Shown here: positions 1 through 64,000 of the stretch, piece by piece
Position numbering within the stretch: position 1 is the first letter of the stretch
Layout of the letters: the number at the start of each line of letters is the position of its first letter
Origin: Gammaproteobacteria bacterium
Lineage (GTDB): Bacteria; Pseudomonadota; Gammaproteobacteria; Steroidobacterales; Foliamicaceae
Length of the DNA stretch: 64,000 nucleotides
Assembly: GCA_026707445.1 (NCBI GenBank)
Contig: JAPOWV010000021.1
Location: 22,039 to 86,038, forward strand
Reading direction: 5' to 3'
Made by a program: the position numbers and the translations under genes
Notes under the pieces: generated by a model
The model's database searches: none
What the model saw: the letters and a program-made list of their open reading frames with translations, nothing else
Told to the model about the DNA's origin: nothing

Positions 1-32
1 CCTGAATGCTCAGCGGCAGGATGCCCACGCCT

Positions 33-905
33 TCAGGGAGATGCGTCGGATGAATTCGCGTGCCGTGTCGTGCGCCGGCGGACGAACCGCTGCGCAATGT
101 CCGGCTCCGTCTTGAGTTCCCGGACCGTGATGTCCTTGAATTGCACTGCCATGGCCATGTCCCGGTGTATCTGCAATGCAAAAGCGCCCTCCAGCGAGCG
201 GCTGGCCTCGTCGTTGTCGATTGCCTCCAGCGTCACCATGCCATTGAGCGCGTGGATGAGGCGGTTGCCGTATGCGATCACGATGTGTTCGTTCCACTCG
301 GGATAATGTCTTGCCGCGGCCATGATTTCGGCCTTTGAGTTCACTGTGCCGGTGACCCGTCGCTCGAAGGTTTCCCCTGACGGGTTCGCGGCGGCGAAGA
401 TTTCGACCGTTTCCCCGTACAGCGCAAGCAGTTCACGCGCCTCGTCCTCCCACAGCATGGCAAAGGTCCGGTCTGCGTGCGTGGTCACGATGTTTGCCTG
501 GTAGCCGCGAACGACAAACGGTTTTCCTTCTATCCCGCGGCCCCGGTATTGCAGGCCGGAATTGCCGATTTCGGTAAGAAAGCGGTACTTGAGCCGGGCT
601 TCGAAATTGGCAAACGTCCCTTCCCGAATGAGGTAGGTGTTTTCCTCAAGCGGGGTGTCCGTGCGGCCGGTAATCGCGCCGTCGATCACGGACCAGTACC
701 GGCTGTCGCCCGACCAGCCGTCTAGGGACTTGCCGTCGAACAGAGAGATTTCTCCCGGGGCTGCAGGTTCCTTCCGAGCCGATTCCGACTGGCCCGCCGC
801 CGGCCAGGCCACGAGGATTGCCGCTAATAGCGCGCCTGGATAAATCGCGATGGCGGCCAGCCCCAGCAGGTCGACGGGGCGGGCACGCCGGCGGTCGTCG
901 CGCAC
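33..905 (-). CDS. DUF1080 / 3-keto-disaccharide hydrolase family protein, probably exported
   Basis: Motifs SLFDGKSLDGW, W.VIDGAITG, GNSGLQYR, GYQANI, WNEHIVIAYGNRLIHALNG, LQIH..MAVQFKDI; hydrophobic N-terminus. Start set at GTG 905, just below the upstream stop (ORF track begins at 932). Confidence 0.85.
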   Translation of the reverse strand: MRDDRRRARPVDLLGLAAIAIYPGALLAAILVAWPAAGQSESARKEPAAPGEISLFDGKSLDGWSGDSRYWSVIDGAITGRTDTPLEENTYLIREGTFANFEARLKYRFLTEIGNSGLQYRGRGIEGKPFVVRGYQANIVTTHADRTFAMLWEDEARELLALYGETVEIFAAANPSGETFERRVTGTVNSKAEIMAAARHYPEWNEHIVIAYGNRLIHALNGMVTLEAIDNDEASRSLEGAFALQIHRDMAMAVQFKDITVRELKTEPDIAQRFVRRRTTRHANSSDASP

Positions 906-907
906 GG

Positions 908-2149
908 CTATTCGCCGATGACTTCCCGCCACGCCGAGTCGAAGCTGATGGCGAGCACGGCCCTGGTATCGCCGATGTTCGTTGCGTTGTGATAGACGCC
1001 CTTGGGAATGCTGACCGTGTCCCCGGCCTTCATCTCCACCGTGACGTCGTCCATCGTGTGCAGGATATGGCCCTCGACCACATGCAGCACTTCATCGCAA
1101 TTGGGATGGTAGTGCCTGGGGTTGGATTTGCCGACGTCGACGATAGCGATTCCGGTAGTGAGTACATCCGTATTGCCCATGGGTCCCGTGACGTGCCAGT
1201 CGATGCGGCCCCAATCGAGATGCATCACGGAGTATTCCTCTGCCGTCATCACTCGGGACACCGAAAACGGGTTTTCTCCATACCGTGGATTGAGCAATTT
1301 GGCCGCAAGCACCGGGTCGGCCTGCGTGGACACACCGGTTTCCGGGATCTCGATGCGGCTGGCCCAGGCGATGGCGTTCAGCAGCAGCGTGCGAACCCCC
1401 GGTACATCAAAAGCGGACAGTTCGTTGCCGCCCGTAAAGGCAAACGAGCGTCCGCCATCGACCCGCTCGAAGGCCCATGCGGCCACTCCCTGCCGCGGCT
1501 CCGACGCCGCGGCGTTTCCCGCGCCTGAAAGGGGCATGATCTGCCCGGTCACGACCGGCCGTACGTGGCCGGATTCATGGTCGAAGTCCAGGGGTGAATA
1601 GGCTTCGTCCACGTACGCGATTTCCCCGACCCCGCGGCCCGCGGGATGGTCGTTTTCCGCCGTGCTTACGGAGAAAAACGCCTTTGACAGCTCGCCGTCG
1701 GGAGGCAGGGTGCCGCCGAACCAGCTCTTGAGCGAAGGACGCAGCGCGTCGTCATCGGTGAAAGCCGCGTGATGGACGGCCACCAGCGACCCGCCATCGG
1801 ACACGAAGCGGCCCACAGCGGAGCGGACAGCAGCGTCCTGAAGTGGATTTTCCTGCCGGCCGTCGAAATACATCACCAGCGTTGTCGCCCCGTCCAGCGA
1901 CGTTTCCTCGGTCCACCCGAACGGAAAGGCCTCGATATCGGGTTCCGACCCCTCTTCGGACACGGCGGATTCCATGAGCATGGTTTCCAGGGCGCGCACG
2001 CCGGAGAAAAATTCATGTACGCCTTGCCCCTGGCTGGTTCTTGCTCCAACGATCACGATCCTCGTTTGCGCTTCTTCGGCAAATCCGGGAGCGGTGGGGA
2101 CCAGCAACAACAGCGAGAGCGCGAAGATGAACTGCTTGATGAATGACAT
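908..2149 (-). CDS. Exported ThuA-like (GATase-like) domain fused to a C-terminal cupin domain
   Basis: Signal peptide MSFIKQFIFALSLLLLVPTAPGFA; ThuA-like GGSLVAVHHA, HPAGRGV, DEAY, AWAFERVDGGRSFAFTGG, LLNAIAWA; cupin HYHPNCDEVLHVVEG...IPKGVYH; AAGGA upstream of ATG 2149. Confidence 0.75.
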   Translation of the reverse strand: MSFIKQFIFALSLLLLVPTAPGFAEEAQTRIVIVGARTSQGQGVHEFFSGVRALETMLMESAVSEEGSEPDIEAFPFGWTEETSLDGATTLVMYFDGRQENPLQDAAVRSAVGRFVSDGGSLVAVHHAAFTDDDALRPSLKSWFGGTLPPDGELSKAFFSVSTAENDHPAGRGVGEIAYVDEAYSPLDFDHESGHVRPVVTGQIMPLSGAGNAAASEPRQGVAAWAFERVDGGRSFAFTGGNELSAFDVPGVRTLLLNAIAWASRIEIPETGVSTQADPVLAAKLLNPRYGENPFSVSRVMTAEEYSVMHLDWGRIDWHVTGPMGNTDVLTTGIAIVDVGKSNPRHYHPNCDEVLHVVEGHILHTMDDVTVEMKAGDTVSIPKGVYHNATNIGDTRAVLAISFDSAWREVIGE

Positions 2150-2181
2150 AGTCGTTTCCTTTGTTTTGTAGGATTGGGAAA

Positions 2182-3015
2182 TCAATCGGCTAAAGGGAGA
2201 TTCTTGAACGCTTCGACCTGGCCGGAGATGGCCCGCTCGGTCGGCAGCCTTTCAATGCTGGAAGCGCCGAAGAACCCATTGATTCCGGGGAGCATTCGCA
2301 GGGCGGCGCCGACGGCGTCAGGCTCGTCCAGCGGTCCCCCGTGAGCGATCACGATGACGTCTTCGCGCGCGCTTCGGCCGGCTTCCGCGATTTCCATCAC
2401 TTTGCGGACGGAATCTTCCAGCGTACTCGCCACAGTGGCGCCGATGCTTCCCGCCGTCGTGAGCCCGAGATGGGCGACCAGTTGGTCTGCGCCCGCTTCG
2501 GTCATCGACCGGGCTTCATCGGCATTGAAAACGTACGGCGAAGTGAACAGGTCCAGGTCATGGGCCTGCGAGATCATTTCCACTTCCTTGTCATAGCCCA
2601 TTCCGGTGCCTTCCAGGTTGGCCCGGAAGTTGCCGTCTATCAGCCCCACCGTGGGGAAGTTCTGAACGCCGGAAAACCCCATGTCCTTGAGCTGGCGCAG
2701 GAACAGCGGCATGTTCCTGAACGGGTCCGTGCCGCAGACGCCGGCCAGCACGGGCGTGTCCCGCACCACGGTAAGCACTTCGGCAGCCATTTCGACCACG
2801 ATGGCGTTGGCGTCCCCATACGGCATCAGGCCCGCCAGCGAACCCCGGCCGGCCATGCGGTAGCGCCCGGAGTTGTAGATGATGATCAGATCGGCGCCGC
2901 CGGCCTCCGCAAACTTTGCCGAGATTCCCGTTCCGGCGCCGCAGCCGACAATCGGCCTGCCGGCGCTGATCTGCCCTTGCAGCCTTGCGACAATTTCTTT
3001 TCGCGCAATCGACAT
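2182..3015 (-). CDS. PEP-hydrolase-like 'TIM-barrel signal transduction' protein (Tm-1 C-terminal-like, PF09370 type)
   Basis: Family signature [70 protein letters not shown]; GGAGG RBS. Confidence 0.9.
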
Positions 3016-3038
3016 ATGCAATCCTCCTTCGCCGCCGC

Positions 3039-4748
3039 CTACAGAAACAGGTCGACGATTTCCGCATCCGGATTGTTACGGACCCCGCTGACATCGTCGA
3101 AAATCATGGTGGGTCTGGTAGCGGCGCCGTACTGTGGCCAATCTGGCAATCCCGGAGCATTCGGGTCGCCCCCCGCAGCGAACTGCGACCAGTAACGGGT
3201 CATCAACTCGGACAGTGAGCGTGGCCGCTCGCCGCCGCCGGTCTGTTCCGCAACCATCTCCGTGTTGGCGAACACGAAGGCGATATCGCTGGTGTGGTAG
3301 GCGCGCGGGCGCCCGTCGAACAGGTCGGTGCGCCAGTCGAACAGGTAGTTGAATACCCTGCGGTTCCGTGCGGCGCTGGCGCGGTTGCAGTACTCGACGG
3401 CGGACAGCCGGAACCTGCGGGTCAAAAGCACCGACAGCACATCGACCGGTCGCCATTCGGCATCGGTCTTTCGCGCCGCCTCGATGGCGGCATCCGTCCG
3501 GCCGTGCAGTTCCGGTTCCAGCTCTTCCTTCAGTCCCGACCAGGACAACTCCTCAAGATGCGGATTGTTTCCGCTGGGCGAGATTTCGTTGCGCGTGCTG
3601 CCGCAGATGAGCGGAATGTCGGCGGAGTTGGACATGGCCGCGGTCGAGCCGGGCTGGTAAGGAAGAAACGGCGTCTCCGCGGTGGGCTGGTACCGCCAGG
3701 ATCGTCCCGCCCAGCGGGACGTCTCGATACCTTGCACCCTGACCGCGTCGCTTGCCGCCTTCGCGGCCCGCAGGAATTCTGCGACCGGCAATTCCCGAAG
3801 CCTGCGCACCGATCCCGCGCTCGGTGGCAGATCGAGGACACGCCGAATTTCCCGGGTGAGCCTGGATGCGGTCTCCTGGTCGTGCACCTCAAGGCGTGCG
3901 CCGCTCTGAATGACCGCCCGGTGAAACAATCCGGACGCCTCGGGCATGGCAAGCAGGACGCTGATCTTGTAACCGCCTCCGGACTGGCCGAAGAGGGTGA
4001 TGTTGTCGGCGTCACCGCCAAAACTCTCGATGTTGGCGCGCAGCCATTTCAGCGCGTCAACCAGGTCCAGGACTCCGGCGGCCGGCGACTCGGAGAACGA
4101 TTCACCCATATCGGTATAGAAATCCGTGTATCCCAGCGCGTCGATGCGGTGATTGAGGCTCACCACCACCACGTTCCTGCGCCTGGCGAGGTTTTCCCCG
4201 TCGCAACTCAGGAATTCCTGGCTGCTGCCTCTGCGAAAGCCCCCGGGGTGCAGCCACACCATCACGTTTTTTTTGGTTTCGCAGGCGACCGGGGCCCAGA
4301 TGTTCAGGCGCAAGCAGTCTTCCATCGCATCGCTCGGCTGACCGTTCGGCGCGAGAAACCGGAACACGTCGTGGGCGCGGTCGCGGCTTTCCTCCGGGAT
4401 CACGGGGCATACCGGGCCGTAGTTCAACGCCCTGCGGACCCCGGTCCAGGGGGTCACGGCAGGCGCTCGGGCGAAACGGAAAGCGCCCACCGGCGGGTCC
4501 GCATAGGGCACGCCCTTGTAGATGGCCACGCCGCCGCGCTCGTATCCCTGGAGCTTTCCGGCGGTCGTCTCGACCGCGGCGGAATTGGTGAGGAGCTGCC
4601 CGCCGGCGCAATTCGGTGGATCGACGGCGGTGTCGGCGCCACCTGGAGCGGCCGTCGCGGCCAGCGGCGCCGCGGCGACGGCCGCGACGACTTCCCGGCG
4701 ACTGAAACCTGCGCCTGTGCTTTTCTGATGAGCCTGCTTGGGGGGCAT
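3039..4748 (-). CDS. Type-B carboxylesterase/lipase with Tat signal
   Basis: FSRREVVAA twin-Arg leader; [16 protein letters not shown], nucleophile elbow [18 protein letters not shown]. Confidence 0.9.
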
Positions 4749-4760
4749 CGCGATGGGGGG

Positions 4761-6197
4761 TCAATAGGGAACGCGCATCGGCGCGTCCGGGCGCTTTTCG
4801 AGAGGATCGAAGAGGCGGACATTGCGTCCCAGGCGGTCGTAATCGCCCATGTCCGCGCGAACGGACTCGACGAAACCGAGCAGGTTGGCCACGATGTCCG
4901 GATGCTCCCGGGACAGGTCGTAGCGTTCGCCGAAGTCGCTCCTGAGATCAAAAAGCATGGGACTTTCGATCGCCGCCGCGTCTTCGGGGTCTACATGATC
5001 CGACGGCGTCAGCGGCGCCACCCAATCGGGGTCCCGGGGGCGCGGAAGATGGAGCTTCCACCTGCCCCGCCGCACGGCCTGGAGATGGGTCCAAAGGAAG
5101 TAGGCAAAGTCATTGCGCGGGCTGCGCTCGGAATCACCGTTGATGAATCCGCTGCTGTCCAGCCCGTCAATGACCCGGTCCGAGGGAATCGCCGCGTTCG
5201 CCAACGCGGCGAAAGTGGGGAAGAAATCCTGCAGCCCCATGATCTCGGGACTGGTTCGACCGGGTGCGATCCTGCCGGGGGCCCAGATTACGCAGGGTAC
5301 GCGGAACCCTCCTTCCCAGGCGGACGCCTTGCCGCTGCGGAATGGGCCCGCCGAACCGCCGTCTTCGCGCTTGACGATCCAGGGGCCATTGTCGCTGGTA
5401 AACACGACGTAGGTGTTGTTCGCCAGGCCAAGCCGCGCGACCTCGTCGACGATCCGGCCGACATGGAAATCCAGTTCCTCGATGGTGTCGCCGTAGAGTC
5501 CGCGGGGCGATCCTCCGCGAAATTCTGCGGATGCATCCAGCGCGACATGGGGCATGTTGGGGCAGAAGTACACGAAGAACGGCTTGTCCGCGCTACTCCT
5601 GATGAATTCGATGGTTTCGTCGGCATAACGCTTCGGCAGCGCCGCCTGATCGGGCGCCTTTTCGATCATCCGTCCGTCGCGCAGCAGGACGATATCCTCG
5701 GGCCAGTCGTTGCTCGCGGGCGTGCCGAAGTGAACGTCGAATCCCTGCGACGGCGGCAGAAGTTCGGTTTTCCAGCGGTTGTTCGAGTGGCCGCCCAGCC
5801 CCCATTTGCCGATCATTGCGCTGGTATACCCGGCCGGCCGCAGGACCTCGGCAAGCGTGATCTCACGGTCGTGAAGCACCGTGTGGCGGCTCTTCGTATT
5901 GCCGGGTTCGGCCACGCGTATCGGGTAGCAGCCGGTCATCATCGCCGCGCGCGCGGGGCCGCAGAACGGCTCCGCATACATGCAGGTCAGCTTCAGCCCC
6001 TCGGCGGCGAGTGCGTCTATGCGGGGCGTTCGGATGTTCGGCGAGCCGAACGTGCCGACATCGCCGTAACCCAGGTCGTCGGCGAGTATGAGGACGATAT
6101 TCGGCGGCGGTCCGGACCATGCGCGAGGCGCCGCCAGGGCCGGAAGCGCAGCGCCGATTCCTGCCTTCAGCATTGTGCGCCGGGTAATCATGGGCAA
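4761..6197 (-). CDS. Formylglycine-dependent (S1) sulfatase with Tat signal
   Basis: PNIVLILADDLGYGD, CGPARAAMMTG (CxPxR), GKWGLG, FTSDNG, GKASAWEGGFRVP; ITRRTMLK leader. Start TTG 6197 or ATG 6191. Confidence 0.93.
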   Translation of the reverse strand: MPMITRRTMLKAGIGAALPALAAPRAWSGPPPNIVLILADDLGYGDVGTFGSPNIRTPRIDALAAEGLKLTCMYAEPFCGPARAAMMTGCYPIRVAEPGNTKSRHTVLHDREITLAEVLRPAGYTSAMIGKWGLGGHSNNRWKTELLPPSQGFDVHFGTPASNDWPEDIVLLRDGRMIEKAPDQAALPKRYADETIEFIRSSADKPFFVYFCPNMPHVALDASAEFRGGSPRGLYGDTIEELDFHVGRIVDEVARLGLANNTYVVFTSDNGPWIVKREDGGSAGPFRSGKASAWEGGFRVPCVIWAPGRIAPGRTSPEIMGLQDFFPTFAALANAAIPSDRVIDGLDSSGFINGDSERSPRNDFAYFLWTHLQAVRRGRWKLHLPRPRDPDWVAPLTPSDHVDPEDAAAIESPMLFDLRSDFGERYDLSREHPDIVANLLGFVESVRADMGDYDRLGRNVRLFDPLEKRPDAPMRVPY

Positions 6198-6277
6198 CCG
6201 CGGGTCCTCGAACCGATCAGCACAATTGCGCTAAACCTGCACTACTCTAATAAGTTTGGGAGGCGCCGACAAGCGCG
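6136..6277. repeat. Direct repeat copy 1 (upstream region + RBS + Tat signal-coding segment)
   Basis: Ungapped alignment with 8975-9116 at offset 2839; I count about 11 mismatches in 142 bp. Confidence 0.95.
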
Positions 6278-9036
6278 GACGACTGGATGCGCAATTCCAG
6301 GGCATCGCCGGCCGACAATCGAATGGGCATGTCGAAGCGCACCAGGCAATCCTGGCCATTGCTGCTTACCGTTGCATGGCCCATTGATGTGACTACGCTA
6401 GCGGCAGTCTCATTGGAACGTGTGCGCAGCGCCATGGTTCGCAGCTTGAGCGCGCCGTGGTTGACAGTCAGCTGCACGGCCAGCGCGGCTCCAGCGCGCC
6501 GTTGTTCGAAGCTGCCCCAACCCTCGGGCGCCGTGAACGCCGCCTTGAAATTGCCGTCCTGCGCAAGGCGGGGCTTGAAGCCGATATGCTGCCGGGGGCC
6601 GTCAATCTCGTATCCGCACAAGGCCAGGAATATCCCGTACGCCGACATGGCGCGGGAGTAGTGGTCCGAGCACTCGATCTCGTTGTAGGGATTTCTTGCC
6701 TTTGGCCGATAGCGATCGTGCACGGCCCGCGTTATCGCCAGACCCTTCTCCAGAAGGTCCGGCTGCGCGTCGCTCTCCCAGATCATGTGCCCTGCGAGCT
6801 GGTATTCGAGGCCCTGAAAGCAGGTATTGAAATAAGCGAACTGCCAGTTGTCCTTCCACGTCTCAGGCGGGCCGCCATTGGGCCAGGTGCATGTGAGCAC
6901 GCCCGCATCGCCCACCAGCGCATAGGGGTTGCCGCGGTGACGCGGGTCTTTGATCGAGGCCTGGTAGCGGCCCACGTCCGGGCAGAAGTTATGGTCCCAG
7001 ATGCGGGCCAGGGCCCGGCGAATCATGCCGCCGTCGAAAAGGCGGCCCAGTCGCAACTGAAACGCCCACCACTGGCCGATCACCTGGTCGATATGGCAGC
7101 CATCGCCGAGCCCGATCTCGCCGGGTAGTGAAGGATCTTCCTCCTGGACGAAATAGCCGAATTCGGTGCGAAAAAGAGCGGCGATGCCTCTGCGTCCCTG
7201 ATCGGCGATGGCACGGCACCTGCGGGCGAAATCATCGTCGCCCACGGTTTCGGCCATGCGCTCGCCGGCCGCCAGCGCCGCAACGTACAGCGACGCGAAG
7301 GCCGGCACCTTTCCGTACCAGCTCGCATCCAACGTGTTGGACTGTTGGCCGCCCGGGATTCCGTCCACACGTCCGTCGCGGGCGTCCGTAGCGATCAGGA
7401 ATTCGATCGCTTTTCGCGTCTTCGGCCAGACGCGGTTCAGGAAACCGTCGTCCGCGCTCATCTGGTGCTCGCGCAAGGTGCGCAGGACCACACCGGCTTG
7501 TCCGTCAATGGCGATCGAATCTTCGAATTCGGCGCGCGAACGGACCCCGCCGTCGGCGCGGAAAGCGATGCCGTAATCGGTGCGTTCCCTCAAATCACGC
7601 TCTAGTGAAGGGAACAGCCGGGCGACCGCCTGCGCATAGTGCCAGACATGCGTGCAGGTGCCGGGGCAGCATCCCACGCCCTCCCAGCCCCAGAACCGGC
7701 CGTCCTCGAATCGGATCGAGGTGTTGGTCTGCAACGCGTTGACCGAGTTGAAGCAACGTTCCAGAAGCCAGTGGGGCAGGGTGCTGTCGTACCAGGTATC
7801 CCGCCAGCGCACGGTAGCCTGGCGGAGTTGGAGTTTTTCCTCGGCCAGGCTCCGGGCGGCGTCCGCCGCATTGCCGAAACGGTTCACATACCAGCGCCTG
7901 GCCCTGGCCTGCGGGAAGGCGCGCTGATTGCTGTCCCAGGTCCTGGCCTGAAGACGGAGGTTGGGAAAGTACCAGGCGACGACGAAATCGCAGTCGTGGG
8001 AGTCGCCCGTGGCGAGGTCAAAGCGGCTGGACAGGCCCGCTATTGCCGGAGACCACGGGTGCGACTGATAGGGTTCGGAACCGGAGCGTTGCATGGCGTC
8101 GCGCTGTAGGAACGCATGCGTGGCCGCGCGTGCCTGAGGATCGCTGCAGGCAAGCGCAAAGGACCCGAAGTCCGGGAGGTCCTCGATCGGGGGCTGGTAT
8201 TCCTCGGGGAGTTGGTTGTCCCTCACTGCCTGGCCCAACACGCCGATGCCGTGTTCCAGGCGGAAGACACGGTTTTCCAGCGGAGCGTCATTTCGATGGG
8301 CGTTGTAACGGAGCGCCGGGTTCTCGAACCATCCTTCGATCCGGCCCTCGAGATTTTCGGAGCCGGTATTGCGGATGCGATAGCGAAGCAGGACCGCCGG
8401 CCACGAGGAGTGATCGGCCTCCAGCGGAACAAAGGGCGTCATGGCCTCGAGATCGACCTGGATGCCGGCCTGGCCGGATCGGTAGCGAACATGCGCCGTT
8501 GGGGCGGTACCGGTGAAGGCGATATCGCTGAAACCAGTATGGTCCAGCGGAAATCTTGCCTCCGAGCCGTTCCGGCGGATAACCAGCGCGAATCCCTGTT
8601 CAAATCGCCAGGGGCTGTCTGCCTGTGTCGGAGGTTCGAGGAAATTGGCCCCGTCTCTCTCCCTTAGCCGGCCGCCGCGCAGATTCGTATGCTTGCCCGG
8701 CTTCAGGGTGGAGGGCACCACGCCTTCATGGGCCTGATTGAAAATATCCCAGCACCATAGCTTCCCGTCGCCTCCCAGGTACACCGTGCCGGCGCCGATT
8801 CCGCCGATCGGCATGCCGACGTACCGCTGTTCGTCCCAGGTCCGATAGACTCGCGCCGTTCCCCGTTCGGAAAGGCGGTCAAGCCATTCCCGGCTGAGTT
8901 TCTTGTCCAGCGGCACACTTCGCAGCTCCGCGGGGAAGGGACCTGCGAGTACCGCGGCGGGCCGCGTCGGTGAAAGGGCCGGCAGCGCAGCGCCGATTCC
9001 TGCCTTCAGCATGGTGCGCCGGGTAATCATGGGCAA
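6247..9036 (-). CDS. GH116 family glycoside hydrolase with Tat signal
   Basis: GMPIGGIGAGTVYLGGDG, FWGWEGVGCCPGTCTHVWHYAQ, NTLDASW, NPYNEIECSDHYSRAMS; leader identical to the sulfatase for about 21 aa. Confidence 0.88.
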   Translation of the reverse strand: MPMITRRTMLKAGIGAALPALSPTRPAAVLAGPFPAELRSVPLDKKLSREWLDRLSERGTARVYRTWDEQRYVGMPIGGIGAGTVYLGGDGKLWCWDIFNQAHEGVVPSTLKPGKHTNLRGGRLRERDGANFLEPPTQADSPWRFEQGFALVIRRNGSEARFPLDHTGFSDIAFTGTAPTAHVRYRSGQAGIQVDLEAMTPFVPLEADHSSWPAVLLRYRIRNTGSENLEGRIEGWFENPALRYNAHRNDAPLENRVFRLEHGIGVLGQAVRDNQLPEEYQPPIEDLPDFGSFALACSDPQARAATHAFLQRDAMQRSGSEPYQSHPWSPAIAGLSSRFDLATGDSHDCDFVVAWYFPNLRLQARTWDSNQRAFPQARARRWYVNRFGNAADAARSLAEEKLQLRQATVRWRDTWYDSTLPHWLLERCFNSVNALQTNTSIRFEDGRFWGWEGVGCCPGTCTHVWHYAQAVARLFPSLERDLRERTDYGIAFRADGGVRSRAEFEDSIAIDGQAGVVLRTLREHQMSADDGFLNRVWPKTRKAIEFLIATDARDGRVDGIPGGQQSNTLDASWYGKVPAFASLYVAALAAGERMAETVGDDDFARRCRAIADQGRRGIAALFRTEFGYFVQEEDPSLPGEIGLGDGCHIDQVIGQWWAFQLRLGRLFDGGMIRRALARIWDHNFCPDVGRYQASIKDPRHRGNPYALVGDAGVLTCTWPNGGPPETWKDNWQFAYFNTCFQGLEYQLAGHMIWESDAQPDLLEKGLAITRAVHDRYRPKARNPYNEIECSDHYSRAMSAYGIFLALCGYEIDGPRQHIGFKPRLAQDGNFKAAFTAPEGWGSFEQRRAGAALAVQLTVNHGALKLRTMALRTRSNETAASVVTSMGHATVSSNGQDCLVRFDMPIRLSAGDALELRIQSSALVGASQTY

Positions 9037-9116
9037 CCGCGGGTCCTCGAACCAATCAGCAAAATTGCGCTAAACTTACTTTACTCTAATAAGTTTGGAA
9101 GGCGCGGGCAAGCGCG
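8975..9116. repeat. Direct repeat copy 2 (upstream region + RBS + Tat signal-coding segment)
   Basis: Matches 6136-6277. Confidence 0.95.
9072..9096. promoter_or_regulatory. Palindromic operator candidate AAACTTA-N11-TAAGTTT
   Basis: Perfect 7-bp inverted arms upstream of GH116; same geometry at 37554-37578; degenerate copy at 6233-6257. Confidence 0.55.
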
Positions 9117-9292
9117 ACCGTCCGGACGCGTAATGCCAGCGCGTCTCCGGTCGAAAAATGGAAGGCGGCGGCTCTTCACGGGCATTTCTATAGAATGGCC
9201 CGCACCGGCATCGACCGGGGAACCGGGCCTGCCGTTTCTTTGCCGAGCGCCCGACGGCACCATCGCTACGCAGGATATTCCGGAGATCACTC

Positions 9293-10621
9293 ATGTCCGC
9301 CACAAATCTATCCTTACTGAAGCCGGATTCCGAGAGGAAGAACTGGTTCATTCATGACCGTTTCGGAATGATCATTCATTTCGGTCTCTACTCGCTCCAC
9401 ACGCAAGGCGCCTGGTACCGGAGCCGGCAGGAATTGCCCCACGAGCACATTCTGAAGTACTTTAATCAGTTCAACCCCGACCTCTACGATCCCGGGGACT
9501 GGGCCCGGCGAGCCCGGCGCGCCGGCATGACCCACATGACACTGACCTCCAAGCACCACGACGGCTTTTGCCTCTGGCCGACCAAAGAAACCGATTTCAA
9601 CGTCAGCAACACACCCTACGGCAAGGACCTCATAGGTCCATTTGTCGAAGCCTGCCGCACGGAGGGCCTGAAGGTGGGCCTTTACTACTCCCTGATCGAC
9701 TGGAGCCGCAGGGATTTCGCGATCGACCCCTTTCATCCCCTGCGCAATTCCGAAGACCTTGAATCCTACAACGCGAAATGCGACGTTTCGCGCTACCAGG
9801 CTTTCATGAAGGCCCAGGTAACGGAATTGTTGACTCAGTACGGCGAAATCAGCCACTTTTTCCCGGATTTCAGCTATCCGCGGGCGACGCATCGGGGCGT
9901 TTCCGGCAAGGGACGCGATTACTGGGACAGCGAAGGGCTGCTCGCGCTCGTGCGGGAGCTGCAGCCGAACGCGATAGTGAACAACCGGCTGGATCTGCTG
10001 GATCTTGAAGCCGATTTCTACACGCCCGAGTGTTTCGTGCCTCATGAAGCGCCCCTGCGAAAGGGCCGGCCGGTCGATTTCGAGTCCGCTTTCACCATGT
10101 CCGAGCGATGGAGCTACAACCGCGACGAGGAAAACTGGAAAAGCCCGCATCAACTGATTCGGATTCTGGTCGACATGGTCGCCATGGGCGGCAATTTGAT
10201 GATGAACGTCGGCCCGACGGGACGGGGCATCCTTGACAAACGGACCATGGCGGCGCTTGACGCCTATGCGGACTGGATGGAACTGCACGCGCGTTCCATA
10301 TACGGATGCGGGAAATCCCCGTTCCAGGCGCCGAAGGACTGCCGGCTGACGCAGAACGGCAATCGGGTATATGTGCATCTGTTCAGCTGGCCCTACAAGC
10401 ACCTTTACCTGGAAGGTCTGGGAGGCAAGGTCGCCTATGCGCAGCTGCTTAACGACGCCAGCGAAATCAGCTGGCTGCCGCCCGGCAGGCGCGTGCTCGG
10501 AGAAGGCGAGGGGCTGCAGGGCCTGGACCAGGACGACTTGCCGCACGACATTCTTGTCCTCCAGCTTCCACCCGCGAAACCGCCCGTGGAAGTGCCGGTC
10601 ATCGAACTCGTTCTGAAGTAG
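9293..10621 (+). CDS. Alpha-L-fucosidase, GH29
   Basis: WF..DRFGMIIHFGLYS, FNPDLYDP..WA, TSKHHDGFCLW, GLYYSLIDW, NNRL, GGNLMMNVGP; no signal peptide. Confidence 0.92.
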   Translation: MSATNLSLLKPDSERKNWFIHDRFGMIIHFGLYSLHTQGAWYRSRQELPHEHILKYFNQFNPDLYDPGDWARRARRAGMTHMTLTSKHHDGFCLWPTKETDFNVSNTPYGKDLIGPFVEACRTEGLKVGLYYSLIDWSRRDFAIDPFHPLRNSEDLESYNAKCDVSRYQAFMKAQVTELLTQYGEISHFFPDFSYPRATHRGVSGKGRDYWDSEGLLALVRELQPNAIVNNRLDLLDLEADFYTPECFVPHEAPLRKGRPVDFESAFTMSERWSYNRDEENWKSPHQLIRILVDMVAMGGNLMMNVGPTGRGILDKRTMAALDAYADWMELHARSIYGCGKSPFQAPKDCRLTQNGNRVYVHLFSWPYKHLYLEGLGGKVAYAQLLNDASEISWLPPGRRVLGEGEGLQGLDQDDLPHDILVLQLPPAKPPVEVPVIELVLK

Positions 10622-10636
10622 GCGACCGAAATAAAG

Positions 10637-10664
10637 GACGGCCTCGCGTTGCTGCGAGGCCGTC
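10637..10664 (-). terminator. Rho-independent terminator between convergent GH29 and TonB receptor genes
   Basis: 11-bp perfect stem GACGGCCTCGC/GCGAGGCCGTC with 6-nt loop, followed on the minus strand by CTTTATTT. Confidence 0.8.
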
Positions 10665-10687
10665 AGCCCAAGGGGACGGGATATGGG

Positions 10688-13369
10688 CTAGAAAGTGGTG
10701 CGGACACCGAAGAAGTAGCGGCGCCCGAAATTGAAATAGTCGCGGATTCTTTCCGGTATTCCAAGGTAACTCTGCACATCCTCCCCGGTGATGTTCTTTG
10801 CCTCGAACGACACCTGCCAGTTGTCAAAGAGGTCGTAGGCGATACGTCCGTCCAGTTGTCCGTAGCCTTCGACATACCGCGGCAGCCCTCCGTTCCCGTT
10901 GGTGCGCTGCAGGAAGTCGTCGCGGTAGTTGTAGGCGAGCCGGGCGCTGATGCGATTGGCTTCGTAGAACCCGATCAGGTTGTAGGAACTCTCAGAAATA
11001 CGCTCCAGACCGACGCGATCCCCCGTGAACGAGTTGGTATTTTCCGTGTCGTCATCGATCAGGGTAAGGTTGGCGACAACGCCGAATCCATTGTCCCAGG
11101 CCTGCTGGAAGCCCAGTTCAAGCCCCCGGAGCTTTCCGCCCGAACCGTTTATCGGCCCGACGATATCGAATTCCTCGGGAAATCCCGGCACCATGGCTTT
11201 TTCACCTGTCAGGCCGGAACTGAAGAACGATTCGATGTCCATATGGAACACCGTGGCGGAGACCCCGCTGTTGTCGCCGAAGTAGTATTCCAGCGCCAGG
11301 TTGATATTGGTGGAGCGGAATGGATCAAGGAATGCGTTGCCTCCCCTGACCGTAAGCTGGCTTGGATTGACGGTTCCGCGAGGCGCAAGTTCATCCGCCT
11401 CGGCGCGGAACAGGGTCTTCGACGCGGCGAACCGGACGATCAGGTCGTCCCGGACCTCCCAGCGGACGTTCAGGCTGGGCAGGACGTCGCTATAGGAGTT
11501 CTCCAGGTGGATCTGGGGAAGCAGATAGCCCTGCCCGGTAAAGGCATCGCGCACCGTCGCCGCGGGATCGGGCGTCACGCCTTCCGCGTCGGCGATAATT
11601 TCGGTCTCCACCCAGCGAACACCGACGTTGCCGGACAAGGGTCCGTTGGAGAAATTCATCTGCACATACAACGCCGTCGTTGATTCTCCGATCAGCGCGG
11701 TGTCCGGCGCGTTGGGCAGGAAATCGTGCTGGGGCGGCAGGAACTCGCGATTGAGAACGTCCTTGTTCGGGAAAATGAGGTTACCGACCTGCTGTCCCGG
11801 CATCTGGTCACCGTAGTCGCTGACGCCGAGGTGGGCGGCGGTCGTGTGAACCGCGCTGTTCGGATCGGTGAAATGCTGGTCCAGCGGGGTGAGCGAGAAA
11901 TTGATGAAATTGCTGCGCGCCCTGGCGCCGAAGACTCCGGCAAAGTACTCGGCGTCCGCGTAACGAATGCCCGCTTCCACGTCATCGATAAAGTCGTTGT
12001 CGTCGAATTCGAAGGAGGCGCTGAACCGGTATTGCGTGTCGTCCTGCTCGTTGGAGGTCTTCGATCGGCGCACGCGCCACGCCTGCCAGCCGTCGGTTGA
12101 AGTGGGATTGGCAACGAAATCGCCCAGCGGCATGGAAGACGGCACCCCGGACGCAAGGTCGGTGCCGATCACCAGACCGCGGTGGCGGATTCCGGTATGG
12201 TCGAAATCTCCGCCCGATTCGGATTCGGAATACCCCAGGTCGCCTTCGAAAGTCCAGGGACCCGAGGTCCATGTGCCGTTCAGGCCGCCCATCATCACGT
12301 GCGCGTCGGTGGAGAGGAAGAGGTTGAATATGTTCATGAAGCTGGTGCCCGGAACAATACTCGCCCCGATAATGGTTCCGCTGGAGGTGGTCTGGACCGT
12401 CGAGGCGTCCAGTGTCCGGCCACCGCCGAGGCGGGTCAGTCCGACCATGGACACCTGCGTTGAAACTTCCTTGCGACTGTTGTAGAGCAGGTCGCCCTTC
12501 AATTCAAAGTTGTCGTTAGGCCGCCACTGAACTGCTGCGGTGGCGCCCGTCCTTTCCGAGGGCACCACCCAGAGTTCATATCGGGATGCCCGCGGGCGCC
12601 AGAATTGCTGGCCTCCGGAACAGCGTGCGTTGTAGGTGGCGTCCACGCAGTCGAACCCGTCCGTGGTGAAGCCGTCCTGCCGGTTGTCGCGTTCCTCGTA
12701 GTGTGCGGTCAGCATGATGCCCATCGTTCCGTCCGCTGAGGTATTGCTGATCGATCCCGTAATCCTGGGCAGGTTCTCGTCAAGCAGGTCGGCATAGACC
12801 AGTTGAGCGCTCGCCGCGGCGCGAAATCCGCCGCCATTGTCAAAGGGCATGGCGGTTGTCACGTCGACATGACCGCTCAGCGAGCCGTCGATATCGCTGG
12901 CGGCCGAAGACTTGACGACACTCAGGGAGGAGACGAATTCGGAGGGCAGATTGCGAAAGTCCACGCCGCGCTCGCCGAAGCCGGTAGCAAGGACTGCCCG
13001 ACCGTTGACAAACGTCCGGCTGGTGTCCGGTCCCAGACCGCGGATACTGATGAAACTGCCTTCACCGAAAGCGCGGCCGCTTCGATCGATCTGCACGCCG
13101 GTCACCCGCTGCAGTGATTCGGCCACGTTTTCGTCCGGGAACTTGCCGATGTCTTCCGCGGAAATGCTGTCGATGACCTGGTCTGCGTTTCGCTTTGCCT
13201 CGAGCGACCGCTGCAGTGATCCGCGGATGCCGGTCACGACGATCTCTTCGATGGCCTCGTCGTCGGAATCGGACTGGGCGGCTGCGGTTCCCGCTCCGAA
13301 TGCGAGTCCGGCTGCAATGGCAATCACCCAAAAGTATTGCCATTTGTTCGCAAAAAATGGTGTGTTCAT
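10688..13369 (-). CDS. TonB-dependent outer-membrane receptor (carbohydrate-type)
   Basis: Signal peptide, TonB box IEEIVVTGIRGSL, DSISAEDIGKFPDENVAESLQRVTGV, NITGE..GRRYFFGVRTTF with terminal Phe; start at ATG 13369. Confidence 0.95.
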   Translation of the reverse strand: MNTPFFANKWQYFWVIAIAAGLAFGAGTAAAQSDSDDEAIEEIVVTGIRGSLQRSLEAKRNADQVIDSISAEDIGKFPDENVAESLQRVTGVQIDRSGRAFGEGSFISIRGLGPDTSRTFVNGRAVLATGFGERGVDFRNLPSEFVSSLSVVKSSAASDIDGSLSGHVDVTTAMPFDNGGGFRAAASAQLVYADLLDENLPRITGSISNTSADGTMGIMLTAHYEERDNRQDGFTTDGFDCVDATYNARCSGGQQFWRPRASRYELWVVPSERTGATAAVQWRPNDNFELKGDLLYNSRKEVSTQVSMVGLTRLGGGRTLDASTVQTTSSGTIIGASIVPGTSFMNIFNLFLSTDAHVMMGGLNGTWTSGPWTFEGDLGYSESESGGDFDHTGIRHRGLVIGTDLASGVPSSMPLGDFVANPTSTDGWQAWRVRRSKTSNEQDDTQYRFSASFEFDDNDFIDDVEAGIRYADAEYFAGVFGARARSNFINFSLTPLDQHFTDPNSAVHTTAAHLGVSDYGDQMPGQQVGNLIFPNKDVLNREFLPPQHDFLPNAPDTALIGESTTALYVQMNFSNGPLSGNVGVRWVETEIIADAEGVTPDPAATVRDAFTGQGYLLPQIHLENSYSDVLPSLNVRWEVRDDLIVRFAASKTLFRAEADELAPRGTVNPSQLTVRGGNAFLDPFRSTNINLALEYYFGDNSGVSATVFHMDIESFFSSGLTGEKAMVPGFPEEFDIVGPINGSGGKLRGLELGFQQAWDNGFGVVANLTLIDDDTENTNSFTGDRVGLERISESSYNLIGFYEANRISARLAYNYRDDFLQRTNGNGGLPRYVEGYGQLDGRIAYDLFDNWQVSFEAKNITGEDVQSYLGIPERIRDYFNFGRRYFFGVRTTF

Positions 13370-13504
13370 GGCTGCTTGAACTCCCTGAAAATCGCCTCGC
13401 CGGCTCGCTGTCAACCGGCCCCGAGCGGAGTCCGTGGCAGATTCATATTGATCGTCCCCGTATCCGCGATATCCTCTTATATCAGGAATCCAAACTTTTT
13501 GCAA

Positions 13505-13520
13505 TAGTATCGATTTACTA
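13505..13520. promoter_or_regulatory. Imperfect palindrome TAGTATCGATTTACTA in divergent promoter (LacI-like operator candidate)
   Basis: AT-rich intergenic region between TonB receptor and ABC permeases; TAGTA/TACTA arms around a CG-containing core. Confidence 0.35.
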
Positions 13521-13686
13521 GAATTATCATAGTCCGCGCCGAGTCGCTCTGTTCCAAGAAAGGTGTTCGATTGCAGTAGTATTCAATCACGGTCGGCATT
13601 TTCCCTTTCCCGGCGCGAAAGCGGTTCTGAAGTCTGGGAATCTTGTCTTCAAGCGCAGGAGACACTACCGTCTTGATGCAATTCGA

Positions 13687-14586
13687 ATGAAAACAGCAGT
13701 TACAGGCCCGCTCTCGCCGGGGATTCCGCAGCGGTCGACCCTCGCGCTGGTCACCCTTTTTCTTTGCCCCGGCCTGCTCATCTACACCGTTTTCATGGTC
13801 TGGCCCGTGGCGCAGGCCGCGATGTTCAGTTTCTTTGACTGGAACGGATTCGGCTGGCCCGCCGATTTCACCGGATTGCGCAATTTCGTCAGCGTTCTTA
13901 ACGACCCCCTGTTCTGGAAGGCCTTCGGCAACAATCTCTACCTGATTGTCTTCATGATGGCCACGGTGGTGCCCGTCGCGCTCGGGCTGTCGGTGGTGAT
14001 CGCCCGCAGGATCCCGTTCGCGATCACTTTCCGGCTGATTTTCTTCCTGCCGTATGTGCTCGCCGACCTGACCGCCGGTCTGATCTGGCGCTACCTGCTC
14101 GACGGAGACTACGGAATGCTCTCCGGAGTCAGCCTGTTCGGACTGGACGAAGCCTATGTGCTGGCCAATCCGCAACTGGCGCTTACGGCGGTGGCGGTGG
14201 TGATGGTGTGGAAGAGCTTCGGCTTCCACCTCATCCTGTTCGTGGCCGGACTGCAGCAGATCGACCATTCGCTCTATGAGGCCGCCGAGATCGACGGCGC
14301 GGGCCCGTTCCAGAAGCTGACGAGAATCACCATCCCGTTGCTGGCCCCCACCATCGCGCTTTCCGGGTTCTTCGTGGTGATCAGTTCCATCCAGGCCTTC
14401 GACATGATCATGGCCATGACCACCGGCGGTCCCTCCCGGTCCACCTCAACCATGGTGCACTACCTGTACGCCGACGGCATCGCGAGCATGCGGATCGGAT
14501 TCGGCTCCGCCATCGGCGTGGTCATCTTCTTCATCACCCTGGCGTTCTCTGCGACCTACCGGAAGTTGAGCGGCCGATATGCCTAA
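13687..14586 (+). CDS. Carbohydrate ABC transporter permease (MalF/UgpA type)
   Basis: FTGLRNF, multiple TM segments, EAA loop LYEAAEIDGA, TTGGP. Confidence 0.95.
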   Translation: MKTAVTGPLSPGIPQRSTLALVTLFLCPGLLIYTVFMVWPVAQAAMFSFFDWNGFGWPADFTGLRNFVSVLNDPLFWKAFGNNLYLIVFMMATVVPVALGLSVVIARRIPFAITFRLIFFLPYVLADLTAGLIWRYLLDGDYGMLSGVSLFGLDEAYVLANPQLALTAVAVVMVWKSFGFHLILFVAGLQQIDHSLYEAAEIDGAGPFQKLTRITIPLLAPTIALSGFFVVISSIQAFDMIMAMTTGGPSRSTSTMVHYLYADGIASMRIGFGSAIGVVIFFITLAFSATYRKLSGRYA

Positions 14587-15463
14587 AGGGAATCCGAGTA
14601 CCGTCCGGGATTCCGCAGCGGCAGGGCGCGCACCGGGCCGGCGCGTCGATGTGGGCCGCGTGCTGGTCTGTGCGGTGCTCTCCGTGTTCGCGCTGGTCGT
14701 GCTGGTGCCGCTGGTGGCGACCGTGCTCGGAGGCTTCAAGACGCTGGGGGACTTAAGGGTCAATCCGCTGGGCCTGCCCAGCACCTGGGTCTGGAGCAAT
14801 TACGGAGACATCCTGCTGAGCGCGGATTACTGGGTCATGCTCAGGAATTCGCTGGTGGTGGCCTTCCTTGCGGTCGTGTTCACGATCCTGGTCGCGTCCA
14901 TGGCCGCGTTCGCGTTTTCACAACTGCGCTTCTTCGGCTCGAAGTTCCTGCTTGGGTACGTGGTCATGGGCCTGATGTTTCCCACCGCAACGGCCATTCT
15001 TCCGCTCTTCATCCTCATTCGCGACCTGGGGCTCATGGACAGCCATATCGGTCTGGTGCTGCCCAAGGTTGCCGGCGGCATTTCGGTGGCCGTGGTCCTG
15101 TTCGCCAATTACTTCAGGAACCTGCCCGGGGAGCTGTTCGACGCGGCCTTCGTGGACGGTTGCGGCTACTTCCGGTTCTACTGGGAGATCGTGTTGCCGC
15201 TGTCGGGGCCGATCATCGCAACCGTTGCGATCATCAACTTCGTGGCAAGCTGGAACACCTACTTTTTGCCGATGGTCCTTCTGAGCACTCCCGAACTCTT
15301 TACATGGCCGCTGGGCCTGATGGACTATACCGATGAGCGGGGATCGGACTGGCAGATGATCTGCGCCTTCGTGACGCTCACCATGCTGCCGATGATCGTT
15401 GTGTTCCTGGCCGCGCAGCGGCACGTCATCTCGGGCCTCACCTCAGGCGCCGTGAAATCGTGA
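14579..15463 (+). CDS. Carbohydrate ABC transporter permease (MalG/UgpE type)
   Basis: WSNY, LRNSL, ELFDAAFVDGC, SWNTYFLP, QRHVISGLTSGAVK. Confidence 0.95.
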   Translation: MPKGNPSTVRDSAAAGRAPGRRVDVGRVLVCAVLSVFALVVLVPLVATVLGGFKTLGDLRVNPLGLPSTWVWSNYGDILLSADYWVMLRNSLVVAFLAVVFTILVASMAAFAFSQLRFFGSKFLLGYVVMGLMFPTATAILPLFILIRDLGLMDSHIGLVLPKVAGGISVAVVLFANYFRNLPGELFDAAFVDGCGYFRFYWEIVLPLSGPIIATVAIINFVASWNTYFLPMVLLSTPELFTWPLGLMDYTDERGSDWQMICAFVTLTMLPMIVVFLAAQRHVISGLTSGAVKS

Positions 15464-15509
15464 GGCGTTCGGTGCAACTGATCGTCTCAACCGTGGGCGG
15501 CCGTCCTGC

Positions 15510-15538
15510 TTGACAGGAGTCTGCCATACTCTTAAGTT
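15510..15538 (+). promoter_or_regulatory. Sigma70-type promoter for the SDR block
   Basis: Perfect -35 TTGACA (15510-15515), 17-bp spacer, TAAGTT (TAnnnT) -10. Confidence 0.55.
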
Positions 15539-15596
15539 GCTGCAAGTGAACAGATATACTGCAAAAGTCGGCGCTGTAAGGAGCAGTTTCTGACGC

Positions 15597-16376
15597 ATGG
15601 CGGGCCAATACTCCACTGATCTTTTCAGGCTCGATGACCGGGTGGCGCTGGTGACCGGCGCAGCCAGCGGCATGGGCCTGCGCGCCGCCTACGGGCTTGC
15701 CGACGCCGGCGCCCAGGTCGTGGCCGCGGACGTGAATTCCGGCGGCCTGGACGAGGCCGTGGCCGCAATGCGGGCCGAGGGTTACCGCGTGACCGGCGCA
15801 GTGGCCGACATTTCGGACCAGGAGCAGGTTGCTCAGATGGCGAAAACAGCCGAAAGCGTGTCCGGCCACGTGGATGTGCTCGTCAATTGCGCCGGTATAG
15901 GCGCACGCGGCGTGGCCAGGGACTATCCGCTGGAACTGTGGCGGAAGGTCATACACATCAATACGCGCGGCAGCTTTCTGTGCGCCAGGGCGGTGGCGCC
16001 CGGGATGATTGCGCGGAGAAAGGGTTCGATCATCAATATCGCTTCCTGCGCCGCTGCCGTCGGATGGCCGGGCAGCGTGGGTTACCAGGTCAGCAAGGCG
16101 GGACTGGGTCAGATGTCCCGCAGCCTGGGGGTCGAGTGGGCGCCGTACAACGTGCGGGTCAATTCGATTGCACCCGGTTCCGTCGATACGCCGCAGAACC
16201 AGCAGGAAGAAGCTCGGGAGCCGGAGTATTTCGCGGAACGCCTGCGGCGAGTGCCCATGGGACGCAGGGCGCAGCCGGAGGAGGTCGTGGGCGCGATACT
16301 CTTTCTTGCCTCGGACGCCAGCAGCATGGTGACGGGCAACCTGATCGCGACGGATGGCGGCTACATCGCCAGTTGA
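15597..16376 (+). CDS. SDR family oxidoreductase (paralogue 1)
   Basis: TGAASGMG, NCAG, YQVSK, VRVNSIAPG, DGG. Confidence 0.93.
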   Translation: MAGQYSTDLFRLDDRVALVTGAASGMGLRAAYGLADAGAQVVAADVNSGGLDEAVAAMRAEGYRVTGAVADISDQEQVAQMAKTAESVSGHVDVLVNCAGIGARGVARDYPLELWRKVIHINTRGSFLCARAVAPGMIARRKGSIINIASCAAAVGWPGSVGYQVSKAGLGQMSRSLGVEWAPYNVRVNSIAPGSVDTPQNQQEEAREPEYFAERLRRVPMGRRAQPEEVVGAILFLASDASSMVTGNLIATDGGYIAS

Positions 16377-16409
16377 GGGAGTCGTGGCGAAAGTGCAGGG
16401 GAAAGAGGC

Positions 16410-17189
16410 ATGAACGGCAGGTACAGGACGCTTTTCGACTTTGGCGGCAAGACGGTCATCGTGACCGGCGCAGCGAGCGGGCTGGGCAGGGAAATTTCGC
16501 GGGCCCTGGCGGACTTCGGCGCCGATGTGGTCATCGCGGACAAGAACGCCCCCGGCCTGCGCAAGGTTGCGGCGGAACTCGAGCCCGCGGCCGCCAGCGT
16601 TCTGCCCTGTCCCACGGACGTGTCCGTTCCCGAGCAGGTGGATGCCCTGGTGAGCGCCGCGCTGGGCGTGTCGGGGCGCATCGACGCGCTGATTCACTGC
16701 GCGGGTATAGGCGGACGGTCGCCCGCCGTGAGCTATCCGATGGAGCTTTGGGACGAGGTGATCAGCGTGAACGCCGGCGGAACCTTTCTCTGCACCCAGG
16801 CGGTTGGACGGGTGATGCTGGAGCAGGAAAACGGCGGCGCCATCGTCAATCTTTCATCGATCGGGGGTATGGTGGGCAAGCCGGGTAGCGTCGGCTACCA
16901 GGTGAGCAAGGCCATGGAAATTCAGATCGCCAAGAGCCTGGGCGTGGAGTGGGGGCCGCACGGCGTGCGGGTCAATTCCATCGCGCCCGGGCTGTTCATG
17001 ACGGAGACCATTCGGGCCGAGACCGAGAAGGAGCCGGACGTGAACGCGGACTTCATGAAGATGCTGCCCCGGGGACGCGCGGGCGAATTGCACGAGATCG
17101 TGGGCGCGGCGCTGTTTCTCGCTTCGGATGCGGGAAGCTACGTGACTGGAGCGGTGATTCCAGTGGACGGCGGAGCGCTTGCGTGGTAG
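16410..17189 (+). CDS. SDR family oxidoreductase (paralogue 2)
   Basis: TGAASGLG, HCAG, YQVSK, VRVNSIAPG, VDGG. Confidence 0.93.
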   Translation: MNGRYRTLFDFGGKTVIVTGAASGLGREISRALADFGADVVIADKNAPGLRKVAAELEPAAASVLPCPTDVSVPEQVDALVSAALGVSGRIDALIHCAGIGGRSPAVSYPMELWDEVISVNAGGTFLCTQAVGRVMLEQENGGAIVNLSSIGGMVGKPGSVGYQVSKAMEIQIAKSLGVEWGPHGVRVNSIAPGLFMTETIRAETEKEPDVNADFMKMLPRGRAGELHEIVGAALFLASDAGSYVTGAVIPVDGGALAW

Positions 17190-17196
17190 GAACAGG

Positions 17197-18228
17197 ATGA
17201 CAGCGATCCTGCTGGGCTGGCAGAAGGCCGCGGAGCAGCTGGAGTGGATCCGCACGCTGGCTCCGTCCGGCTGCGAATTCCTGGTGCCCGAACATTCGCC
17301 GGACGAGGGCGACTATGACGCGGACCCGGCGGAACTGGTCCGCCTGGGCCGCGAGGCTGAAATCATCGTCGGCTGGAACTTCCCCCGCCAGGTCTTCGTC
17401 GAATCCCGCAAGCTGAAGCTGGTTTCGTCCGCCCATACCGGTTACGACCGCTACGATCTGGCGCTGTTTCTCGAGCGCGGAGTGATGCTCGCCAACGCCG
17501 GCGGCGTCAATTCCGTGGCGGTGGCCGAGCACGCCTTGGCGCTGCTGCTGGCGCTCGCCAAACGAATCGCGGAGCACGACCGGTCGGTGCGGCGCGTCGA
17601 CTGGGTCGATCTGACGCCGGAAACGGCCAGCGTCCAGCTTGCCGGGAAGGTCGCCGCGATCGTCGGTTTGGGGCGTATCGGGACACTTATTGCCGCAAGG
17701 TGCCGCGCCTTCGGGATGAAGACCGTCGGCGTCAGGCGCGATGTTTCCCGGCAGGTGGACGCCGTGGACGAACTCGTGGGCGCCGACAGGCTCAATTCCG
17801 TACTGGAAGCGGCCGATGCCGTAATCCTGGCCCTTCCACTCAATCCCCGGACCCGGGGACTGATGGGGCATGAGCAGTTTGCGATCCTGAAGCCCGGCGC
17901 CCTGCTGGTCAACGTGGGCCGTGGCATGGTGGTCAACGAGTCGGCAGTCCACCAGGCCTTGACCCGGGGCGATCTGGGTGGTTTTGCCGCCGACGTGTGG
18001 TGGGACTATGCCGACGCGTCTCCCGCGGGCTATCACTACAACGTTCCTTCGCGGCTGGCGGTGCACCGGCTGCCGCGCGTGGTGGGTACCCCCGACATGG
18101 CCTCGAACGTGCAGGGAATGCGCGAGCGCATGATTGAATTCGCCATGGAAAACGTGCGTGAATTTCTTGACGGAAAGACACCCGCGCGCGCGGTGGACCT
18201 GCGCAATGCCATCGGGCCGGGCGCCTGA
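17197..18228 (+). CDS. D-isomer-specific 2-hydroxyacid dehydrogenase family (atypical TPD instead of TPH)
   Basis: AVAEHALALLLALAK, GLGRIG, LPLNPRTRGL, NVGRG, ADVWW. Confidence 0.88.
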   Translation: MTAILLGWQKAAEQLEWIRTLAPSGCEFLVPEHSPDEGDYDADPAELVRLGREAEIIVGWNFPRQVFVESRKLKLVSSAHTGYDRYDLALFLERGVMLANAGGVNSVAVAEHALALLLALAKRIAEHDRSVRRVDWVDLTPETASVQLAGKVAAIVGLGRIGTLIAARCRAFGMKTVGVRRDVSRQVDAVDELVGADRLNSVLEAADAVILALPLNPRTRGLMGHEQFAILKPGALLVNVGRGMVVNESAVHQALTRGDLGGFAADVWWDYADASPAGYHYNVPSRLAVHRLPRVVGTPDMASNVQGMRERMIEFAMENVREFLDGKTPARAVDLRNAIGPGA

Positions 18229-18231
18229 AGT

Positions 18232-19239
18232 GTGGGGGATCGGGCGTTGACGGGGGCCGCCGGTCACGCATCGGTCGATCCGGCGCTCTTCCGCAAAGTC
18301 GTCGGCAGTTTCGCCACGGGCGTCACGATCGTCACGACCCTGGATTCGGAAGGGTCCCTGCACGGCCTGACGGCCAACAGCTTTACCTCGGTATCGCTGT
18401 CGCCGCCACTGGTGCTGGTTTGTGTTGAGCGCCGGTCGAGGAGCCTGGCCGCGCTCCGGCAAAGCGGGGTGTTTGCCGTGAATATTGCCAGTGAAGCGCA
18501 AAGGGAGCTGTCGATACGCTTCGCGACCAATGCCGCGGACAAGTTCGATGGCGTTCAGACCCAACGCGCGGCCACGGGCGCGCCCATCTTCGCCGAATCG
18601 GTCGCATGGCTGGATTGCAGGCTGAGCGACATCGTTGCCGCCGGTGATCATGACGTGGTGATCGGCAAGGTGGTGGATATGGCCGAGGGCTCCGCGTTGC
18701 CGCTGGGCTATTTCCGCGGCGGTTTCTTCAATGTTTCGGACGAGCAGAGCGCGTCCCAGACGCGCGGGCAGACCGTATTCAGCGTGATCGTGGACCACGG
18801 CGGCCGCGTTCTGCTGTGTCGTGCCGGGGAGGGCGGCAAGTGGTCGTTTCCCGAGGCGCCGGGCGATGCGGGCGGGCTGCCCCTCGGGGGTCTGCGCGAA
18901 CGGCTGGCCGAAGCAGGCGCCCCCACGACCATCAGTTTCCTGTATTCCGTTGACGAAATACGGCACCGGGAATGCACGCTGCTGTTGTACCGCGGCGAGC
19001 TGTCGGCAAAGCCGGACCTGGCGGACCGGGAAAACTGGAGGTTTTTCGACGCTGGCGCGACGCCGTGGGAGGACCTGCTGGACTACCAGACGCGGATGAC
19101 GCTGAAACGATATTTCCAGGAGCGCTCGCAGGGCCGGTTCGGCCTTTTCGCCGAGACCGGAGAAGGAGGCCATATCGCGCCCATCGTCGACAACCTGCGT
19201 TCGTACTCGAAGGAGGACGCGGAACGTCAGTTGGGCTGA
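18232..19239 (+). CDS. Flavin reductase (HpaC/NtaB type) with C-terminal NUDIX-like domain
   Basis: GSFATGVTIVTT, GLTANSFTSVSLSPPLVLVC, GDH, PLGYFRG; ~165-aa extension VIVDHGGRVLL...KWSFP...LRERLAEAG. Confidence 0.85.
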   Translation: MGDRALTGAAGHASVDPALFRKVVGSFATGVTIVTTLDSEGSLHGLTANSFTSVSLSPPLVLVCVERRSRSLAALRQSGVFAVNIASEAQRELSIRFATNAADKFDGVQTQRAATGAPIFAESVAWLDCRLSDIVAAGDHDVVIGKVVDMAEGSALPLGYFRGGFFNVSDEQSASQTRGQTVFSVIVDHGGRVLLCRAGEGGKWSFPEAPGDAGGLPLGGLRERLAEAGAPTTISFLYSVDEIRHRECTLLLYRGELSAKPDLADRENWRFFDAGATPWEDLLDYQTRMTLKRYFQERSQGRFGLFAETGEGGHIAPIVDNLRSYSKEDAERQLG

Positions 19240-19257
19240 CGGAGGAACCCCACGGCG

Positions 19258-20031
19258 ATGTATACGGACGTGATAACGCCGAACACGGCCGTTCCGATGG
19301 CGGAGCGGCCGCGACTGGGTTTCCTGTATCCACGCGGCGGAAGCGCCTTCGAGTACTACCACTTCGCGGAATATTTCAACCACAACCTGTTGTGCTACCT
19401 GATCGGCGGCATGCATGCGTACGGAGGCGACAAGACCCACTATCCCGATCCCCTCTACGCGATCGGATCGATCGAGAATCTGAGTTACCCGACGCGTTCG
19501 ATGAAGCCCCTGCGCGTTCATGCAGCGATCTGGGCCACAACCAGCGCCAGCTTTATCGGCGGGATGCAGTGGTCGAAAGACCAGGCTGCAGGGCTTGCCG
19601 AGATCCTGGGCGCTCCGGTCAGCAGCACCGCGCTGGCCTATGCCGCGGCCATCCGGGCCCTGGGCATACGCCGTGTGGCGGTTCTGGCCAGCTATCCGAC
19701 GGAAGTCACCGAAGCCTTTCGCGGTTTTCTGAGCGAAGCCGGGATCGCGGTGGGCGGCGCCATTCACCTGAACACGGAAAGAGGAGAGGACGCGTTCGAC
19801 CTTGGGCCGGACCTGCTGATTGAAAAGGCGCTGTCGATGGACTGCTCCGGCGCCGAGGCCCTGCTGATACCGGATACGGCCATGGCGGCCTTCGAGGTCA
19901 TGCGCCGGCTGGAGGCCGAGCTCGATCTGCCCGTACTCACGGCCAATCAGGTCACAATATGGGAAGCGATCAGGCTGGCCGGGGCCCGCGTGCGGACCGC
20001 CGACTACGGCCGGCTGTTCGCGCTGACCTGA
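19258..20031 (+). CDS. Asp/Glu racemase - maleate isomerase/arylmalonate decarboxylase family protein (no catalytic Cys)
   Basis: LGFLYP, IWATTSASF, ALGIRRVAVLASYP, LIPDTAM, PVLTANQVTIW. Confidence 0.82.
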   Translation: MYTDVITPNTAVPMAERPRLGFLYPRGGSAFEYYHFAEYFNHNLLCYLIGGMHAYGGDKTHYPDPLYAIGSIENLSYPTRSMKPLRVHAAIWATTSASFIGGMQWSKDQAAGLAEILGAPVSSTALAYAAAIRALGIRRVAVLASYPTEVTEAFRGFLSEAGIAVGGAIHLNTERGEDAFDLGPDLLIEKALSMDCSGAEALLIPDTAMAAFEVMRRLEAELDLPVLTANQVTIWEAIRLAGARVRTADYGRLFALT

Positions 20032-20063
20032 GTGCTTTCAAGACACATGAAAGAGGGACCCGA

Positions 20064-21158
20064 TTGGCCAGTCTGACGCTGAAGAACGTCTGCAAGTCCT
20101 ATGATGATGTTGAAGTCATTCGGGACGTTACCGTGTCGGTGCCCAGGGGCACGTTTCTGGTGCTTGTCGGACCGTCCGGTTGCGGCAAGTCGACCCTGCT
20201 GCGGATGATTGCCGGGCTGGAACCGGTAACCGGCGGCGAAATCAGCATCAATGACCGGGTCGTCAACGATGTTCCGCCCAAGGAGCGGGACGTCGCGATG
20301 GTATTCCAGTCGTACGCGCTGTACCCGCACCTCAGCGTGGCGGAAAACATGGCCTTCTCGCTCAGGATGCGGCGGGCCGGCCAGCAGGAGATCGACGAGA
20401 AGGTGGGGCGGGCCGCCGAACTGCTCGGCCTTTCCGATTACCTCGACCGGTTGCCGCGGCAATTGTCCGGAGGGCAGTGCCAACGGGTGGCCATGGGCCG
20501 GGCGATCGTGCGCAATCCGGCGATTTTCCTGTTCGACGAGCCGCTTTCCAATCTGGATGCCAAGTTGCGCGGTCAGATGAGGATGGAATTGCGCGAGCTG
20601 CACCGCGAGATCGGCAACACGACGGTTTATGTAACGCATGATCAACTGGAAGCCATGACCATGGCCGACCGGATCCTGGTGCTCAACGAAGGCCGCACGG
20701 AGCAGATCGGGGAGCCGATGGAACTCTATAACCGGCCCGCCAACCTGTTCGTCGCCCAATTCATCGGCACGCAGGGAATGAATATTTTCGAAGGCCGAAT
20801 CGACGGTAACTGCTTCGTGTCCGGCGCCAGCGGCAGGATCCCGCTACCGGCCTGGGCCGGGCGGCACAGTGGCCGGGAGGTCGCGCTGGGTATCCGGCCG
20901 AAGCATTTCGAGTTCGTCGACGATGGCGGCGAAGGGATCGGCGCCACGGTGGCGGGCGCCGAAATCACCGGGGCCGAGGTCTTCCTGGACCTGCGGTTCG
21001 GGGGGCAAGCGTTCAACGCGAGCTATCGGGACCCACTGCCCGGGACTGCCGGATCGTCAATGTCGCGAAGCTCCGCAAGGTTCAGGCGCGGCGATCGGAT
21101 CCATGTGGCGCCCCGGCGGATCCACCTGTTCGACGCCGCCACCGGCAACAGGATCTAG
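20064..21158 (+). CDS. Sugar ABC transporter ATP-binding protein (MalK/UgpC type)
   Basis: GPSGCGKST, VFQSYALYPH, LSGGQ, LFDEPLSNLDAKLR, YVTHDQ; TTG start 20064 after GAGGG. Confidence 0.95.
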   Translation: MASLTLKNVCKSYDDVEVIRDVTVSVPRGTFLVLVGPSGCGKSTLLRMIAGLEPVTGGEISINDRVVNDVPPKERDVAMVFQSYALYPHLSVAENMAFSLRMRRAGQQEIDEKVGRAAELLGLSDYLDRLPRQLSGGQCQRVAMGRAIVRNPAIFLFDEPLSNLDAKLRGQMRMELRELHREIGNTTVYVTHDQLEAMTMADRILVLNEGRTEQIGEPMELYNRPANLFVAQFIGTQGMNIFEGRIDGNCFVSGASGRIPLPAWAGRHSGREVALGIRPKHFEFVDDGGEGIGATVAGAEITGAEVFLDLRFGGQAFNASYRDPLPGTAGSSMSRSSARFRRGDRIHVAPRRIHLFDAATGNRI

Positions 21159-21189
21159 CCACGAGACTGGTGTTTGGAGGAAGCGCAAC

Positions 21190-21519
21190 ATGCAGCGAAT
21201 GGGATGGATCATCCGGATACAGCCGGAGAAAATCGCCGAGTACAAGGCGCTTCACGCCAACGCCTGGCCCGGGGTGCTGGAGAGGATCCGTCAATGCAAC
21301 ATCCGAAACTACAGCATCTTCCTGCGCGAACCGGAAAACCTGCTGTTCGGGTATTTCGAGTATTACGGGGACGATTTCGAGGCGGACATGGCCAGAATGG
21401 ACCGCGACGAGGAAACCCGGCGCTGGTGGAAACTCACCGATCCCTGCCAGGAAGGTCTGGAAACCCGCGCGGAAGGCGAGTGGTGGGCGGCCATGGAGGA
21501 GGTATTTCACTGTGATTGA
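21190..21519 (+). CDS. L-rhamnose mutarotase family protein (possibly L-fucose mutarotase in this context)
   Basis: EYKALHANAWP, NIRNYSIFL, LFGYFEY, RRWWKL, EWWAAMEEVFHCD; GGAGG RBS. Confidence 0.9.
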   Translation: MQRMGWIIRIQPEKIAEYKALHANAWPGVLERIRQCNIRNYSIFLREPENLLFGYFEYYGDDFEADMARMDRDEETRRWWKLTDPCQEGLETRAEGEWWAAMEEVFHCD

Positions 21520-22673
21520 GGCCGCGTCCCTGGCGCTGGCAGACCGACGGATTGCCTGACGTGCTCGCGGACTTGCTCAAGCAGGACGACGCCTCCGCTT
21601 CGGAGGGATTCGATTTCTATTCCGACAACGCTGCCGGAGTCCACCCGCGGATCCTGGAGGCCCTGGTCGCCTGTAACAGGGGCTTCGTGCCGCCGTACGG
21701 AATGGAACGATTTACGCGGCGCATCGATTCCGCGTTCTCCGAAGTATTCGAACGCGAGTGTTTCGTGTTCCCGGTACCGACCGGTACCGCGGCGAACGGA
21801 CTCGCCCTGGGAGCGTTGGCGCCGCCGCACGGATTGATCTTCGCGCACCGCAATGCGCACATCGTCACAACGGAATGCGGCGCCCCGGAGTTCTTCACAC
21901 TGGGGGCCCGGCTGGCGTTGCTTGAGAGCCCGCACAACAAGCTGGCGGCATCCACGTTCGAGTCCGCCCTGCATGGCCACGCCCGGCGCACCGTGCATCA
22001 GCTCCTGCCGGCGGTGGTCAGCCTCACGCAGGCCACGGAACGCGGCACCGTATATGCGCTTGAGGAAATCGCGGCGATCAGCAGCCTGGCGCATGCGGCC
22101 GGATTGAAGGTCCAGATGGATGGCGCGCGGTTCGCCAACGCGATGGTGAGCCTGGATGCCACGCCGGCGGAGATGTCCTGGAAAGCGGGTGTGGATGCGG
22201 TGTCGTTCGGGGCGACCAAGAACGGCACGATGAACGCGGACGCGGTCGTGCTGTTCGACGAGGGACTGGCGGAGAAGGCGCGGTTCATACACAAGCGCGC
22301 CGGCTTCCTGCACTCGAAGATGCGCTTCATGTCGGCACAGTTGCTGGCCTACCTGGAAGACGGCTTGTGGATCGCCAATGCGCGGGCCGCGAACGCCAAC
22401 GCGGAGCGGCTGGCAGCGGCCCTGGCTTCGGTAAAGGGCGTGGAACTGAACGATCCGGTACAGGCGAACGAGCTTTTTCCCCGCCTGCCCGCACGTTTCC
22501 GGCGCCGATTGAAGTCCGAAGGCGTTCACTTGCGCGATTGGCCCGACGCTACGGGTAATCTGTTCCGCATCGTGACGTCCTATTGCGACGGAGAATCCAG
22601 AATCGGCGCGTTCGAGAAGGTTTGCCGGGAATTCGGCGGTGGCGAAGCGAACGCAACCCGTAGCGGCGAATGA
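21516..22673 (+). CDS. ltaE: Low-specificity L-threonine aldolase (beta-eliminating lyase, PLP)
   Basis: FYSDN, GTAANGLAL, ECGAPEF, TQATERGTVY, MDGARFANA, SFGATKNG; exact start uncertain. Confidence 0.85.
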   Translation: MRPRPWRWQTDGLPDVLADLLKQDDASASEGFDFYSDNAAGVHPRILEALVACNRGFVPPYGMERFTRRIDSAFSEVFERECFVFPVPTGTAANGLALGALAPPHGLIFAHRNAHIVTTECGAPEFFTLGARLALLESPHNKLAASTFESALHGHARRTVHQLLPAVVSLTQATERGTVYALEEIAAISSLAHAAGLKVQMDGARFANAMVSLDATPAEMSWKAGVDAVSFGATKNGTMNADAVVLFDEGLAEKARFIHKRAGFLHSKMRFMSAQLLAYLEDGLWIANARAANANAERLAAALASVKGVELNDPVQANELFPRLPARFRRRLKSEGVHLRDWPDATGNLFRIVTSYCDGESRIGAFEKVCREFGGGEANATRSGE

Positions 22674-23890
22674 TGGCGCGCGCGGCTTCAGCAACGTTTC
22701 GACGCTCGGCGAGGGCAGGCTCGCTTGAGCTTTCGGAAATCGTGCGCATTTCCGAGAAGGCCAGGGCCATGAGGGCCGCGGGCGAGGACGTGCTCAGTTT
22801 CGGCACCGGAGAGCCCGATTTTCCGACGCCGCCGCATGTAATCGAGCAGACCTGCGCCGCCATGAGGCAGGGCGCTATCCGCTATCCGCCCACACAGGGG
22901 CTGCCTGAACTGCGTCAGGCCATCTGCGACGATGCCGGGGCGCAAACCGGATTCTCGGCGGACCCGGCGGAAGTGATCGTCTCCACCGGTGCAAAACAGG
23001 TCCTGTTCAATGCGTTTCTGGCAACGCTGGATCCGGGCGACGAGGTCATCCTGCCGGCTCCGTACTGGACAAACTACGCGGACATTGTCGGGTTGGTGGG
23101 CGGGAAAGCGGTGCGGGTGGATTGCGGCGCGGAACTGACGCTAACGCCGGGACGCCTGCGCAGCGCCATTACGCCGAAGACGAGGTGGCTGGTGCTGAAC
23201 TCGCCGGGCAACCCGTCGGGCAAGGTGTACTCGCGCGCCGAACTCGAGGCCCTCGCGGAAGTCCTGCGGGAATTTGCGCAGGTTTGGGTGATGGCCGACG
23301 AGATCTACCAGCATATTTCCTACGAGCCTTTCTGTTCGTTCCGCGTGGCGGCGCCCGACCTTTCGGACCGCACGCTGATCGTCAACGGCGTATCGAAATC
23401 CTACGCCATGATCGGGTGGCGCATCGGATGGGGAATCGGGCCTGTGGAGCTGATCCGCGCGATGGTGGCAGTGCAGGGCCAGTCGACTTCTCCCGCATCC
23501 GTCGTGTCCCAGATCGCGGCCTGCGCGGCGCTCTCCGGCCCGCAGGAGTTGCTCGGGGAGCGTTGTGAATCCTTTCGCCGCCGCCGGGACCTGGTGGTGA
23601 GCGCGATCAACGCCATTGAAGCGGTGTCGTGCCGCGTGCCGGGCGGCGCTTTTTACATATTTCCGGATTGCCGGGCGACCTACGGGCTGAGTGCTCCGGA
23701 CGGGACGACCATTGCCGACGACTCGGACTACTGCGGTTACATACTCGATTCCGCCAGGGTAGCCATCGTCCCCAGCCGCACCTTCGGGCTGGGAGGTCAC
23801 TTCCGCCTGTCCTACGCCTACGCGGAGGAAGACCTCGTGGAAGGCTGCCGCCGTATCGAGGCGGCGACGGCCGCGCTTGCGCCGTGTTAA
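22670..23890 (+). CDS. Class I/II PLP aminotransferase (aspartate aminotransferase-like)
   Basis: GEPDF, GAKQ, NSPGNPSG, DEIY, NGVSKSYAMIGWRIG, RLSYA. Confidence 0.93.
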   Translation: MMARAASATFRRSARAGSLELSEIVRISEKARAMRAAGEDVLSFGTGEPDFPTPPHVIEQTCAAMRQGAIRYPPTQGLPELRQAICDDAGAQTGFSADPAEVIVSTGAKQVLFNAFLATLDPGDEVILPAPYWTNYADIVGLVGGKAVRVDCGAELTLTPGRLRSAITPKTRWLVLNSPGNPSGKVYSRAELEALAEVLREFAQVWVMADEIYQHISYEPFCSFRVAAPDLSDRTLIVNGVSKSYAMIGWRIGWGIGPVELIRAMVAVQGQSTSPASVVSQIAACAALSGPQELLGERCESFRRRRDLVVSAINAIEAVSCRVPGGAFYIFPDCRATYGLSAPDGTTIADDSDYCGYILDSARVAIVPSRTFGLGGHFRLSYAYAEEDLVEGCRRIEAATAALAPC

Positions 23891-23898
23891 CAGGCCCC
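23884..23898. repeat. Dispersed 15-bp motif GYGTTAACANGCYCY, copy A
   Basis: GTGTTAACAGGCCCC at a convergent junction; similar copies at 28703 and 41461. Confidence 0.5.
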
Positions 23899-23901
23899 GG
23901 G

Positions 23902-25194
23902 CTACCCCAGCTCCGCCACCGTCTGCAGTTTTCTCATCGCCTCTTCGGGTTCAATGCGGCTGTTGAGCAGGTCAACCGTTACATCGTGCATGGTCTGACC
24001 GACCGCCGCCGGCATGGCGTTTTCGATAAACGTCTGAAACCATTCCGATTGGCTGACTTCGTTTGCAGCGGCCCGCAACATCGGATCGGTGACACTGCTT
24101 CCCGCGGCCACATGCACCGGAATGTTCAGTCCGAGTTCGGCAAGCCTCCGCTGGTTGGACCGGTTCGTGAGAAACCTCAGGAATTCAAGGGCTGCATCGG
24201 ACGACCCCGTGGTGAGCGCCCAGCCGCCTACCGCACCGTAGATGTCCGTTCTGCTGCCGGGCGTGCCGGGTACTACAGGCATGGAAAAGAAACCGATCGT
24301 CCCGGTTGCAAGACCAATGCCGTCGGAGGCGTTCTTTTGCTGTTCGCTCGGTGTGGTGGCGCTGTAGGCCATAACCATTGCGGCCTTCCCGTCCCCGAAC
24401 AGGCCGGTCGCCTTGGGATACTTGGAGGCCGCGAATCCCTGCTGAAAGGAATCCGCCTCCGCCAGCTGCCTGACCATTCGCGCGGCCTCGATCATGCAGG
24501 GCATCAGAAAACCCTGGCCCCGGCCCTGCATTGCGTGCCGAAACGCCTCTTTCCCGCATACGCGCGTGGCGGCCAGTCCGAAATACGACCCCACGGTCCA
24601 GGGGTCCGCCGGACCCGCCGCGATCGGTGTCACGCCGAACGCCCGCAGGGCGGCAACCGCCTGGAGAAAATCGCCCCAGGTTTCCACCGAACCGGCGTCG
24701 ATTCCGGCTTGCCGGAACAGGTCCTTGTTGTAATAGAAGTCCACCTTGGTGATGTGGTGCGGCACGCCGATGATGGCGCCGTCGTAGGTGAAGTTGTCCA
24801 GCGCGGCGGGCACGAAGCTGTCGGACCAACCGTCGCGCAGCATCTCGGCGCTCAAGTCGCGCACCGCCCCGATATCGTAGAGCTGCCGCAGGAGGCCGGC
24901 GCCCTGAGTGAACAGGATGTCCGGCTTGGTGGGCGATGCGATCAGGGTCGGCAGCCGCTGGCTCATCCGGGCGAGATAACGGTATTTGACCTCCACGCCC
25001 GGATTGCTGGCCTCGAAATCAGCGATGACCTCATCGTAGAAGGCGATGATCCTGGGGTTTCGCTCGGCGAACACCCAGTGGACCGTGGTGGCGCCATCCG
25101 CATTCGGCGAACGCTTGTCGAGGTTGAGGCTCGACCATCCCGCAACCGCGACCAGGGCGCAGAAAACGATGGCGATCCAGGGTTTACGGATCAA
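23902..25194 (-). CDS. Sugar ABC transporter substrate-binding protein (family 1)
   Basis: Signal/anchor, FEASNPGVEV, PDI, YDGAIIGVP, YYNKDLFRQAGI, TWGDF, FGDGKAAM. Confidence 0.9.
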   Translation of the reverse strand: MIRKPWIAIVFCALVAVAGWSSLNLDKRSPNADGATTVHWVFAERNPRIIAFYDEVIADFEASNPGVEVKYRYLARMSQRLPTLIASPTKPDILFTQGAGLLRQLYDIGAVRDLSAEMLRDGWSDSFVPAALDNFTYDGAIIGVPHHITKVDFYYNKDLFRQAGIDAGSVETWGDFLQAVAALRAFGVTPIAAGPADPWTVGSYFGLAATRVCGKEAFRHAMQGRGQGFLMPCMIEAARMVRQLAEADSFQQGFAASKYPKATGLFGDGKAAMVMAYSATTPSEQQKNASDGIGLATGTIGFFSMPVVPGTPGSRTDIYGAVGGWALTTGSSDAALEFLRFLTNRSNQRRLAELGLNIPVHVAAGSSVTDPMLRAAANEVSQSEWFQTFIENAMPAAVGQTMHDVTVDLLNSRIEPEEAMRKLQTVAELG

Positions 25195-25289
25195 GCCGGC
25201 AGTCCTGCGGCCTGCGCCGCGTTACCGCCGCGGAAGTTTCCGGACTTCATATCCGTCATGGTAGCAGTGTCCAGTAAAGTAGCTCGCTC

Positions 25290-26426
25290 ATGACAAGACG
25301 AGCGCACCATGGCGGGGTCGCGACAGGTCAGCGGCCCTGGGGCGGAGAGCGGGAACCGACGATCAACGGAACAGGATCCGACGCTGTCGTTGACGGGGGC
25401 CGGGTGGCGCTGTTCGAAATTGGAGACCGACACGGAATTCGGGCCGCGATTACCAACTTCGGTGGCCGGGTTGTGGCATTGATGGCGCCTGATTGGCAAG
25501 GCGCCATTGCGGACGTTGTCCTTGGTTATGGAACTCTGAAGGGGTACCTGGCCAATCCGGAGCACTACCTGGGCGCCCTGATCGGGCGATACGCAAACCG
25601 CATAGAGAATTCGCGGTTCGAACTCAAGGGCGTCAGCTACGAGCTGGATCCGAACGAAGGCCGTCATTGCCTGCATGGAGGCAGCCCCGGCTTTCATGGC
25701 CGGGTCTGGAATATTGTGAATCACGACAAACACAGTCTTGTTCTGTCCCGCGTGTCGGCGGACGGGGAGGGCGGTTTCCCGGGGACCCTGGAGGTTCAGG
25801 CAAAGTATGCGATCGAAGACGAGACTGCACTGGTGATCGAACTGACCGCGGTCTCGGACAAGACCACAGTTGTCAACCTGAGCAGCCACATGTACTTCAA
25901 TCTGGCCGGCGTGCACGCAGGGCCGATCAACGATCACCGACTTGAATTGCGCGCCAGCCGTTTCACCCCGGTTGACGAGCAACTGATTCCTACCGGCGAA
26001 TTCCGCAGCGTTCGGAGCACGCCCATGGACTTTCGCAGTGCGCGGCGTATCGGAGAGGCTATGTTTCAGGACGACGAGCAACTGAGGTTCGGATCGGGCT
26101 TCGACCACAATTTCGCCGTGGATTCGCATGATGCGGGCACGCTCAACGCAGTGGCGATGGTTACGGAACCCAAGACAGGCAGGACAATGCAACTGTTTTC
26201 TAACCAGCCGGGGGTGCATTTCTACACCGGCAATCACCTGGATGACGCGGGAACAGGCAAGCAAGGCATTGCAATCGAACGGCACCACGGTTTCTGTCTG
26301 GAAGCGCAGAACTTTCCCGCGGCGCCGAACCGCGCGGGTTTTCCGAACTGTGTCCTGGAACCCGGCGAGCCCTATCGTTCGGAAATCGTCTACCGGTTCG
26401 GCGTTGCCGGCGGGCGCCGGCCATGA
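25290..26426 (+). CDS. galM: Aldose 1-epimerase (galactose mutarotase)
   Basis: DVVLGY, GALIGRYANRI, LHGG, GFPG, NLSSHMYFNL, GFDHNF, FYTGN, CLEAQ. Confidence 0.93.
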   Translation: MTRRAHHGGVATGQRPWGGEREPTINGTGSDAVVDGGRVALFEIGDRHGIRAAITNFGGRVVALMAPDWQGAIADVVLGYGTLKGYLANPEHYLGALIGRYANRIENSRFELKGVSYELDPNEGRHCLHGGSPGFHGRVWNIVNHDKHSLVLSRVSADGEGGFPGTLEVQAKYAIEDETALVIELTAVSDKTTVVNLSSHMYFNLAGVHAGPINDHRLELRASRFTPVDEQLIPTGEFRSVRSTPMDFRSARRIGEAMFQDDEQLRFGSGFDHNFAVDSHDAGTLNAVAMVTEPKTGRTMQLFSNQPGVHFYTGNHLDDAGTGKQGIAIERHHGFCLEAQNFPAAPNRAGFPNCVLEPGEPYRSEIVYRFGVAGGRRP

Positions 26427-28669
26427 GCGGCCGGGACCGAACACCACCGTCGACAGCCGAATCGGCTCGGTGTGCCGAATTGCTGGCACGCATGACCCTT
26501 GCGGAGAAGATCGCCCAGTTGTGCGCGGTTTGGGTAACGGACCTTCTTGAGGACGGAAGGTTTTCGGAAGAAAAAGCCGGCCAGCACCTTGCCGAAGGCA
26601 TCGGACATGTTTCGCGCGTGGCCGGAGTCAGCGGACTGCCGGTTGGTGAGGCCGCCGCCGTCGCCGATGCGATACAGGACTATCTGCGGCACAACACGCG
26701 GCTGGGTGTGCCGGCAATTCTTCACGAAGAGTGCCTGTGCGGCTTTCAGGCACGGGGAACCACGTCCTTCCCCCAGGCCATAGGCTTGGCAAGCGCCTGG
26801 AATCCGGACCTGGTGGAGCGAATCGGCGCGGTCATCCGCAAGGAAATGCGGGCCGTGGGAACGCACCAGGCTCTCGGACCGGTGCTCGACCTGGTACGCG
26901 ACCCGCGATGGGGCCGCTGCGAAGAGACTTTCGGCGAGGACCCGTATCTGGCCGCTTGCATGGGACTGGCTGCCGTTCGGGGCTTGCAGGGCGACGACCT
27001 GCGCACCGGCATCGGCGCCACGCTGAAGCATTTCGTGGCCCATGGCTCGTCGGAGGGCGGCCGCAACGAGGCGCCCGTGTCCGCCGGGCCCCGCGAGCTG
27101 CGGGACTGTTTCATGGTTCCCTTCGAAAGGGTCGTGAAGGAAACGGAAGTGCTTTCGGTGATGAATGCCTACCACGACATCGACGGCATCCCCTGCGCGG
27201 GTTCCGCAGAGCTTCTGACGTCGATACTGCGTGAGGAGTGGGGATTCGGCGGAATCGTCGTTTCGGACTACGAGGCCGTGGACCAGCTGCGGCGCATGCA
27301 TTTCACGGCCGCGGACAAGGCCGAGGCGGCGCGCCAGGCGCTCGAGGCCGGAATCGATGTGGAGCTGCCCGCGGCCGACTGTTTCGGGGAACCGCTTGCA
27401 TCGGCGGTAAAGTCGGGCCGGGTAAGCGTGGAATTGATCGATCGCGCCGCAATGCGCGTGCTTGCCGCGAAGGAACGGCTGGGCTTGCTGGATGCTGCCC
27501 CCTCCCGGCAACCGTCAGTGGACCTGTCGGTCATCGACAGCGCAAGCCATCGCTCGCTGTCCGGGCGGGCAGCCGGCGAATCCCTGGTCTTGCTGAAGAA
27601 TGATGGAGTGCTGCCATTGGGCGGGAAGCTGGCCTCGCTGGCCGTTATCGGACCGAATGCCCACAGCGTGCGCAATCTGCTGGGCGACTACGCCTTCGAA
27701 GCGGCCTATGGCGTTCCGGTGGGGCTGTCCGAAGGGACCAGCATTCTCAAGGGTCTCGAGGACATTGCCGGACCTGGCGTAAGGCTCAATTTCTCCCCGG
27801 GCTGCGACATCGGGGGCGAGGACTCAAGCGGGATAGAGCCGGCCGTTCGCGCCGCAGAGCGCTCCGATGCGGTCGTTCTGGCCGTGGGCGGGCGTTCGGG
27901 AAGCGAACCCGTATTGCGCGGTTATTCGGAGCATGGCGATACCTCCGGGGAAGGGCGGGACCGCGCGGAGCTGGGCCTTCCCGGCGTGCAGGAGCAACTC
28001 GTCCGTGAACTTGCCGCTACCGGTAAACCCATGGTGCTGGTGGTTGTGGACGGCCGTCCGCTGGCGCTGGGAAATGTCGAAAGGCATGCGTCGGCCATAC
28101 TCTGGTGCTGGCTGCCCGGGAAGCAGGGGGGAGGGCCGATTGCCCGGGCGCTGTTCGGCGCGCTCAATCCCGCGGGCCGACTGCCGGTCACTCTGCCTCG
28201 CGAAACGGGCCAGGTCCCGGTGCACTACAACCGCCACTCCGCTTCTTCCAAATGGGACTACATCTTCGGTTCCAACCGCCCGCTTTATCCCTTCGGGCAT
28301 GGCCTGAGTTACACGCAGTTCGTTTACGGCGGACTGCGGCTGAGCGCGGAGCGGATCGGCCGCGACGAAACTCTCGGCATAGCCTTCGAGGTGCGCAACG
28401 CCGGAAGGCGCGATGGCGATGAAGTGGCGCAGCTATACGTGCGTGATGAAATCGCCAGCGTCGTGCGGCCGGTTAAGGAACTGAAGCGATTTGCCCGCTT
28501 GCACCTGAAGGCCGGCGAGGAAACCACGATCAAGTTCCGGTTGCCGATGCGGGAGCTGGCCTTTCACGACCGCTCGCTTAACCGGGTGGTCGAGGCCGGT
28601 GCGTACGAGATTCAGGTCGGCGCGTCGAGCGAAGACATTCGCCTCAAGGAAAGGTTCAGCGTCGTCTGA
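26423..28669 (+). CDS. GH3 beta-glucosidase/beta-xylosidase with Fn3-like C-terminus
   Basis: RLGVP..HEECLCG, FPQAIGLASAW, RDPRWGRCEETFGEDP, KHF, VVSDY nucleophile, GEGRD, YPFGHGLSYT; no signal peptide. Confidence 0.95.
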   Translation: MSGRDRTPPSTAESARCAELLARMTLAEKIAQLCAVWVTDLLEDGRFSEEKAGQHLAEGIGHVSRVAGVSGLPVGEAAAVADAIQDYLRHNTRLGVPAILHEECLCGFQARGTTSFPQAIGLASAWNPDLVERIGAVIRKEMRAVGTHQALGPVLDLVRDPRWGRCEETFGEDPYLAACMGLAAVRGLQGDDLRTGIGATLKHFVAHGSSEGGRNEAPVSAGPRELRDCFMVPFERVVKETEVLSVMNAYHDIDGIPCAGSAELLTSILREEWGFGGIVVSDYEAVDQLRRMHFTAADKAEAARQALEAGIDVELPAADCFGEPLASAVKSGRVSVELIDRAAMRVLAAKERLGLLDAAPSRQPSVDLSVIDSASHRSLSGRAAGESLVLLKNDGVLPLGGKLASLAVIGPNAHSVRNLLGDYAFEAAYGVPVGLSEGTSILKGLEDIAGPGVRLNFSPGCDIGGEDSSGIEPAVRAAERSDAVVLAVGGRSGSEPVLRGYSEHGDTSGEGRDRAELGLPGVQEQLVRELAATGKPMVLVVVDGRPLALGNVERHASAILWCWLPGKQGGGPIARALFGALNPAGRLPVTLPRETGQVPVHYNRHSASSKWDYIFGSNRPLYPFGHGLSYTQFVYGGLRLSAERIGRDETLGIAFEVRNAGRRDGDEVAQLYVRDEIASVVRPVKELKRFARLHLKAGEETTIKFRLPMRELAFHDRSLNRVVEAGAYEIQVGASSEDIRLKERFSVV

Positions 28670-28702
28670 GAGGGTATCGGCGCGGGCTCCCTGCGCCGCA
28701 TA

Positions 28703-28717
28703 GCGTTAACACGCCCT
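28703..28717. repeat. Dispersed 15-bp motif, copy B
   Basis: GCGTTAACACGCCCT at the convergent GH3/small-ORF junction. Confidence 0.5.
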
Positions 28718-28734
28718 GGTCTTGGTTGGATTTG

Positions 28735-28926
28735 TTAACCTGCGTTTTCAGACACAGGCGGCGGCATTTCGCCGCGAGCAATCAGGAGGCCCTCAACTCT
28801 CGCTAAGCGGGTCTCAACAGATACCAGTCTTTGGTTGGTATCTGCCCAAGTCATCCAGATTGCGATAAGAAGTGTCACAGTTACCCCGAGCCCGGTGCTG
28901 ACAATTGTGATCATTTCTTTGTTCAT
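28735..28926 (-). CDS. Small hypothetical membrane protein (single TM + short coiled coil)
   Basis: 63 aa; hydrophobic ITIVSTGLGVTVTLLIAIW followed by heptad RLVSVETRLARVEGLL; fills an otherwise non-coding AT-rich gap. Confidence 0.65.
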   Translation of the reverse strand: MNKEMITIVSTGLGVTVTLLIAIWMTWADTNQRLVSVETRLARVEGLLIARGEMPPPVSENAG

Positions 28927-29042
28927 ATTGGAAATATACTACAAGGAGACATTAAGGTATTCGTTCGGAATTGGCGAGTTTTTTGGAATTTAGAGAATTC
29001 TTCGCGAAGCGAGTTCGTTACTAAGGTAAATAAGCCCGAAAA

Positions 29043-30305
29043 TCAGCGATTGGCCAGCGTCCATGCGGCCGCTGCCAGCACGCGGGTACCCAGGGCAAGG
29101 TCGAACGGCTTTGCGTTTTCGGCCTCGTGATGGCTTATTCCGCCCTCGCAGGCGACGAATACCATTCCGGTGGGGCAGATCCTGCCGAGGTGCAGCGAGT
29201 CGTGGCCGGCGCCGGACAGCATCAGCGGGCCGGAAGCGTTCATCATGTTTGCGCAGTTTTCCAGCAGGCCGATGATTGAAGGATCGAAGGCTATCGGATC
29301 CACTGTCGAGAGCACCCTTACCTCGGTACGGCAAGGGTGCGCCTGAGCCGGGGCCACTTCCCGGATCAGTCCCTCCACCTTGTCCATTACCGCCTTGTCG
29401 GGGTGCCGCAGGTCGATGGTCAGGCGCACCTTGTCGGTTACGGTGCCCGGCGAGTTCGGAAAGCTGTCGATCCTGCCGAAGGTCAGTCGCAGGATGTCAT
29501 CGTCGTCTTTCGTCAAAGACCGCAAGCTCACCATGATCCGGGCGGCGCCATCCAGGGCGTCCTTGCGCAGCGCCTGCGGAGTCGTGCCGGCATGCGCCGT
29601 TTCCCCAATGATCTCGACCTGGATCCTCCTTACGCCCTGGATGCCTTTCACGATGCCGACGGGCAGGCCCGCCTGCTCGAGGATGGGGCCCTGCTCGATA
29701 TGGATCTCAAGCGACGCGCACGGGCGCACCGAGTGAATCGGACGCAGCTCCGCGCGGGTCGCAGCGATGGAAGCGGCCAGCTCATCGCCCACCCGGGCGC
29801 CGTCGACAGTCCGGTTGTCAAGCACCGCGCTCAGTTCGCGGGTGCCGGCAAAGGCGCTGGAGCCGGTGGCTCCGGGCAGGAAGCGGCTGGCCTCTTCGTT
29901 GGTCCAGGCGGCGACCTCGATCGGTCTTTCCGGCGTCAGACCCTGTTGACGGATCGATTCCAGCACCTCGAGGCCCGCCAGCACTCCGAACGCCCCGTCG
30001 AACTTGCCGCCGGTGGGCTGGCTGTCCAGGTGAGAGCCGACGATAAGGGGGTCCTGCGACGCGGCGGCGCCCGGCATGCGAACGAACAGGTTGGCTGCAT
30101 CGTCCTGAAAGGCGGAAAAGCCGCGAGCCCGGGCCCATTCAATGACGAAATTCTTCGCTTCGGTATCGAGTTCCGTCAGGGCCTGCCGATTGACGCCGCC
30201 GTTCTCGAGCGCCCCGATCTCGGCCAGGCGCATCAGCAGGTCCCAGAGGCGGTCCTGGTCCACGGCGTTGCCTACGGCGGCGGCTTTAGCGTCGGGCCGC
30301 AACAT
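29043..30305 (-). CDS. M20 Zn-dependent amidohydrolase (N-carbamoyl-L-amino-acid/allantoate amidohydrolase type)
   Basis: GGVNRQAL, GSHLDSQPTGGKFDGAFGVLAGLE, NEEASRF, EIHIEQGP, AHAGTTP, SGAGHD, GGISHHEAE. Confidence 0.93.
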   Translation of the reverse strand: MLRPDAKAAAVGNAVDQDRLWDLLMRLAEIGALENGGVNRQALTELDTEAKNFVIEWARARGFSAFQDDAANLFVRMPGAAASQDPLIVGSHLDSQPTGGKFDGAFGVLAGLEVLESIRQQGLTPERPIEVAAWTNEEASRFLPGATGSSAFAGTRELSAVLDNRTVDGARVGDELAASIAATRAELRPIHSVRPCASLEIHIEQGPILEQAGLPVGIVKGIQGVRRIQVEIIGETAHAGTTPQALRKDALDGAARIMVSLRSLTKDDDDILRLTFGRIDSFPNSPGTVTDKVRLTIDLRHPDKAVMDKVEGLIREVAPAQAHPCRTEVRVLSTVDPIAFDPSIIGLLENCANMMNASGPLMLSGAGHDSLHLGRICPTGMVFVACEGGISHHEAENAKPFDLALGTRVLAAAAWTLANR

Positions 30306-30307
30306 CG

Positions 30308-31507
30308 TCAGACTTCGATCAGGCCGCGCGCGAATTGAGTCAACTGCCCGCACCCCGACTCCGTTACGACAACCGTTTCGCTGCTCGCCACCAGCGGTTC
30401 GCCGGCACGGCGCACGGCCTGCGGCAAGTGAAACACCATTCCCGGCTCCACGACGGTCTGATCGCCGTCCTGAAGCGTGAGGAAACTGCCCTCGCCCCAG
30501 TCCGGCGCAAAATTGATGCCCATCGAATACCCGGCGCGTTTGCGCAGCACGATCCCGTTCCTGTCGGCAATGCGCTTTACCGCCTGGTTGACGCAGTTGG
30601 ACGTGGTTCCGGGGCGGATCGCCGCCATCGCCGCGTCGAGCATCGCTTCGGCAATCGCCATGTTCTCGATATTACGCTGCGTTGGAGGGCCTACCACCAG
30701 GGTCCGGAACAACGCGCCCGCGTACCGGTTCACCGAGCCGGCCACCTCCAGAAAGATATTTTCGCCCGGCACGATCCTCTTCTCGCTGGACCAGACCGAA
30801 TGCGGCGCGAGCTGCCGGTGTCCGGACATGACGAATATCGGCAATCCCACGTATTCGCATCCGGACGACACCATCGCGTGGTGAATGTGGCCGGCCAACT
30901 CGGCTTCGGTCATGCCGGCCCGGAAATTGTCGATTCCCGCCCGGATACCGATCTCCGCAATTCGGCAGGCCCTGCGTATCTGCTCGATCTCGGCGGGGGA
31001 CTTCTTCCGCCTCAGCGACTCCACAAGCCAGCCGCTGGGCTCCAACTTCATGTCCGGCAGCCTGTCCGCAAGCTCCCGATTCATGTCGACGGTGAAGAAC
31101 CAGCCGTGTGTTTCCAGCCCGACCCTGGAACGGGTGAGCTCAAGCTGCTTCAGCGCTTCGACGAGTTCGCCGACAGGCGACTCGTTGTCCTGATAGGCCA
31201 TCAACTGGTCTTGCCGGAACCAGGATCGTACCGGCAATCCCAGGGCCTCGAGCGCGCGCAGGATGATGATGGGCCTGGATCCCGGCTTTACGATCAGCAT
31301 TTGCGGGTAGTAATAGCCTGGAGTGTGCCATCCGGAAATGTAGTTGATGTTTTCCGGAATATGGATCACCATCGCGTCCAGGCCGCCGGAGAGGATCTTT
31401 TCGTGTAGAGCGTCCAGCCTGCCTTCGAATTCCGCCACCGGAAACGCGGGTTCGGGCAGAAATTCCATTGTCGGCACGTGGTTCATGTTGACGGCCCCGG
31501 CGGGCAT
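30308..31507 (-). CDS. M24 family hydrolase, ectoine hydrolase (DoeA/EutD)/creatinase-like
   Basis: ENINYISG, LRRKKSPAEI, PHSVW, FLEVAG, RAGYSMGINFAPDWGE, PGMVFH, SETVVVTE; prolidase metal-ligand set missing. Start 31507 or 31486. Confidence 0.85.
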   Translation of the reverse strand: MPAGAVNMNHVPTMEFLPEPAFPVAEFEGRLDALHEKILSGGLDAMVIHIPENINYISGWHTPGYYYPQMLIVKPGSRPIIILRALEALGLPVRSWFRQDQLMAYQDNESPVGELVEALKQLELTRSRVGLETHGWFFTVDMNRELADRLPDMKLEPSGWLVESLRRKKSPAEIEQIRRACRIAEIGIRAGIDNFRAGMTEAELAGHIHHAMVSSGCEYVGLPIFVMSGHRQLAPHSVWSSEKRIVPGENIFLEVAGSVNRYAGALFRTLVVGPPTQRNIENMAIAEAMLDAAMAAIRPGTTSNCVNQAVKRIADRNGIVLRKRAGYSMGINFAPDWGEGSFLTLQDGDQTVVEPGMVFHLPQAVRRAGEPLVASSETVVVTESGCGQLTQFARGLIEV

Positions 31508-31518
31508 CGCAGGATATC

Positions 31519-31533
31519 TACTATCGTACAGTA
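31519..31533. promoter_or_regulatory. Operator candidate TACTAnnnTACAGTA, copy 1
   Basis: TACTATCGTACAGTA, 12/15 identical to 34460-34474; overlaps palindrome CAGTAGATTTACTG (31529-31542). Confidence 0.5.
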
Positions 31534-31590
31534 GATTTACTGGAAATCAAAAATGCCGTTCCGAGCAGTCCGGCGCTCGGCGGACAGGGT

Positions 31591-32466
31591 TTAGTCCTCG
31601 TCTTGGGGCGCGGAAATCCGCCCGGTTTCCTCCGATTCCGAGCGCACCTGCGCATACTCGGGAAGGAAGGCGTTGACCCAAAGGACAACCGTCGTTGCGT
31701 CGGAGTTGTTCTTCCACCGATGCATGAGGTGGCTGTGGAAATAGAGCGTGTCCCCGGTCTTCAGCTCGTATTCCTCGTCCGGTTCCAGCCATAGCGAAAG
31801 GTGGCCGGACAGCACATAGACGAATTCCTGGCCCTTGTGCGACCAGATGCCGTTGCTGTGCCCGCCGGGGGCTATGTGCGAAATCTCCGCCTCCATGCCG
31901 GCCGGCTTCGAGATGATGTCTTCGATGATGATGGACTTGTCCTGGGTGACGAACCTCGGACGTTGGTCCGCAGGTACAAAGCGGCGCTTGGCGGGTGGGA
32001 GTTCCTCTCCCTTGAGCGTCGGCAGCGTGGTCCGAAGCGCTTCGCCCAGGCGGAACAGGGCCTCCATGGACACCCCGGTATTGCCGCGCTCCAGGGCGCT
32101 GATGAACGAGGGCGACAGGCCGGAGGATTCGGCAGTCTGGACCAGCGTCATCTTGCGCTGCTTGCGCAGCATCCTGAGCTTTTCTCCCAGCTTTTCGTCC
32201 ACGTAGCTGTCTTCGGCCGAGGGCTCGGGAGATCTGCCGAGCTCGCGGCGGATCGCGGCGGGATTGAGGCGCTCGTTGTAATAGAGCCGGATGACCTTGC
32301 GGAGGCGTCGAACGTGCTGTTGGCGGTATACGCGGTGCCGGCCCTTCGTTCTCTCGGGTGTGATCAGGCCTTCCCGTTCCCAGATTCTCAGTATGCCCGG
32401 CGAGACGTGGAGCAGTCTTGAAACTTCGCCGATCGAAAGCGCGTATTCCGATTTTGCTACCTTCAT
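31591..32466 (-). CDS. Transcriptional regulator with MerR-HTH + XRE-HTH + cupin domains
   Basis: SIGEVSRLLHVSPGILRIWEREGLITPERT.GRHRVY; LGEKLRMLRKQRKMTL..TAESSGLSPSFISALERG; SHKGQEFVYVLSG...GDTLYF.S...HRW.N. Confidence 0.9.
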   Translation of the reverse strand: MKVAKSEYALSIGEVSRLLHVSPGILRIWEREGLITPERTKGRHRVYRQQHVRRLRKVIRLYYNERLNPAAIRRELGRSPEPSAEDSYVDEKLGEKLRMLRKQRKMTLVQTAESSGLSPSFISALERGNTGVSMEALFRLGEALRTTLPTLKGEELPPAKRRFVPADQRPRFVTQDKSIIIEDIISKPAGMEAEISHIAPGGHSNGIWSHKGQEFVYVLSGHLSLWLEPDEEYELKTGDTLYFHSHLMHRWKNNSDATTVVLWVNAFLPEYAQVRSESEETGRISAPQDED

Positions 32467-32531
32467 GCAGACAGTTCTCGTCTTTGGCGAATGTACCTAC
32501 CCGAATGCATGACGCGTGCCGGAGCCTTCCC

Positions 32532-33284
32532 CTAAGCGGCGTGTTCTTCCCGCGCCAATTGTACCGCGAGGTCCATGGTTGCCGCGTTGGCGGCGATGAC
32601 CGGCAGCCGCAATTCCCGGGACAGCTCCGCCGACATCCGACGATCGCGAACCGCCGTGCAGGGAATGACGATCGCATCGCGGGGAGATGTTCCGGCCGAT
32701 TGCGCCAGGGCCAGAAAATCTCTCAGGCGCAAGGCCCCCACCTCACCGTCGCTGCCCTTGCCGGCATGAGCCTGGCCCACCGCGTCGAAACCGTTTTTCC
32801 CCAGGAAGTTGACGAATTCGATCCCGATTTCCGCGTGATACGGAGTCAGAACAAGTAACTTGCGGGCCCTGATCCGCCTCAATGCCGCCACCAGCGCAAG
32901 TGACGTAGTGGTTGCGGGAACGTTTCCGGCGGATTTGGAGAGTGCCCTGGCTTGCCGTTCCCCGTAGTCGCCGTCGCCCAGGAACGAGCCGGAGGTGCAT
33001 GCCCAGACGATGGCGTGCGGCGCTACATCGGCAGTCTGCGCCGCCGCCTTCGACAGCGATTCGACCGATCCCATGTCCTCGACCATCCGCGCCACCGCGT
33101 CCGAATCGCGCGGATCCGCGACGGACTCCGGGTGGACGCGGAACAAATGCGCCTCCGCGCCGCGCCGGGCAGCCATTTCGCATATTTCCCCATCCAGGAG
33201 AAAGGTCGAGGGCACCAGCACCGCAATCCGCGCGGTGCCTTCCGAATGGGCCATGGCTTCTTGTGCGGCGTTCACTATACTCAC
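32532..33284 (-). CDS. Asp/Glu racemase - maleate cis-trans isomerase family protein (two-Cys type, EutA-like)
   Basis: IAVLVPS, VWACTSGSF, VLTPY, VIPCTA, PVIAAN. Confidence 0.85.
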   Translation of the reverse strand: MSIVNAAQEAMAHSEGTARIAVLVPSTFLLDGEICEMAARRGAEAHLFRVHPESVADPRDSDAVARMVEDMGSVESLSKAAAQTADVAPHAIVWACTSGSFLGDGDYGERQARALSKSAGNVPATTTSLALVAALRRIRARKLLVLTPYHAEIGIEFVNFLGKNGFDAVGQAHAGKGSDGEVGALRLRDFLALAQSAGTSPRDAIVIPCTAVRDRRMSAELSRELRLPVIAANAATMDLAVQLAREEHAA

Positions 33285-34441
33285 GCGGCTTGCGAATCCG
33301 CCCGTATCGCTTCGATGAGCCGCTCAAGGCCGGTCACGAGCTTGTCGCGGGAGGTTGCGAGAGACAGGCGCACCAGTCCGCGCCCGCCTGGGCCGAAGGT
33401 TTCTCCGGGCGCCACCGAGACTTGCCGGGAGCGCACAAGGCGCTTGGCGAAATCGTAGGTATCCATGCTCGCGCTTGAAATATCCACCATCATGTAAAAA
33501 GCGCCGCCCGGCGACCAGGTCCTGATGCCGGTATTCGCGAACATGTCCACGGCGAGGTCCCGGTTGCCGCGGTAGTAGTCGCGCATTACCGCTATGCTGT
33601 CCTGGGGTCCCCGAAATGCGGCCTCGGCGGCCTTCTGGGCCACGGAGCAGATCGAGCCGATTACGGGCTGCTGGAGCTTCGCCATGACTTCGATCAGGGC
33701 CTCGGGACAGGCCACGTAGCCGACGCGCCAGCCGGTCATCGCGTAAGTCTTCGAGCAACTGAAAAGACTGATCACACGCCCATCGCCGTCGAACCGGGCC
33801 GCACACGCGTGTTCCTCATCGAAAACGAACTCGTCGTAGCACTCGTCGGCAATGACCCAGAGGTCATGGCGCCGGGCGAAATCCACCATTTCGCGAACCA
33901 GGCCGGGGCTCATGACCGCGCCCGTCGGGTTCGATGGAGAATTCAGGATGATGCCCCTGGTCCGGTCTCCCACGTACTCGTCGAGTTCGCCGGGGTCCGG
34001 CAGAAAGTTCCTCGATGAATCAGCGGGGTAATAACGGATCTTCCCGCCGGCCGACAGCACCATCATTTCCCAGTTGGGCCAGGCGGGATCCGGCAGAAGA
34101 ATCTCGTCGCCGTGCTCCAGAATCGACAGGCAGGCCGTAAAAAGCCCCGAGGTGGCGCCGCTCACGGCCACGATCCGGTCCGCAGGAACATCCAGGCCAT
34201 TGACCCGCTGGAGTTTTTCGGAGATTGCCTGGCGCAGGGAAAGCAGACCGACCGGCGGCGTGTACTTTGTAAATCCGTCCCGTGCCGCCTGGCAGGCCGC
34301 CTCGACAATATGCGGTGGCGTTGGGAAGTGCGGTTCGCCTAAATCGAGACGCACGCAGTCGGGCGTCCGGGCAGCGAGATTGGCAATTTCCCGAATGCCG
34401 CTTTGGGGCATTTCGGCGACGGTCCGGGCAAGCGGTTTCAT
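33281..34441 (-). CDS. Class I/II PLP aminotransferase
   Basis: SGIREI, GEPHF, NSPSNPTG, DECY, SCSKTYAMTGWRVG, RLSLA; start ATG 34441. Confidence 0.93.
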   Translation of the reverse strand: MKPLARTVAEMPQSGIREIANLAARTPDCVRLDLGEPHFPTPPHIVEAACQAARDGFTKYTPPVGLLSLRQAISEKLQRVNGLDVPADRIVAVSGATSGLFTACLSILEHGDEILLPDPAWPNWEMMVLSAGGKIRYYPADSSRNFLPDPGELDEYVGDRTRGIILNSPSNPTGAVMSPGLVREMVDFARRHDLWVIADECYDEFVFDEEHACAARFDGDGRVISLFSCSKTYAMTGWRVGYVACPEALIEVMAKLQQPVIGSICSVAQKAAEAAFRGPQDSIAVMRDYYRGNRDLAVDMFANTGIRTWSPGGAFYMMVDISSASMDTYDFAKRLVRSRQVSVAPGETFGPGGRGLVRLSLATSRDKLVTGLERLIEAIRADSQAA

Positions 34442-34459
34442 CGGGGCTTCTTGCAAAAT

Positions 34460-34474
34460 TACTAGTTTACAGTA
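34460..34474. promoter_or_regulatory. Operator candidate TACTAnnnTACAGTA, copy 2, in divergent promoter
   Basis: TACTAGTTTACAGTA within palindrome TTACT-N7-AGTAA. Confidence 0.5.
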
Positions 34475-34511
34475 AGAATCCGAGCCAGAGCGAAGCTTGG
34501 GAGCAGGAATT

Positions 34512-35312
34512 ATGGATCTCGGAATTGCAGCCAAGGTTGCCGTTGTCACGGGTGGCAGCCAGGGGATAGGACGGGCCATTGCCGAGTCGCTGGCCCGCGA
34601 AGGCGCACGGGTGGCGGTAGTGGCGCGCACCCGGAGCACACTGGAAAAGGCGGCTGAGGAGATAAGGGCAGCGACCGGGTCGGAGGTGATCGCCTCGCCG
34701 GCGGATACCGGGGACGAAGGTTCGGTGCTTGCAATGGCCGAAGACGTCAATGACAGGCTAGGGCCCGCCGAAATACTCGTCAATTGCGCGGCCGCGCCGG
34801 CCGGCCAGGGCCGCACTCCGCTGGCCTGGGAAGTCACCAGGGATCAGCTGATGGAGCAAATGAACGTCAAGGTCATGGGATACCTGCGATGCGCGCAGGC
34901 CCTGCTGCCCCAGATGCGCAGCAAGGGTTGGGGACGGATCATATCGATCAGCGGAATGGGGGCCAGAAAGTCGGGCGACACGGTGGGCAGCATCCGCAAC
35001 GTGGCCGTCGTTGCAATGACCAAGAACCTGGCCGAGGAGCTTGGTGGCAGCGGAATCACCGCAACGGTGGTGCATCCCGGTTACACCAAAACCGACAAGG
35101 TGGCGGCAATGATTGCGCGGCGCGCCGCGGAAGAGGGTAGTTCCGAACAGGAAATCGAGGCAGGACTCGCCTCGGGCAATCTCAACGGCTATCTTCCCAC
35201 GCCCGAGGATATCGGCGGCGTGGTCGCCTTTCTCGCGTCGCCGCTGTCGCGATGCATCAACGGCGACGTCATCGCCGCGGCGGGCGGCGCCAAGACCGCG
35301 ATCCATTACTGA
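34512..35312 (+). CDS. Atypical SDR family oxidoreductase
   Basis: TGGSQGIG, NCAA, GRIISISG; YxxxK replaced by GSIRN; VHPG. Confidence 0.88.
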   Translation: MDLGIAAKVAVVTGGSQGIGRAIAESLAREGARVAVVARTRSTLEKAAEEIRAATGSEVIASPADTGDEGSVLAMAEDVNDRLGPAEILVNCAAAPAGQGRTPLAWEVTRDQLMEQMNVKVMGYLRCAQALLPQMRSKGWGRIISISGMGARKSGDTVGSIRNVAVVAMTKNLAEELGGSGITATVVHPGYTKTDKVAAMIARRAAEEGSSEQEIEAGLASGNLNGYLPTPEDIGGVVAFLASPLSRCINGDVIAAAGGAKTAIHY

Positions 35313-35322
35313 CTGCGCCGTC

Positions 35323-36390
35323 ATGGGCGCAAGCGGGAGCGCGGTCCGGGTGGGCGCCGACAGTCTGCGCCAATTCGTCTCCGACCTGTTCGTGCACATG
35401 GGCTGGAAGCGCAGCGAGGGCGATATCGTCGCCGACCACCTGGTTGTGGCGGATCAGTCCGGGCACCCTTCGCACGGGACCGGCATGCTGGGCGCCTACG
35501 TGGATTCGTTCCGGGCGGGAGCGATCCGGCCCGGCGCCGAACCGGCCGACAGTCCCGCCAATCCCCCGTTTGCCGTGATCGACGCCAACTTCGCGCTTGG
35601 ACACATTGTTGCGCTGGAGGCCGTCGATCGCGCTGTGGGCATGGTCGCGCAATACGGGGTGGGCATCGTCAACGTCATCCGCGCCCACCACATGGGCCGT
35701 ATCGGATACTATGCGGAGCGCGCCGCGGACGCCGGAATGATCAGCATGTTCTGGGCCAATGTTTACGGGCGCGCCCCGTTGGTCGCTCCCTTTGGCGGCA
35801 CGCAGGCGAGGATCGGCACCAATCCCCATTGCATCGGCATTCCGCGTGTCGGCCAACCGCCGATACTGCTCGATTTCGCGACCAGCCGCATTCCCCTGGG
35901 CAAGGCGCGCGTGGCCCATACCCGCGGCGTCCCGGCGCCCGAAGGATCCCTTCTCGACCACCGCGGCAATGAAACCCGGAACCCTGCGGTGATGTTCGAA
36001 GAGCCCACCGGGGCGCTGCTGCCCTTTGGCGATCACAAGGGTTACGGGCTGGCCCTGGTGGCTGAATTGCTGTCTTCCGCGCTGGCCGGTGGAGAGACGA
36101 TCGCGGAACTCGACGACGCGGGCCTGATCGCGAACAATCTCCTGGTGATCGTTCTCGACCCCACGCGCCTGGGACAGGATCTGGAATCGGTCTCGGAGCG
36201 TATCGAACGTTATCTTCGCTGGGTCACCGATGTTCCGCTTGCCGAAGGCGTGGACGCAGTTCTTGCTCCCGGAGATCCCGAATTCGACAGCCGCCTGTCG
36301 CATGCCGGCAGCGTGGAACTGAGCGCCGGGGGCCTTGCCCGGCTCAACGCGGCCGCCGCGGCCGCGGGATTCAGGCCGTTTACTGCATAG
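35323..36390 (+). CDS. Ldh_2 family oxidoreductase (malate/L-lactate/ureidoglycolate dehydrogenase type)
   Basis: ADQSGHPSHG, HHMGRIGYYAE, VAPFGG..ARIGTNP, LDFATS, LLPFGDHKGYGL, APGDPE. Confidence 0.92.
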   Translation: MGASGSAVRVGADSLRQFVSDLFVHMGWKRSEGDIVADHLVVADQSGHPSHGTGMLGAYVDSFRAGAIRPGAEPADSPANPPFAVIDANFALGHIVALEAVDRAVGMVAQYGVGIVNVIRAHHMGRIGYYAERAADAGMISMFWANVYGRAPLVAPFGGTQARIGTNPHCIGIPRVGQPPILLDFATSRIPLGKARVAHTRGVPAPEGSLLDHRGNETRNPAVMFEEPTGALLPFGDHKGYGLALVAELLSSALAGGETIAELDDAGLIANNLLVIVLDPTRLGQDLESVSERIERYLRWVTDVPLAEGVDAVLAPGDPEFDSRLSHAGSVELSAGGLARLNAAAAAAGFRPFTA

Positions 36391-37510
36391 AGCCTGCAGC
36401 GCAGCCCTGATCGGGCATTGCGCGTTGCAGGCGCGGCATGACCTCATTGATCATGAGATCCAGATTGCGGATCCAGGCGTCGTACTGTTCGATGAAGTCG
36501 AAACACATGCCGATCAACGTTCCGAATCCGCCCGTCTCGCGAATCAGTTTCTCGGTCTTCGCAGCCACCGTTTGCGGCGATCCGACCAGCCAGATGTGCC
36601 GGGCGAGGTATTCCGGTGTGATCATGTCGTCCGTATGTCTGGGGTCCGCCTTCGAATACCTGGCCAGGCCGCGCCGAACAATGCCGGGGATCATGTACTC
36701 CTCCCAGAAACGAGCCACCTCTCCCGTGGAGGCCAGTTCCACCGCTTCCTCGTCAGTGTCCGCGACGAAAAAAGGAGGCGATACGGCCCAGTCGTCGCGC
36801 GAAACGCTGTGGCCGGCTTTCGTGGCCTCGGCTTCATAGGCGTTCCAGTGGCCCGCGAGATAGCCCGCGCCGATGTAGAAGCTCATCGGCCGGAAGCCCA
36901 GTCTGCCGGCCAGCGCCAGGGTTCGTGAACTGTCCGATATGCCCGCCATGCCCAGCGGGGGGTGGGGTTTCTGAAACGGCTTGAGGAACGGCCCTTTCTC
37001 GAAATCGTCGTAGTCGCGGCGCTTGAATTGCCAGAATTTGCCTTTGTAGTCGAAGGCCTTGTCCTCGGTCCACAGCCGGATCATGATGTCCAGCGCCTCC
37101 TGCGTCATTTGCGCATTCAGCATGGTGGGCGTGCCGTCTTTCTCGTAACGGATCGAGCCCAGCAGGTCCGCGTCCATTGGAACGGATCCGGCCCCGATGC
37201 CGACCATGTACCTTCCCTGCGCGAGGTGGTCCAGGTAGGCAATCCGGTGCGCGAGCTCGACCGGATGGTGGTAGGGCAGTACGTGTGCCCCGGGAGCCAG
37301 CTTGATCTGTTTCGTCTGCACCAGGGCCTGCGCGATCAGCAGATCCGGCGCGGGCACGGGCTCCCATCCGCAGGCAAAGTGCTCTCCGATCCAGGCTTCG
37401 GAATAGCCGAGCTCGTCGGCGCGGACGATGGTGCTGAGGATGAACTCCTGACCCTGCTTCGGGGTGCGTTCGGGCGCCAGGTGGGGCATGAAGAACAGCC
37501 CAAGATTCAT
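36380..37510 (-). CDS. Luciferase-like (LLM) flavin-dependent monooxygenase
   Basis: GLFFMP, ADELGYSEAWIGEH, LPYHHP..LAHRIAYLDHLAQGR, KPFQKPHPP, LVGSP, EVMPRL. Confidence 0.92.
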   Translation of the reverse strand: MNLGLFFMPHLAPERTPKQGQEFILSTIVRADELGYSEAWIGEHFACGWEPVPAPDLLIAQALVQTKQIKLAPGAHVLPYHHPVELAHRIAYLDHLAQGRYMVGIGAGSVPMDADLLGSIRYEKDGTPTMLNAQMTQEALDIMIRLWTEDKAFDYKGKFWQFKRRDYDDFEKGPFLKPFQKPHPPLGMAGISDSSRTLALAGRLGFRPMSFYIGAGYLAGHWNAYEAEATKAGHSVSRDDWAVSPPFFVADTDEEAVELASTGEVARFWEEYMIPGIVRRGLARYSKADPRHTDDMITPEYLARHIWLVGSPQTVAAKTEKLIRETGGFGTLIGMCFDFIEQYDAWIRNLDLMINEVMPRLQRAMPDQGCAAGSMQ

Positions 37511-37553
37511 GGGACCTTTACCGTGGAAGACAAAATGTCCGGGGGAGAGTATA

Positions 37554-37578
37554 AAACTTGCTGTATTCTGTCAAGTTT
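37554..37578. promoter_or_regulatory. Palindrome AAACTTG-N11-CAAGTTT overlapping a minus-strand TTGACA -35 box
   Basis: Perfect 7-bp arms; TGTCAA at 37569-37574; divergent LLM / FAH-xylBA promoter. Confidence 0.55.
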
Positions 37579-37679
37579 GTTGGAATTTACACGCGCGCCG
37601 GATGCGGTGCGCGTTGCCTGCCGGGGTAATATGGTTTTTCTTCGGGAAGGCGAACTATGAGGGGAACAACACAGCTGCG

Positions 37680-38540
37680 ATGAAGCTCTTGAGATTTGGA
37701 GAGTCCGGCGCGGAGCGGCCGGGCCTGTTGGATGAGAAAGGTCTAATTCGGGACCTGTCGGCCGTGATTGCCGACCTGGAGGGCCCTGACCTGAAACCCG
37801 AATCGTTGTCGAAGATCGCGGGCAGCGACGTGAGCGGGCTTCCCGCCGTATCCGGCGACGTGCGCATCGGGCCCTGTGTCGTCAACGTGGGAAAAATCGT
37901 CTGCGTCGGGCGGAATTACGTTGAGCACGCCGAGGAGAGCGGCAGTGCCGTGGCGGACGAGCCGGTGATTTTCTTCAAGTCCACCAGCGCGATCAGCGGG
38001 CCGTACGACCCGGTCGTCATTCCGCGCGATTCCAGGAAGACCGACTGGGAAGTGGAACTCGGCGTGGTGATCGGCACGAGGGCGTCGTATGTTGCCGAAG
38101 CCGAAGCCCTGGATCATGTTGCCGGCTACTGCGTCGTCAACGACGTTTCTGAGCGGGAATTCCAGCTGGAGCGGCACGGGCAATGGGTCAAGGGCAAGAG
38201 CTGCGACACCTTCGCGCCAATAGGACCGTGGCTGGTGACGGTGGACGAAGTGCCGGACCCGCAGCGCCTCGACTTGTGGCTGGACGTCAACGGCAGGCGC
38301 TGTCAGGACAGCAACACTTCGAAGATGGTGTTCGGGGTGCGCTACCTGGTCAGCTACATCAGCCGCTTCATGACGCTGAACCCGGGCGACGTCATTTCCA
38401 CGGGCACGCCCTCCGGCGTCGGGCTCGGCCACGATCCGCCCGTCTATCTCAAACCGGGCGACGTCATGGAGCTGGGCGTGGAAGGCCTGGGGCGGCAGCG
38501 CCAGGAGCTCGTGTCCCATGCTGGCGGAGTCGACGACTGA
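37680..38540 (+). CDS. Fumarylacetoacetate hydrolase family (likely 2,4-diketo-3-deoxy-L-fuconate hydrolase)
   Basis: MKLLRFGE.G.ERPG, KIVCVGRNY..H, DWEVELG, NDVSER, KGKSCDTF, GDVISTGTPSGVG; substrate inferred from context. Confidence 0.88.
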   Translation: MKLLRFGESGAERPGLLDEKGLIRDLSAVIADLEGPDLKPESLSKIAGSDVSGLPAVSGDVRIGPCVVNVGKIVCVGRNYVEHAEESGSAVADEPVIFFKSTSAISGPYDPVVIPRDSRKTDWEVELGVVIGTRASYVAEAEALDHVAGYCVVNDVSEREFQLERHGQWVKGKSCDTFAPIGPWLVTVDEVPDPQRLDLWLDVNGRRCQDSNTSKMVFGVRYLVSYISRFMTLNPGDVISTGTPSGVGLGHDPPVYLKPGDVMELGVEGLGRQRQELVSHAGGVDD

Positions 38541-38593
38541 TCGACTTCGGGAGCGGTGAAAACGCCAGGTTCGCGCACAGGCAGGTCTGACTG

Positions 38594-40075
38594 ATGGCCG
38601 TTGCGGTTGGGATTGATCTCGGCACCCAGAGCGTCAAGGTTGTCTGCTACGACTTCGTGAATCGGCGCGTGGCCGGAAGCGCCAGCGCGTCCCTCGATCT
38701 TCGCCAGGACGGCGAAGGTGTGGCCGAACAGCATGCGGAGTGGTGGCTGGACGCGTTGCGCGAGGCGTCCCTGCGAGTCGATCCCGCCGTTCGCGGGAGG
38801 GCGGCGGCCGTCGCGGTTTCGGGCCAGCAGCACGGCTTTGTGGCGCTGGACGCAACAGACGCAGTGCTGGCTCCCGTGAAACTTTGGTGCGACACGTCCA
38901 CGGCGGTGGAATGCGAGGAGATCATGCTGGCTTTCGGCGGCCGCGAAGCCTGCATCGAGCGGGCCGGCAATCCGATTGCGCCGGGCTACACCGCATCCAA
39001 ACTGCGTTGGCTGAAGAAGGCCAGCCCCCACCTGTATGACCGACTCGACTGCATTCTGTTGCCCCACGACTACCTGAACCTGTATTTGACCGGCGAACGC
39101 TGCATGGAAATGGGCGACGCTTCGGGGACCGGCTTTCTCGATGTCCGCCGCAGGGATTGGTCCCGGGACATGCTGCGCGCCATCGATGCGGACCGGGACT
39201 TGAGCGACTGCCTTCCGTCCCTGCGCATCGGCAACGAAGCCATCGGCACGCTCCGGACGGAGATTGCCGAAGAGCTGGGCCTGCCCGCCGGGATTCCGGT
39301 GGCGATCGGCGGCGGCGACAACATGATGGGTGCGATCGGCACCGGCAACGTGCGCCCGGGCAGTCTGACGATGAGCCTTGGCACCTCGGGCACCGTGTAT
39401 GCCTATGCCGACCGGCCCGTTGTCGATCCCGAAGGCAATATCGCCGCTTTTTGTTCTTCAACCGGAGGCTGGCTGCCGCTGTTGTGCACGATGAACTGCA
39501 CGGTCAGCACCGAGCTGATGCGCTCGCTGCTCAACGACGATATTTCCGCTTTTGAGGAACGGGTGGCTGCTGCCGGGCCGGGCGCCGGCGGCGTCATTAC
39601 GCTGCCCTTCTTCAACGGCGAGCGAACGCCCGACCTGCCGGATGCCAAGGGCTGCATCGTGGGAATCGACAGCCGCAACGCCCGGCCCGAGAACCTGCTG
39701 CGGTCCTCCGTCGAAGGCGCCACCTTTGCGCTGAAATTCGGTATCGACGAACTGGCGGGCCTGGGCGTCGATATCGGAGAGATCGTGCTGACCGGCGGCG
39801 GGGCAAGAAGCGCCGGGTGGCGGCAGATTGTTGCCGATATCTGCGAAGCACCGGTCGTGGTGCTCAGGCAGGATGAAAGCGCGGCCTTCGGGGCGGCGCT
39901 CCAGGCGATGCAGCTCATCGAAACGGGCGCATCGATCGAGGATCTCGTCGATGCCCATCTGGAAAAGGACGACAACCGCAGTTGCGAACCGCGCAGCGCG
40001 GCCGTGAATACTTACAGGGAGTGCTACCGCGAATACAGGCGCGCGGTTGCGGCCATGACCGCGATCTACGCCTAG
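38594..40075 (+). CDS. xylB: Xylulokinase
   Basis: [49 protein letters not shown]; adjacent to xylA. Confidence 0.93.
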
Positions 40076-40100
40076 GAGGCCAGGCAAAGGGGGCAAGAAC

Positions 40101-41447
40101 ATGAACCGCAGCGTCTTTATCGGCGATCGGGAATATTTCCCGGGTATCGCCAGGATCCAATACGAAGGCCCTGCATCGGACAACCCGCTGGCGTTCAAGA
40201 CCTACGATCCATCCCGGTTAGTGGGCGGCAAGACCATGGAAGAGCACCTGCGCTTCGCGGTCTGCTATTGGCATACCTTCTGCGCCACCGGGGGAGACCC
40301 GTTCGGACCGGGCACGCAGATCCATCCCTGGGCGGAAAAGGGAGACCCGATGGATCGTTCGCGCGAAAGGGTGGACGCGGCGTTCGAGTTCTTTACCAAG
40401 CTCAACGTGCCGTTCTGGTGTTTTCACGACTTCGACCTGGCTTTCGAAGGCGCCGGCGTCGCCGACTCCGAGAAAAACCTCGAGCAGATGGTGGGTCTGG
40501 CCAGGGAGCGGCAGGACGCGACCGGCATGAAGCTGCTATGGGGCACGGCGAACGTGTTTTCGCATCCGCGCTATATGAACGGCGCATCCACAAATCCGGA
40601 CTTCGCCGTCGTCGCCTATGCCGCCTCGCAGGTAAAGGCCGCGATCGACGCCACCGTGGAACTCGGAGGAGAGAATTACGTGTTCTGGGGCGGGCGCGAA
40701 GGCTATGCGTGCCTGCAGAACACCGATACCAGGAGGGAACTCGAACACATGGCGATGTTCTTGTCCAAGGCGCGCGATTACGGCCGGTCGGTGGGGTTCA
40801 GGGGCACGTTCCTGGTCGAACCCAAGCCCATGGAACCGATGAAACACCAGTACGACTTCGATGCCCTCACGGTGATCGGCTTCTTGCGCCAGCACGGACT
40901 CGCCGGCGACTTCAAGCTCAATGTCGAGGCCAACCATGCGACGCTGGCGGGGCACGCGTTCGCGCACGACCTGCGTATGGCCGCCGATGCGGGCCTGCTG
41001 GGCTCGATAGACGCGAACCGGGGCGATCCGCAAAACGGATGGGACACGGACCAGTTCGCTATGGACCTGTACGACTGCGTGCACGCCATGATGGTGGTGC
41101 TCGAATACGGAGGGCTCGGCAACGGTGGCCTCAATTTCGACGCCAGGGTCCGCCGCGAATCCACCGACCTCGAAGACTTGTTCATCGGGCATATCGGCGC
41201 CATGGATGCGTTCGCCCGGGGACTGCTGGTTGCCGACAGGGTCCTGGCGGACCCACGGATGTCCGAGCTTCGCTACGGCCGCTACCGGAGTTTCGACTCG
41301 GGCGACGGCAAACGCTTCGAGGACGGCGAGTTGTCGCTGGGCGATCTGCGCGATATCGCCGCGGCGAACGGAGAGCCCCGTCAGCGCAGCGGCAAGCAGG
41401 AACTCGTCGAGAACCTGATCAACGACTGCATCGTGACCGCCTGCTGA
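40101..41447 (+). CDS. xylA: Xylose isomerase (class II)
   Basis: [67 protein letters not shown]. Confidence 0.97.
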
Positions 41448-41460
41448 CCGACGTCGCGCA

Positions 41461-41475
41461 GCGTTAACAAGCTCT
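41461..41475. repeat. Dispersed 15-bp motif, copy C
   Basis: GCGTTAACAAGCTCT(AG) at the convergent xylA/SDR junction. Confidence 0.5.
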
Positions 41476-42250
41476 AGTTGTTGAGCGTGATGAAGCCGCC
41501 GTCGATGGGGATGTTGGCGCCGGTGATGAAGGAGGCGTCGTCGGAACAGAGATAGGCGATCAGCACGGCGATTTCCTCCGGCGTGCCCATGCGCCCGATC
41601 GGCTGGCTCTTTTCCAGTTGCGCGAAGATCTCGTCGCGGTTGTCCGGATAGTTTTCGTCCAGGAAATTGTCCACGAACGGCGTGTGGACCCGCGCGGGGG
41701 CGACGCAGTTGCAGCGGATACCGTGGTCGATGTAATCCCTGGCTACGGAGTAGGTCATGGTCAGCACAGCTCCCTTGGTCATGGAGTAGGCGAAACGGTC
41801 GGCGATGCCCACGCAGGAGGCGATCGAAGCCAGGTTCACGATGACGCCGCTGCGGCGCGCCTTCATCGCGGGAACAATCGCGGCCAGACAGTTGTAGATT
41901 CCTTTCACGTTGATGCTGTAGAGCCGGTCGAGGTCCGCCTCGCTGGTGTTTTCCAGGTTCCCGACGTGCGCGATCCCTGCGTTGTTGATCAGGATATCGA
42001 TCTGTGAATCGTCGAGAATGGCCGCCAACACGTCCGCCACCTCGTTGTGGTCCGCAACATCGCACTTGTGAGCAGCGGCACTGCCGCCGGCCCGGGCGAT
42101 TTCATCCACTGTCTGCCTGGCGGCGTCAGGGTCAATATCCAGCACCACTACGTGGGCGCCGTCAGCGGCGAGCCGGGCCGAGACGCACCTGCCGATTCCG
42201 CTGCCGCCGCCGGTCACGACCGCAGTCCGGTTTTCCAGTTTCCTCGTCAT
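41474..42250 (-). CDS. SDR, likely 2-keto-3-deoxy-L-fuconate dehydrogenase
   Basis: TGGGSGIG, NNAGIAHVG, DRFAYSMTKGAV, PARVHTPFV, QPIGRMG; in operon with fuconate dehydratase. Confidence 0.85.
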   Translation of the reverse strand: MTRKLENRTAVVTGGGSGIGRCVSARLAADGAHVVVLDIDPDAARQTVDEIARAGGSAAAHKCDVADHNEVADVLAAILDDSQIDILINNAGIAHVGNLENTSEADLDRLYSINVKGIYNCLAAIVPAMKARRSGVIVNLASIASCVGIADRFAYSMTKGAVLTMTYSVARDYIDHGIRCNCVAPARVHTPFVDNFLDENYPDNRDEIFAQLEKSQPIGRMGTPEEIAVLIAYLCSDDASFITGANIPIDGGFITLNN

Positions 42251-42272
42251 ATCAGCGATCCTTCATGCCGTG

Positions 42273-43316
42273 TCATGGTTCCTGTCCGTCCGTATGCGCT
42301 CCGGAAACGGGCGCGTCCGCGCGTAGCAATTCCCGTTCGACCAGTGCCGACCAGAAATTGTCGGGAATCCTCGTGTTGAACAGCGCCAGCGTCTGTTCGA
42401 TTCGTTCCGGTTTGCCGATGCCGGGAATCACCGAGGCCACCGCAGGATGGGCCAGCGGGAACTGCAGCGCGGCCGCGGCCATCGGGATCCCGAACTCCTC
42501 GCAAGTGTCCTCGATCTTCGCGACTTTCTCCACCACCCAGCTTGGGGCCGCTTCGTAGTTGTAGTACAGGCGACCCTTGCCGCGAACGCCGGTTGCGAGG
42601 ATCCCCGAGTTATAGGCGCCGCCGATGACGATCGAGCAATTGCGCTCCAGGCACTTGGGCAGAAACGTGTTCAGCGCCTCCTGCTCGAGCAGCGTGTAAC
42701 GGCCGGCCAGCAGAAAACAGTCCCAGTCGCCGTGGTCCAGTGCGGCTTCGCATACCTCATATTCATTTACCCCCAGGCCGATTGCCGTGACGGCGCCGGC
42801 GCCGCGCAACCCGTCCATGGCGCGGTACCCGCCGTCCATTGCGATCGGAAACAGCTCGTCGTTTCTCGCGCCGTGGGTCACTGCGCCGATATCGTGCATG
42901 TAGAGAATGTCGATGCGGTCCAGACCCAGACGCTGCACGCTGTCCTCGTATGACCGCATTATCCCGTCGTAGCTGTAGTCGTAGAAGATGTCGAACGGCA
43001 TGGGCGACATGAAGGCGTGGCGTTCCTCGGCATAACCAGCGGGTTTCAGCAGCCGCCCCACCTTGGTGGAAAGCACATACTCCCGGCCCCGGAACCTGCG
43101 CAGTGCGTCACCCACCCTGCGCTCGCTCAGCCCCTGCCCGTAGTGCGGGGCCGTATCGTAGTAGCGGAATCCACGCGACCAGGCGGAGTCGAGAATCTGC
43201 CTGGCGTCAGCATCCGAAACCGGGTGATAGAGATTGCCGAGCGAGGCGCAGCCGAAGCCCAGCGTATTCACGGCAAGGCTCGAGCCGCCCACGCGCCGCT
43301 TCTCGAGTGCAGCCAT
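42273..43316 (-). CDS. Aldo/keto reductase, likely L-fucose (D-threo-aldose) 1-dehydrogenase
   Basis: GFGCASLGNLY, YDTAPHYGQGLSERRVG, LSTKVGRLL, DYSYDG, LLAGRYTLLEQ, YNSGILA; start overlaps upstream stop (TGATG). Confidence 0.88.
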   Translation of the reverse strand: MAALEKRRVGGSSLAVNTLGFGCASLGNLYHPVSDADARQILDSAWSRGFRYYDTAPHYGQGLSERRVGDALRRFRGREYVLSTKVGRLLKPAGYAEERHAFMSPMPFDIFYDYSYDGIMRSYEDSVQRLGLDRIDILYMHDIGAVTHGARNDELFPIAMDGGYRAMDGLRGAGAVTAIGLGVNEYEVCEAALDHGDWDCFLLAGRYTLLEQEALNTFLPKCLERNCSIVIGGAYNSGILATGVRGKGRLYYNYEAAPSWVVEKVAKIEDTCEEFGIPMAAAALQFPLAHPAVASVIPGIGKPERIEQTLALFNTRIPDNFWSALVERELLRADAPVSGAHTDGQEP

Positions 43317-44632
43317 CACCCACCTGTGCGCCCAACGCGTGCACGCCACTGGGAGCCGCCGGGATACTCGAAGTCCGCTACGGATTGCTCGCGCATTCTT
43401 ACGCTGAAGCCGGGCGCGGTGGGCGCCAGATAAGCGCCCTTTCGGACCACGCAGGGGTCCTCAAAGTGCTCGTGGAGATGATCTGCAAACTCGATGACTC
43501 GTTCGCCGATATCTCCGGAAATCATGACGTAGTCGATCATCGATAGGTGCTGCACATACTCGCACAGACCAACACCGCCCGCGTGAGGGCACACGGGCTT
43601 GCCGAACTTTGCGGCGAGCAGAAATACGGTAAGTATTTCGTTGAGCCCGGCCAGGCGGCATGCGTCGATCTGGACCACGTCGATTGCGTCGCTGGCGATG
43701 AACTGTTTGAAGAGGATGCGGTTGGCGCAATGTTCGCCCGTGGCTACCCTGATTTCTCCGATGCCCTCCTTGATCTTCCTGTGGCCCATGATGTCGTCGG
43801 GACTGGTCGGTTCCTCGATGAACCATGGTTTGTAGGGAGCCAGACGCCGCATCCACTCAATCGCTTCATTCACTTCCCAGGCCTGGTTGGCGTCCACCAT
43901 GAGGATGACGTCGTTACCAACAGTTTCCCGGATGTTCCTCAAGCGGCGAATATCGTCGTCAACATTTGCTCCGACTTTCAGCTTGATATGGCGGAATCCC
44001 TTCTGTACGGCTTCCCTGCATAACCTCCGGATTTTCTCGTCGTCGTAGCCCAGCCAGCCGGCCGACATCGTGTAGGCGGGGTAGCCGTGTTCCTCGAGAT
44101 GGCGGATTCGCCGGTCTCGCGTTGCGATGTTCCTTTCGACGATCGCCAGGGCCTCGTCGCGTGTCAGCACGTCCTCGACGTATCGCAGGTCCGCGCAGTT
44201 CACGAACTCCTCCGGGTCCATTTTCGACAGCAGGCGCCACACCGGCTTGCCCTCGGCGCGGCCCCACATGTCCCACACGGCGTTCACGATTGCGCCGGCG
44301 GCCATGTGAACAATGCCTTTCTCCGGTCCGAGCCAGCGGATCTGGCTGTCGGAACGAAGTTCGTTGTAGTATCCGCCGATATCGGTCCGGATATCGTCGA
44401 AGTCCTTTCCGATGACCAGGTGGCTCATCGCCTCGACGGTCTTGCAGCAAATATCGTTGCCTCGGCCGATGGTGAAGATCAGGCCGAACCCCCGATCGCC
44501 CTTTTCTGTCTCCAGCGTGATGTACGCAGCGGAGTAGTCCGGATCCTTGTTTGTTGCGTCCGATCCGTCCAGGTGATCGGACGTGGGGAAACGCACGTCA
44601 CGAGCGGACAAGCGGACAATTCTGTTGGTCAT
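43316..44632 (-). CDS. fucD: L-fuconate dehydratase (enolase superfamily)
   Basis: DVRFPTS..LDGSDA.N.DPDYSAAY, FTIGRGN, RWLGPEKG, KLKVG, DANQ, IEEPTSPDD, ATGEH, CPHAGGVGLCE. Confidence 0.92.
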   Translation of the reverse strand: MTNRIVRLSARDVRFPTSDHLDGSDATNKDPDYSAAYITLETEKGDRGFGLIFTIGRGNDICCKTVEAMSHLVIGKDFDDIRTDIGGYYNELRSDSQIRWLGPEKGIVHMAAGAIVNAVWDMWGRAEGKPVWRLLSKMDPEEFVNCADLRYVEDVLTRDEALAIVERNIATRDRRIRHLEEHGYPAYTMSAGWLGYDDEKIRRLCREAVQKGFRHIKLKVGANVDDDIRRLRNIRETVGNDVILMVDANQAWEVNEAIEWMRRLAPYKPWFIEEPTSPDDIMGHRKIKEGIGEIRVATGEHCANRILFKQFIASDAIDVVQIDACRLAGLNEILTVFLLAAKFGKPVCPHAGGVGLCEYVQHLSMIDYVMISGDIGERVIEFADHLHEHFEDPCVVRKGAYLAPTAPGFSVRMREQSVADFEYPGGSQWRARVGRTGG

Positions 44633-44744
44633 GTTCAGTCCTTTGCCAAGTGCCTGCATATGAAACTATTCGAGAAATGGCGATAAATCAACGGGCAGGC
44701 CGCTCAAAGTCCGGCTGTGCTTCGCCGAGGCTATACTGAGATGC

Positions 44745-45677
44745 ATGAGTACCTTGAACCGACACATGGTCTGTGCGCTTGCTGCATTCGTGTTGGCCGT
44801 TGCGGGGTGCGGCGGTGCGGACGATGCCGAAAGGGACGAATCACGATCGGCCGCGGACGATCGGCGCGCGGCGGTGGTTTCCGAATTCGAACGCGCCCTT
44901 GACGAGGCGCGGTATCTCCGTGACGACATCGCCGCCTTGCGCGAGGACATGCGGGCCGTGCGCGACACCGCGAACGAGGAAGTCCGGCGCGCTTCCCGAG
45001 ACGCGTCCGTTCTGCGCGACGAAATCGCCGCCATTCGGCTTGAGATGCAGCAGTTGAGCGACGCCGCCGCTTCCGAGGCCGAACGCAGCGCCGAGGAAGC
45101 CAGGACGCTGCGCGACGAGATCGCCGCGCTTCGCGACGAGCTGATTTCCGCACGCGAGGCAGCCGAATCGGCGGAAGGCGATTCGGGAGACTTCTCCGTT
45201 GCGCTGAGCGAAGCGGACGAATATCCCGATCCCATCGTTTACGACGACGAAATCGGCAGCGGGACTTATTCGCCGCAAAGGCGGGCCGGAAACGCAGTCA
45301 GGGTGATCTACGGACCGACGTACCGCCAGCGGCCTTTGGCGGCGCCGCGCCGCGGCTACGGTCGCGATCCGCGGCGCTCAAGTCGCTCTCGAGATGTGAA
45401 GCGGCAGGTTTCGAACGTGACACGCACTAAGCCGGCTGCGCGAACCAGGCCACACGTGTCGCCTGCCAAAGCGGTTGCGCCGAGAGCGCCGGGGGTTACG
45501 GACACGAGGCCACAGGCGCCGAGCACGCGGCCCATGGCCCCGGCAGCACGACCCGCCGCACCAATTTCTCGGCCCGCCGCGCCTGCACCACGACCGGCAG
45601 CGCCGGCTCCAAGACCGGCACCCAGGCCTGTGCCGGTTCCGCAGAAGCCGGTCCACGTCCCGATACCGGAAAGATAA
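44745..45677 (+). CDS. Hypothetical lipoprotein with coiled-coil repeats and Pro/Ala-rich tail
   Basis: Lipobox VAGC; three xAxxLRD[DE]IAA[LI]R repeats; C-terminal RPAAPAP repeats. Confidence 0.7.
   Translation: MSTLNRHMVCALAAFVLAVAGCGGADDAERDESRSAADDRRAAVVSEFERALDEARYLRDDIAALREDMRAVRDTANEEVRRASRDASVLRDEIAAIRLEMQQLSDAAASEAERSAEEARTLRDEIAALRDELISAREAAESAEGDSGDFSVALSEADEYPDPIVYDDEIGSGTYSPQRRAGNAVRVIYGPTYRQRPLAAPRRGYGRDPRRSSRSRDVKRQVSNVTRTKPAARTRPHVSPAKAVAPRAPGVTDTRPQAPSTRPMAPAARPAAPISRPAAPAPRPAAPAPRPAPRPVPVPQKPVHVPIPER
45503..45629 (+). repeat. Degenerate 21-bp (7-aa) tandem repeat inside the lipoprotein
   Basis: RPQAPST-RPMAPAA-RPAAPIS-RPAAPAP-RPAAPAP-RPAP. Confidence 0.7.
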
Positions 45678-45847
45678 GGCGACAATCTTCGCCTGTTCGA
45701 CTTCTCTCGCGTCCCCGGGGATGAGGGAGCAGCCAAACGGCGGCGATTTCCCGAACACTCGGCGGCGGCACTTTCTTCAATCGATTAGGCGTCAAAAATG
45801 CTCGCCTTTTGCCTGAATCGCATTAGTTTGTGCGAATGTTTGCAGTT

Positions 45848-45866
45848 TGATAGCATATTGCAGTCA
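45848..45866. promoter_or_regulatory. Autoregulatory operator candidate of the TA operon
   Basis: TGATAGCA-TAT-TGCAGTCA imperfect palindrome just upstream of the antitoxin RBS. Confidence 0.55.
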
Positions 45867-45881
45867 TTTTGGAGTTCTGCA

Positions 45882-46118
45882 ATGGGCACACTAACCATTC
45901 GCAACCTGGACGACCGGGTAATCGAGACATTGAAGGCGCAGGCGAAGGCAAATCACCGCTCCCTCGAAGGAGAAATCCGCCACGCGTTGACACAGTACGC
46001 GGACCCCCTCGGGCGCATTGCGGAATTTCGTGACCGAACGCGTCATCTCCAGTCGCTGACCGTGGAACGCAAACAGACAGACAGCGTTGAACTCCTTCGC
46101 GAGGACCGCAATCGTTGA
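45882..46118 (+). CDS. FitA-like ribbon-helix-helix antitoxin
   Basis: MGTLTIRNLDD..LKAQAKANHRSLEGEIRHAL...DSVELLREDR; GGAG RBS. Confidence 0.9.
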   Translation: MGTLTIRNLDDRVIETLKAQAKANHRSLEGEIRHALTQYADPLGRIAEFRDRTRHLQSLTVERKQTDSVELLREDRNR

Positions 46119-46573
46119 GAATCACCCTCGATGCCAGCATCGTCATCAAGTGGTTTGTCGTGGAACCGTCGTCTCAAGAATCACGGCTCCTGCTGACACG
46201 GCAATGGGAGCTTCAATCTCCGGATATATTGCTGCCGGAATTTGCCAACACCATCTGGAAGAAAGCAAGACGGGGTGAAATCGCTGATCCGCAGCCTTTC
46301 CTCAATGAATTGCGCTGCCTGTCCAGACTGATTGCGCTCCATCCTTCGGAAGTGCTAATTGAAAGGGCATCGTACCTGGCCATCAAAATGGACCATCCGG
46401 TTTACGACTGCCTCTACCTTGCGTGTGCCGAGGTCTCCGGCACCCCCTTGGTGACCGCCGACAAACGCCTGGTGGCCAGGGCGGATGAAAGCAAATTGGG
46501 CCTTGAGGTTCGCAACATCGGCACCCCGTCCACGGTGCGCTGGATCAAGGACGCGATTCCCGCCTCCGGATAG
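46115..46573 (+). CDS. vapC: VapC/FitB PIN-domain toxin
   Basis: LDASIVIKW, EFANTIWK, VYDCLYLACA, LVTAD; 4-bp overlap with antitoxin. Confidence 0.9.
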   Translation: MRITLDASIVIKWFVVEPSSQESRLLLTRQWELQSPDILLPEFANTIWKKARRGEIADPQPFLNELRCLSRLIALHPSEVLIERASYLAIKMDHPVYDCLYLACAEVSGTPLVTADKRLVARADESKLGLEVRNIGTPSTVRWIKDAIPASG

Positions 46574-46586
46574 CCCGGAACCGCTG

Positions 46587-47336
46587 CTACAGGTTCAATT
46601 GCTTTCCGGTTGTGTAACCGCCATCCACGTAAATATTCTGACCCGTGATGTAGCTCGCCGCGTCCGAGCACAGGAAGGCAACCGTCTCGGCAATTTCATC
46701 CGGTGTCCCGGCGCGCTTCATCGGATGCGCCTTCAGCGACGCATCCAGCAGCTTTTCCCTGCCTGGCTCGTTCAGGTGCGAGGACATCGGGGTGGTCACC
46801 AGACCCGGGCAAACGCAATTCGCCCGAATGTTGTCGCTTGCGTAATCGACGGCGATGCACCGGGTCAATTGCGCCACTCCCGCCTTGCTCGCCGCATAGG
46901 CGCTCATTCTTTCGGGCGCCAGGCGTCCATACACGCTGCCGATGGTGACTATGGTCCCGCCCCCGTGTTTCCGCATGTGAGGAATGACGGCGCGAGCCAC
47001 AAGGAAGGCTGACGTCAGGTTGACCTGCAGGACGTTGGACCAGCTTTGCGAATCCAGTTCCGTCACGGTGCCGTATTGACCGATGCCGGCGCAATGAACG
47101 AGCGCATCCAGCCCTCCTGAGGGGATGCCAAAGCCCTGCACGGCCTTTTGCGTCACTTCCTCGTCGCGTACGTCCGCCTGCTCGAAGCAGTCAAAGAGCG
47201 ATGGATCGGGACTTGCGTTGAGGTCCATGCCCAGCACAGCGTATCCATCCCGATGAAATCTCCGCGCGCAGGCAAGGCCTATTCCCGACGCAGCGCCGGT
47301 AATCAGTACGCGCTTTCGCTTACTCATAGGCTGCAC
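46587..47336 (-). CDS. SDR family oxidoreductase
   Basis: [30 protein letters not shown]. Confidence 0.9.
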
Positions 47337-47349
47337 ATGTAAGGCCGCT

Positions 47350-48180
47350 TCAGACGCCGTAGAACCGGGTAGCGGTGCCGCCCAGCACTTGCGCCCGGTC
47401 CGCTTCGTCCAGACTGTTCAGAAAGCGCGCGGCAATCGCAAACCAGCCGGGGTAGGCGCCGGCCAGCAGAAGCACCGGCCAGTCGCTGCCCCACATAAGC
47501 CGTTCCGGCCCGAACGTGGTGAGCAGGTGCTCCATGTAGGGGAGCAGGTCGTCGTAGCCCTGGTCCGGGCTCGCTTCGGTCAGCAGGCCGGACAGCTTGC
47601 AGTACGCGCCGGTTCGCTCGGCCAGCTCGGACATCCGTTCCGCCCACGGCTGCCACAGGCCCTCGGCAATGACCGGCTTGGCGCCGTGGTCGATCACGGT
47701 CTTGAGGTCCGGATGGCGTTGCAGGAATTCGAGCAGGTAGGGCAGGTGCTGGGGCCGGACCAGTGCGTCGAAGCACAGGCCGGCGTCGATAACGGCTTCG
47801 GTCGCCGGGGCGAGGTCCGGGCGCGTGATCCAGGCTTCGTCCTCGATGTTGTGGATCATCGGCCGGATGCCGACCAGCTTCGGGTGCCGCGCGAGATCCG
47901 CCAGCACCGTTGCCGCGTCAGGGCTTTCCATGTCGATCCAGCCCACGACGCCCGCAACCAGGTCGGTTCGGCCGGCCAGTTCCAGCAGGAAGCGCGTTTC
48001 CGCGACGGTCGGCGCGGCCTGGACCAGGATGGTCCTGTCTATTCCTGCGTCCTGCAGCATCGGGGCGAGGTCGCCGGGCCCATAGTCCCGGTACAGCGGC
48101 TCGAGCGCCGGCGTCAGCCAGCCGTAGTCGTTGCGTTCGACCTTCCAGAAGTGCTGGTGGGCGTCGATTCGAAGTGGCAC
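47350..48180 (-). CDS. Amidohydrolase_2 family, likely L-fucono-1,5-lactonase
   Basis: [50 protein letters not shown]. Confidence 0.9.
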
Positions 48181-48201
48181 TGGCGTGGATTTCCGGCCTG
48201 G

Positions 48202-49338
48202 CTAGTCCTGACGTTTGAAGGTCGTCGGCACAACCGGGTGGACCCAGTTCTTCGGGTCTTTCCGGCGGGCGGGCGAGGGGATGGAGAAATGACGGAAGCG
48301 GCCTGCGTCCCGCAGCTTGTCGAAATCGATTTCCCAGCCCTGTTTCACTTTCTCGATCAGCACCTTGCGGAAGGCCGTCTCCATCTGGTCGGACTTCACC
48401 AGTAACTGGTGCGCCATGGAACGGGGCACGAACCTCGGCTCGACCGTGGCGACGACGTCAAGATCTTCCTTGTAGGCGCGCCTTACGCCCTCGCGACGCG
48501 CTTCGTCGTGTTCTTCGTCCATCAGGTAGTTGCGGGCCTGGTGCATGAAGATGCGCGTGTTGTATGGATCGACGGGCGTGCGGGTGGAAACGGTCACCTG
48601 CCTGATGTTGCCCTCCCTTGTGATGTCGATCCGGTGGGAGATGCCCGCCAGGTAGGAATCGGTCGAGGCGGTGGTCTTGCCCCTTTTCTCGGACACGAGT
48701 TTGGCGATATCGGCGCTGACCTGGCTGCGCTTGGGCGGGACACGCTGGCGGGTGGCGTTGTGTCCCATGAATGCGTTCGCGACCAGCGGAACGATCTGCA
48801 CTTCCGGCGCGCTGCGCCGCCCGAAGCTGGCATGCACAAACGCCGGATGAGCGCTGTCCAGGGAGTTTTCGTGGCCGCGGGCCCAGTTTACGTCCGCGTC
48901 GAATTCCATCGAGATCACGCGCCAGTTGTCCTTGTCGTGGTATTCGGGGAACTCGGTGGCCGGAATCCGGGGACGTTCGTCCTCCTCCAGGTCGCCCAGG
49001 AACACCCATACCCAGTCAAAATGTTCTTCCACCGGATACGAGTCGACCCGCGCGCGTTTGGGTATGCGCGCGTCCTTCCCCAGGGCGGGAATCTCCACGC
49101 ACTGGCCCTGCGGATTGAACTTCCAGCCGTGGTAGCCGCAGCCGATGCAGCCGGTACCGTCCAGCTCGCCCCGGCCGATCGAACCGCCGCGATGGCAACA
49201 GGTGTTTGCCAGACACACCGCTTCGCCTTCGGGAGTGCGGTACAGGACGAAGTTCTGGCCTAACATACGCACGATCAGGGGCTTTTCCTGACTCACCTGT
49301 TGACTCTTGGCAGCCACATACCAGTTGTTTATCAACAT
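48202..49338 (-). CDS. Rieske non-heme iron oxygenase alpha subunit (VanA/demethylase-like)
   Basis: NNWYV, CCHRG..CGYHGW Rieske motif, ENSLDSAHPAFVH, EDLDVV; start ATG 49338. Confidence 0.9.
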   Translation of the reverse strand: MLINNWYVAAKSQQVSQEKPLIVRMLGQNFVLYRTPEGEAVCLANTCCHRGGSIGRGELDGTGCIGCGYHGWKFNPQGQCVEIPALGKDARIPKRARVDSYPVEEHFDWVWVFLGDLEEDERPRIPATEFPEYHDKDNWRVISMEFDADVNWARGHENSLDSAHPAFVHASFGRRSAPEVQIVPLVANAFMGHNATRQRVPPKRSQVSADIAKLVSEKRGKTTASTDSYLAGISHRIDITREGNIRQVTVSTRTPVDPYNTRIFMHQARNYLMDEEHDEARREGVRRAYKEDLDVVATVEPRFVPRSMAHQLLVKSDQMETAFRKVLIEKVKQGWEIDFDKLRDAGRFRHFSIPSPARRKDPKNWVHPVVPTTFKRQD

Positions 49339-49408
49339 GCTCGTCTCCCACTCTGACGGCCGCGGGCCTGCGCGCGCCTCATTGTACTTTCGCCTCTGAA
49401 CGGGAAAT

Positions 49409-50878
49409 ATGCTGCGCACCGGCGGGGAGTTTCTGGCTGGCCTGAGAGACGGCCGACGGGTGTATGTCGGGGGCCACAGGGTTGAGGACGTGACCGCGCA
49501 CCCGGCGTTCAGGGGCGCGGCCCGCACGATGGCCGGGCTGTTCGATTACAAGGCGGACCCCGCCAACGCCGGCGTGATGTCGTTCGAAGAGAACGGCGAA
49601 CGCTACGCCAGCTACTACCTGAAGCCACGGACCCGCGACGACCTCCAAAAGCGGTCCCGGGCCCACTACGCGATCGCGGATCAGACCTACGGGCTGCTGG
49701 GCCGGAGTCCCGACCACGTGTCCAGTTTCGTGACCGGCCTGGCCATGAACCCGGAAATACTCGACCGGGACGGCGACGAATTCGCCGCGAACATCACGGC
49801 CTACTACGACCACCTGCGCGAAAACGACCTTTATGCCACTTATGCGGTGCACCCTGCGCCGCAGTCCAAGAACGCGGCCCTGTTCGGCGACAACAAGGGC
49901 CACCAGGCCGTGCTGCAGGTCGTCGATGAAGACCGCGAGGGTGTGGTCCTGAACGGCATGAAGATGCTCGCCACGGCGGGCGTGTTCTGCGATGAGGTCT
50001 GGATCGGAAACCTCACGCCCATAGCCGATGACCGCGGGAAGGAGGCGATTACCTGCGCGGTGCCGATGAATGCGAAGGGCCTGACCCTGTGGGCGCGCAA
50101 GCCCATGGAACCCCATGCCGTCAGCGAGTTCGACAACCCGCTCAGCTCGAACTTCGACGAAAGCGACGTCATGCTCATCTTCGAGAACGTGCGGGTGCCC
50201 TGGGAGCGAGTCTTCGTCCACGACCGTGCCGCACTTTCGCGCGAAATCTACATCGAGACCGCTTCGCACACGCTGGGCAATCACCAGTCCAACGTGCGCT
50301 TCCACGCCAAGCTGCGGTTTATCGCCGGAATCGTCCACAGGATCGCGCAGTCCGCCGGCGTGGACGGGATCCCGGTCGTGGCGGAAAAACTGGGTCGGCT
50401 GGCGGCCTGGGAAGCCTCCCTCGGCGGGATGATTCAGGGCCAGATACAGGACTGCGAAGACCTTGGCAACGGCTACCTGAACTTCAACCGGCGCTACATG
50501 TACGCCGCGCTGAACTGGTGCCAGGAGCACTACCCCGAGATCATCGCCATGATGAGGGAGTTGTCCGGAGGCAGCGTGTTCCAGATGCCGGCGGATATTT
50601 CCGTGCTTGAAAACCCCGAAACCCGCGACATCTTCCATGACTACTGGACCACCCAGGCCGAGTCCGCGGTCGACCGCGTCAAGCTCTATCGGCTGGCCTG
50701 GGACCTGTACGGCAGCGAATTCGGCGCCCGCCAGCAGCAGTACGAGAACTTCTTCGCCGGCCCGTCGTTCATCGTTCGCAATCACAGCTTCCGCGAAGCG
50801 CCATGGAGCTCCTTCGACGGCATGGTGGACCGTTTGATGGACACCATCGCCGTGCCGGGCCAATCACGGGAGGAATAG
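49409..50878 (+). CDS. HpaB-like (4-hydroxyphenylacetate 3-hydroxylase family) FADH2-dependent monooxygenase
   Basis: LRTG.EFL.GLRDGR.VY, HPAF, LLGRSPDH, GMKMLAT, PLSSNFDESD, VPWERVF, KLYRLAWD..GSEFGARQQQYE. Confidence 0.9.
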   Translation: MLRTGGEFLAGLRDGRRVYVGGHRVEDVTAHPAFRGAARTMAGLFDYKADPANAGVMSFEENGERYASYYLKPRTRDDLQKRSRAHYAIADQTYGLLGRSPDHVSSFVTGLAMNPEILDRDGDEFAANITAYYDHLRENDLYATYAVHPAPQSKNAALFGDNKGHQAVLQVVDEDREGVVLNGMKMLATAGVFCDEVWIGNLTPIADDRGKEAITCAVPMNAKGLTLWARKPMEPHAVSEFDNPLSSNFDESDVMLIFENVRVPWERVFVHDRAALSREIYIETASHTLGNHQSNVRFHAKLRFIAGIVHRIAQSAGVDGIPVVAEKLGRLAAWEASLGGMIQGQIQDCEDLGNGYLNFNRRYMYAALNWCQEHYPEIIAMMRELSGGSVFQMPADISVLENPETRDIFHDYWTTQAESAVDRVKLYRLAWDLYGSEFGARQQQYENFFAGPSFIVRNHSFREAPWSSFDGMVDRLMDTIAVPGQSREE

Positions 50879-50885
50879 GGCCGCC

Positions 50886-51629
50886 GTGATTCCCGATCCG
50901 GTAACGACGCACCAGGCCGGCGTGATCGTCCCTCCGGGCAACCCCACGGTGGAGCCGGAAATGGCGCGCCTGCTGCCCGGGGAAATCACGATGTACGCGG
51001 CCCGGCTGCCCGTCTTGCACGGCGTTCCGCTCAACGAGCGCAGCAAGCTGTACGTGTCGCACTACCGCGACACGATGGGCGCCTTCGACAACCTCAAACT
51101 CGACTCCATGCTGATCGGCATCACCGGCCCTTCTTATCGCCTGTTGCCGGATGGCGACCGGAAACTGTGCGCGGACCTGACTGCGGAGAGCGGACTGCCC
51201 ACGATCACCTCCAGCCGCGCGATCCACCAGGCCTTGCAGGCGATCGGCTGCGAGGAAATCTGCCTCGTTTCCCCCTATTCGGACTGGCTGACCGAGAAGG
51301 CGGTTGCCTACTGGCGGGCGGCCGGCTATCGGCTGGCGGCCGTTGCGCGGGTGTTCGAACCGCACGAGAGGCTCCATGCTTACGACACCCGGACTCCGCA
51401 TGTCGTCAGGACGCTGAGGTCGCTAACGCCGCCCGAGGATGCGGCCATCGTCATGACCGGCACCGGCATGGTGACGCTCGAGGCGGTCAGGCTCATGGGA
51501 GACGAGCTGGCCAACCCGGTCCTGTCGTCGAATCTCTGCGGGGCGCGCTGGCTGCTGCGCCAGGCGGGGCTCAAGTCCGGGTCGGCGCTTTTCGATTCGG
51601 TCGCAAAGGTGCTGCTGCCCACACTCTGA
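50886..51629 (+). CDS. Asp/Glu racemase - arylmalonate decarboxylase-like protein (no catalytic Cys)
   Basis: GVIVPPGNPTVEPEM, LIGITGPSY, LVSPY, MTGTGM, PVLSSN. Confidence 0.82.
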   Translation: MIPDPVTTHQAGVIVPPGNPTVEPEMARLLPGEITMYAARLPVLHGVPLNERSKLYVSHYRDTMGAFDNLKLDSMLIGITGPSYRLLPDGDRKLCADLTAESGLPTITSSRAIHQALQAIGCEEICLVSPYSDWLTEKAVAYWRAAGYRLAAVARVFEPHERLHAYDTRTPHVVRTLRSLTPPEDAAIVMTGTGMVTLEAVRLMGDELANPVLSSNLCGARWLLRQAGLKSGSALFDSVAKVLLPTL

Positions 51630-51658
51630 CGCGCGCGGCGCGGTGGTGGTCCCCGGTA

Positions 51659-53458
51659 TCAGGCGTGGTGGCAGGCCACCCGCGCCCCGTTTTCCAGGGT
51701 CCTGAATTCCGGTTCCCGCTCGCTGCAGAGATCCGTTGCGACAGGGCAACGGGTACGGAACACGCAGCCTGAGGGCGGGGCGGTGGGGGAGGGCGGCTCG
51801 CCGGTGAGAATGATTCGCTCCTGTTGCCGCTGCGCCTTGAGGTCCGGCACCGGAATTGCGCTGATCAGGGCCTGCGTATACGGGTGGGCGGGTGAATCGA
51901 ACAGGATGTCCCGGTCGGCGATTTCCACGAAATGGCCCAGGTACATCACCAGGACCCGGTCGCACACGATCCGCACCACCGACAGGTCGTGGCTGATGAA
52001 GATGATCGAGACCCCGTGCTTCTTCTGAAGGTCCTTGAGCAGCCCGATGGTCTGCTTGCGGGTGGACGCGTCCAGCGAACTGACCGGCTCGTCGCAGATG
52101 AGGAGCCTGGGCTTGAGGATCATCGCCCGGGCGATGCTCACCCGCTGGCATTGGCCGCCACTGAACTCATGGGGGTAGCGATCGCGGTGTTCGCGGTCCA
52201 GCCCCACGTCCCGCAATGCGTTCAGCACCGCGGCATCGCGGTCCTCGCGGCCCAATTCCGGGTGAAAGCGCCGCAGCGGCTCGGCGATGATGCTGCCTAT
52301 GGTCATTCTCGGGTTGAGGCTGGACAGCGGGTCCTGGAACACCACGCCCAGGTCCCTGCGCCGCTCGTTCATCGCCTTGCGGCTCAACCCGGACAGGTCC
52401 TCCCCCTGCCAGACGATGCGCCCGCCGGTAGAACCGATGAGTTGCAGTATGGCGCGCGCCAGCGTCGATTTGCCGCAGCCCGATTCGCCGACTATGCCGA
52501 CGGTTTCGCCCTCCGCGACGCTGAAGGAAACGCCGTCGACGGCTTTCAGCGGCACGGTCCTGGACCGTAGATGATCCTGCACACGGGTTGGGAAGTGCAC
52601 CCTGAGGTCATCAACGCGCAACAGACTCTTGCCCGGGGCGGTTGTTCCGATCGATCGTCCTTTGGGCGGCTGTACACGCTTCGGTCGGGGCAGGGCTGCC
52701 AGCAGCGCCCGCGTGTACGGGTGCTCCGATGCGTTGAATATCGTTTCGGTGGCCCCCCTCTCCACGACGCGGCCTTCCTGCATCACCAGGACCGTGTCGC
52801 ACAGTCCGGCCACCACGCCCAGGTCGTGCGTGATGATCACGATGGTGGTGCGCTTTTTCAGCGACCTGAGGAAATCCAGAATCTGCGCCTGAATGGTGAG
52901 GTCCAGCGCCGTGGTCGGCTCGTCGGCGATCAAGAGGTCCGGTTCGCACAGCAGCGCCTGGGCGATCATCACTCTTTGCCGCTGTCCGCCGGACAACTCG
53001 TGCGGATACATGCCGAAGCGGCGGCGGGGCTCCGGAATCTGCACGATCTCGAGGACCTCCAGCGCCCGCGCCTTCGCTTCATCCCTGCTCATGTCGGAGT
53101 GCTGATGCAGCACCTCGCACAGTTGCGCGCCGATGCGCATGAACGGGGTCAGCGAGGCCATCGGGTCCTGGAAGACCATTGAGACCCTGCGGCCCCGGAT
53201 CCGGTTGAGTTGCCCGGAGGGCGCGTTGAGGATTTCCTCCTCCCGGAACCTGACGCTGCCGCTGGCCGCGGCGTTGTCGGCCAGCAGGCCCATCAGGGCC
53301 ATGGCGGTCTGCGTCTTCCCGGAACCGGACTCGCCCACGATACCGATGCAGTCTCCGGGGTGGACCTCGAAATCCACGCCCCTGACCGCGTGCACCTCAC
53401 CGGCGTGCGTCTCGAAGCGCACGTGCAGGTCCTCGCAGGCCAGAAGCGGCGTGCTCAT
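51659..53458 (-). CDS. Oligopeptide ABC transporter ATP-binding protein, fused OppD-OppF type
   Basis: Two Walker A motifs (GESGSGKT, GESGCGKST), YPHELSGGQ / YPHEFSGGQ, HPYT, PPSGC.F.TRCP. Confidence 0.95.
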   Translation of the reverse strand: MSTPLLACEDLHVRFETHAGEVHAVRGVDFEVHPGDCIGIVGESGSGKTQTAMALMGLLADNAAASGSVRFREEEILNAPSGQLNRIRGRRVSMVFQDPMASLTPFMRIGAQLCEVLHQHSDMSRDEAKARALEVLEIVQIPEPRRRFGMYPHELSGGQRQRVMIAQALLCEPDLLIADEPTTALDLTIQAQILDFLRSLKKRTTIVIITHDLGVVAGLCDTVLVMQEGRVVERGATETIFNASEHPYTRALLAALPRPKRVQPPKGRSIGTTAPGKSLLRVDDLRVHFPTRVQDHLRSRTVPLKAVDGVSFSVAEGETVGIVGESGCGKSTLARAILQLIGSTGGRIVWQGEDLSGLSRKAMNERRRDLGVVFQDPLSSLNPRMTIGSIIAEPLRRFHPELGREDRDAAVLNALRDVGLDREHRDRYPHEFSGGQCQRVSIARAMILKPRLLICDEPVSSLDASTRKQTIGLLKDLQKKHGVSIIFISHDLSVVRIVCDRVLVMYLGHFVEIADRDILFDSPAHPYTQALISAIPVPDLKAQRQQERIILTGEPPSPTAPPSGCVFRTRCPVATDLCSEREPEFRTLENGARVACHHA

Positions 53459-54318
53459 CGCGTGCGGTCCTTGGGGTCCAGCGCGTCGCGCAGGCCGTCG
53501 CCGATGAAATTGAAGCAGAACAGCGTGATGACCAGAAACGCGGCGGGAATGATCAAAAGCCACGGCGCCGTACCGATCTCATCGGCGCCCTGCGAGATCA
53601 GCCGCCCCCAACTGGTATAGGGCTCCTGTACGCCCAGCCCGAGAAAGCTCAGGTAGCTCTCCACGATGATGTTGATGGGAATCAACAGGGTCACATACAC
53701 GATGACCGGCCCGATCACGTTGGGAATGATGTATTTCAGCAGGATGGTGGGCGTCGAGAGGCCCGCCGCCATGGCGGACTCCACGTACTCCTTTTCCTTG
53801 ATGGAGAGCGTTTGCCCGCGCACGATGCGGGCCAGCGTGAGCCACTCCACGGCCCCTATGCACAGAAAGATCAACAGGAAACTGTTGCCGAACACGGTCA
53901 CCAGGATGATCACGAAAAACAGCGCGGGCAGGGAATAGAGCACGTCAACGACGCGCATCATGAGGTCGCCCGGCGTGCCGCCCCGATAGCCCGCTATCGC
54001 GCCGTACGCCACACCAATGACCAGCGCGACGAGGGTGGTCAGCACGCCGATAGTCAGGGAAATCCTGGCGCCGTAGAAGGTTCGGGAAAACATGTCCCGT
54101 CCATTCACGTCGGTGCCGAACCACAGGTAGTTGTCGGCGGTCGGCGGCGACTCCAGGTAGTCCCAGTTCACTTCGTCCAGGCTGTTCGGCCAGAATTCGG
54201 GAACCATGATCGCCAGCGCCGTGATCGCGCCCATGATCCACACGCTCGCCATCGCCGCGCGGTGGCGCCGGAACCGGGCCATTGCGTCCTGCCACAGGGA
54301 ACGGCTGGGCGCGGTCAT
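53455..54318 (-). CDS. oppC: Oligopeptide ABC permease (OppC type)
   Basis: SLWQDA..RFRRHRAA, WFGTD.NGRD, ARIVRGQ, EYVESA, LSFLGLG, FIGDGLRDALDP. Confidence 0.93.
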   Translation of the reverse strand: MTAPSRSLWQDAMARFRRHRAAMASVWIMGAITALAIMVPEFWPNSLDEVNWDYLESPPTADNYLWFGTDVNGRDMFSRTFYGARISLTIGVLTTLVALVIGVAYGAIAGYRGGTPGDLMMRVVDVLYSLPALFFVIILVTVFGNSFLLIFLCIGAVEWLTLARIVRGQTLSIKEKEYVESAMAAGLSTPTILLKYIIPNVIGPVIVYVTLLIPINIIVESYLSFLGLGVQEPYTSWGRLISQGADEIGTAPWLLIIPAAFLVITLFCFNFIGDGLRDALDPKDRTR

Positions 54319-55238
54319 CGGGGACGCACCCTGGGATCCAGGTAGCCGTAGATGATGTCGGCCAGCAGGTTGAGCAGGATGATCAGCGTGGCGTACACGA
54401 TCACGATTCCCAGGATCAGGGAGTAGTCGCGGTTCAGTGCGCCCTCGACAAAGGCGCGCCCGATCCCGGGCAGGCCGAATATCGTTTCGATCACCACCGA
54501 GCCGGTCATGGCGCCTGCGATCGCCGGCCCCAGGTAGCTCACCACCGGCATGCAGGCCGGACGCAATACGTGCCGGGAGATCACCTTCCATTCCGGCAGA
54601 CCCTTGGCGCGCGCCGTGCGGACGTAGTCGGCACCGAGCGATTCCAGCATCGACCCGCGCGTGATGCGCGCGATGCCCGCGAGGGTGGGCAGTGCGAGCG
54701 CGACGACCGGCAGGATGATGTGCGCGAACTGGCCGTTGTTCCAGCCCGACAGCGGCAGCCAGCCCAGGTAGAGGCCGAAGAACAGGGTTAGCAGCGGAGC
54801 GGTCACAAAGGTGGGAATGCCCACTCCGGCCATGGCGATCGCCATTACGGTGAAGTCCACCGCCGAGTTCTTGCGCAGGGCGGCCACAATGCCGCACAGC
54901 ATTCCCGCGAACAGGCCCAGCACCATGGCCGTCAGCCCCAGTTGCGCGCTTACCGGAAGCCCTTCGGCGATCAGTTCCGCAACGGTCCGGTCCCGGTAGG
55001 CCAGCGAGGGCCCCAGGTCGCCGTTGGCCAGCCGCCACAGGTAGTTGCCGTACTGCTCGACCAGCGGCTTGTCGAGGTCGTAGGCTTTGCGCAGGTTCTC
55101 CGCTGCCGTCGGATCCAGGTCAGGGATCAGGTCGAAGGGTCCGCCGGGCGCGATGCGAATCAGGAAGAAGGCAAGCGTAACAATGACGAATAGCGTGGGT
55201 ACGGCTACCAGAAGCCTTCTCAGCGCGTAGTTCAGCAT
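54315..55238 (-). CDS. oppB: Oligopeptide ABC permease (OppB type)
   Basis: APGGPF, LDKPL..QY, GDLGPS, DYVRTARAKGL, ETIFGLPGIG, NRDY, LDPR. Confidence 0.93.
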   Translation of the reverse strand: MLNYALRRLLVAVPTLFVIVTLAFFLIRIAPGGPFDLIPDLDPTAAENLRKAYDLDKPLVEQYGNYLWRLANGDLGPSLAYRDRTVAELIAEGLPVSAQLGLTAMVLGLFAGMLCGIVAALRKNSAVDFTVMAIAMAGVGIPTFVTAPLLTLFFGLYLGWLPLSGWNNGQFAHIILPVVALALPTLAGIARITRGSMLESLGADYVRTARAKGLPEWKVISRHVLRPACMPVVSYLGPAIAGAMTGSVVIETIFGLPGIGRAFVEGALNRDYSLILGIVIVYATLIILLNLLADIIYGYLDPRVRPR

Positions 55239-55249
55239 GCGGCGGCCCG

Positions 55250-56131
55250 TCAGGTTTCCCGATACTCGGAAAGACTCAGCAGCGAGCATTTCAGCCCGGT
55301 GTTCAGCTCGCCCACTACGTCTCCGGTGGCTATGTTCCTGCGTTGCAGCAGTCCGTGCAGGAAGTTGCTCAGGTAGAAGTGCTCGCCGTCCAGGGCCGGT
55401 TTGGCTCGCGTCCAGCCGTTCTCCAAAGGCACATCGTAGTTCTGGAGCACTTCTCCGCGGGAGTTGAAGAGGACGGCCCCCGAGCCGCTTGCCATCAGCA
55501 CTTCTCCGCCGGGGAGCAGGCCCAAGCCGTAGGTTCGCACGGCGTCGTCCTCGCCAAAGGTGACAAAATCGGAAAGCTGCCGTCGGGATTCGGTGTCGTA
55601 TCGGCAAAGCCGCCGGCCGGCTTCCGAGACGTAGTAAACAGTCCTGTCGTCGGCGTCCAGGGCCAGGTTGCTGATGCAGTGCCGGCCGCCGCGGCCTCCG
55701 TCGATTTCCACCTCGTGGAAGTTGACTGCCCTGGTTTGCGGGTTGAACCGGATCAGCTTTCCGTCGCCGTGCTCGTCCTCGACCGGCGCACCATAGAGGG
55801 AATGAACGCCGATGAGGATGTCGCCGTTGCGCGCCAGCGCCATGTTTCCGTAACGGCGCTCGGGCAGGTAGCCGTCCAGCCGGTGCTGCGCGCCGGAGGC
55901 GTCGTAGGCCAGGACGCTGTTGCATTGCGGATTGGTGGCGTACAGGCGCCGGTCGCAGGGGTTGTAGAGCAGGCCCACGAGCATTCCGGCCTCGCCGGTC
56001 CACAGTTCGCCCCTGGCGTTGAAGTCCCGGTCGTAGTGGACGATCCGGCACTGTCCGGAAATGCCTTTCCTGTAATCGATATGGCTCTGGTCGATCTCGT
56101 TCAGCACCAGGAAGAGATCGCCCGGCTGCAA
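55250..56131 (-). CDS. Hypothetical beta-propeller protein (SMP-30/Vgb/NHL-like)
   Basis: Repeating blade-like segments (GLLYNP..RLYAT, NMALARNGDILI, NLALDADDRTVYYVSE, GLGLLPGGEVL); co-oriented inside opp operon; no signal peptide. Confidence 0.6.
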   Translation of the reverse strand: MQPGDLFLVLNEIDQSHIDYRKGISGQCRIVHYDRDFNARGELWTGEAGMLVGLLYNPCDRRLYATNPQCNSVLAYDASGAQHRLDGYLPERRYGNMALARNGDILIGVHSLYGAPVEDEHGDGKLIRFNPQTRAVNFHEVEIDGGRGGRHCISNLALDADDRTVYYVSEAGRRLCRYDTESRRQLSDFVTFGEDDAVRTYGLGLLPGGEVLMASGSGAVLFNSRGEVLQNYDVPLENGWTRAKPALDGEHFYLSNFLHGLLQRRNIATGDVVGELNTGLKCSLLSLSEYRET

Positions 56132-56168
56132 ATCACCCAGGTCGGCGGTGTCGCGGCGTCCTGTCAGT

Positions 56169-57749
56169 TCAGGGGCCTCCGTTGAGCCTGAGGTCCTTGG
56201 CCATTTTCGGCGCCGTGGAATTCGTCCAGCCTTCGACGCGCTGGTTCACCAGGAAGGCCCGGGACTGGAAATGCGAGGGGATGACGGGAAAATCCTGCAT
56301 CACCCGCTGTTCGATCTCCCGCAGGTAGGCGGTTCGTTCCTCGTCCGAGCGGATGGTGTCGGCAAGCGCCAGGCGCCGGTCGATGTCGGCATTGGAGTAA
56401 CCGGAATAGTTCCTGAAGCTGTCGCCCCGGATGAGTGCGAAGAACGACACCGGGTCGTAGAAGATCGCGTAGTAGGTCAACCGCATCACCTGGTATTCCC
56501 GGTCCGCCGCCTTCTTCATCAGCGCCCGCATGCCCACGGTTTCCAGTTCGGCCTCCACGCCGGCCTGCTTCCACATCGAGCGATAGGCCACCGCGAGGCG
56601 GCGGTCCCTCTCCACCGGGGAGAAGACGAATGTGAACCTGAGGGGATTGCTCCTGTTGAAGCCCGCCTCGTTCAGCAACCGCCGGGCTTCGGCCAAGCGC
56701 TCGCCCGGGGACATCCGGCTGAATGCCGGAGGCTCCGAGGGGTCTTTCCAGATCGCCGTCGGGACGACCGACCAGGCGGGCTCGTCGCCCGTCCTGAGCA
56801 ATTTCTCCACGATCACGTCCCGGTCGATGGCCAGGGAAAGCGCCTTGCGCACCCTGACGTCATCGAATGGGGGTAGCGTGTTGTTGACCGACAGGTAGCC
56901 CAGCCCGATTCCGCGCGCAATCCGGAATTCTTCGGGGCGGGTCGCCTTGAGGTTTTCGTATTGGTTGAACGGGATATTGAGAATCACGTCCAGTTCCCCG
57001 GCCAGGTACCTTTTCAGCGAGGTGGTGGGCGAGGGCACCGGGTAATAGAAGACCTTCCCGATGGACACCGTGCCGGCGGAGTGGTAGTGCGGATTCTTCA
57101 CCAGTTGGTAGTAGGTATTGGTGACGACCTTGCCGAGCATGTAGGCGCCGTTGGTAACCATGGTTCCAGGCTGGGTCCACTTCCTGCCGTGGACTTCGAT
57201 AACGTGCGCGGGAACCGGGGCATTGCTGTAGGAAGCCAGCAGGCTGATGAAGTACGGCGCAGGGCCCTCGAGGATGATTTCCAGCGTGGAGGGATCGACC
57301 GCCCTCACGCCCAGGGAATCGACGGACTTCTCGCCCACCGAGATGGCGGTCGCGTTGAGAACCGGGAACAGGGCGCTGGCGCCGCGGGTGCCGGAACGGG
57401 GATCGAGCATGCGCCTGAAGGAATAAACGAAGTCGCCGGCCGTAATCTCCTTGCCGTCCGACCACTTCGCGTTCTTCTTCAAGCGGAATGTGTAGACCGT
57501 CCCATCCTCTGAAATGCTCCAGCTTGCGGCAATGGCCGGCGCCAACTCTCCATCCGGCGTCCGCGTGACCAAGCCTTCAAAGAGGTCATACATGATCGCC
57601 CCGGCCGAGTTGCCGACCACGTACTGCGGGTCGAATGTGGGCAACTCGTCATTGGTCCCGCGCCGGAGCACGCTTGCCTCAAGCTCCGGCGCCTGCAGCG
57701 GAGCGAGCAGTGGCAAGGCTGCGAGCATGCTTAGCGCCATGCGCCTCAT
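56169..57749 (-). CDS. oppA: Oligopeptide ABC substrate-binding protein (OppA type)
   Basis: Signal peptide, FDP, LFEGLV, SEDGTVYTF.L...AKWSDG, NGAY, PPFDDVRVRKALSLAIDR; start ATG 57749. Confidence 0.92.
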   Translation of the reverse strand: MRRMALSMLAALPLLAPLQAPELEASVLRRGTNDELPTFDPQYVVGNSAGAIMYDLFEGLVTRTPDGELAPAIAASWSISEDGTVYTFRLKKNAKWSDGKEITAGDFVYSFRRMLDPRSGTRGASALFPVLNATAISVGEKSVDSLGVRAVDPSTLEIILEGPAPYFISLLASYSNAPVPAHVIEVHGRKWTQPGTMVTNGAYMLGKVVTNTYYQLVKNPHYHSAGTVSIGKVFYYPVPSPTTSLKRYLAGELDVILNIPFNQYENLKATRPEEFRIARGIGLGYLSVNNTLPPFDDVRVRKALSLAIDRDVIVEKLLRTGDEPAWSVVPTAIWKDPSEPPAFSRMSPGERLAEARRLLNEAGFNRSNPLRFTFVFSPVERDRRLAVAYRSMWKQAGVEAELETVGMRALMKKAADREYQVMRLTYYAIFYDPVSFFALIRGDSFRNYSGYSNADIDRRLALADTIRSDEERTAYLREIEQRVMQDFPVIPSHFQSRAFLVNQRVEGWTNSTAPKMAKDLRLNGGP

Positions 57750-57808
57750 GCCCGACACTTTACCCTCCGCGGCCGCCCGTGTCTTGCGGCCGGCGTCCGC
57801 CGCAGCCG

Positions 57809-59398
57809 CTAACGCGCCATCAGCACGACGATCCGTCCCGGCCCGTCCGCGGCAGGATGCTGGATATAGACATCGTCCTTGCCGTCCCCGTCGAGATCGG
57901 CAATCCTTGCGTTGCGTTCGTCGGAGGACATTGGCGCCGTCACGCTGATCGCCCTCGCCGCGACCGGCTCGCTTCCCGCCACGCCCAGAAACACGTTCAG
58001 CTCGTCCCAGCGTTCGCCGATCAAAAGGTCGCAACGGCCGTCGCCGTCAACATCGCCCGTGAGGATGGTCGGAAACATCGGCCCCCGCTTGTCCAGCGGC
58101 GAGAAAGGGCTGCGCACGTTTCGCGTCCAGTCGGGTTCCGCGCCGTGTTCCCCGTTCCGGATCCGGTAGAACGCCAGATCGATGGAAACCGAGTTGCCCA
58201 CCATGGCGCCGAACATGTTGCCGAGGCCGATGTCGACGGCGCCGATGGCCGCGTCGTTCACGCCGTCGCCATCGAAGTCGAAGAAACGCTGTGACGCATA
58301 GCCCCAGGGCTGCAGACCGCCGGCTTTCCCCGGCGAATCGAACGAGGCGTCGGCAACGGCCGGGAAGCTCGCGCCGTTCGGTCCGGGACGGCCGAAATGA
58401 ACGTTGTAGCGGCCGCGCAGCCGGAACGGGCTGCGCCCCTCCAGCGTCAGCGTGACCAGGTCGGCCACGGCGTCGCCGTTGAGATCATGGAATCCCTGCA
58501 GGATCGTGTGCCGCGTTTGCGGTCCGAACCCGAGCAGCATCGACGGCACGCTCGCGTCGCCGAACTGGAAGGCGAGTCCGTACGAGCCGTCGAAATCGAA
58601 CTCGACATCGGTCGTGAAGGCGCCCGGCGCATCGCCGAACCCGCCCGACTCGTCCTGCCGGTAGGCCAGAAACCGGTCCCCATCCCAGAAAACAAGGTCC
58701 CGGCGCCCGTCAAGGTCGAAATCGAAGTGATGGACACGGCTCAGGTACCAGGACAGGTTCTCGGCCGTGATACCGACTTGTGCGTAGGTGCGCTTGTCGC
58801 CATAGGCCTTCGCGTTCGCGAAGGGATCGCCGGGCCCCAGCTTTTTCACCGGGCCGAAGGAGCCGTCCTCCGACTGCAGAGCGAGCCGGAAGCCGTCGGT
58901 GTCGGGCGCCAGCAGGTCGTCCAGCCCATCGCCGTTCAGGTCGCGCGCAATGTCGAGATGCGGTATGCCGTCCTCGCCGGAGGCGCGGTAGGGGATCCAC
59001 AGGTCAATGAATGGGCGCTGCTGGCCCGACTCCGGATCAATCCACTCGACGCGTCCCCGCCGATAGGCAATGAGACGGTCCCGCCCCGCAGTCCGGGCGA
59101 TGTCCACGAACCGAACGGCCGGGTCAAGCTCTCCTTCAAGGGTCGTTATCCAGTCCCCGCTTTCCAGTGCGATCAGCCGTATATGGCCGGACCGCGCCGG
59201 ATCCATGCCGATCACGGCAAGCTGGGCTCGCCCGGAACCGTCGAAATTTCCCGTGAGCACGGTCTGGTGCAGCGCCGCCGGCGTGCCGATCTCGTGCGTT
59301 TCGAACAGCGCGCTGTCCTGTTGCGCCGTCAGGGTTGAAGTGCATCCGGCGAGGGCAAGGGCAAGGGCCGGGGCGGCAGCAATCCGGTGCGTAATCAT
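57809..59398 (-). CDS. FG-GAP/VCBS repeat lipoprotein (Ca-binding beta-propeller)
   Basis: Lipobox LAGC; repeats DLNGDGLDDLL, DFDLDGRRDL, DLNGDAVADL, DFDGDGVND, DVDGDGRCDLL, DLDGDGKDDV; GGAGG RBS. Confidence 0.85.
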   Translation of the reverse strand: MITHRIAAAPALALALAGCTSTLTAQQDSALFETHEIGTPAALHQTVLTGNFDGSGRAQLAVIGMDPARSGHIRLIALESGDWITTLEGELDPAVRFVDIARTAGRDRLIAYRRGRVEWIDPESGQQRPFIDLWIPYRASGEDGIPHLDIARDLNGDGLDDLLAPDTDGFRLALQSEDGSFGPVKKLGPGDPFANAKAYGDKRTYAQVGITAENLSWYLSRVHHFDFDLDGRRDLVFWDGDRFLAYRQDESGGFGDAPGAFTTDVEFDFDGSYGLAFQFGDASVPSMLLGFGPQTRHTILQGFHDLNGDAVADLVTLTLEGRSPFRLRGRYNVHFGRPGPNGASFPAVADASFDSPGKAGGLQPWGYASQRFFDFDGDGVNDAAIGAVDIGLGNMFGAMVGNSVSIDLAFYRIRNGEHGAEPDWTRNVRSPFSPLDKRGPMFPTILTGDVDGDGRCDLLIGERWDELNVFLGVAGSEPVAARAISVTAPMSSDERNARIADLDGDGKDDVYIQHPAADGPGRIVVLMAR

Positions 59399-59446
59399 GG
59401 GTGGCCTCCGTTTGGGTATCGTTTGCCGAAAACTAACCGTGAAGTC

Positions 59447-59508
59447 CACTATATGCAACCAAAACAGCAAATGTGTCATACTATTTGCCCAGGAAGTTTC
59501 ATATAGTG
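59447..59508. promoter_or_regulatory. Concentric inverted repeats in divergent promoter (XRE operator candidate)
   Basis: CACTATATGCAAC / GTTTCATATAGTG (12/13) and inner GCAAAT / ATTTGC share centre 59477.5. Confidence 0.6.
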
Positions 59509-59515
59509 ATACCTT

Positions 59516-60268
59516 ATGGTTCAATCCAAGCGACTTGTCAATGCACTGAAGGAGACCCTGAAGTCCCGGGACATCACGTACGCCGAGGTTGCCGAGCACC
59601 TCGGCCTGTCCCTGAGCAGCGTCAAGAGGCAGTTCTCCACCCAGCGGTTCTCGCTGCACAGGCTCGAGCAGGTGTGCGACCTGGCGGGCATCGATCTACT
59701 GGAGCTGGCCCGCCTTGCGGAAGAAAGACGCCTGCGCGTCGCTGCATTGACGGAGGACCAGGAGCGGCAACTCGTAAGCGACCCCGCGCTGCTGCTCACC
59801 ACCGTATGCGTGCTCAATCGCTGGACCTTCGAAAGGATTGTCGAGCGCTACGGGTTCCCGTCGGTGCAGTTGACCAATCTGCTGGTGCGCCTCGATCGCA
59901 TCGGCCTGATCGAACTGTTGCCGGCAAAACGCATCCGGCTGCGCGTCGCGCGCAACTTTGCCTGGCTGCCCGGTGGGCCGATACACCGTTATTTCGTGGA
60001 CCGCGTGCAGGGTGAATTCCTCTCCGGCGAGTTCGATCCCGACCGCGACCTGCACCGCTTTTCCTGGGGCATGCTGTCGGACCCGTCGGCTGCGCAACTG
60101 CGCGGAAAGATCGCCGAGGTCATGGACGCGTTCGACGATCTGACCCGACGCGACGAGGTGCGCGCCGACGCCGCGGCGGCGGGGACCTGCTTTCTGGTTG
60201 CGCTGCGCCGCTGGGAACCGACCGCGTTTCAGTCGTTACGGCACTCGAACCTTGCCGATGACCGATAA
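59516..60268 (+). CDS. XRE-family HTH transcriptional regulator
   Basis: LKETLKSRDITYAEVAEHLGLSLSSVKRQFS...SLHRLEQVC; LDRIGLIELLP, W.PGGPI. Confidence 0.9.
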   Translation: MVQSKRLVNALKETLKSRDITYAEVAEHLGLSLSSVKRQFSTQRFSLHRLEQVCDLAGIDLLELARLAEERRLRVAALTEDQERQLVSDPALLLTTVCVLNRWTFERIVERYGFPSVQLTNLLVRLDRIGLIELLPAKRIRLRVARNFAWLPGGPIHRYFVDRVQGEFLSGEFDPDRDLHRFSWGMLSDPSAAQLRGKIAEVMDAFDDLTRRDEVRADAAAAGTCFLVALRRWEPTAFQSLRHSNLADDR

Positions 60269-60302
60269 TCCGCCCGGAACCATTCGGGAGGAGGAAACCG
60301 CC

Positions 60303-61895
60303 TTGAGCACCATGCTGAGTCGATGCGCCCTTGCCGCCCTGGCATGCGGCGCGCTGGTGGCCGGCTGCGGGCAGCAGCCGCAATCCGAAAGCACGGCGCA
60401 ACCGCCGCAGTCGTTTGCGCAGGTAGCGACCGTTCAGGGCGAGGTCCGGGGAACCGCCGGAGACGGGCTGGTGCAATTCAAGGGCATTCCGTATGCGGCG
60501 CCGCCCGTCGGCGATCTGCGCTGGCGTGCGCCTCAGCCGGCGCTGCCTCGGGAAGCGGTCCTCGTCGCCGACCAGTACGGCAACCGGTGCATTCAGCGGC
60601 CGCGAACCGAAGGCTTTGCCATGACGGACGCCTTCACCCAGCCTGAGAGCGAGGACTGCCTCTATCTGAACGTCTATCGTCCGGACAACGAGGATGCGCA
60701 ACTGCCGGTAATGGTCTGGATCCCGGGTGGCGGGCTGACGGCCGGTTCGGGCTCTCGTCCGGTCAACCATGGCGGCAACCTGGCCAGGCTCGGCGTCGTC
60801 GTGGTGGCCATCAACTATCGTCTCGGGAGTTTCGGATTCTTTGCGCACCCGGAGCTGTCGGCGCAGGACCCCGATGGCGGACGGCTGTTCAACTACGGGC
60901 TCATGGACCAGATCGCCGCGCTCGAATGGGTGAGGGACAACATCGGGGCGTTCGGCGGGGACCCGGAAAACGTAACGATCTTCGGCGAATCGGCCGGCGG
61001 CTACTCGGTCTATGCCCTGGCCGCGTCGCCCGCGGCCCGGGGACTGTTTGCGAAAGGCATTTCACAGTCCGGTTACGGCCGCAGGGGGCAGCCGCGCGTC
61101 GCTTCGCTGGCGGACGGGGGCGAGGCGCCCATCGAAGAGAAGGGCGCAAAACTGGCGGAACGGCTGGGCACGCCCGAGGCAAGCCTCGACGAACTGAGGG
61201 CGCAGCCGGCGAAGAAGATCGTCGAGGCCACCGACTTCAGCACCTTCATCGCCCTGGCCACCGACGGCGTGGTCGTTGTCGATGATCTGTGGCCCGTCTA
61301 CGACCGCGGCGATGCGGCGAGAGTGCCTCTGATGATCGGCGCCACCGACTCCGAGTTCGCGATGGGTCCGTCGGAGGGGCAGCGTGCACAGCTGCTCCGC
61401 TTCATGAGCGAGGACGTGATCGACGCGATGACGCCTTTCTACGGCAACGAAACGCAGCGCGATACCTATATGTACAGCGATTACGTGTTTCACGCGCAAA
61501 ACCGCGGCGTTGCCGTGGCGCACGAGAAAGCCGGCAATGTCGTCTACGCCTACCGATTCGCGATGCCGGGCGTGGACGTAGAACGGCGCGAACTCAACGG
61601 CGAGACGATCTACGGCGCCTATCACGCGGGCGACCTGCCGTACGTGTTCGGCAATTTCACCGGCGATCACTTCGATCCGACCGAACCGGACGAAACGCAG
61701 CGCGCTGTTTCCGATCAGATGATGCGCTACTGGACCAATTTCGCGCGCTGCGGCGATCCCAACGGCGAGGGCCTGCCGCAATGGCCGTTGGCGGAATACG
61801 AAAACACGATGTACTTCGCGCCCGACGGCGTTCAGTCGCGGAAGGACACCTGGCTTGCTCGCCTCGACGCGCTGAACGAGCTTGTGGGCTTGTGA
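60303..61895 (+). CDS. Type-B carboxylesterase, lipoprotein
   Basis: Lipobox LVAGC; FKGIPYAAPPVGDLRW, EDCLYLNV, FGESAGG, AYHAGDLPYVF; start TTG 60303 or ATG 60312. Confidence 0.92.
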   Translation: MSTMLSRCALAALACGALVAGCGQQPQSESTAQPPQSFAQVATVQGEVRGTAGDGLVQFKGIPYAAPPVGDLRWRAPQPALPREAVLVADQYGNRCIQRPRTEGFAMTDAFTQPESEDCLYLNVYRPDNEDAQLPVMVWIPGGGLTAGSGSRPVNHGGNLARLGVVVVAINYRLGSFGFFAHPELSAQDPDGGRLFNYGLMDQIAALEWVRDNIGAFGGDPENVTIFGESAGGYSVYALAASPAARGLFAKGISQSGYGRRGQPRVASLADGGEAPIEEKGAKLAERLGTPEASLDELRAQPAKKIVEATDFSTFIALATDGVVVVDDLWPVYDRGDAARVPLMIGATDSEFAMGPSEGQRAQLLRFMSEDVIDAMTPFYGNETQRDTYMYSDYVFHAQNRGVAVAHEKAGNVVYAYRFAMPGVDVERRELNGETIYGAYHAGDLPYVFGNFTGDHFDPTEPDETQRAVSDQMMRYWTNFARCGDPNGEGLPQWPLAEYENTMYFAPDGVQSRKDTWLARLDALNELVGL

Positions 61896-61903
61896 CGGGC
61901 GCG

Positions 61904-63154
61904 CTATAGATCGGCGCCGGCTTTCAGGGGCGCACGACGCCGTCTCGGCATCCAGCCTCCGTCGGCCCATTTCATCGCGGCGAGGGCCCCAAAGCCGAAC
62001 ACCACGTAGGCCGCGATCAGCGCGTACAGCGTGCCGTCGAAGATGTAGGCCACAAACGCGCCCAGCGGTACCGAAACCAGCGTGGATAGCGAGGCGACCA
62101 CCGCCGCGCCCACGCCGGCGATATGCCCCAGGGGCTGCATGGCCAGCGCCCCCAGATTGCCGAACAGCAGGCCAACGCAGACGAACACGAACAGCAGGTA
62201 GGCCATGAACAGCCAGAATGGGAGTACTCCATCGAAGGCGAAGGTCAGACCCAGGCCGACGACCGACCCGATCGTGGCCAGGGACATGGCACCCCGGGAC
62301 AGCTTTCGCATCCCGTACTGCATCACCAGGCGGCCGTTGACGAACGTTGCGACCCCCACCGCCAGCGCCAGCACGCCGAAATAGAAGGGAAACAGCGCGC
62401 CGGTGTCGTAAACGTCCTGGAAGATCTGCTGCGACGCGCTCAGGTAGGCCAGGAACGGCGCGAACACGCATCCGCTGGCCAGCGTGTATCCCAGCGCGAT
62501 CCGGATCTTGACGACTTCCACCGCCGTCCTGCCGATCGCCCGCGGGGATAGCGACCGCCGGCGTTCCGAGGGCAGCGTTTCGGGCTGGCGAATCGCGAAC
62601 CAGAGAAAGCCGACCGCGGCGACGGCAAAGAACACGGCGAATATTGCGCGCCAGCCGCTGAGAAACTGGATCCATTGGCCCAGCGCCGGGGCGATTGTCG
62701 GCACGATGATGAATACTCCCATCGCGAACGACATGATGCGCGCCATCTGACGGCCCGCGTACTGGTCGCGCACCAGCGCCATGATCACCACCCGCGGCGC
62801 CGAAACGCCGATCCCCTGCAGCACGCGCCCCGCGATCATCACCTCGAAACTGCGCGCGTAAATGCTCATCAGGCACCCGGCCATGAACAGCACGAGGCCG
62901 GCATGGATGGCCGGTTTGCGTCCGATGCGGTCGGAAAGCGGACCGAAAACGATCTGGCCCATGCTCATGCCCAGGAACACCGCGGTGATGACGAACTGCA
63001 CATCGTTGCGATGCACGACCCCGAGGTCCTCGCCGATCGCCGGCAGCGCCGGCAGCATCGCGTCGATCGCCAGCGCGACCAGCGAAATCAGCAGCGCGAT
63101 GAGCGGCACGAACTCGCCCGTACGCAGGGCAGGGGTGGCGGCAGGCTGGCTCAT
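61904..63154 (-). CDS. Bcr/CflA family MFS drug efflux transporter
   Basis: LAIDAMLPALP, FGPLSDRIGRKP, GRVLQG, VRDQY, GWRAIF, PETL; start ATG 63154. Confidence 0.92.
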   Translation of the reverse strand: MSQPAATPALRTGEFVPLIALLISLVALAIDAMLPALPAIGEDLGVVHRNDVQFVITAVFLGMSMGQIVFGPLSDRIGRKPAIHAGLVLFMAGCLMSIYARSFEVMIAGRVLQGIGVSAPRVVIMALVRDQYAGRQMARIMSFAMGVFIIVPTIAPALGQWIQFLSGWRAIFAVFFAVAAVGFLWFAIRQPETLPSERRRSLSPRAIGRTAVEVVKIRIALGYTLASGCVFAPFLAYLSASQQIFQDVYDTGALFPFYFGVLALAVGVATFVNGRLVMQYGMRKLSRGAMSLATIGSVVGLGLTFAFDGVLPFWLFMAYLLFVFVCVGLLFGNLGALAMQPLGHIAGVGAAVVASLSTLVSVPLGAFVAYIFDGTLYALIAAYVVFGFGALAAMKWADGGWMPRRRRAPLKAGADL

Positions 63155-63284
63155 TCTTCCTCTTGGGGGGCAGGCTCCTGGCTCGACGGAATCAGCTCGA
63201 GCCCTGGCGCGAACTGGAACGATGGGATTGGTGGAATTGTAAGTGCTTGGCGTACCTATGGCGGGAATTGTTCGCTTCGACTGA

Positions 63285-64000
63285 TTACCGCGGCGGCACA
63301 TCTCTTTTCGGTAGCCGCTCGGCCAGCGCGTCGCGTACGCTCGCGAAGCCGGCCTTACCAATCAGGTTGTTCCATTCATGAGGATCGGCGTCGAGGTCGT
63401 AGAGTTCTTCGGATCTGTCGGAATAACGAGTGTAGCGATAGCGCTTGCTCCTGATACTGTGGTTTCGAAAGCCGCTTGTCGTGATCGCCGTGGAATCCCA
63501 TGCCGCGGCGGGATCCCGGAGCAGCGGCAAAAGGCTCTTTCCTTCCACATGCCCGGGAACCGTAAGACCCGCAAGTTCGGCCAGGGTCGGATAGATATCC
63601 ATCAGCGACACGGGCTGGGAACTCCTTGACCCCGGAACCGTGACTCCCGGGGCGACGATGATCAGGGGCACTCGCGTCGACTCCCCCCAAAGGGTGTACT
63701 TACGCCAACGCTGCTTCTCTCCCAGATGGAAGCCGTGGTCCGAGAACAGGACAACAATCGTCTCGTCGCCGCGGCCGCTGGCGTCCAGTGCGTCCAGGAT
63801 TCGGCCCACCTGCGCGTCCGCGTAGCTCACGCTGGCCAGGTAGGCCTGAACGCCCTGGCGCCACTTGTCCTGCGAAACGATCCAGCGGTGCAGCGCCATC
63901 GGCGGTCTGTCGGTTATCTCCAGATACGGCATCGTGGCGATCTCGGGCACGTCGTCGAGATCGCCCGCCAGCGTGTCGGGCAGCTCTATCGCCTCCAGCG
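63285..64000 (-). CDS. Sulfatase (iduronate/choline-sulfatase-like), 5' end beyond the window
   Basis: YLASVSYADAQVGRILDAL, FSDHGFHLGEK, K.TLW.ESTRVPL, DIYPTL, EELYDL..DPHEW.NL. Confidence 0.9.
   Translation of the reverse strand, partial: LEAIELPDTLAGDLDDVPEIATMPYLEITDRPPMALHRWIVSQDKWRQGVQAYLASVSYADAQVGRILDALDASGRGDETIVVLFSDHGFHLGEKQRWRKYTLWGESTRVPLIIVAPGVTVPGSRSSQPVSLMDIYPTLAELAGLTVPGHVEGKSLLPLLRDPAAAWDSTAITTSGFRNHSIRSKRYRYTRYSDRSEELYDLDADPHEWNNLIGKAGFASVRDALAERLPKRDVPPR

Follow-up and report, generated by a model that had tools for sequence, protein, structure and literature searches.

Results

Genes and features of the locus

The window, i.e. the whole 64,000-nt stretch of DNA that we analysed, comes from a sponge-associated gammaproteobacterium. 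It contains an S1-type sulfatase gene and a GH116-family glycoside hydrolase gene, both on the minus strand, with a carboxylesterase gene downstream of the sulfatase, an alpha-L-fucosidase gene pointing away from GH116 and a TonB-dependent receptor beyond the fucosidase (Pfam scan). A direct repeat, the copies of which we call A and B, overlaps the starts of the sulfatase and GH116 genes, respectively. The features, by position in the window, are:

4761..6197, minus strand: S1-type sulfatase gene; 478 aa from a TTG start, with an ATG two codons in; Pfam Sulfatase (PF00884, E 3.7e-54) and Sulfatase_C
6136..6197, minus strand: repeat copy A, coding part; codons 1-21 of the sulfatase gene (LPMITRRTMLKAGIGAALPAL), which encode the n- and h-regions of a putative Tat-type signal
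6198..6246, minus strand: repeat copy A, 49-nt spacer between GH116 and sulfatase; GAGGA at 6205-6209, 7 nt ahead of the TTG
6247..6318, minus strand: repeat copy A, 3' end of the functional GH116 gene; its final 23 codons (ending SAGDALELRIQSSALVGASQTY) and TAG
6247..9036, minus strand: GH116-family glycoside hydrolase with a chimeric signal peptide; 929 aa
8975..9036, minus strand: repeat copy B, coding part; sulfatase-derived start, of which 21 codons form the GH116 N-terminus; 2/62 mismatches to copy A, both silent
9037..9085, minus strand: repeat copy B, duplicated 49-nt spacer, the GAGGA ribosome-binding site of which now serves GH116; 6/49 mismatches to copy A
9086..9157, minus strand: repeat copy B, GH116 3'-end relic, non-coding (ending STGDALALRVRTVALARAFQTY, then a stop); 15/69 mismatches to copy A
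9293..10621, plus strand: alpha-L-fucosidase gene, divergent from GH116; Pfam Alpha_L_fucos, E 3.7e-71

The sulfatase translation contains CGPAR, which fits the CxPxR formylglycine motif of S1 sulfatases. In the GH116 protein we found both Glyco_hydr_116N (PF12215, E 2e-33) and the DUF608/GH116 catalytic region (PF04685, E 7e-25). Since the two enzymes fall into different Pfam families and have no similarity past the repeat, they are unrelated; a search of the organism's own genome with GH116 returned only GH116 itself and sulfatase residues 1-26.

Extent and copy number of the repeat

A repeat finder aligned 6136-6318 with 8975-9157 over 183 nt, with no gaps and 23 mismatches (87% identity) and a start-to-start spacing of 2,839 nt. 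The initial annotation had reported an ungapped match of 6136-6277 to 8975-9116 with about 11 mismatches in 142 nt, those in the coding part being silent. We counted exactly 11, and the two coding differences are synonymous (Thr ACA/ACC and Leu CTT/CTG), but the repeat does not end at 142 nt: similarity reaches 183 nt, outside which 13 of 20 positions differ on either flank, the level of noise. The longest exact runs between the copies are 40 and 29 nt. Only these two copies occur in the organism's own assembly (3.05 Mb in 84 contigs; E 1e-91 and 3e-60) and the next-best match is 18 nt long (E 0.04); a search for further copies ahead of other enzymes, which the same annotation had proposed, thus ended with these two.

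That annotation had also named an assembly artefact as a way in which the pattern might be spurious. The chimeric junction at 8975 is, however, present in three other assemblies and is crossed by unitigs from two independent public sequencing runs (8476-9043 in run X1; 8537-9043 in run X3). Unitigs end at 6185-6204 and at 9024-9043, where the two repeat copies have words in common.

The repeat is a duplicated gene junction

Read in the direction of transcription, the repeat unit consists of the 3' end of an ORF (69 nt plus stop), an intergenic region (49 nt) and the 5' start of a second ORF (62 nt). The 183-nt repeat is therefore a duplicated GH116-to-sulfatase gene junction and not a promoter module, and it follows that what the upstream copy retains of GH116 is a dead piece of its 3' end. 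What had been described as about 80 bp of shared upstream DNA is, in the sulfatase copy, the 49-nt spacer together with the end of the GH116 coding sequence, stop codon included. The relic of that coding end in the upstream copy, the feature that explains the origin of the repeat, had been overlooked. It lies at 9086-9157 in the divergent intergenic region, with in-frame stops just upstream. An AGDxL motif near the GH116 C-terminus is common to distant homologues; as this is a feature of the GH116 family, the relic can be traced to a GH116 gene. An ORF that runs across the relic (9076-9351, minus strand, 91 aa) is probably no gene, its third-position G+C being 0.63 against 0.76-0.79 locally.

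The shared block had been called a promoter. Its non-coding part, which separates two genes of the same orientation, is a 49-nt spacer that includes a Shine-Dalgarno-like GAGGA, and we found no promoter-like site in it; a scan of 4500-9700 for the sigma-70 consensus gave 0 sites against 0.9 expected in shuffled sequences, a comparison that is uninformative at 63% G+C. The block would be more simply read as an operon-internal spacer that was copied along with the junction. In an RNA-labelled run (X20), one contig spans 6185-6335, which is no proof of co-transcription, and 8715-9400 is without cover.

Two further elements were considered and rejected. A dispersed operator in the spacer was dismissed, as a 20-nt spacer motif, allowing up to 4 mismatches, occurs in the genome only at the two repeat copies and at no third place. 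An AAACTT/AAGTTT inverted repeat around the GH116 stop was not accepted as a structure: its six pairs are kept in 5/5 sequences and none covaries, with folding z-scores of 0.2, -0.4 and 0.4 here and -3.0 in Marinicaulis.

A 7-nt microhomology, CGGCCCT, marks the fusion point; it occupies 8975-8981 and recurs at 6136-6142. Where the GH116 of the window turns from sulfatase-like to GH116-like, these seven letters are common to both parental sequences.

The ancestral arrangement in an outgroup

Outside the genus the nearest GH116 is in two Marinicaulis MAGs (56% aa identity), where it is directly followed by an orthologous sulfatase (69% aa). The syntenic run there reads fucosidase, GH116, sulfatase, carboxylesterase, PEP-hydrolase-like, ThuA-like; the fucosidase is upstream of GH116 and co-oriented with it, rather than divergent as in the window. 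Self-comparison of the Marinicaulis locus revealed no repeat, and blocks of the spacer are conserved between copy A of the window and Marinicaulis.

The Marinicaulis sulfatase has the N-terminus MISRREILKTGAAG, i.e. it starts MISRREILKTG, from which we take the MITRR..LKAG signal to be native to the sulfatase. The Marinicaulis GH116 has an RR signal of its own, separate from that of the sulfatase. More generally, 67 of the 78 GH116 homologues from loci with a readable N-terminus carry an RR-x-hydrophobic motif ahead of the mature start, and in 35 of the 78 a Cys pair is found within the 35 residues before that motif. Homologues with the Cys-pair n-region are spread over several phyla; we know of no description of a Cys pair ahead of the twin arginines in the n-region of GH116 enzymes.

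These observations bear on the suggestion that GH116 is a mobile cassette between direct repeats, which could be excised, amplified or inserted beside the sulfatase. The exact runs of 40 and 29 nt within the direct repeats would suit such an element, as would the fact that recombination between the repeats would leave an intact sulfatase. Yet Marinicaulis has the two genes side by side without repeats, so the adjacency is ancestral; the repeat includes GH116's own coding end; and no recombinase or transposase domain was found with Pfam in the nine ORFs between 33 and 13504. Neither is there any trace of the excision or amplification that the initial annotation envisaged: none of the five genomes that bear the locus has a deletion form, and among the contigs of four public runs (X1, X2, X3 and X20, from 24 runs), which are blind to rare molecules, there is no deletion, circle or joint junction. 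We consider a mobile cassette highly improbable.

A probable intermediate state within the genus

Five of the 61 genomes searched have GH116, the organism's own being one; the others are 4 of the 21 further members of the genus, and 0 of 40 genomes from other families of the order have it. The same four genus genomes have an orthologous sulfatase (96-99% aa), the remaining sulfatase matches in the genomes searched being at most 43% identical, and all four have both copies of the repeat. No genome searched has the sulfatase without GH116, a fifth match (G014) set aside: it is a sulfatase fragment at a contig end that covers window positions 3002-5293 only and is uninformative on GH116 loss.

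Three of the four (G016, G006 and G013; GH116 96% aa identical) have the same structure as the window, with the full sulfatase signal on GH116. The fourth, G005, is a one-contig genome whose GH116 is 89% identical, and its copy B matches repeat positions 17-142 only (numbered from the GH116 tail towards the signal), through MITRR, i.e. sulfatase codon 7. Forty-five unrelated nucleotides follow, which close a 20-codon mini-ORF and carry GGAG. GH116 then opens with ATG and a different signal, MSREPGDCCSSRRTRRSVLQDAGRALAAL, which joins the same mature start, SLTRSAAVLAGP, as in the window. The G005 signal has both RR and the Cys pair and aligns with the family consensus; the window protein is without the Cys-pair region.

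Three lines of evidence, the MISRREILKTG start of the outgroup sulfatase, the different signal of GH116 homologues and the native signal in G005, give the direction of transfer: by sequence comparison, the signal moved from sulfatase to GH116. The nature of the repeat as a junction, the relic and the three states of the locus are likewise shown. The initial annotation was thus right that one enzyme had gained its start region and export signal by local duplication or conversion; the recipient is GH116 and the donor the sulfatase. The comparison of homologous N-termini that it proposed gave this answer, the sulfatase signal being native to the sulfatase while the relatives of GH116 have different signals of their own. 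The polarity of events would follow by parsimony from one outgroup and one intermediate species.

Among positions 17-142, eight sites split copy A from copy B in both the window genome and G005, and at one (position 120) the copies pair by species. The junction duplication is therefore older than the split between these two lineages, and the copies have not been homogenised since. The same sites count against the idea that the repeat is a shared regulatory and export cassette of the kind seen in the upstream-homology-box (UHB) genes of Borrelia, its copies held similar by gene conversion or selection that is still at work, so that the similarity reflects current function: 8/9 informative sites group by copy and not by species. 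Such a cassette would fit with position 120, with the stretch between the ribosome-binding site and codon 7 (positions 105-142), where neither lineage has a fixed difference between copies A and B, and with the spacer blocks that are conserved even with Marinicaulis. It fits poorly with the presence of just two copies in the genome, with the one third of the repeat that is a neutrally decaying coding relic, and with G005, according to which the signal part was not originally shared. We regard it as unlikely.

In the relic tail, 11 of 64 positions differ between the window and G005 (17%), the same as at the four-fold sites of the two genes, which indicates evolution at the rate expected of unconstrained DNA. 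For GH116, the four species that share the chimeric start give dN/dS values of 0.15-0.30, a range that indicates continued purifying selection on the enzyme after the signal swap.

Divergence between copies A and B is uneven along the repeat, with 15/69 mismatches in the tail, 6/49 in the spacer, 0/21 from the start to MITRR and 2/41 in the remaining signal. Positions 1-104 have 21/104 mismatches and positions 105-183 have 2/79 (p = 2e-4, with a boundary picked post hoc). In the pre-defined contrast, the swapped 41 nt (positions 143-183) have 2/41 against 21/142 elsewhere (p = 0.11); with copy A of G005 as a proxy, the values are 1/41 and 20/141 (p = 0.049). A lower divergence, and so a younger age, of the swapped tract is suggested at a marginal level. 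As the divergence tests are marginal, a second, later event rests mainly on the structure of G005.

Searches for other intermediates did not extend this series. Metagenome contigs held no relative closer than 58% (partial) and no further intermediates. In a set of 5.8 billion proteins, GH116 residues 1-60 matched two clusters, both with the chimeric start; the same set yielded no unrelated protein of 510-1626 aa, the size range covered, with the signal of the chimeric start, a search in which a 21-residue match could not reach significance.

The exchanged signal peptide

The Tat consensus is S/T-R-R-x-F-L-K, and the shared signal reads T-R-R-T-M-L-K. Against Pfam TAT_signal, it scored 17.7 bits on the sulfatase and 16.8 bits on GH116, below the cut-off of 22.7; TIGR01409 did not match the shared signal and no HMM matched the GH116 signal of G005. 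The signal of the Marinicaulis sulfatase passes Pfam TAT_signal (25.3 bits), and TatC (PF00902, 226 bits) is encoded in the organism's own genome. A Tat label for the shared signal is plausible, although it falls below the Pfam threshold.

In GH116 the hydrophobic stretch AGIGAALPAL is followed by a candidate cleavage site, placed by eye, at ..AAVLA|GP, and a VMAGP/VLAGP block is conserved in GH116 homologues. As predicted here, the GH116 signal is a hybrid that combines the n- and h-regions of the sulfatase with its own c-region (..TRPAAVLA|GP), which includes the likely cleavage site. The swap had been put forward as a general way to make new secreted enzymes. Because most GH116 relatives (the 67 of 78 above) already have an RR-type signal, one Tat-type signal would have replaced another and no newly secreted enzyme would have arisen.

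The supposed generality was also not borne out within the genome, which has no third copy of the repeat. A crude genome-wide self-comparison, a weak filter made without gene calls, flagged 67 repeat pairs that overlap the starts of open frames, among which the GH116/sulfatase pair is the only one with the same signal-like peptide on two unrelated proteins. Each of the others is explained by a short dispersed repeat beneath an arbitrary frame or by paralogues with similar N-termini.

A proposed history of the locus

We think it likely that a tandem duplication spanned the gene junction, that the upstream gene copy was then lost and that the GH116 signal was subsequently replaced from a template. 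The starting state, as represented by the outgroup, would have been fucosidase, GH116, sulfatase and esterase, with a Tat-type signal on each enzyme and no repeat. In a first step, a tandem duplication would have begun ~45 nt before the GH116 start and ended at sulfatase codon 7, after which the upstream GH116 copy would have been deleted save for its last ~70-85 nt. The product, 'GH116 tail, spacer, MITRR' ahead of the surviving GH116, would be the state kept in G005. Tandem duplication is common in this genome, as seen from its many tandem paralogue pairs.

In a second step, in the ancestor of the window organism and its three close species, the downstream junction would have served as the template by which ~131 nt were replaced by 41 nt of sulfatase signal. 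The stretch lost would have contained the rest of the mini-ORF along with GH116's own ribosome-binding site and n/h-region. The exchange may have been anchored by 126 nt of homology on the left and by the CGGCCCT microhomology on the right, and could have proceeded by gene conversion or by a second (microhomology-mediated) duplication followed by homologous deletion. As a result, GH116 would be translated from the ribosome-binding site and start of the sulfatase.

None of the genomes or metagenome contigs searched has the full tandem intermediate with two copies, so that duplication followed by deletion is indistinguishable from a one-step copying of the junction. In the latter case, a replication template switch would have inserted a junction fragment duplicatively, there would never have been a second full GH116, and G005 would represent a separate event. 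The missing two-copy intermediate and the microhomology at the fusion point would both be expected of such an insertion. Nevertheless, G005 and the other four share eight copy-specific substitutions (positions 17-142), so that two independent insertions at the same site would be needed. Insertion in one step also gives the relic tail no role, whereas partial deletion of a tandem copy would leave just such a tail. We find a one-step insertion rather improbable and prefer tandem duplication, loss of the upstream copy and templated replacement.

Discussion

The closest description that we found is that of the lpl clusters of Staphylococcus aureus, tandem paralogue arrays in which the unit of evolution spans a gene junction and is not a gene (Tsuru and Kobayashi 2008, PMC2568036). 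As outlined there, that unit likewise comprises the 3' end of an ORF, an intergenic region and the 5' start of an ORF; the lpl genes differ in being many-copy tandem paralogues, among which recombination takes place in a conserved central region. Here, unlike in lpl, there are two unrelated genes and two copies, and one of the 3'-ORF parts is a dead relic; the genes are not paralogues.

Similarly, in the UHB family of Borrelia burgdorferi (ospE/ospF/elp), different proteins have acquired a near-identical upstream region and leader through recombination (PMC7002432). The common point is that different proteins share an upstream region and a leader; the UHB genes, in the outline given by that source, are multi-copy and plasmid-borne, with shared promoters and lipoprotein leaders. 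The case described here, by contrast, is a single chromosomal pair with no demonstrated promoter and a putative Tat-type signal, and its informative sites speak against ongoing homogenisation. In the terminal reassortment of type III and IV effectors, the N-terminal secretion signal of one gene is fused to the body of another (Stavrinides et al. 2006, described in PMC5675462). As summarised in the latter source, the chimeric gene is alike in joining one gene's N-terminal signal to the other's body. Unlike in terminal reassortment, the signal at our locus was replaced by one for the same general export route, on a housekeeping glycan-degrading enzyme, and no new cargo was recruited.

A literature search on signal-peptide swaps by duplication with Tat and on GH116 with twin arginines, which covered articles without their supplements, gave no description of this case. 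To us the GH116 signal swap is a clear, well-documented instance of a type of event already known, and not a new mechanism.

It is doubtful that the replacement was adaptive, i.e. that the native Cys-pair n-region and the mini-ORF were discarded and the ribosome-binding site, start and n-/h-region of the sulfatase adopted because of an advantage. If it was, two consecutive enzymes of a sulfated-glycan pathway would have come under identical translation-initiation and export signals, and the Cys-pair n-region, given up in this lineage, would be an element for control or maturation in GH116 export.

Since GH116 relatives already carry such signals, there is no evidence here that cytoplasmic enzymes become secreted in this way. 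What the locus does provide is an unusually complete natural record of the replacement of a bacterial signal peptide, in which the ancestor-like state, the intermediate and the chimera are all present in living genomes and the breakpoints are marked by a decaying gene-end relic and a 7-nt microhomology. It illustrates that bacterial duplications often span gene junctions rather than whole genes, and suggests that the n- and h-regions of Tat-type signals may be interchangeable between unrelated enzymes in nature.

The 5′ flank and an allele patch of the GH116 gene

In the genus of the window, the fucosidase gene (window 9293-10621) is divergent from GH116. At the locus of the Marinicaulis outgroup, the fucosidase (L051 4504-5781) lies upstream of GH116 and is co-oriented with it, and therefore the 5′ flank of GH116 has been rearranged in one of the two lineages. 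The divergent intergenic region includes 123 nt (window 9142-9264) that are present in the window and in three close relatives and are missing from the sister species, G005. An open frame of 91 codons (9076-9351, minus strand) spans these nucleotides and lacks a coding-type G+C bias.

Within GH116, we compared the window with the same three close relatives in bins of 150 nt. Two adjoining bins (7950-8250) differ from each relative at 26-29 of the 150 positions, with just 0-9 differences in the neighbouring bins. The patch looks like an imported (recombinant) stretch. Around 8197-8227, the other allele was present in contigs of a public sequencing run (X3).

Inverted and direct repeats

An AAACTT..AAGTTT inverted repeat flanks the GH116 stop codon; it is retained in both copies of the 183-nt repeat (window 6232-6256 and 9071-9095), in G005 and in Marinicaulis (L051 about 8745-8775), where the hairpin at the stop is longer (z = -3.0). 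No covariation was seen in the inverted repeat when the window copies, G005 and Marinicaulis were compared.

Separately, the window carries a second direct repeat of 69 nt, with copies 80% identical and 813 nt apart:

16109-16177, first copy
16922-16990, second copy

These are probably conserved segments of two adjoining paralogous genes. Outside the window, the same genome has numerous tandem paralogue pairs (65-90% identical) and families of short dispersed repeats (about 70-260 nt). Examples in this genome (G000) are:

C43:34620-40493
C2:15277-20308
C55:12462-17055
C34:39597-39860, with its look-alikes

The GH116 N-terminus, and a mini-ORF in G005

A Cys pair, often in a CDPxSGCC-like form, stands in the n-region shortly ahead of the twin arginines of the signal in 35 of 78 GH116 homologues (N-termini of loci L050-L128); these 35 belong to several phyla. 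The window GH116 N-terminus (8975-9036) has no such pair. To our knowledge the Cys pair has not been described, and a literature search on GH116 with twin-arginine signals yielded nothing relevant to it.

In G005, the start retained in the relic of the repeat opens a mini-ORF of 20 codons (LPMITRRGIPMSPTAACRPE; L018 about 8644-8706, minus strand), whose stop lies 3 nt ahead of the GH116 ATG. The mini-ORF might influence translation of GH116 in this species.
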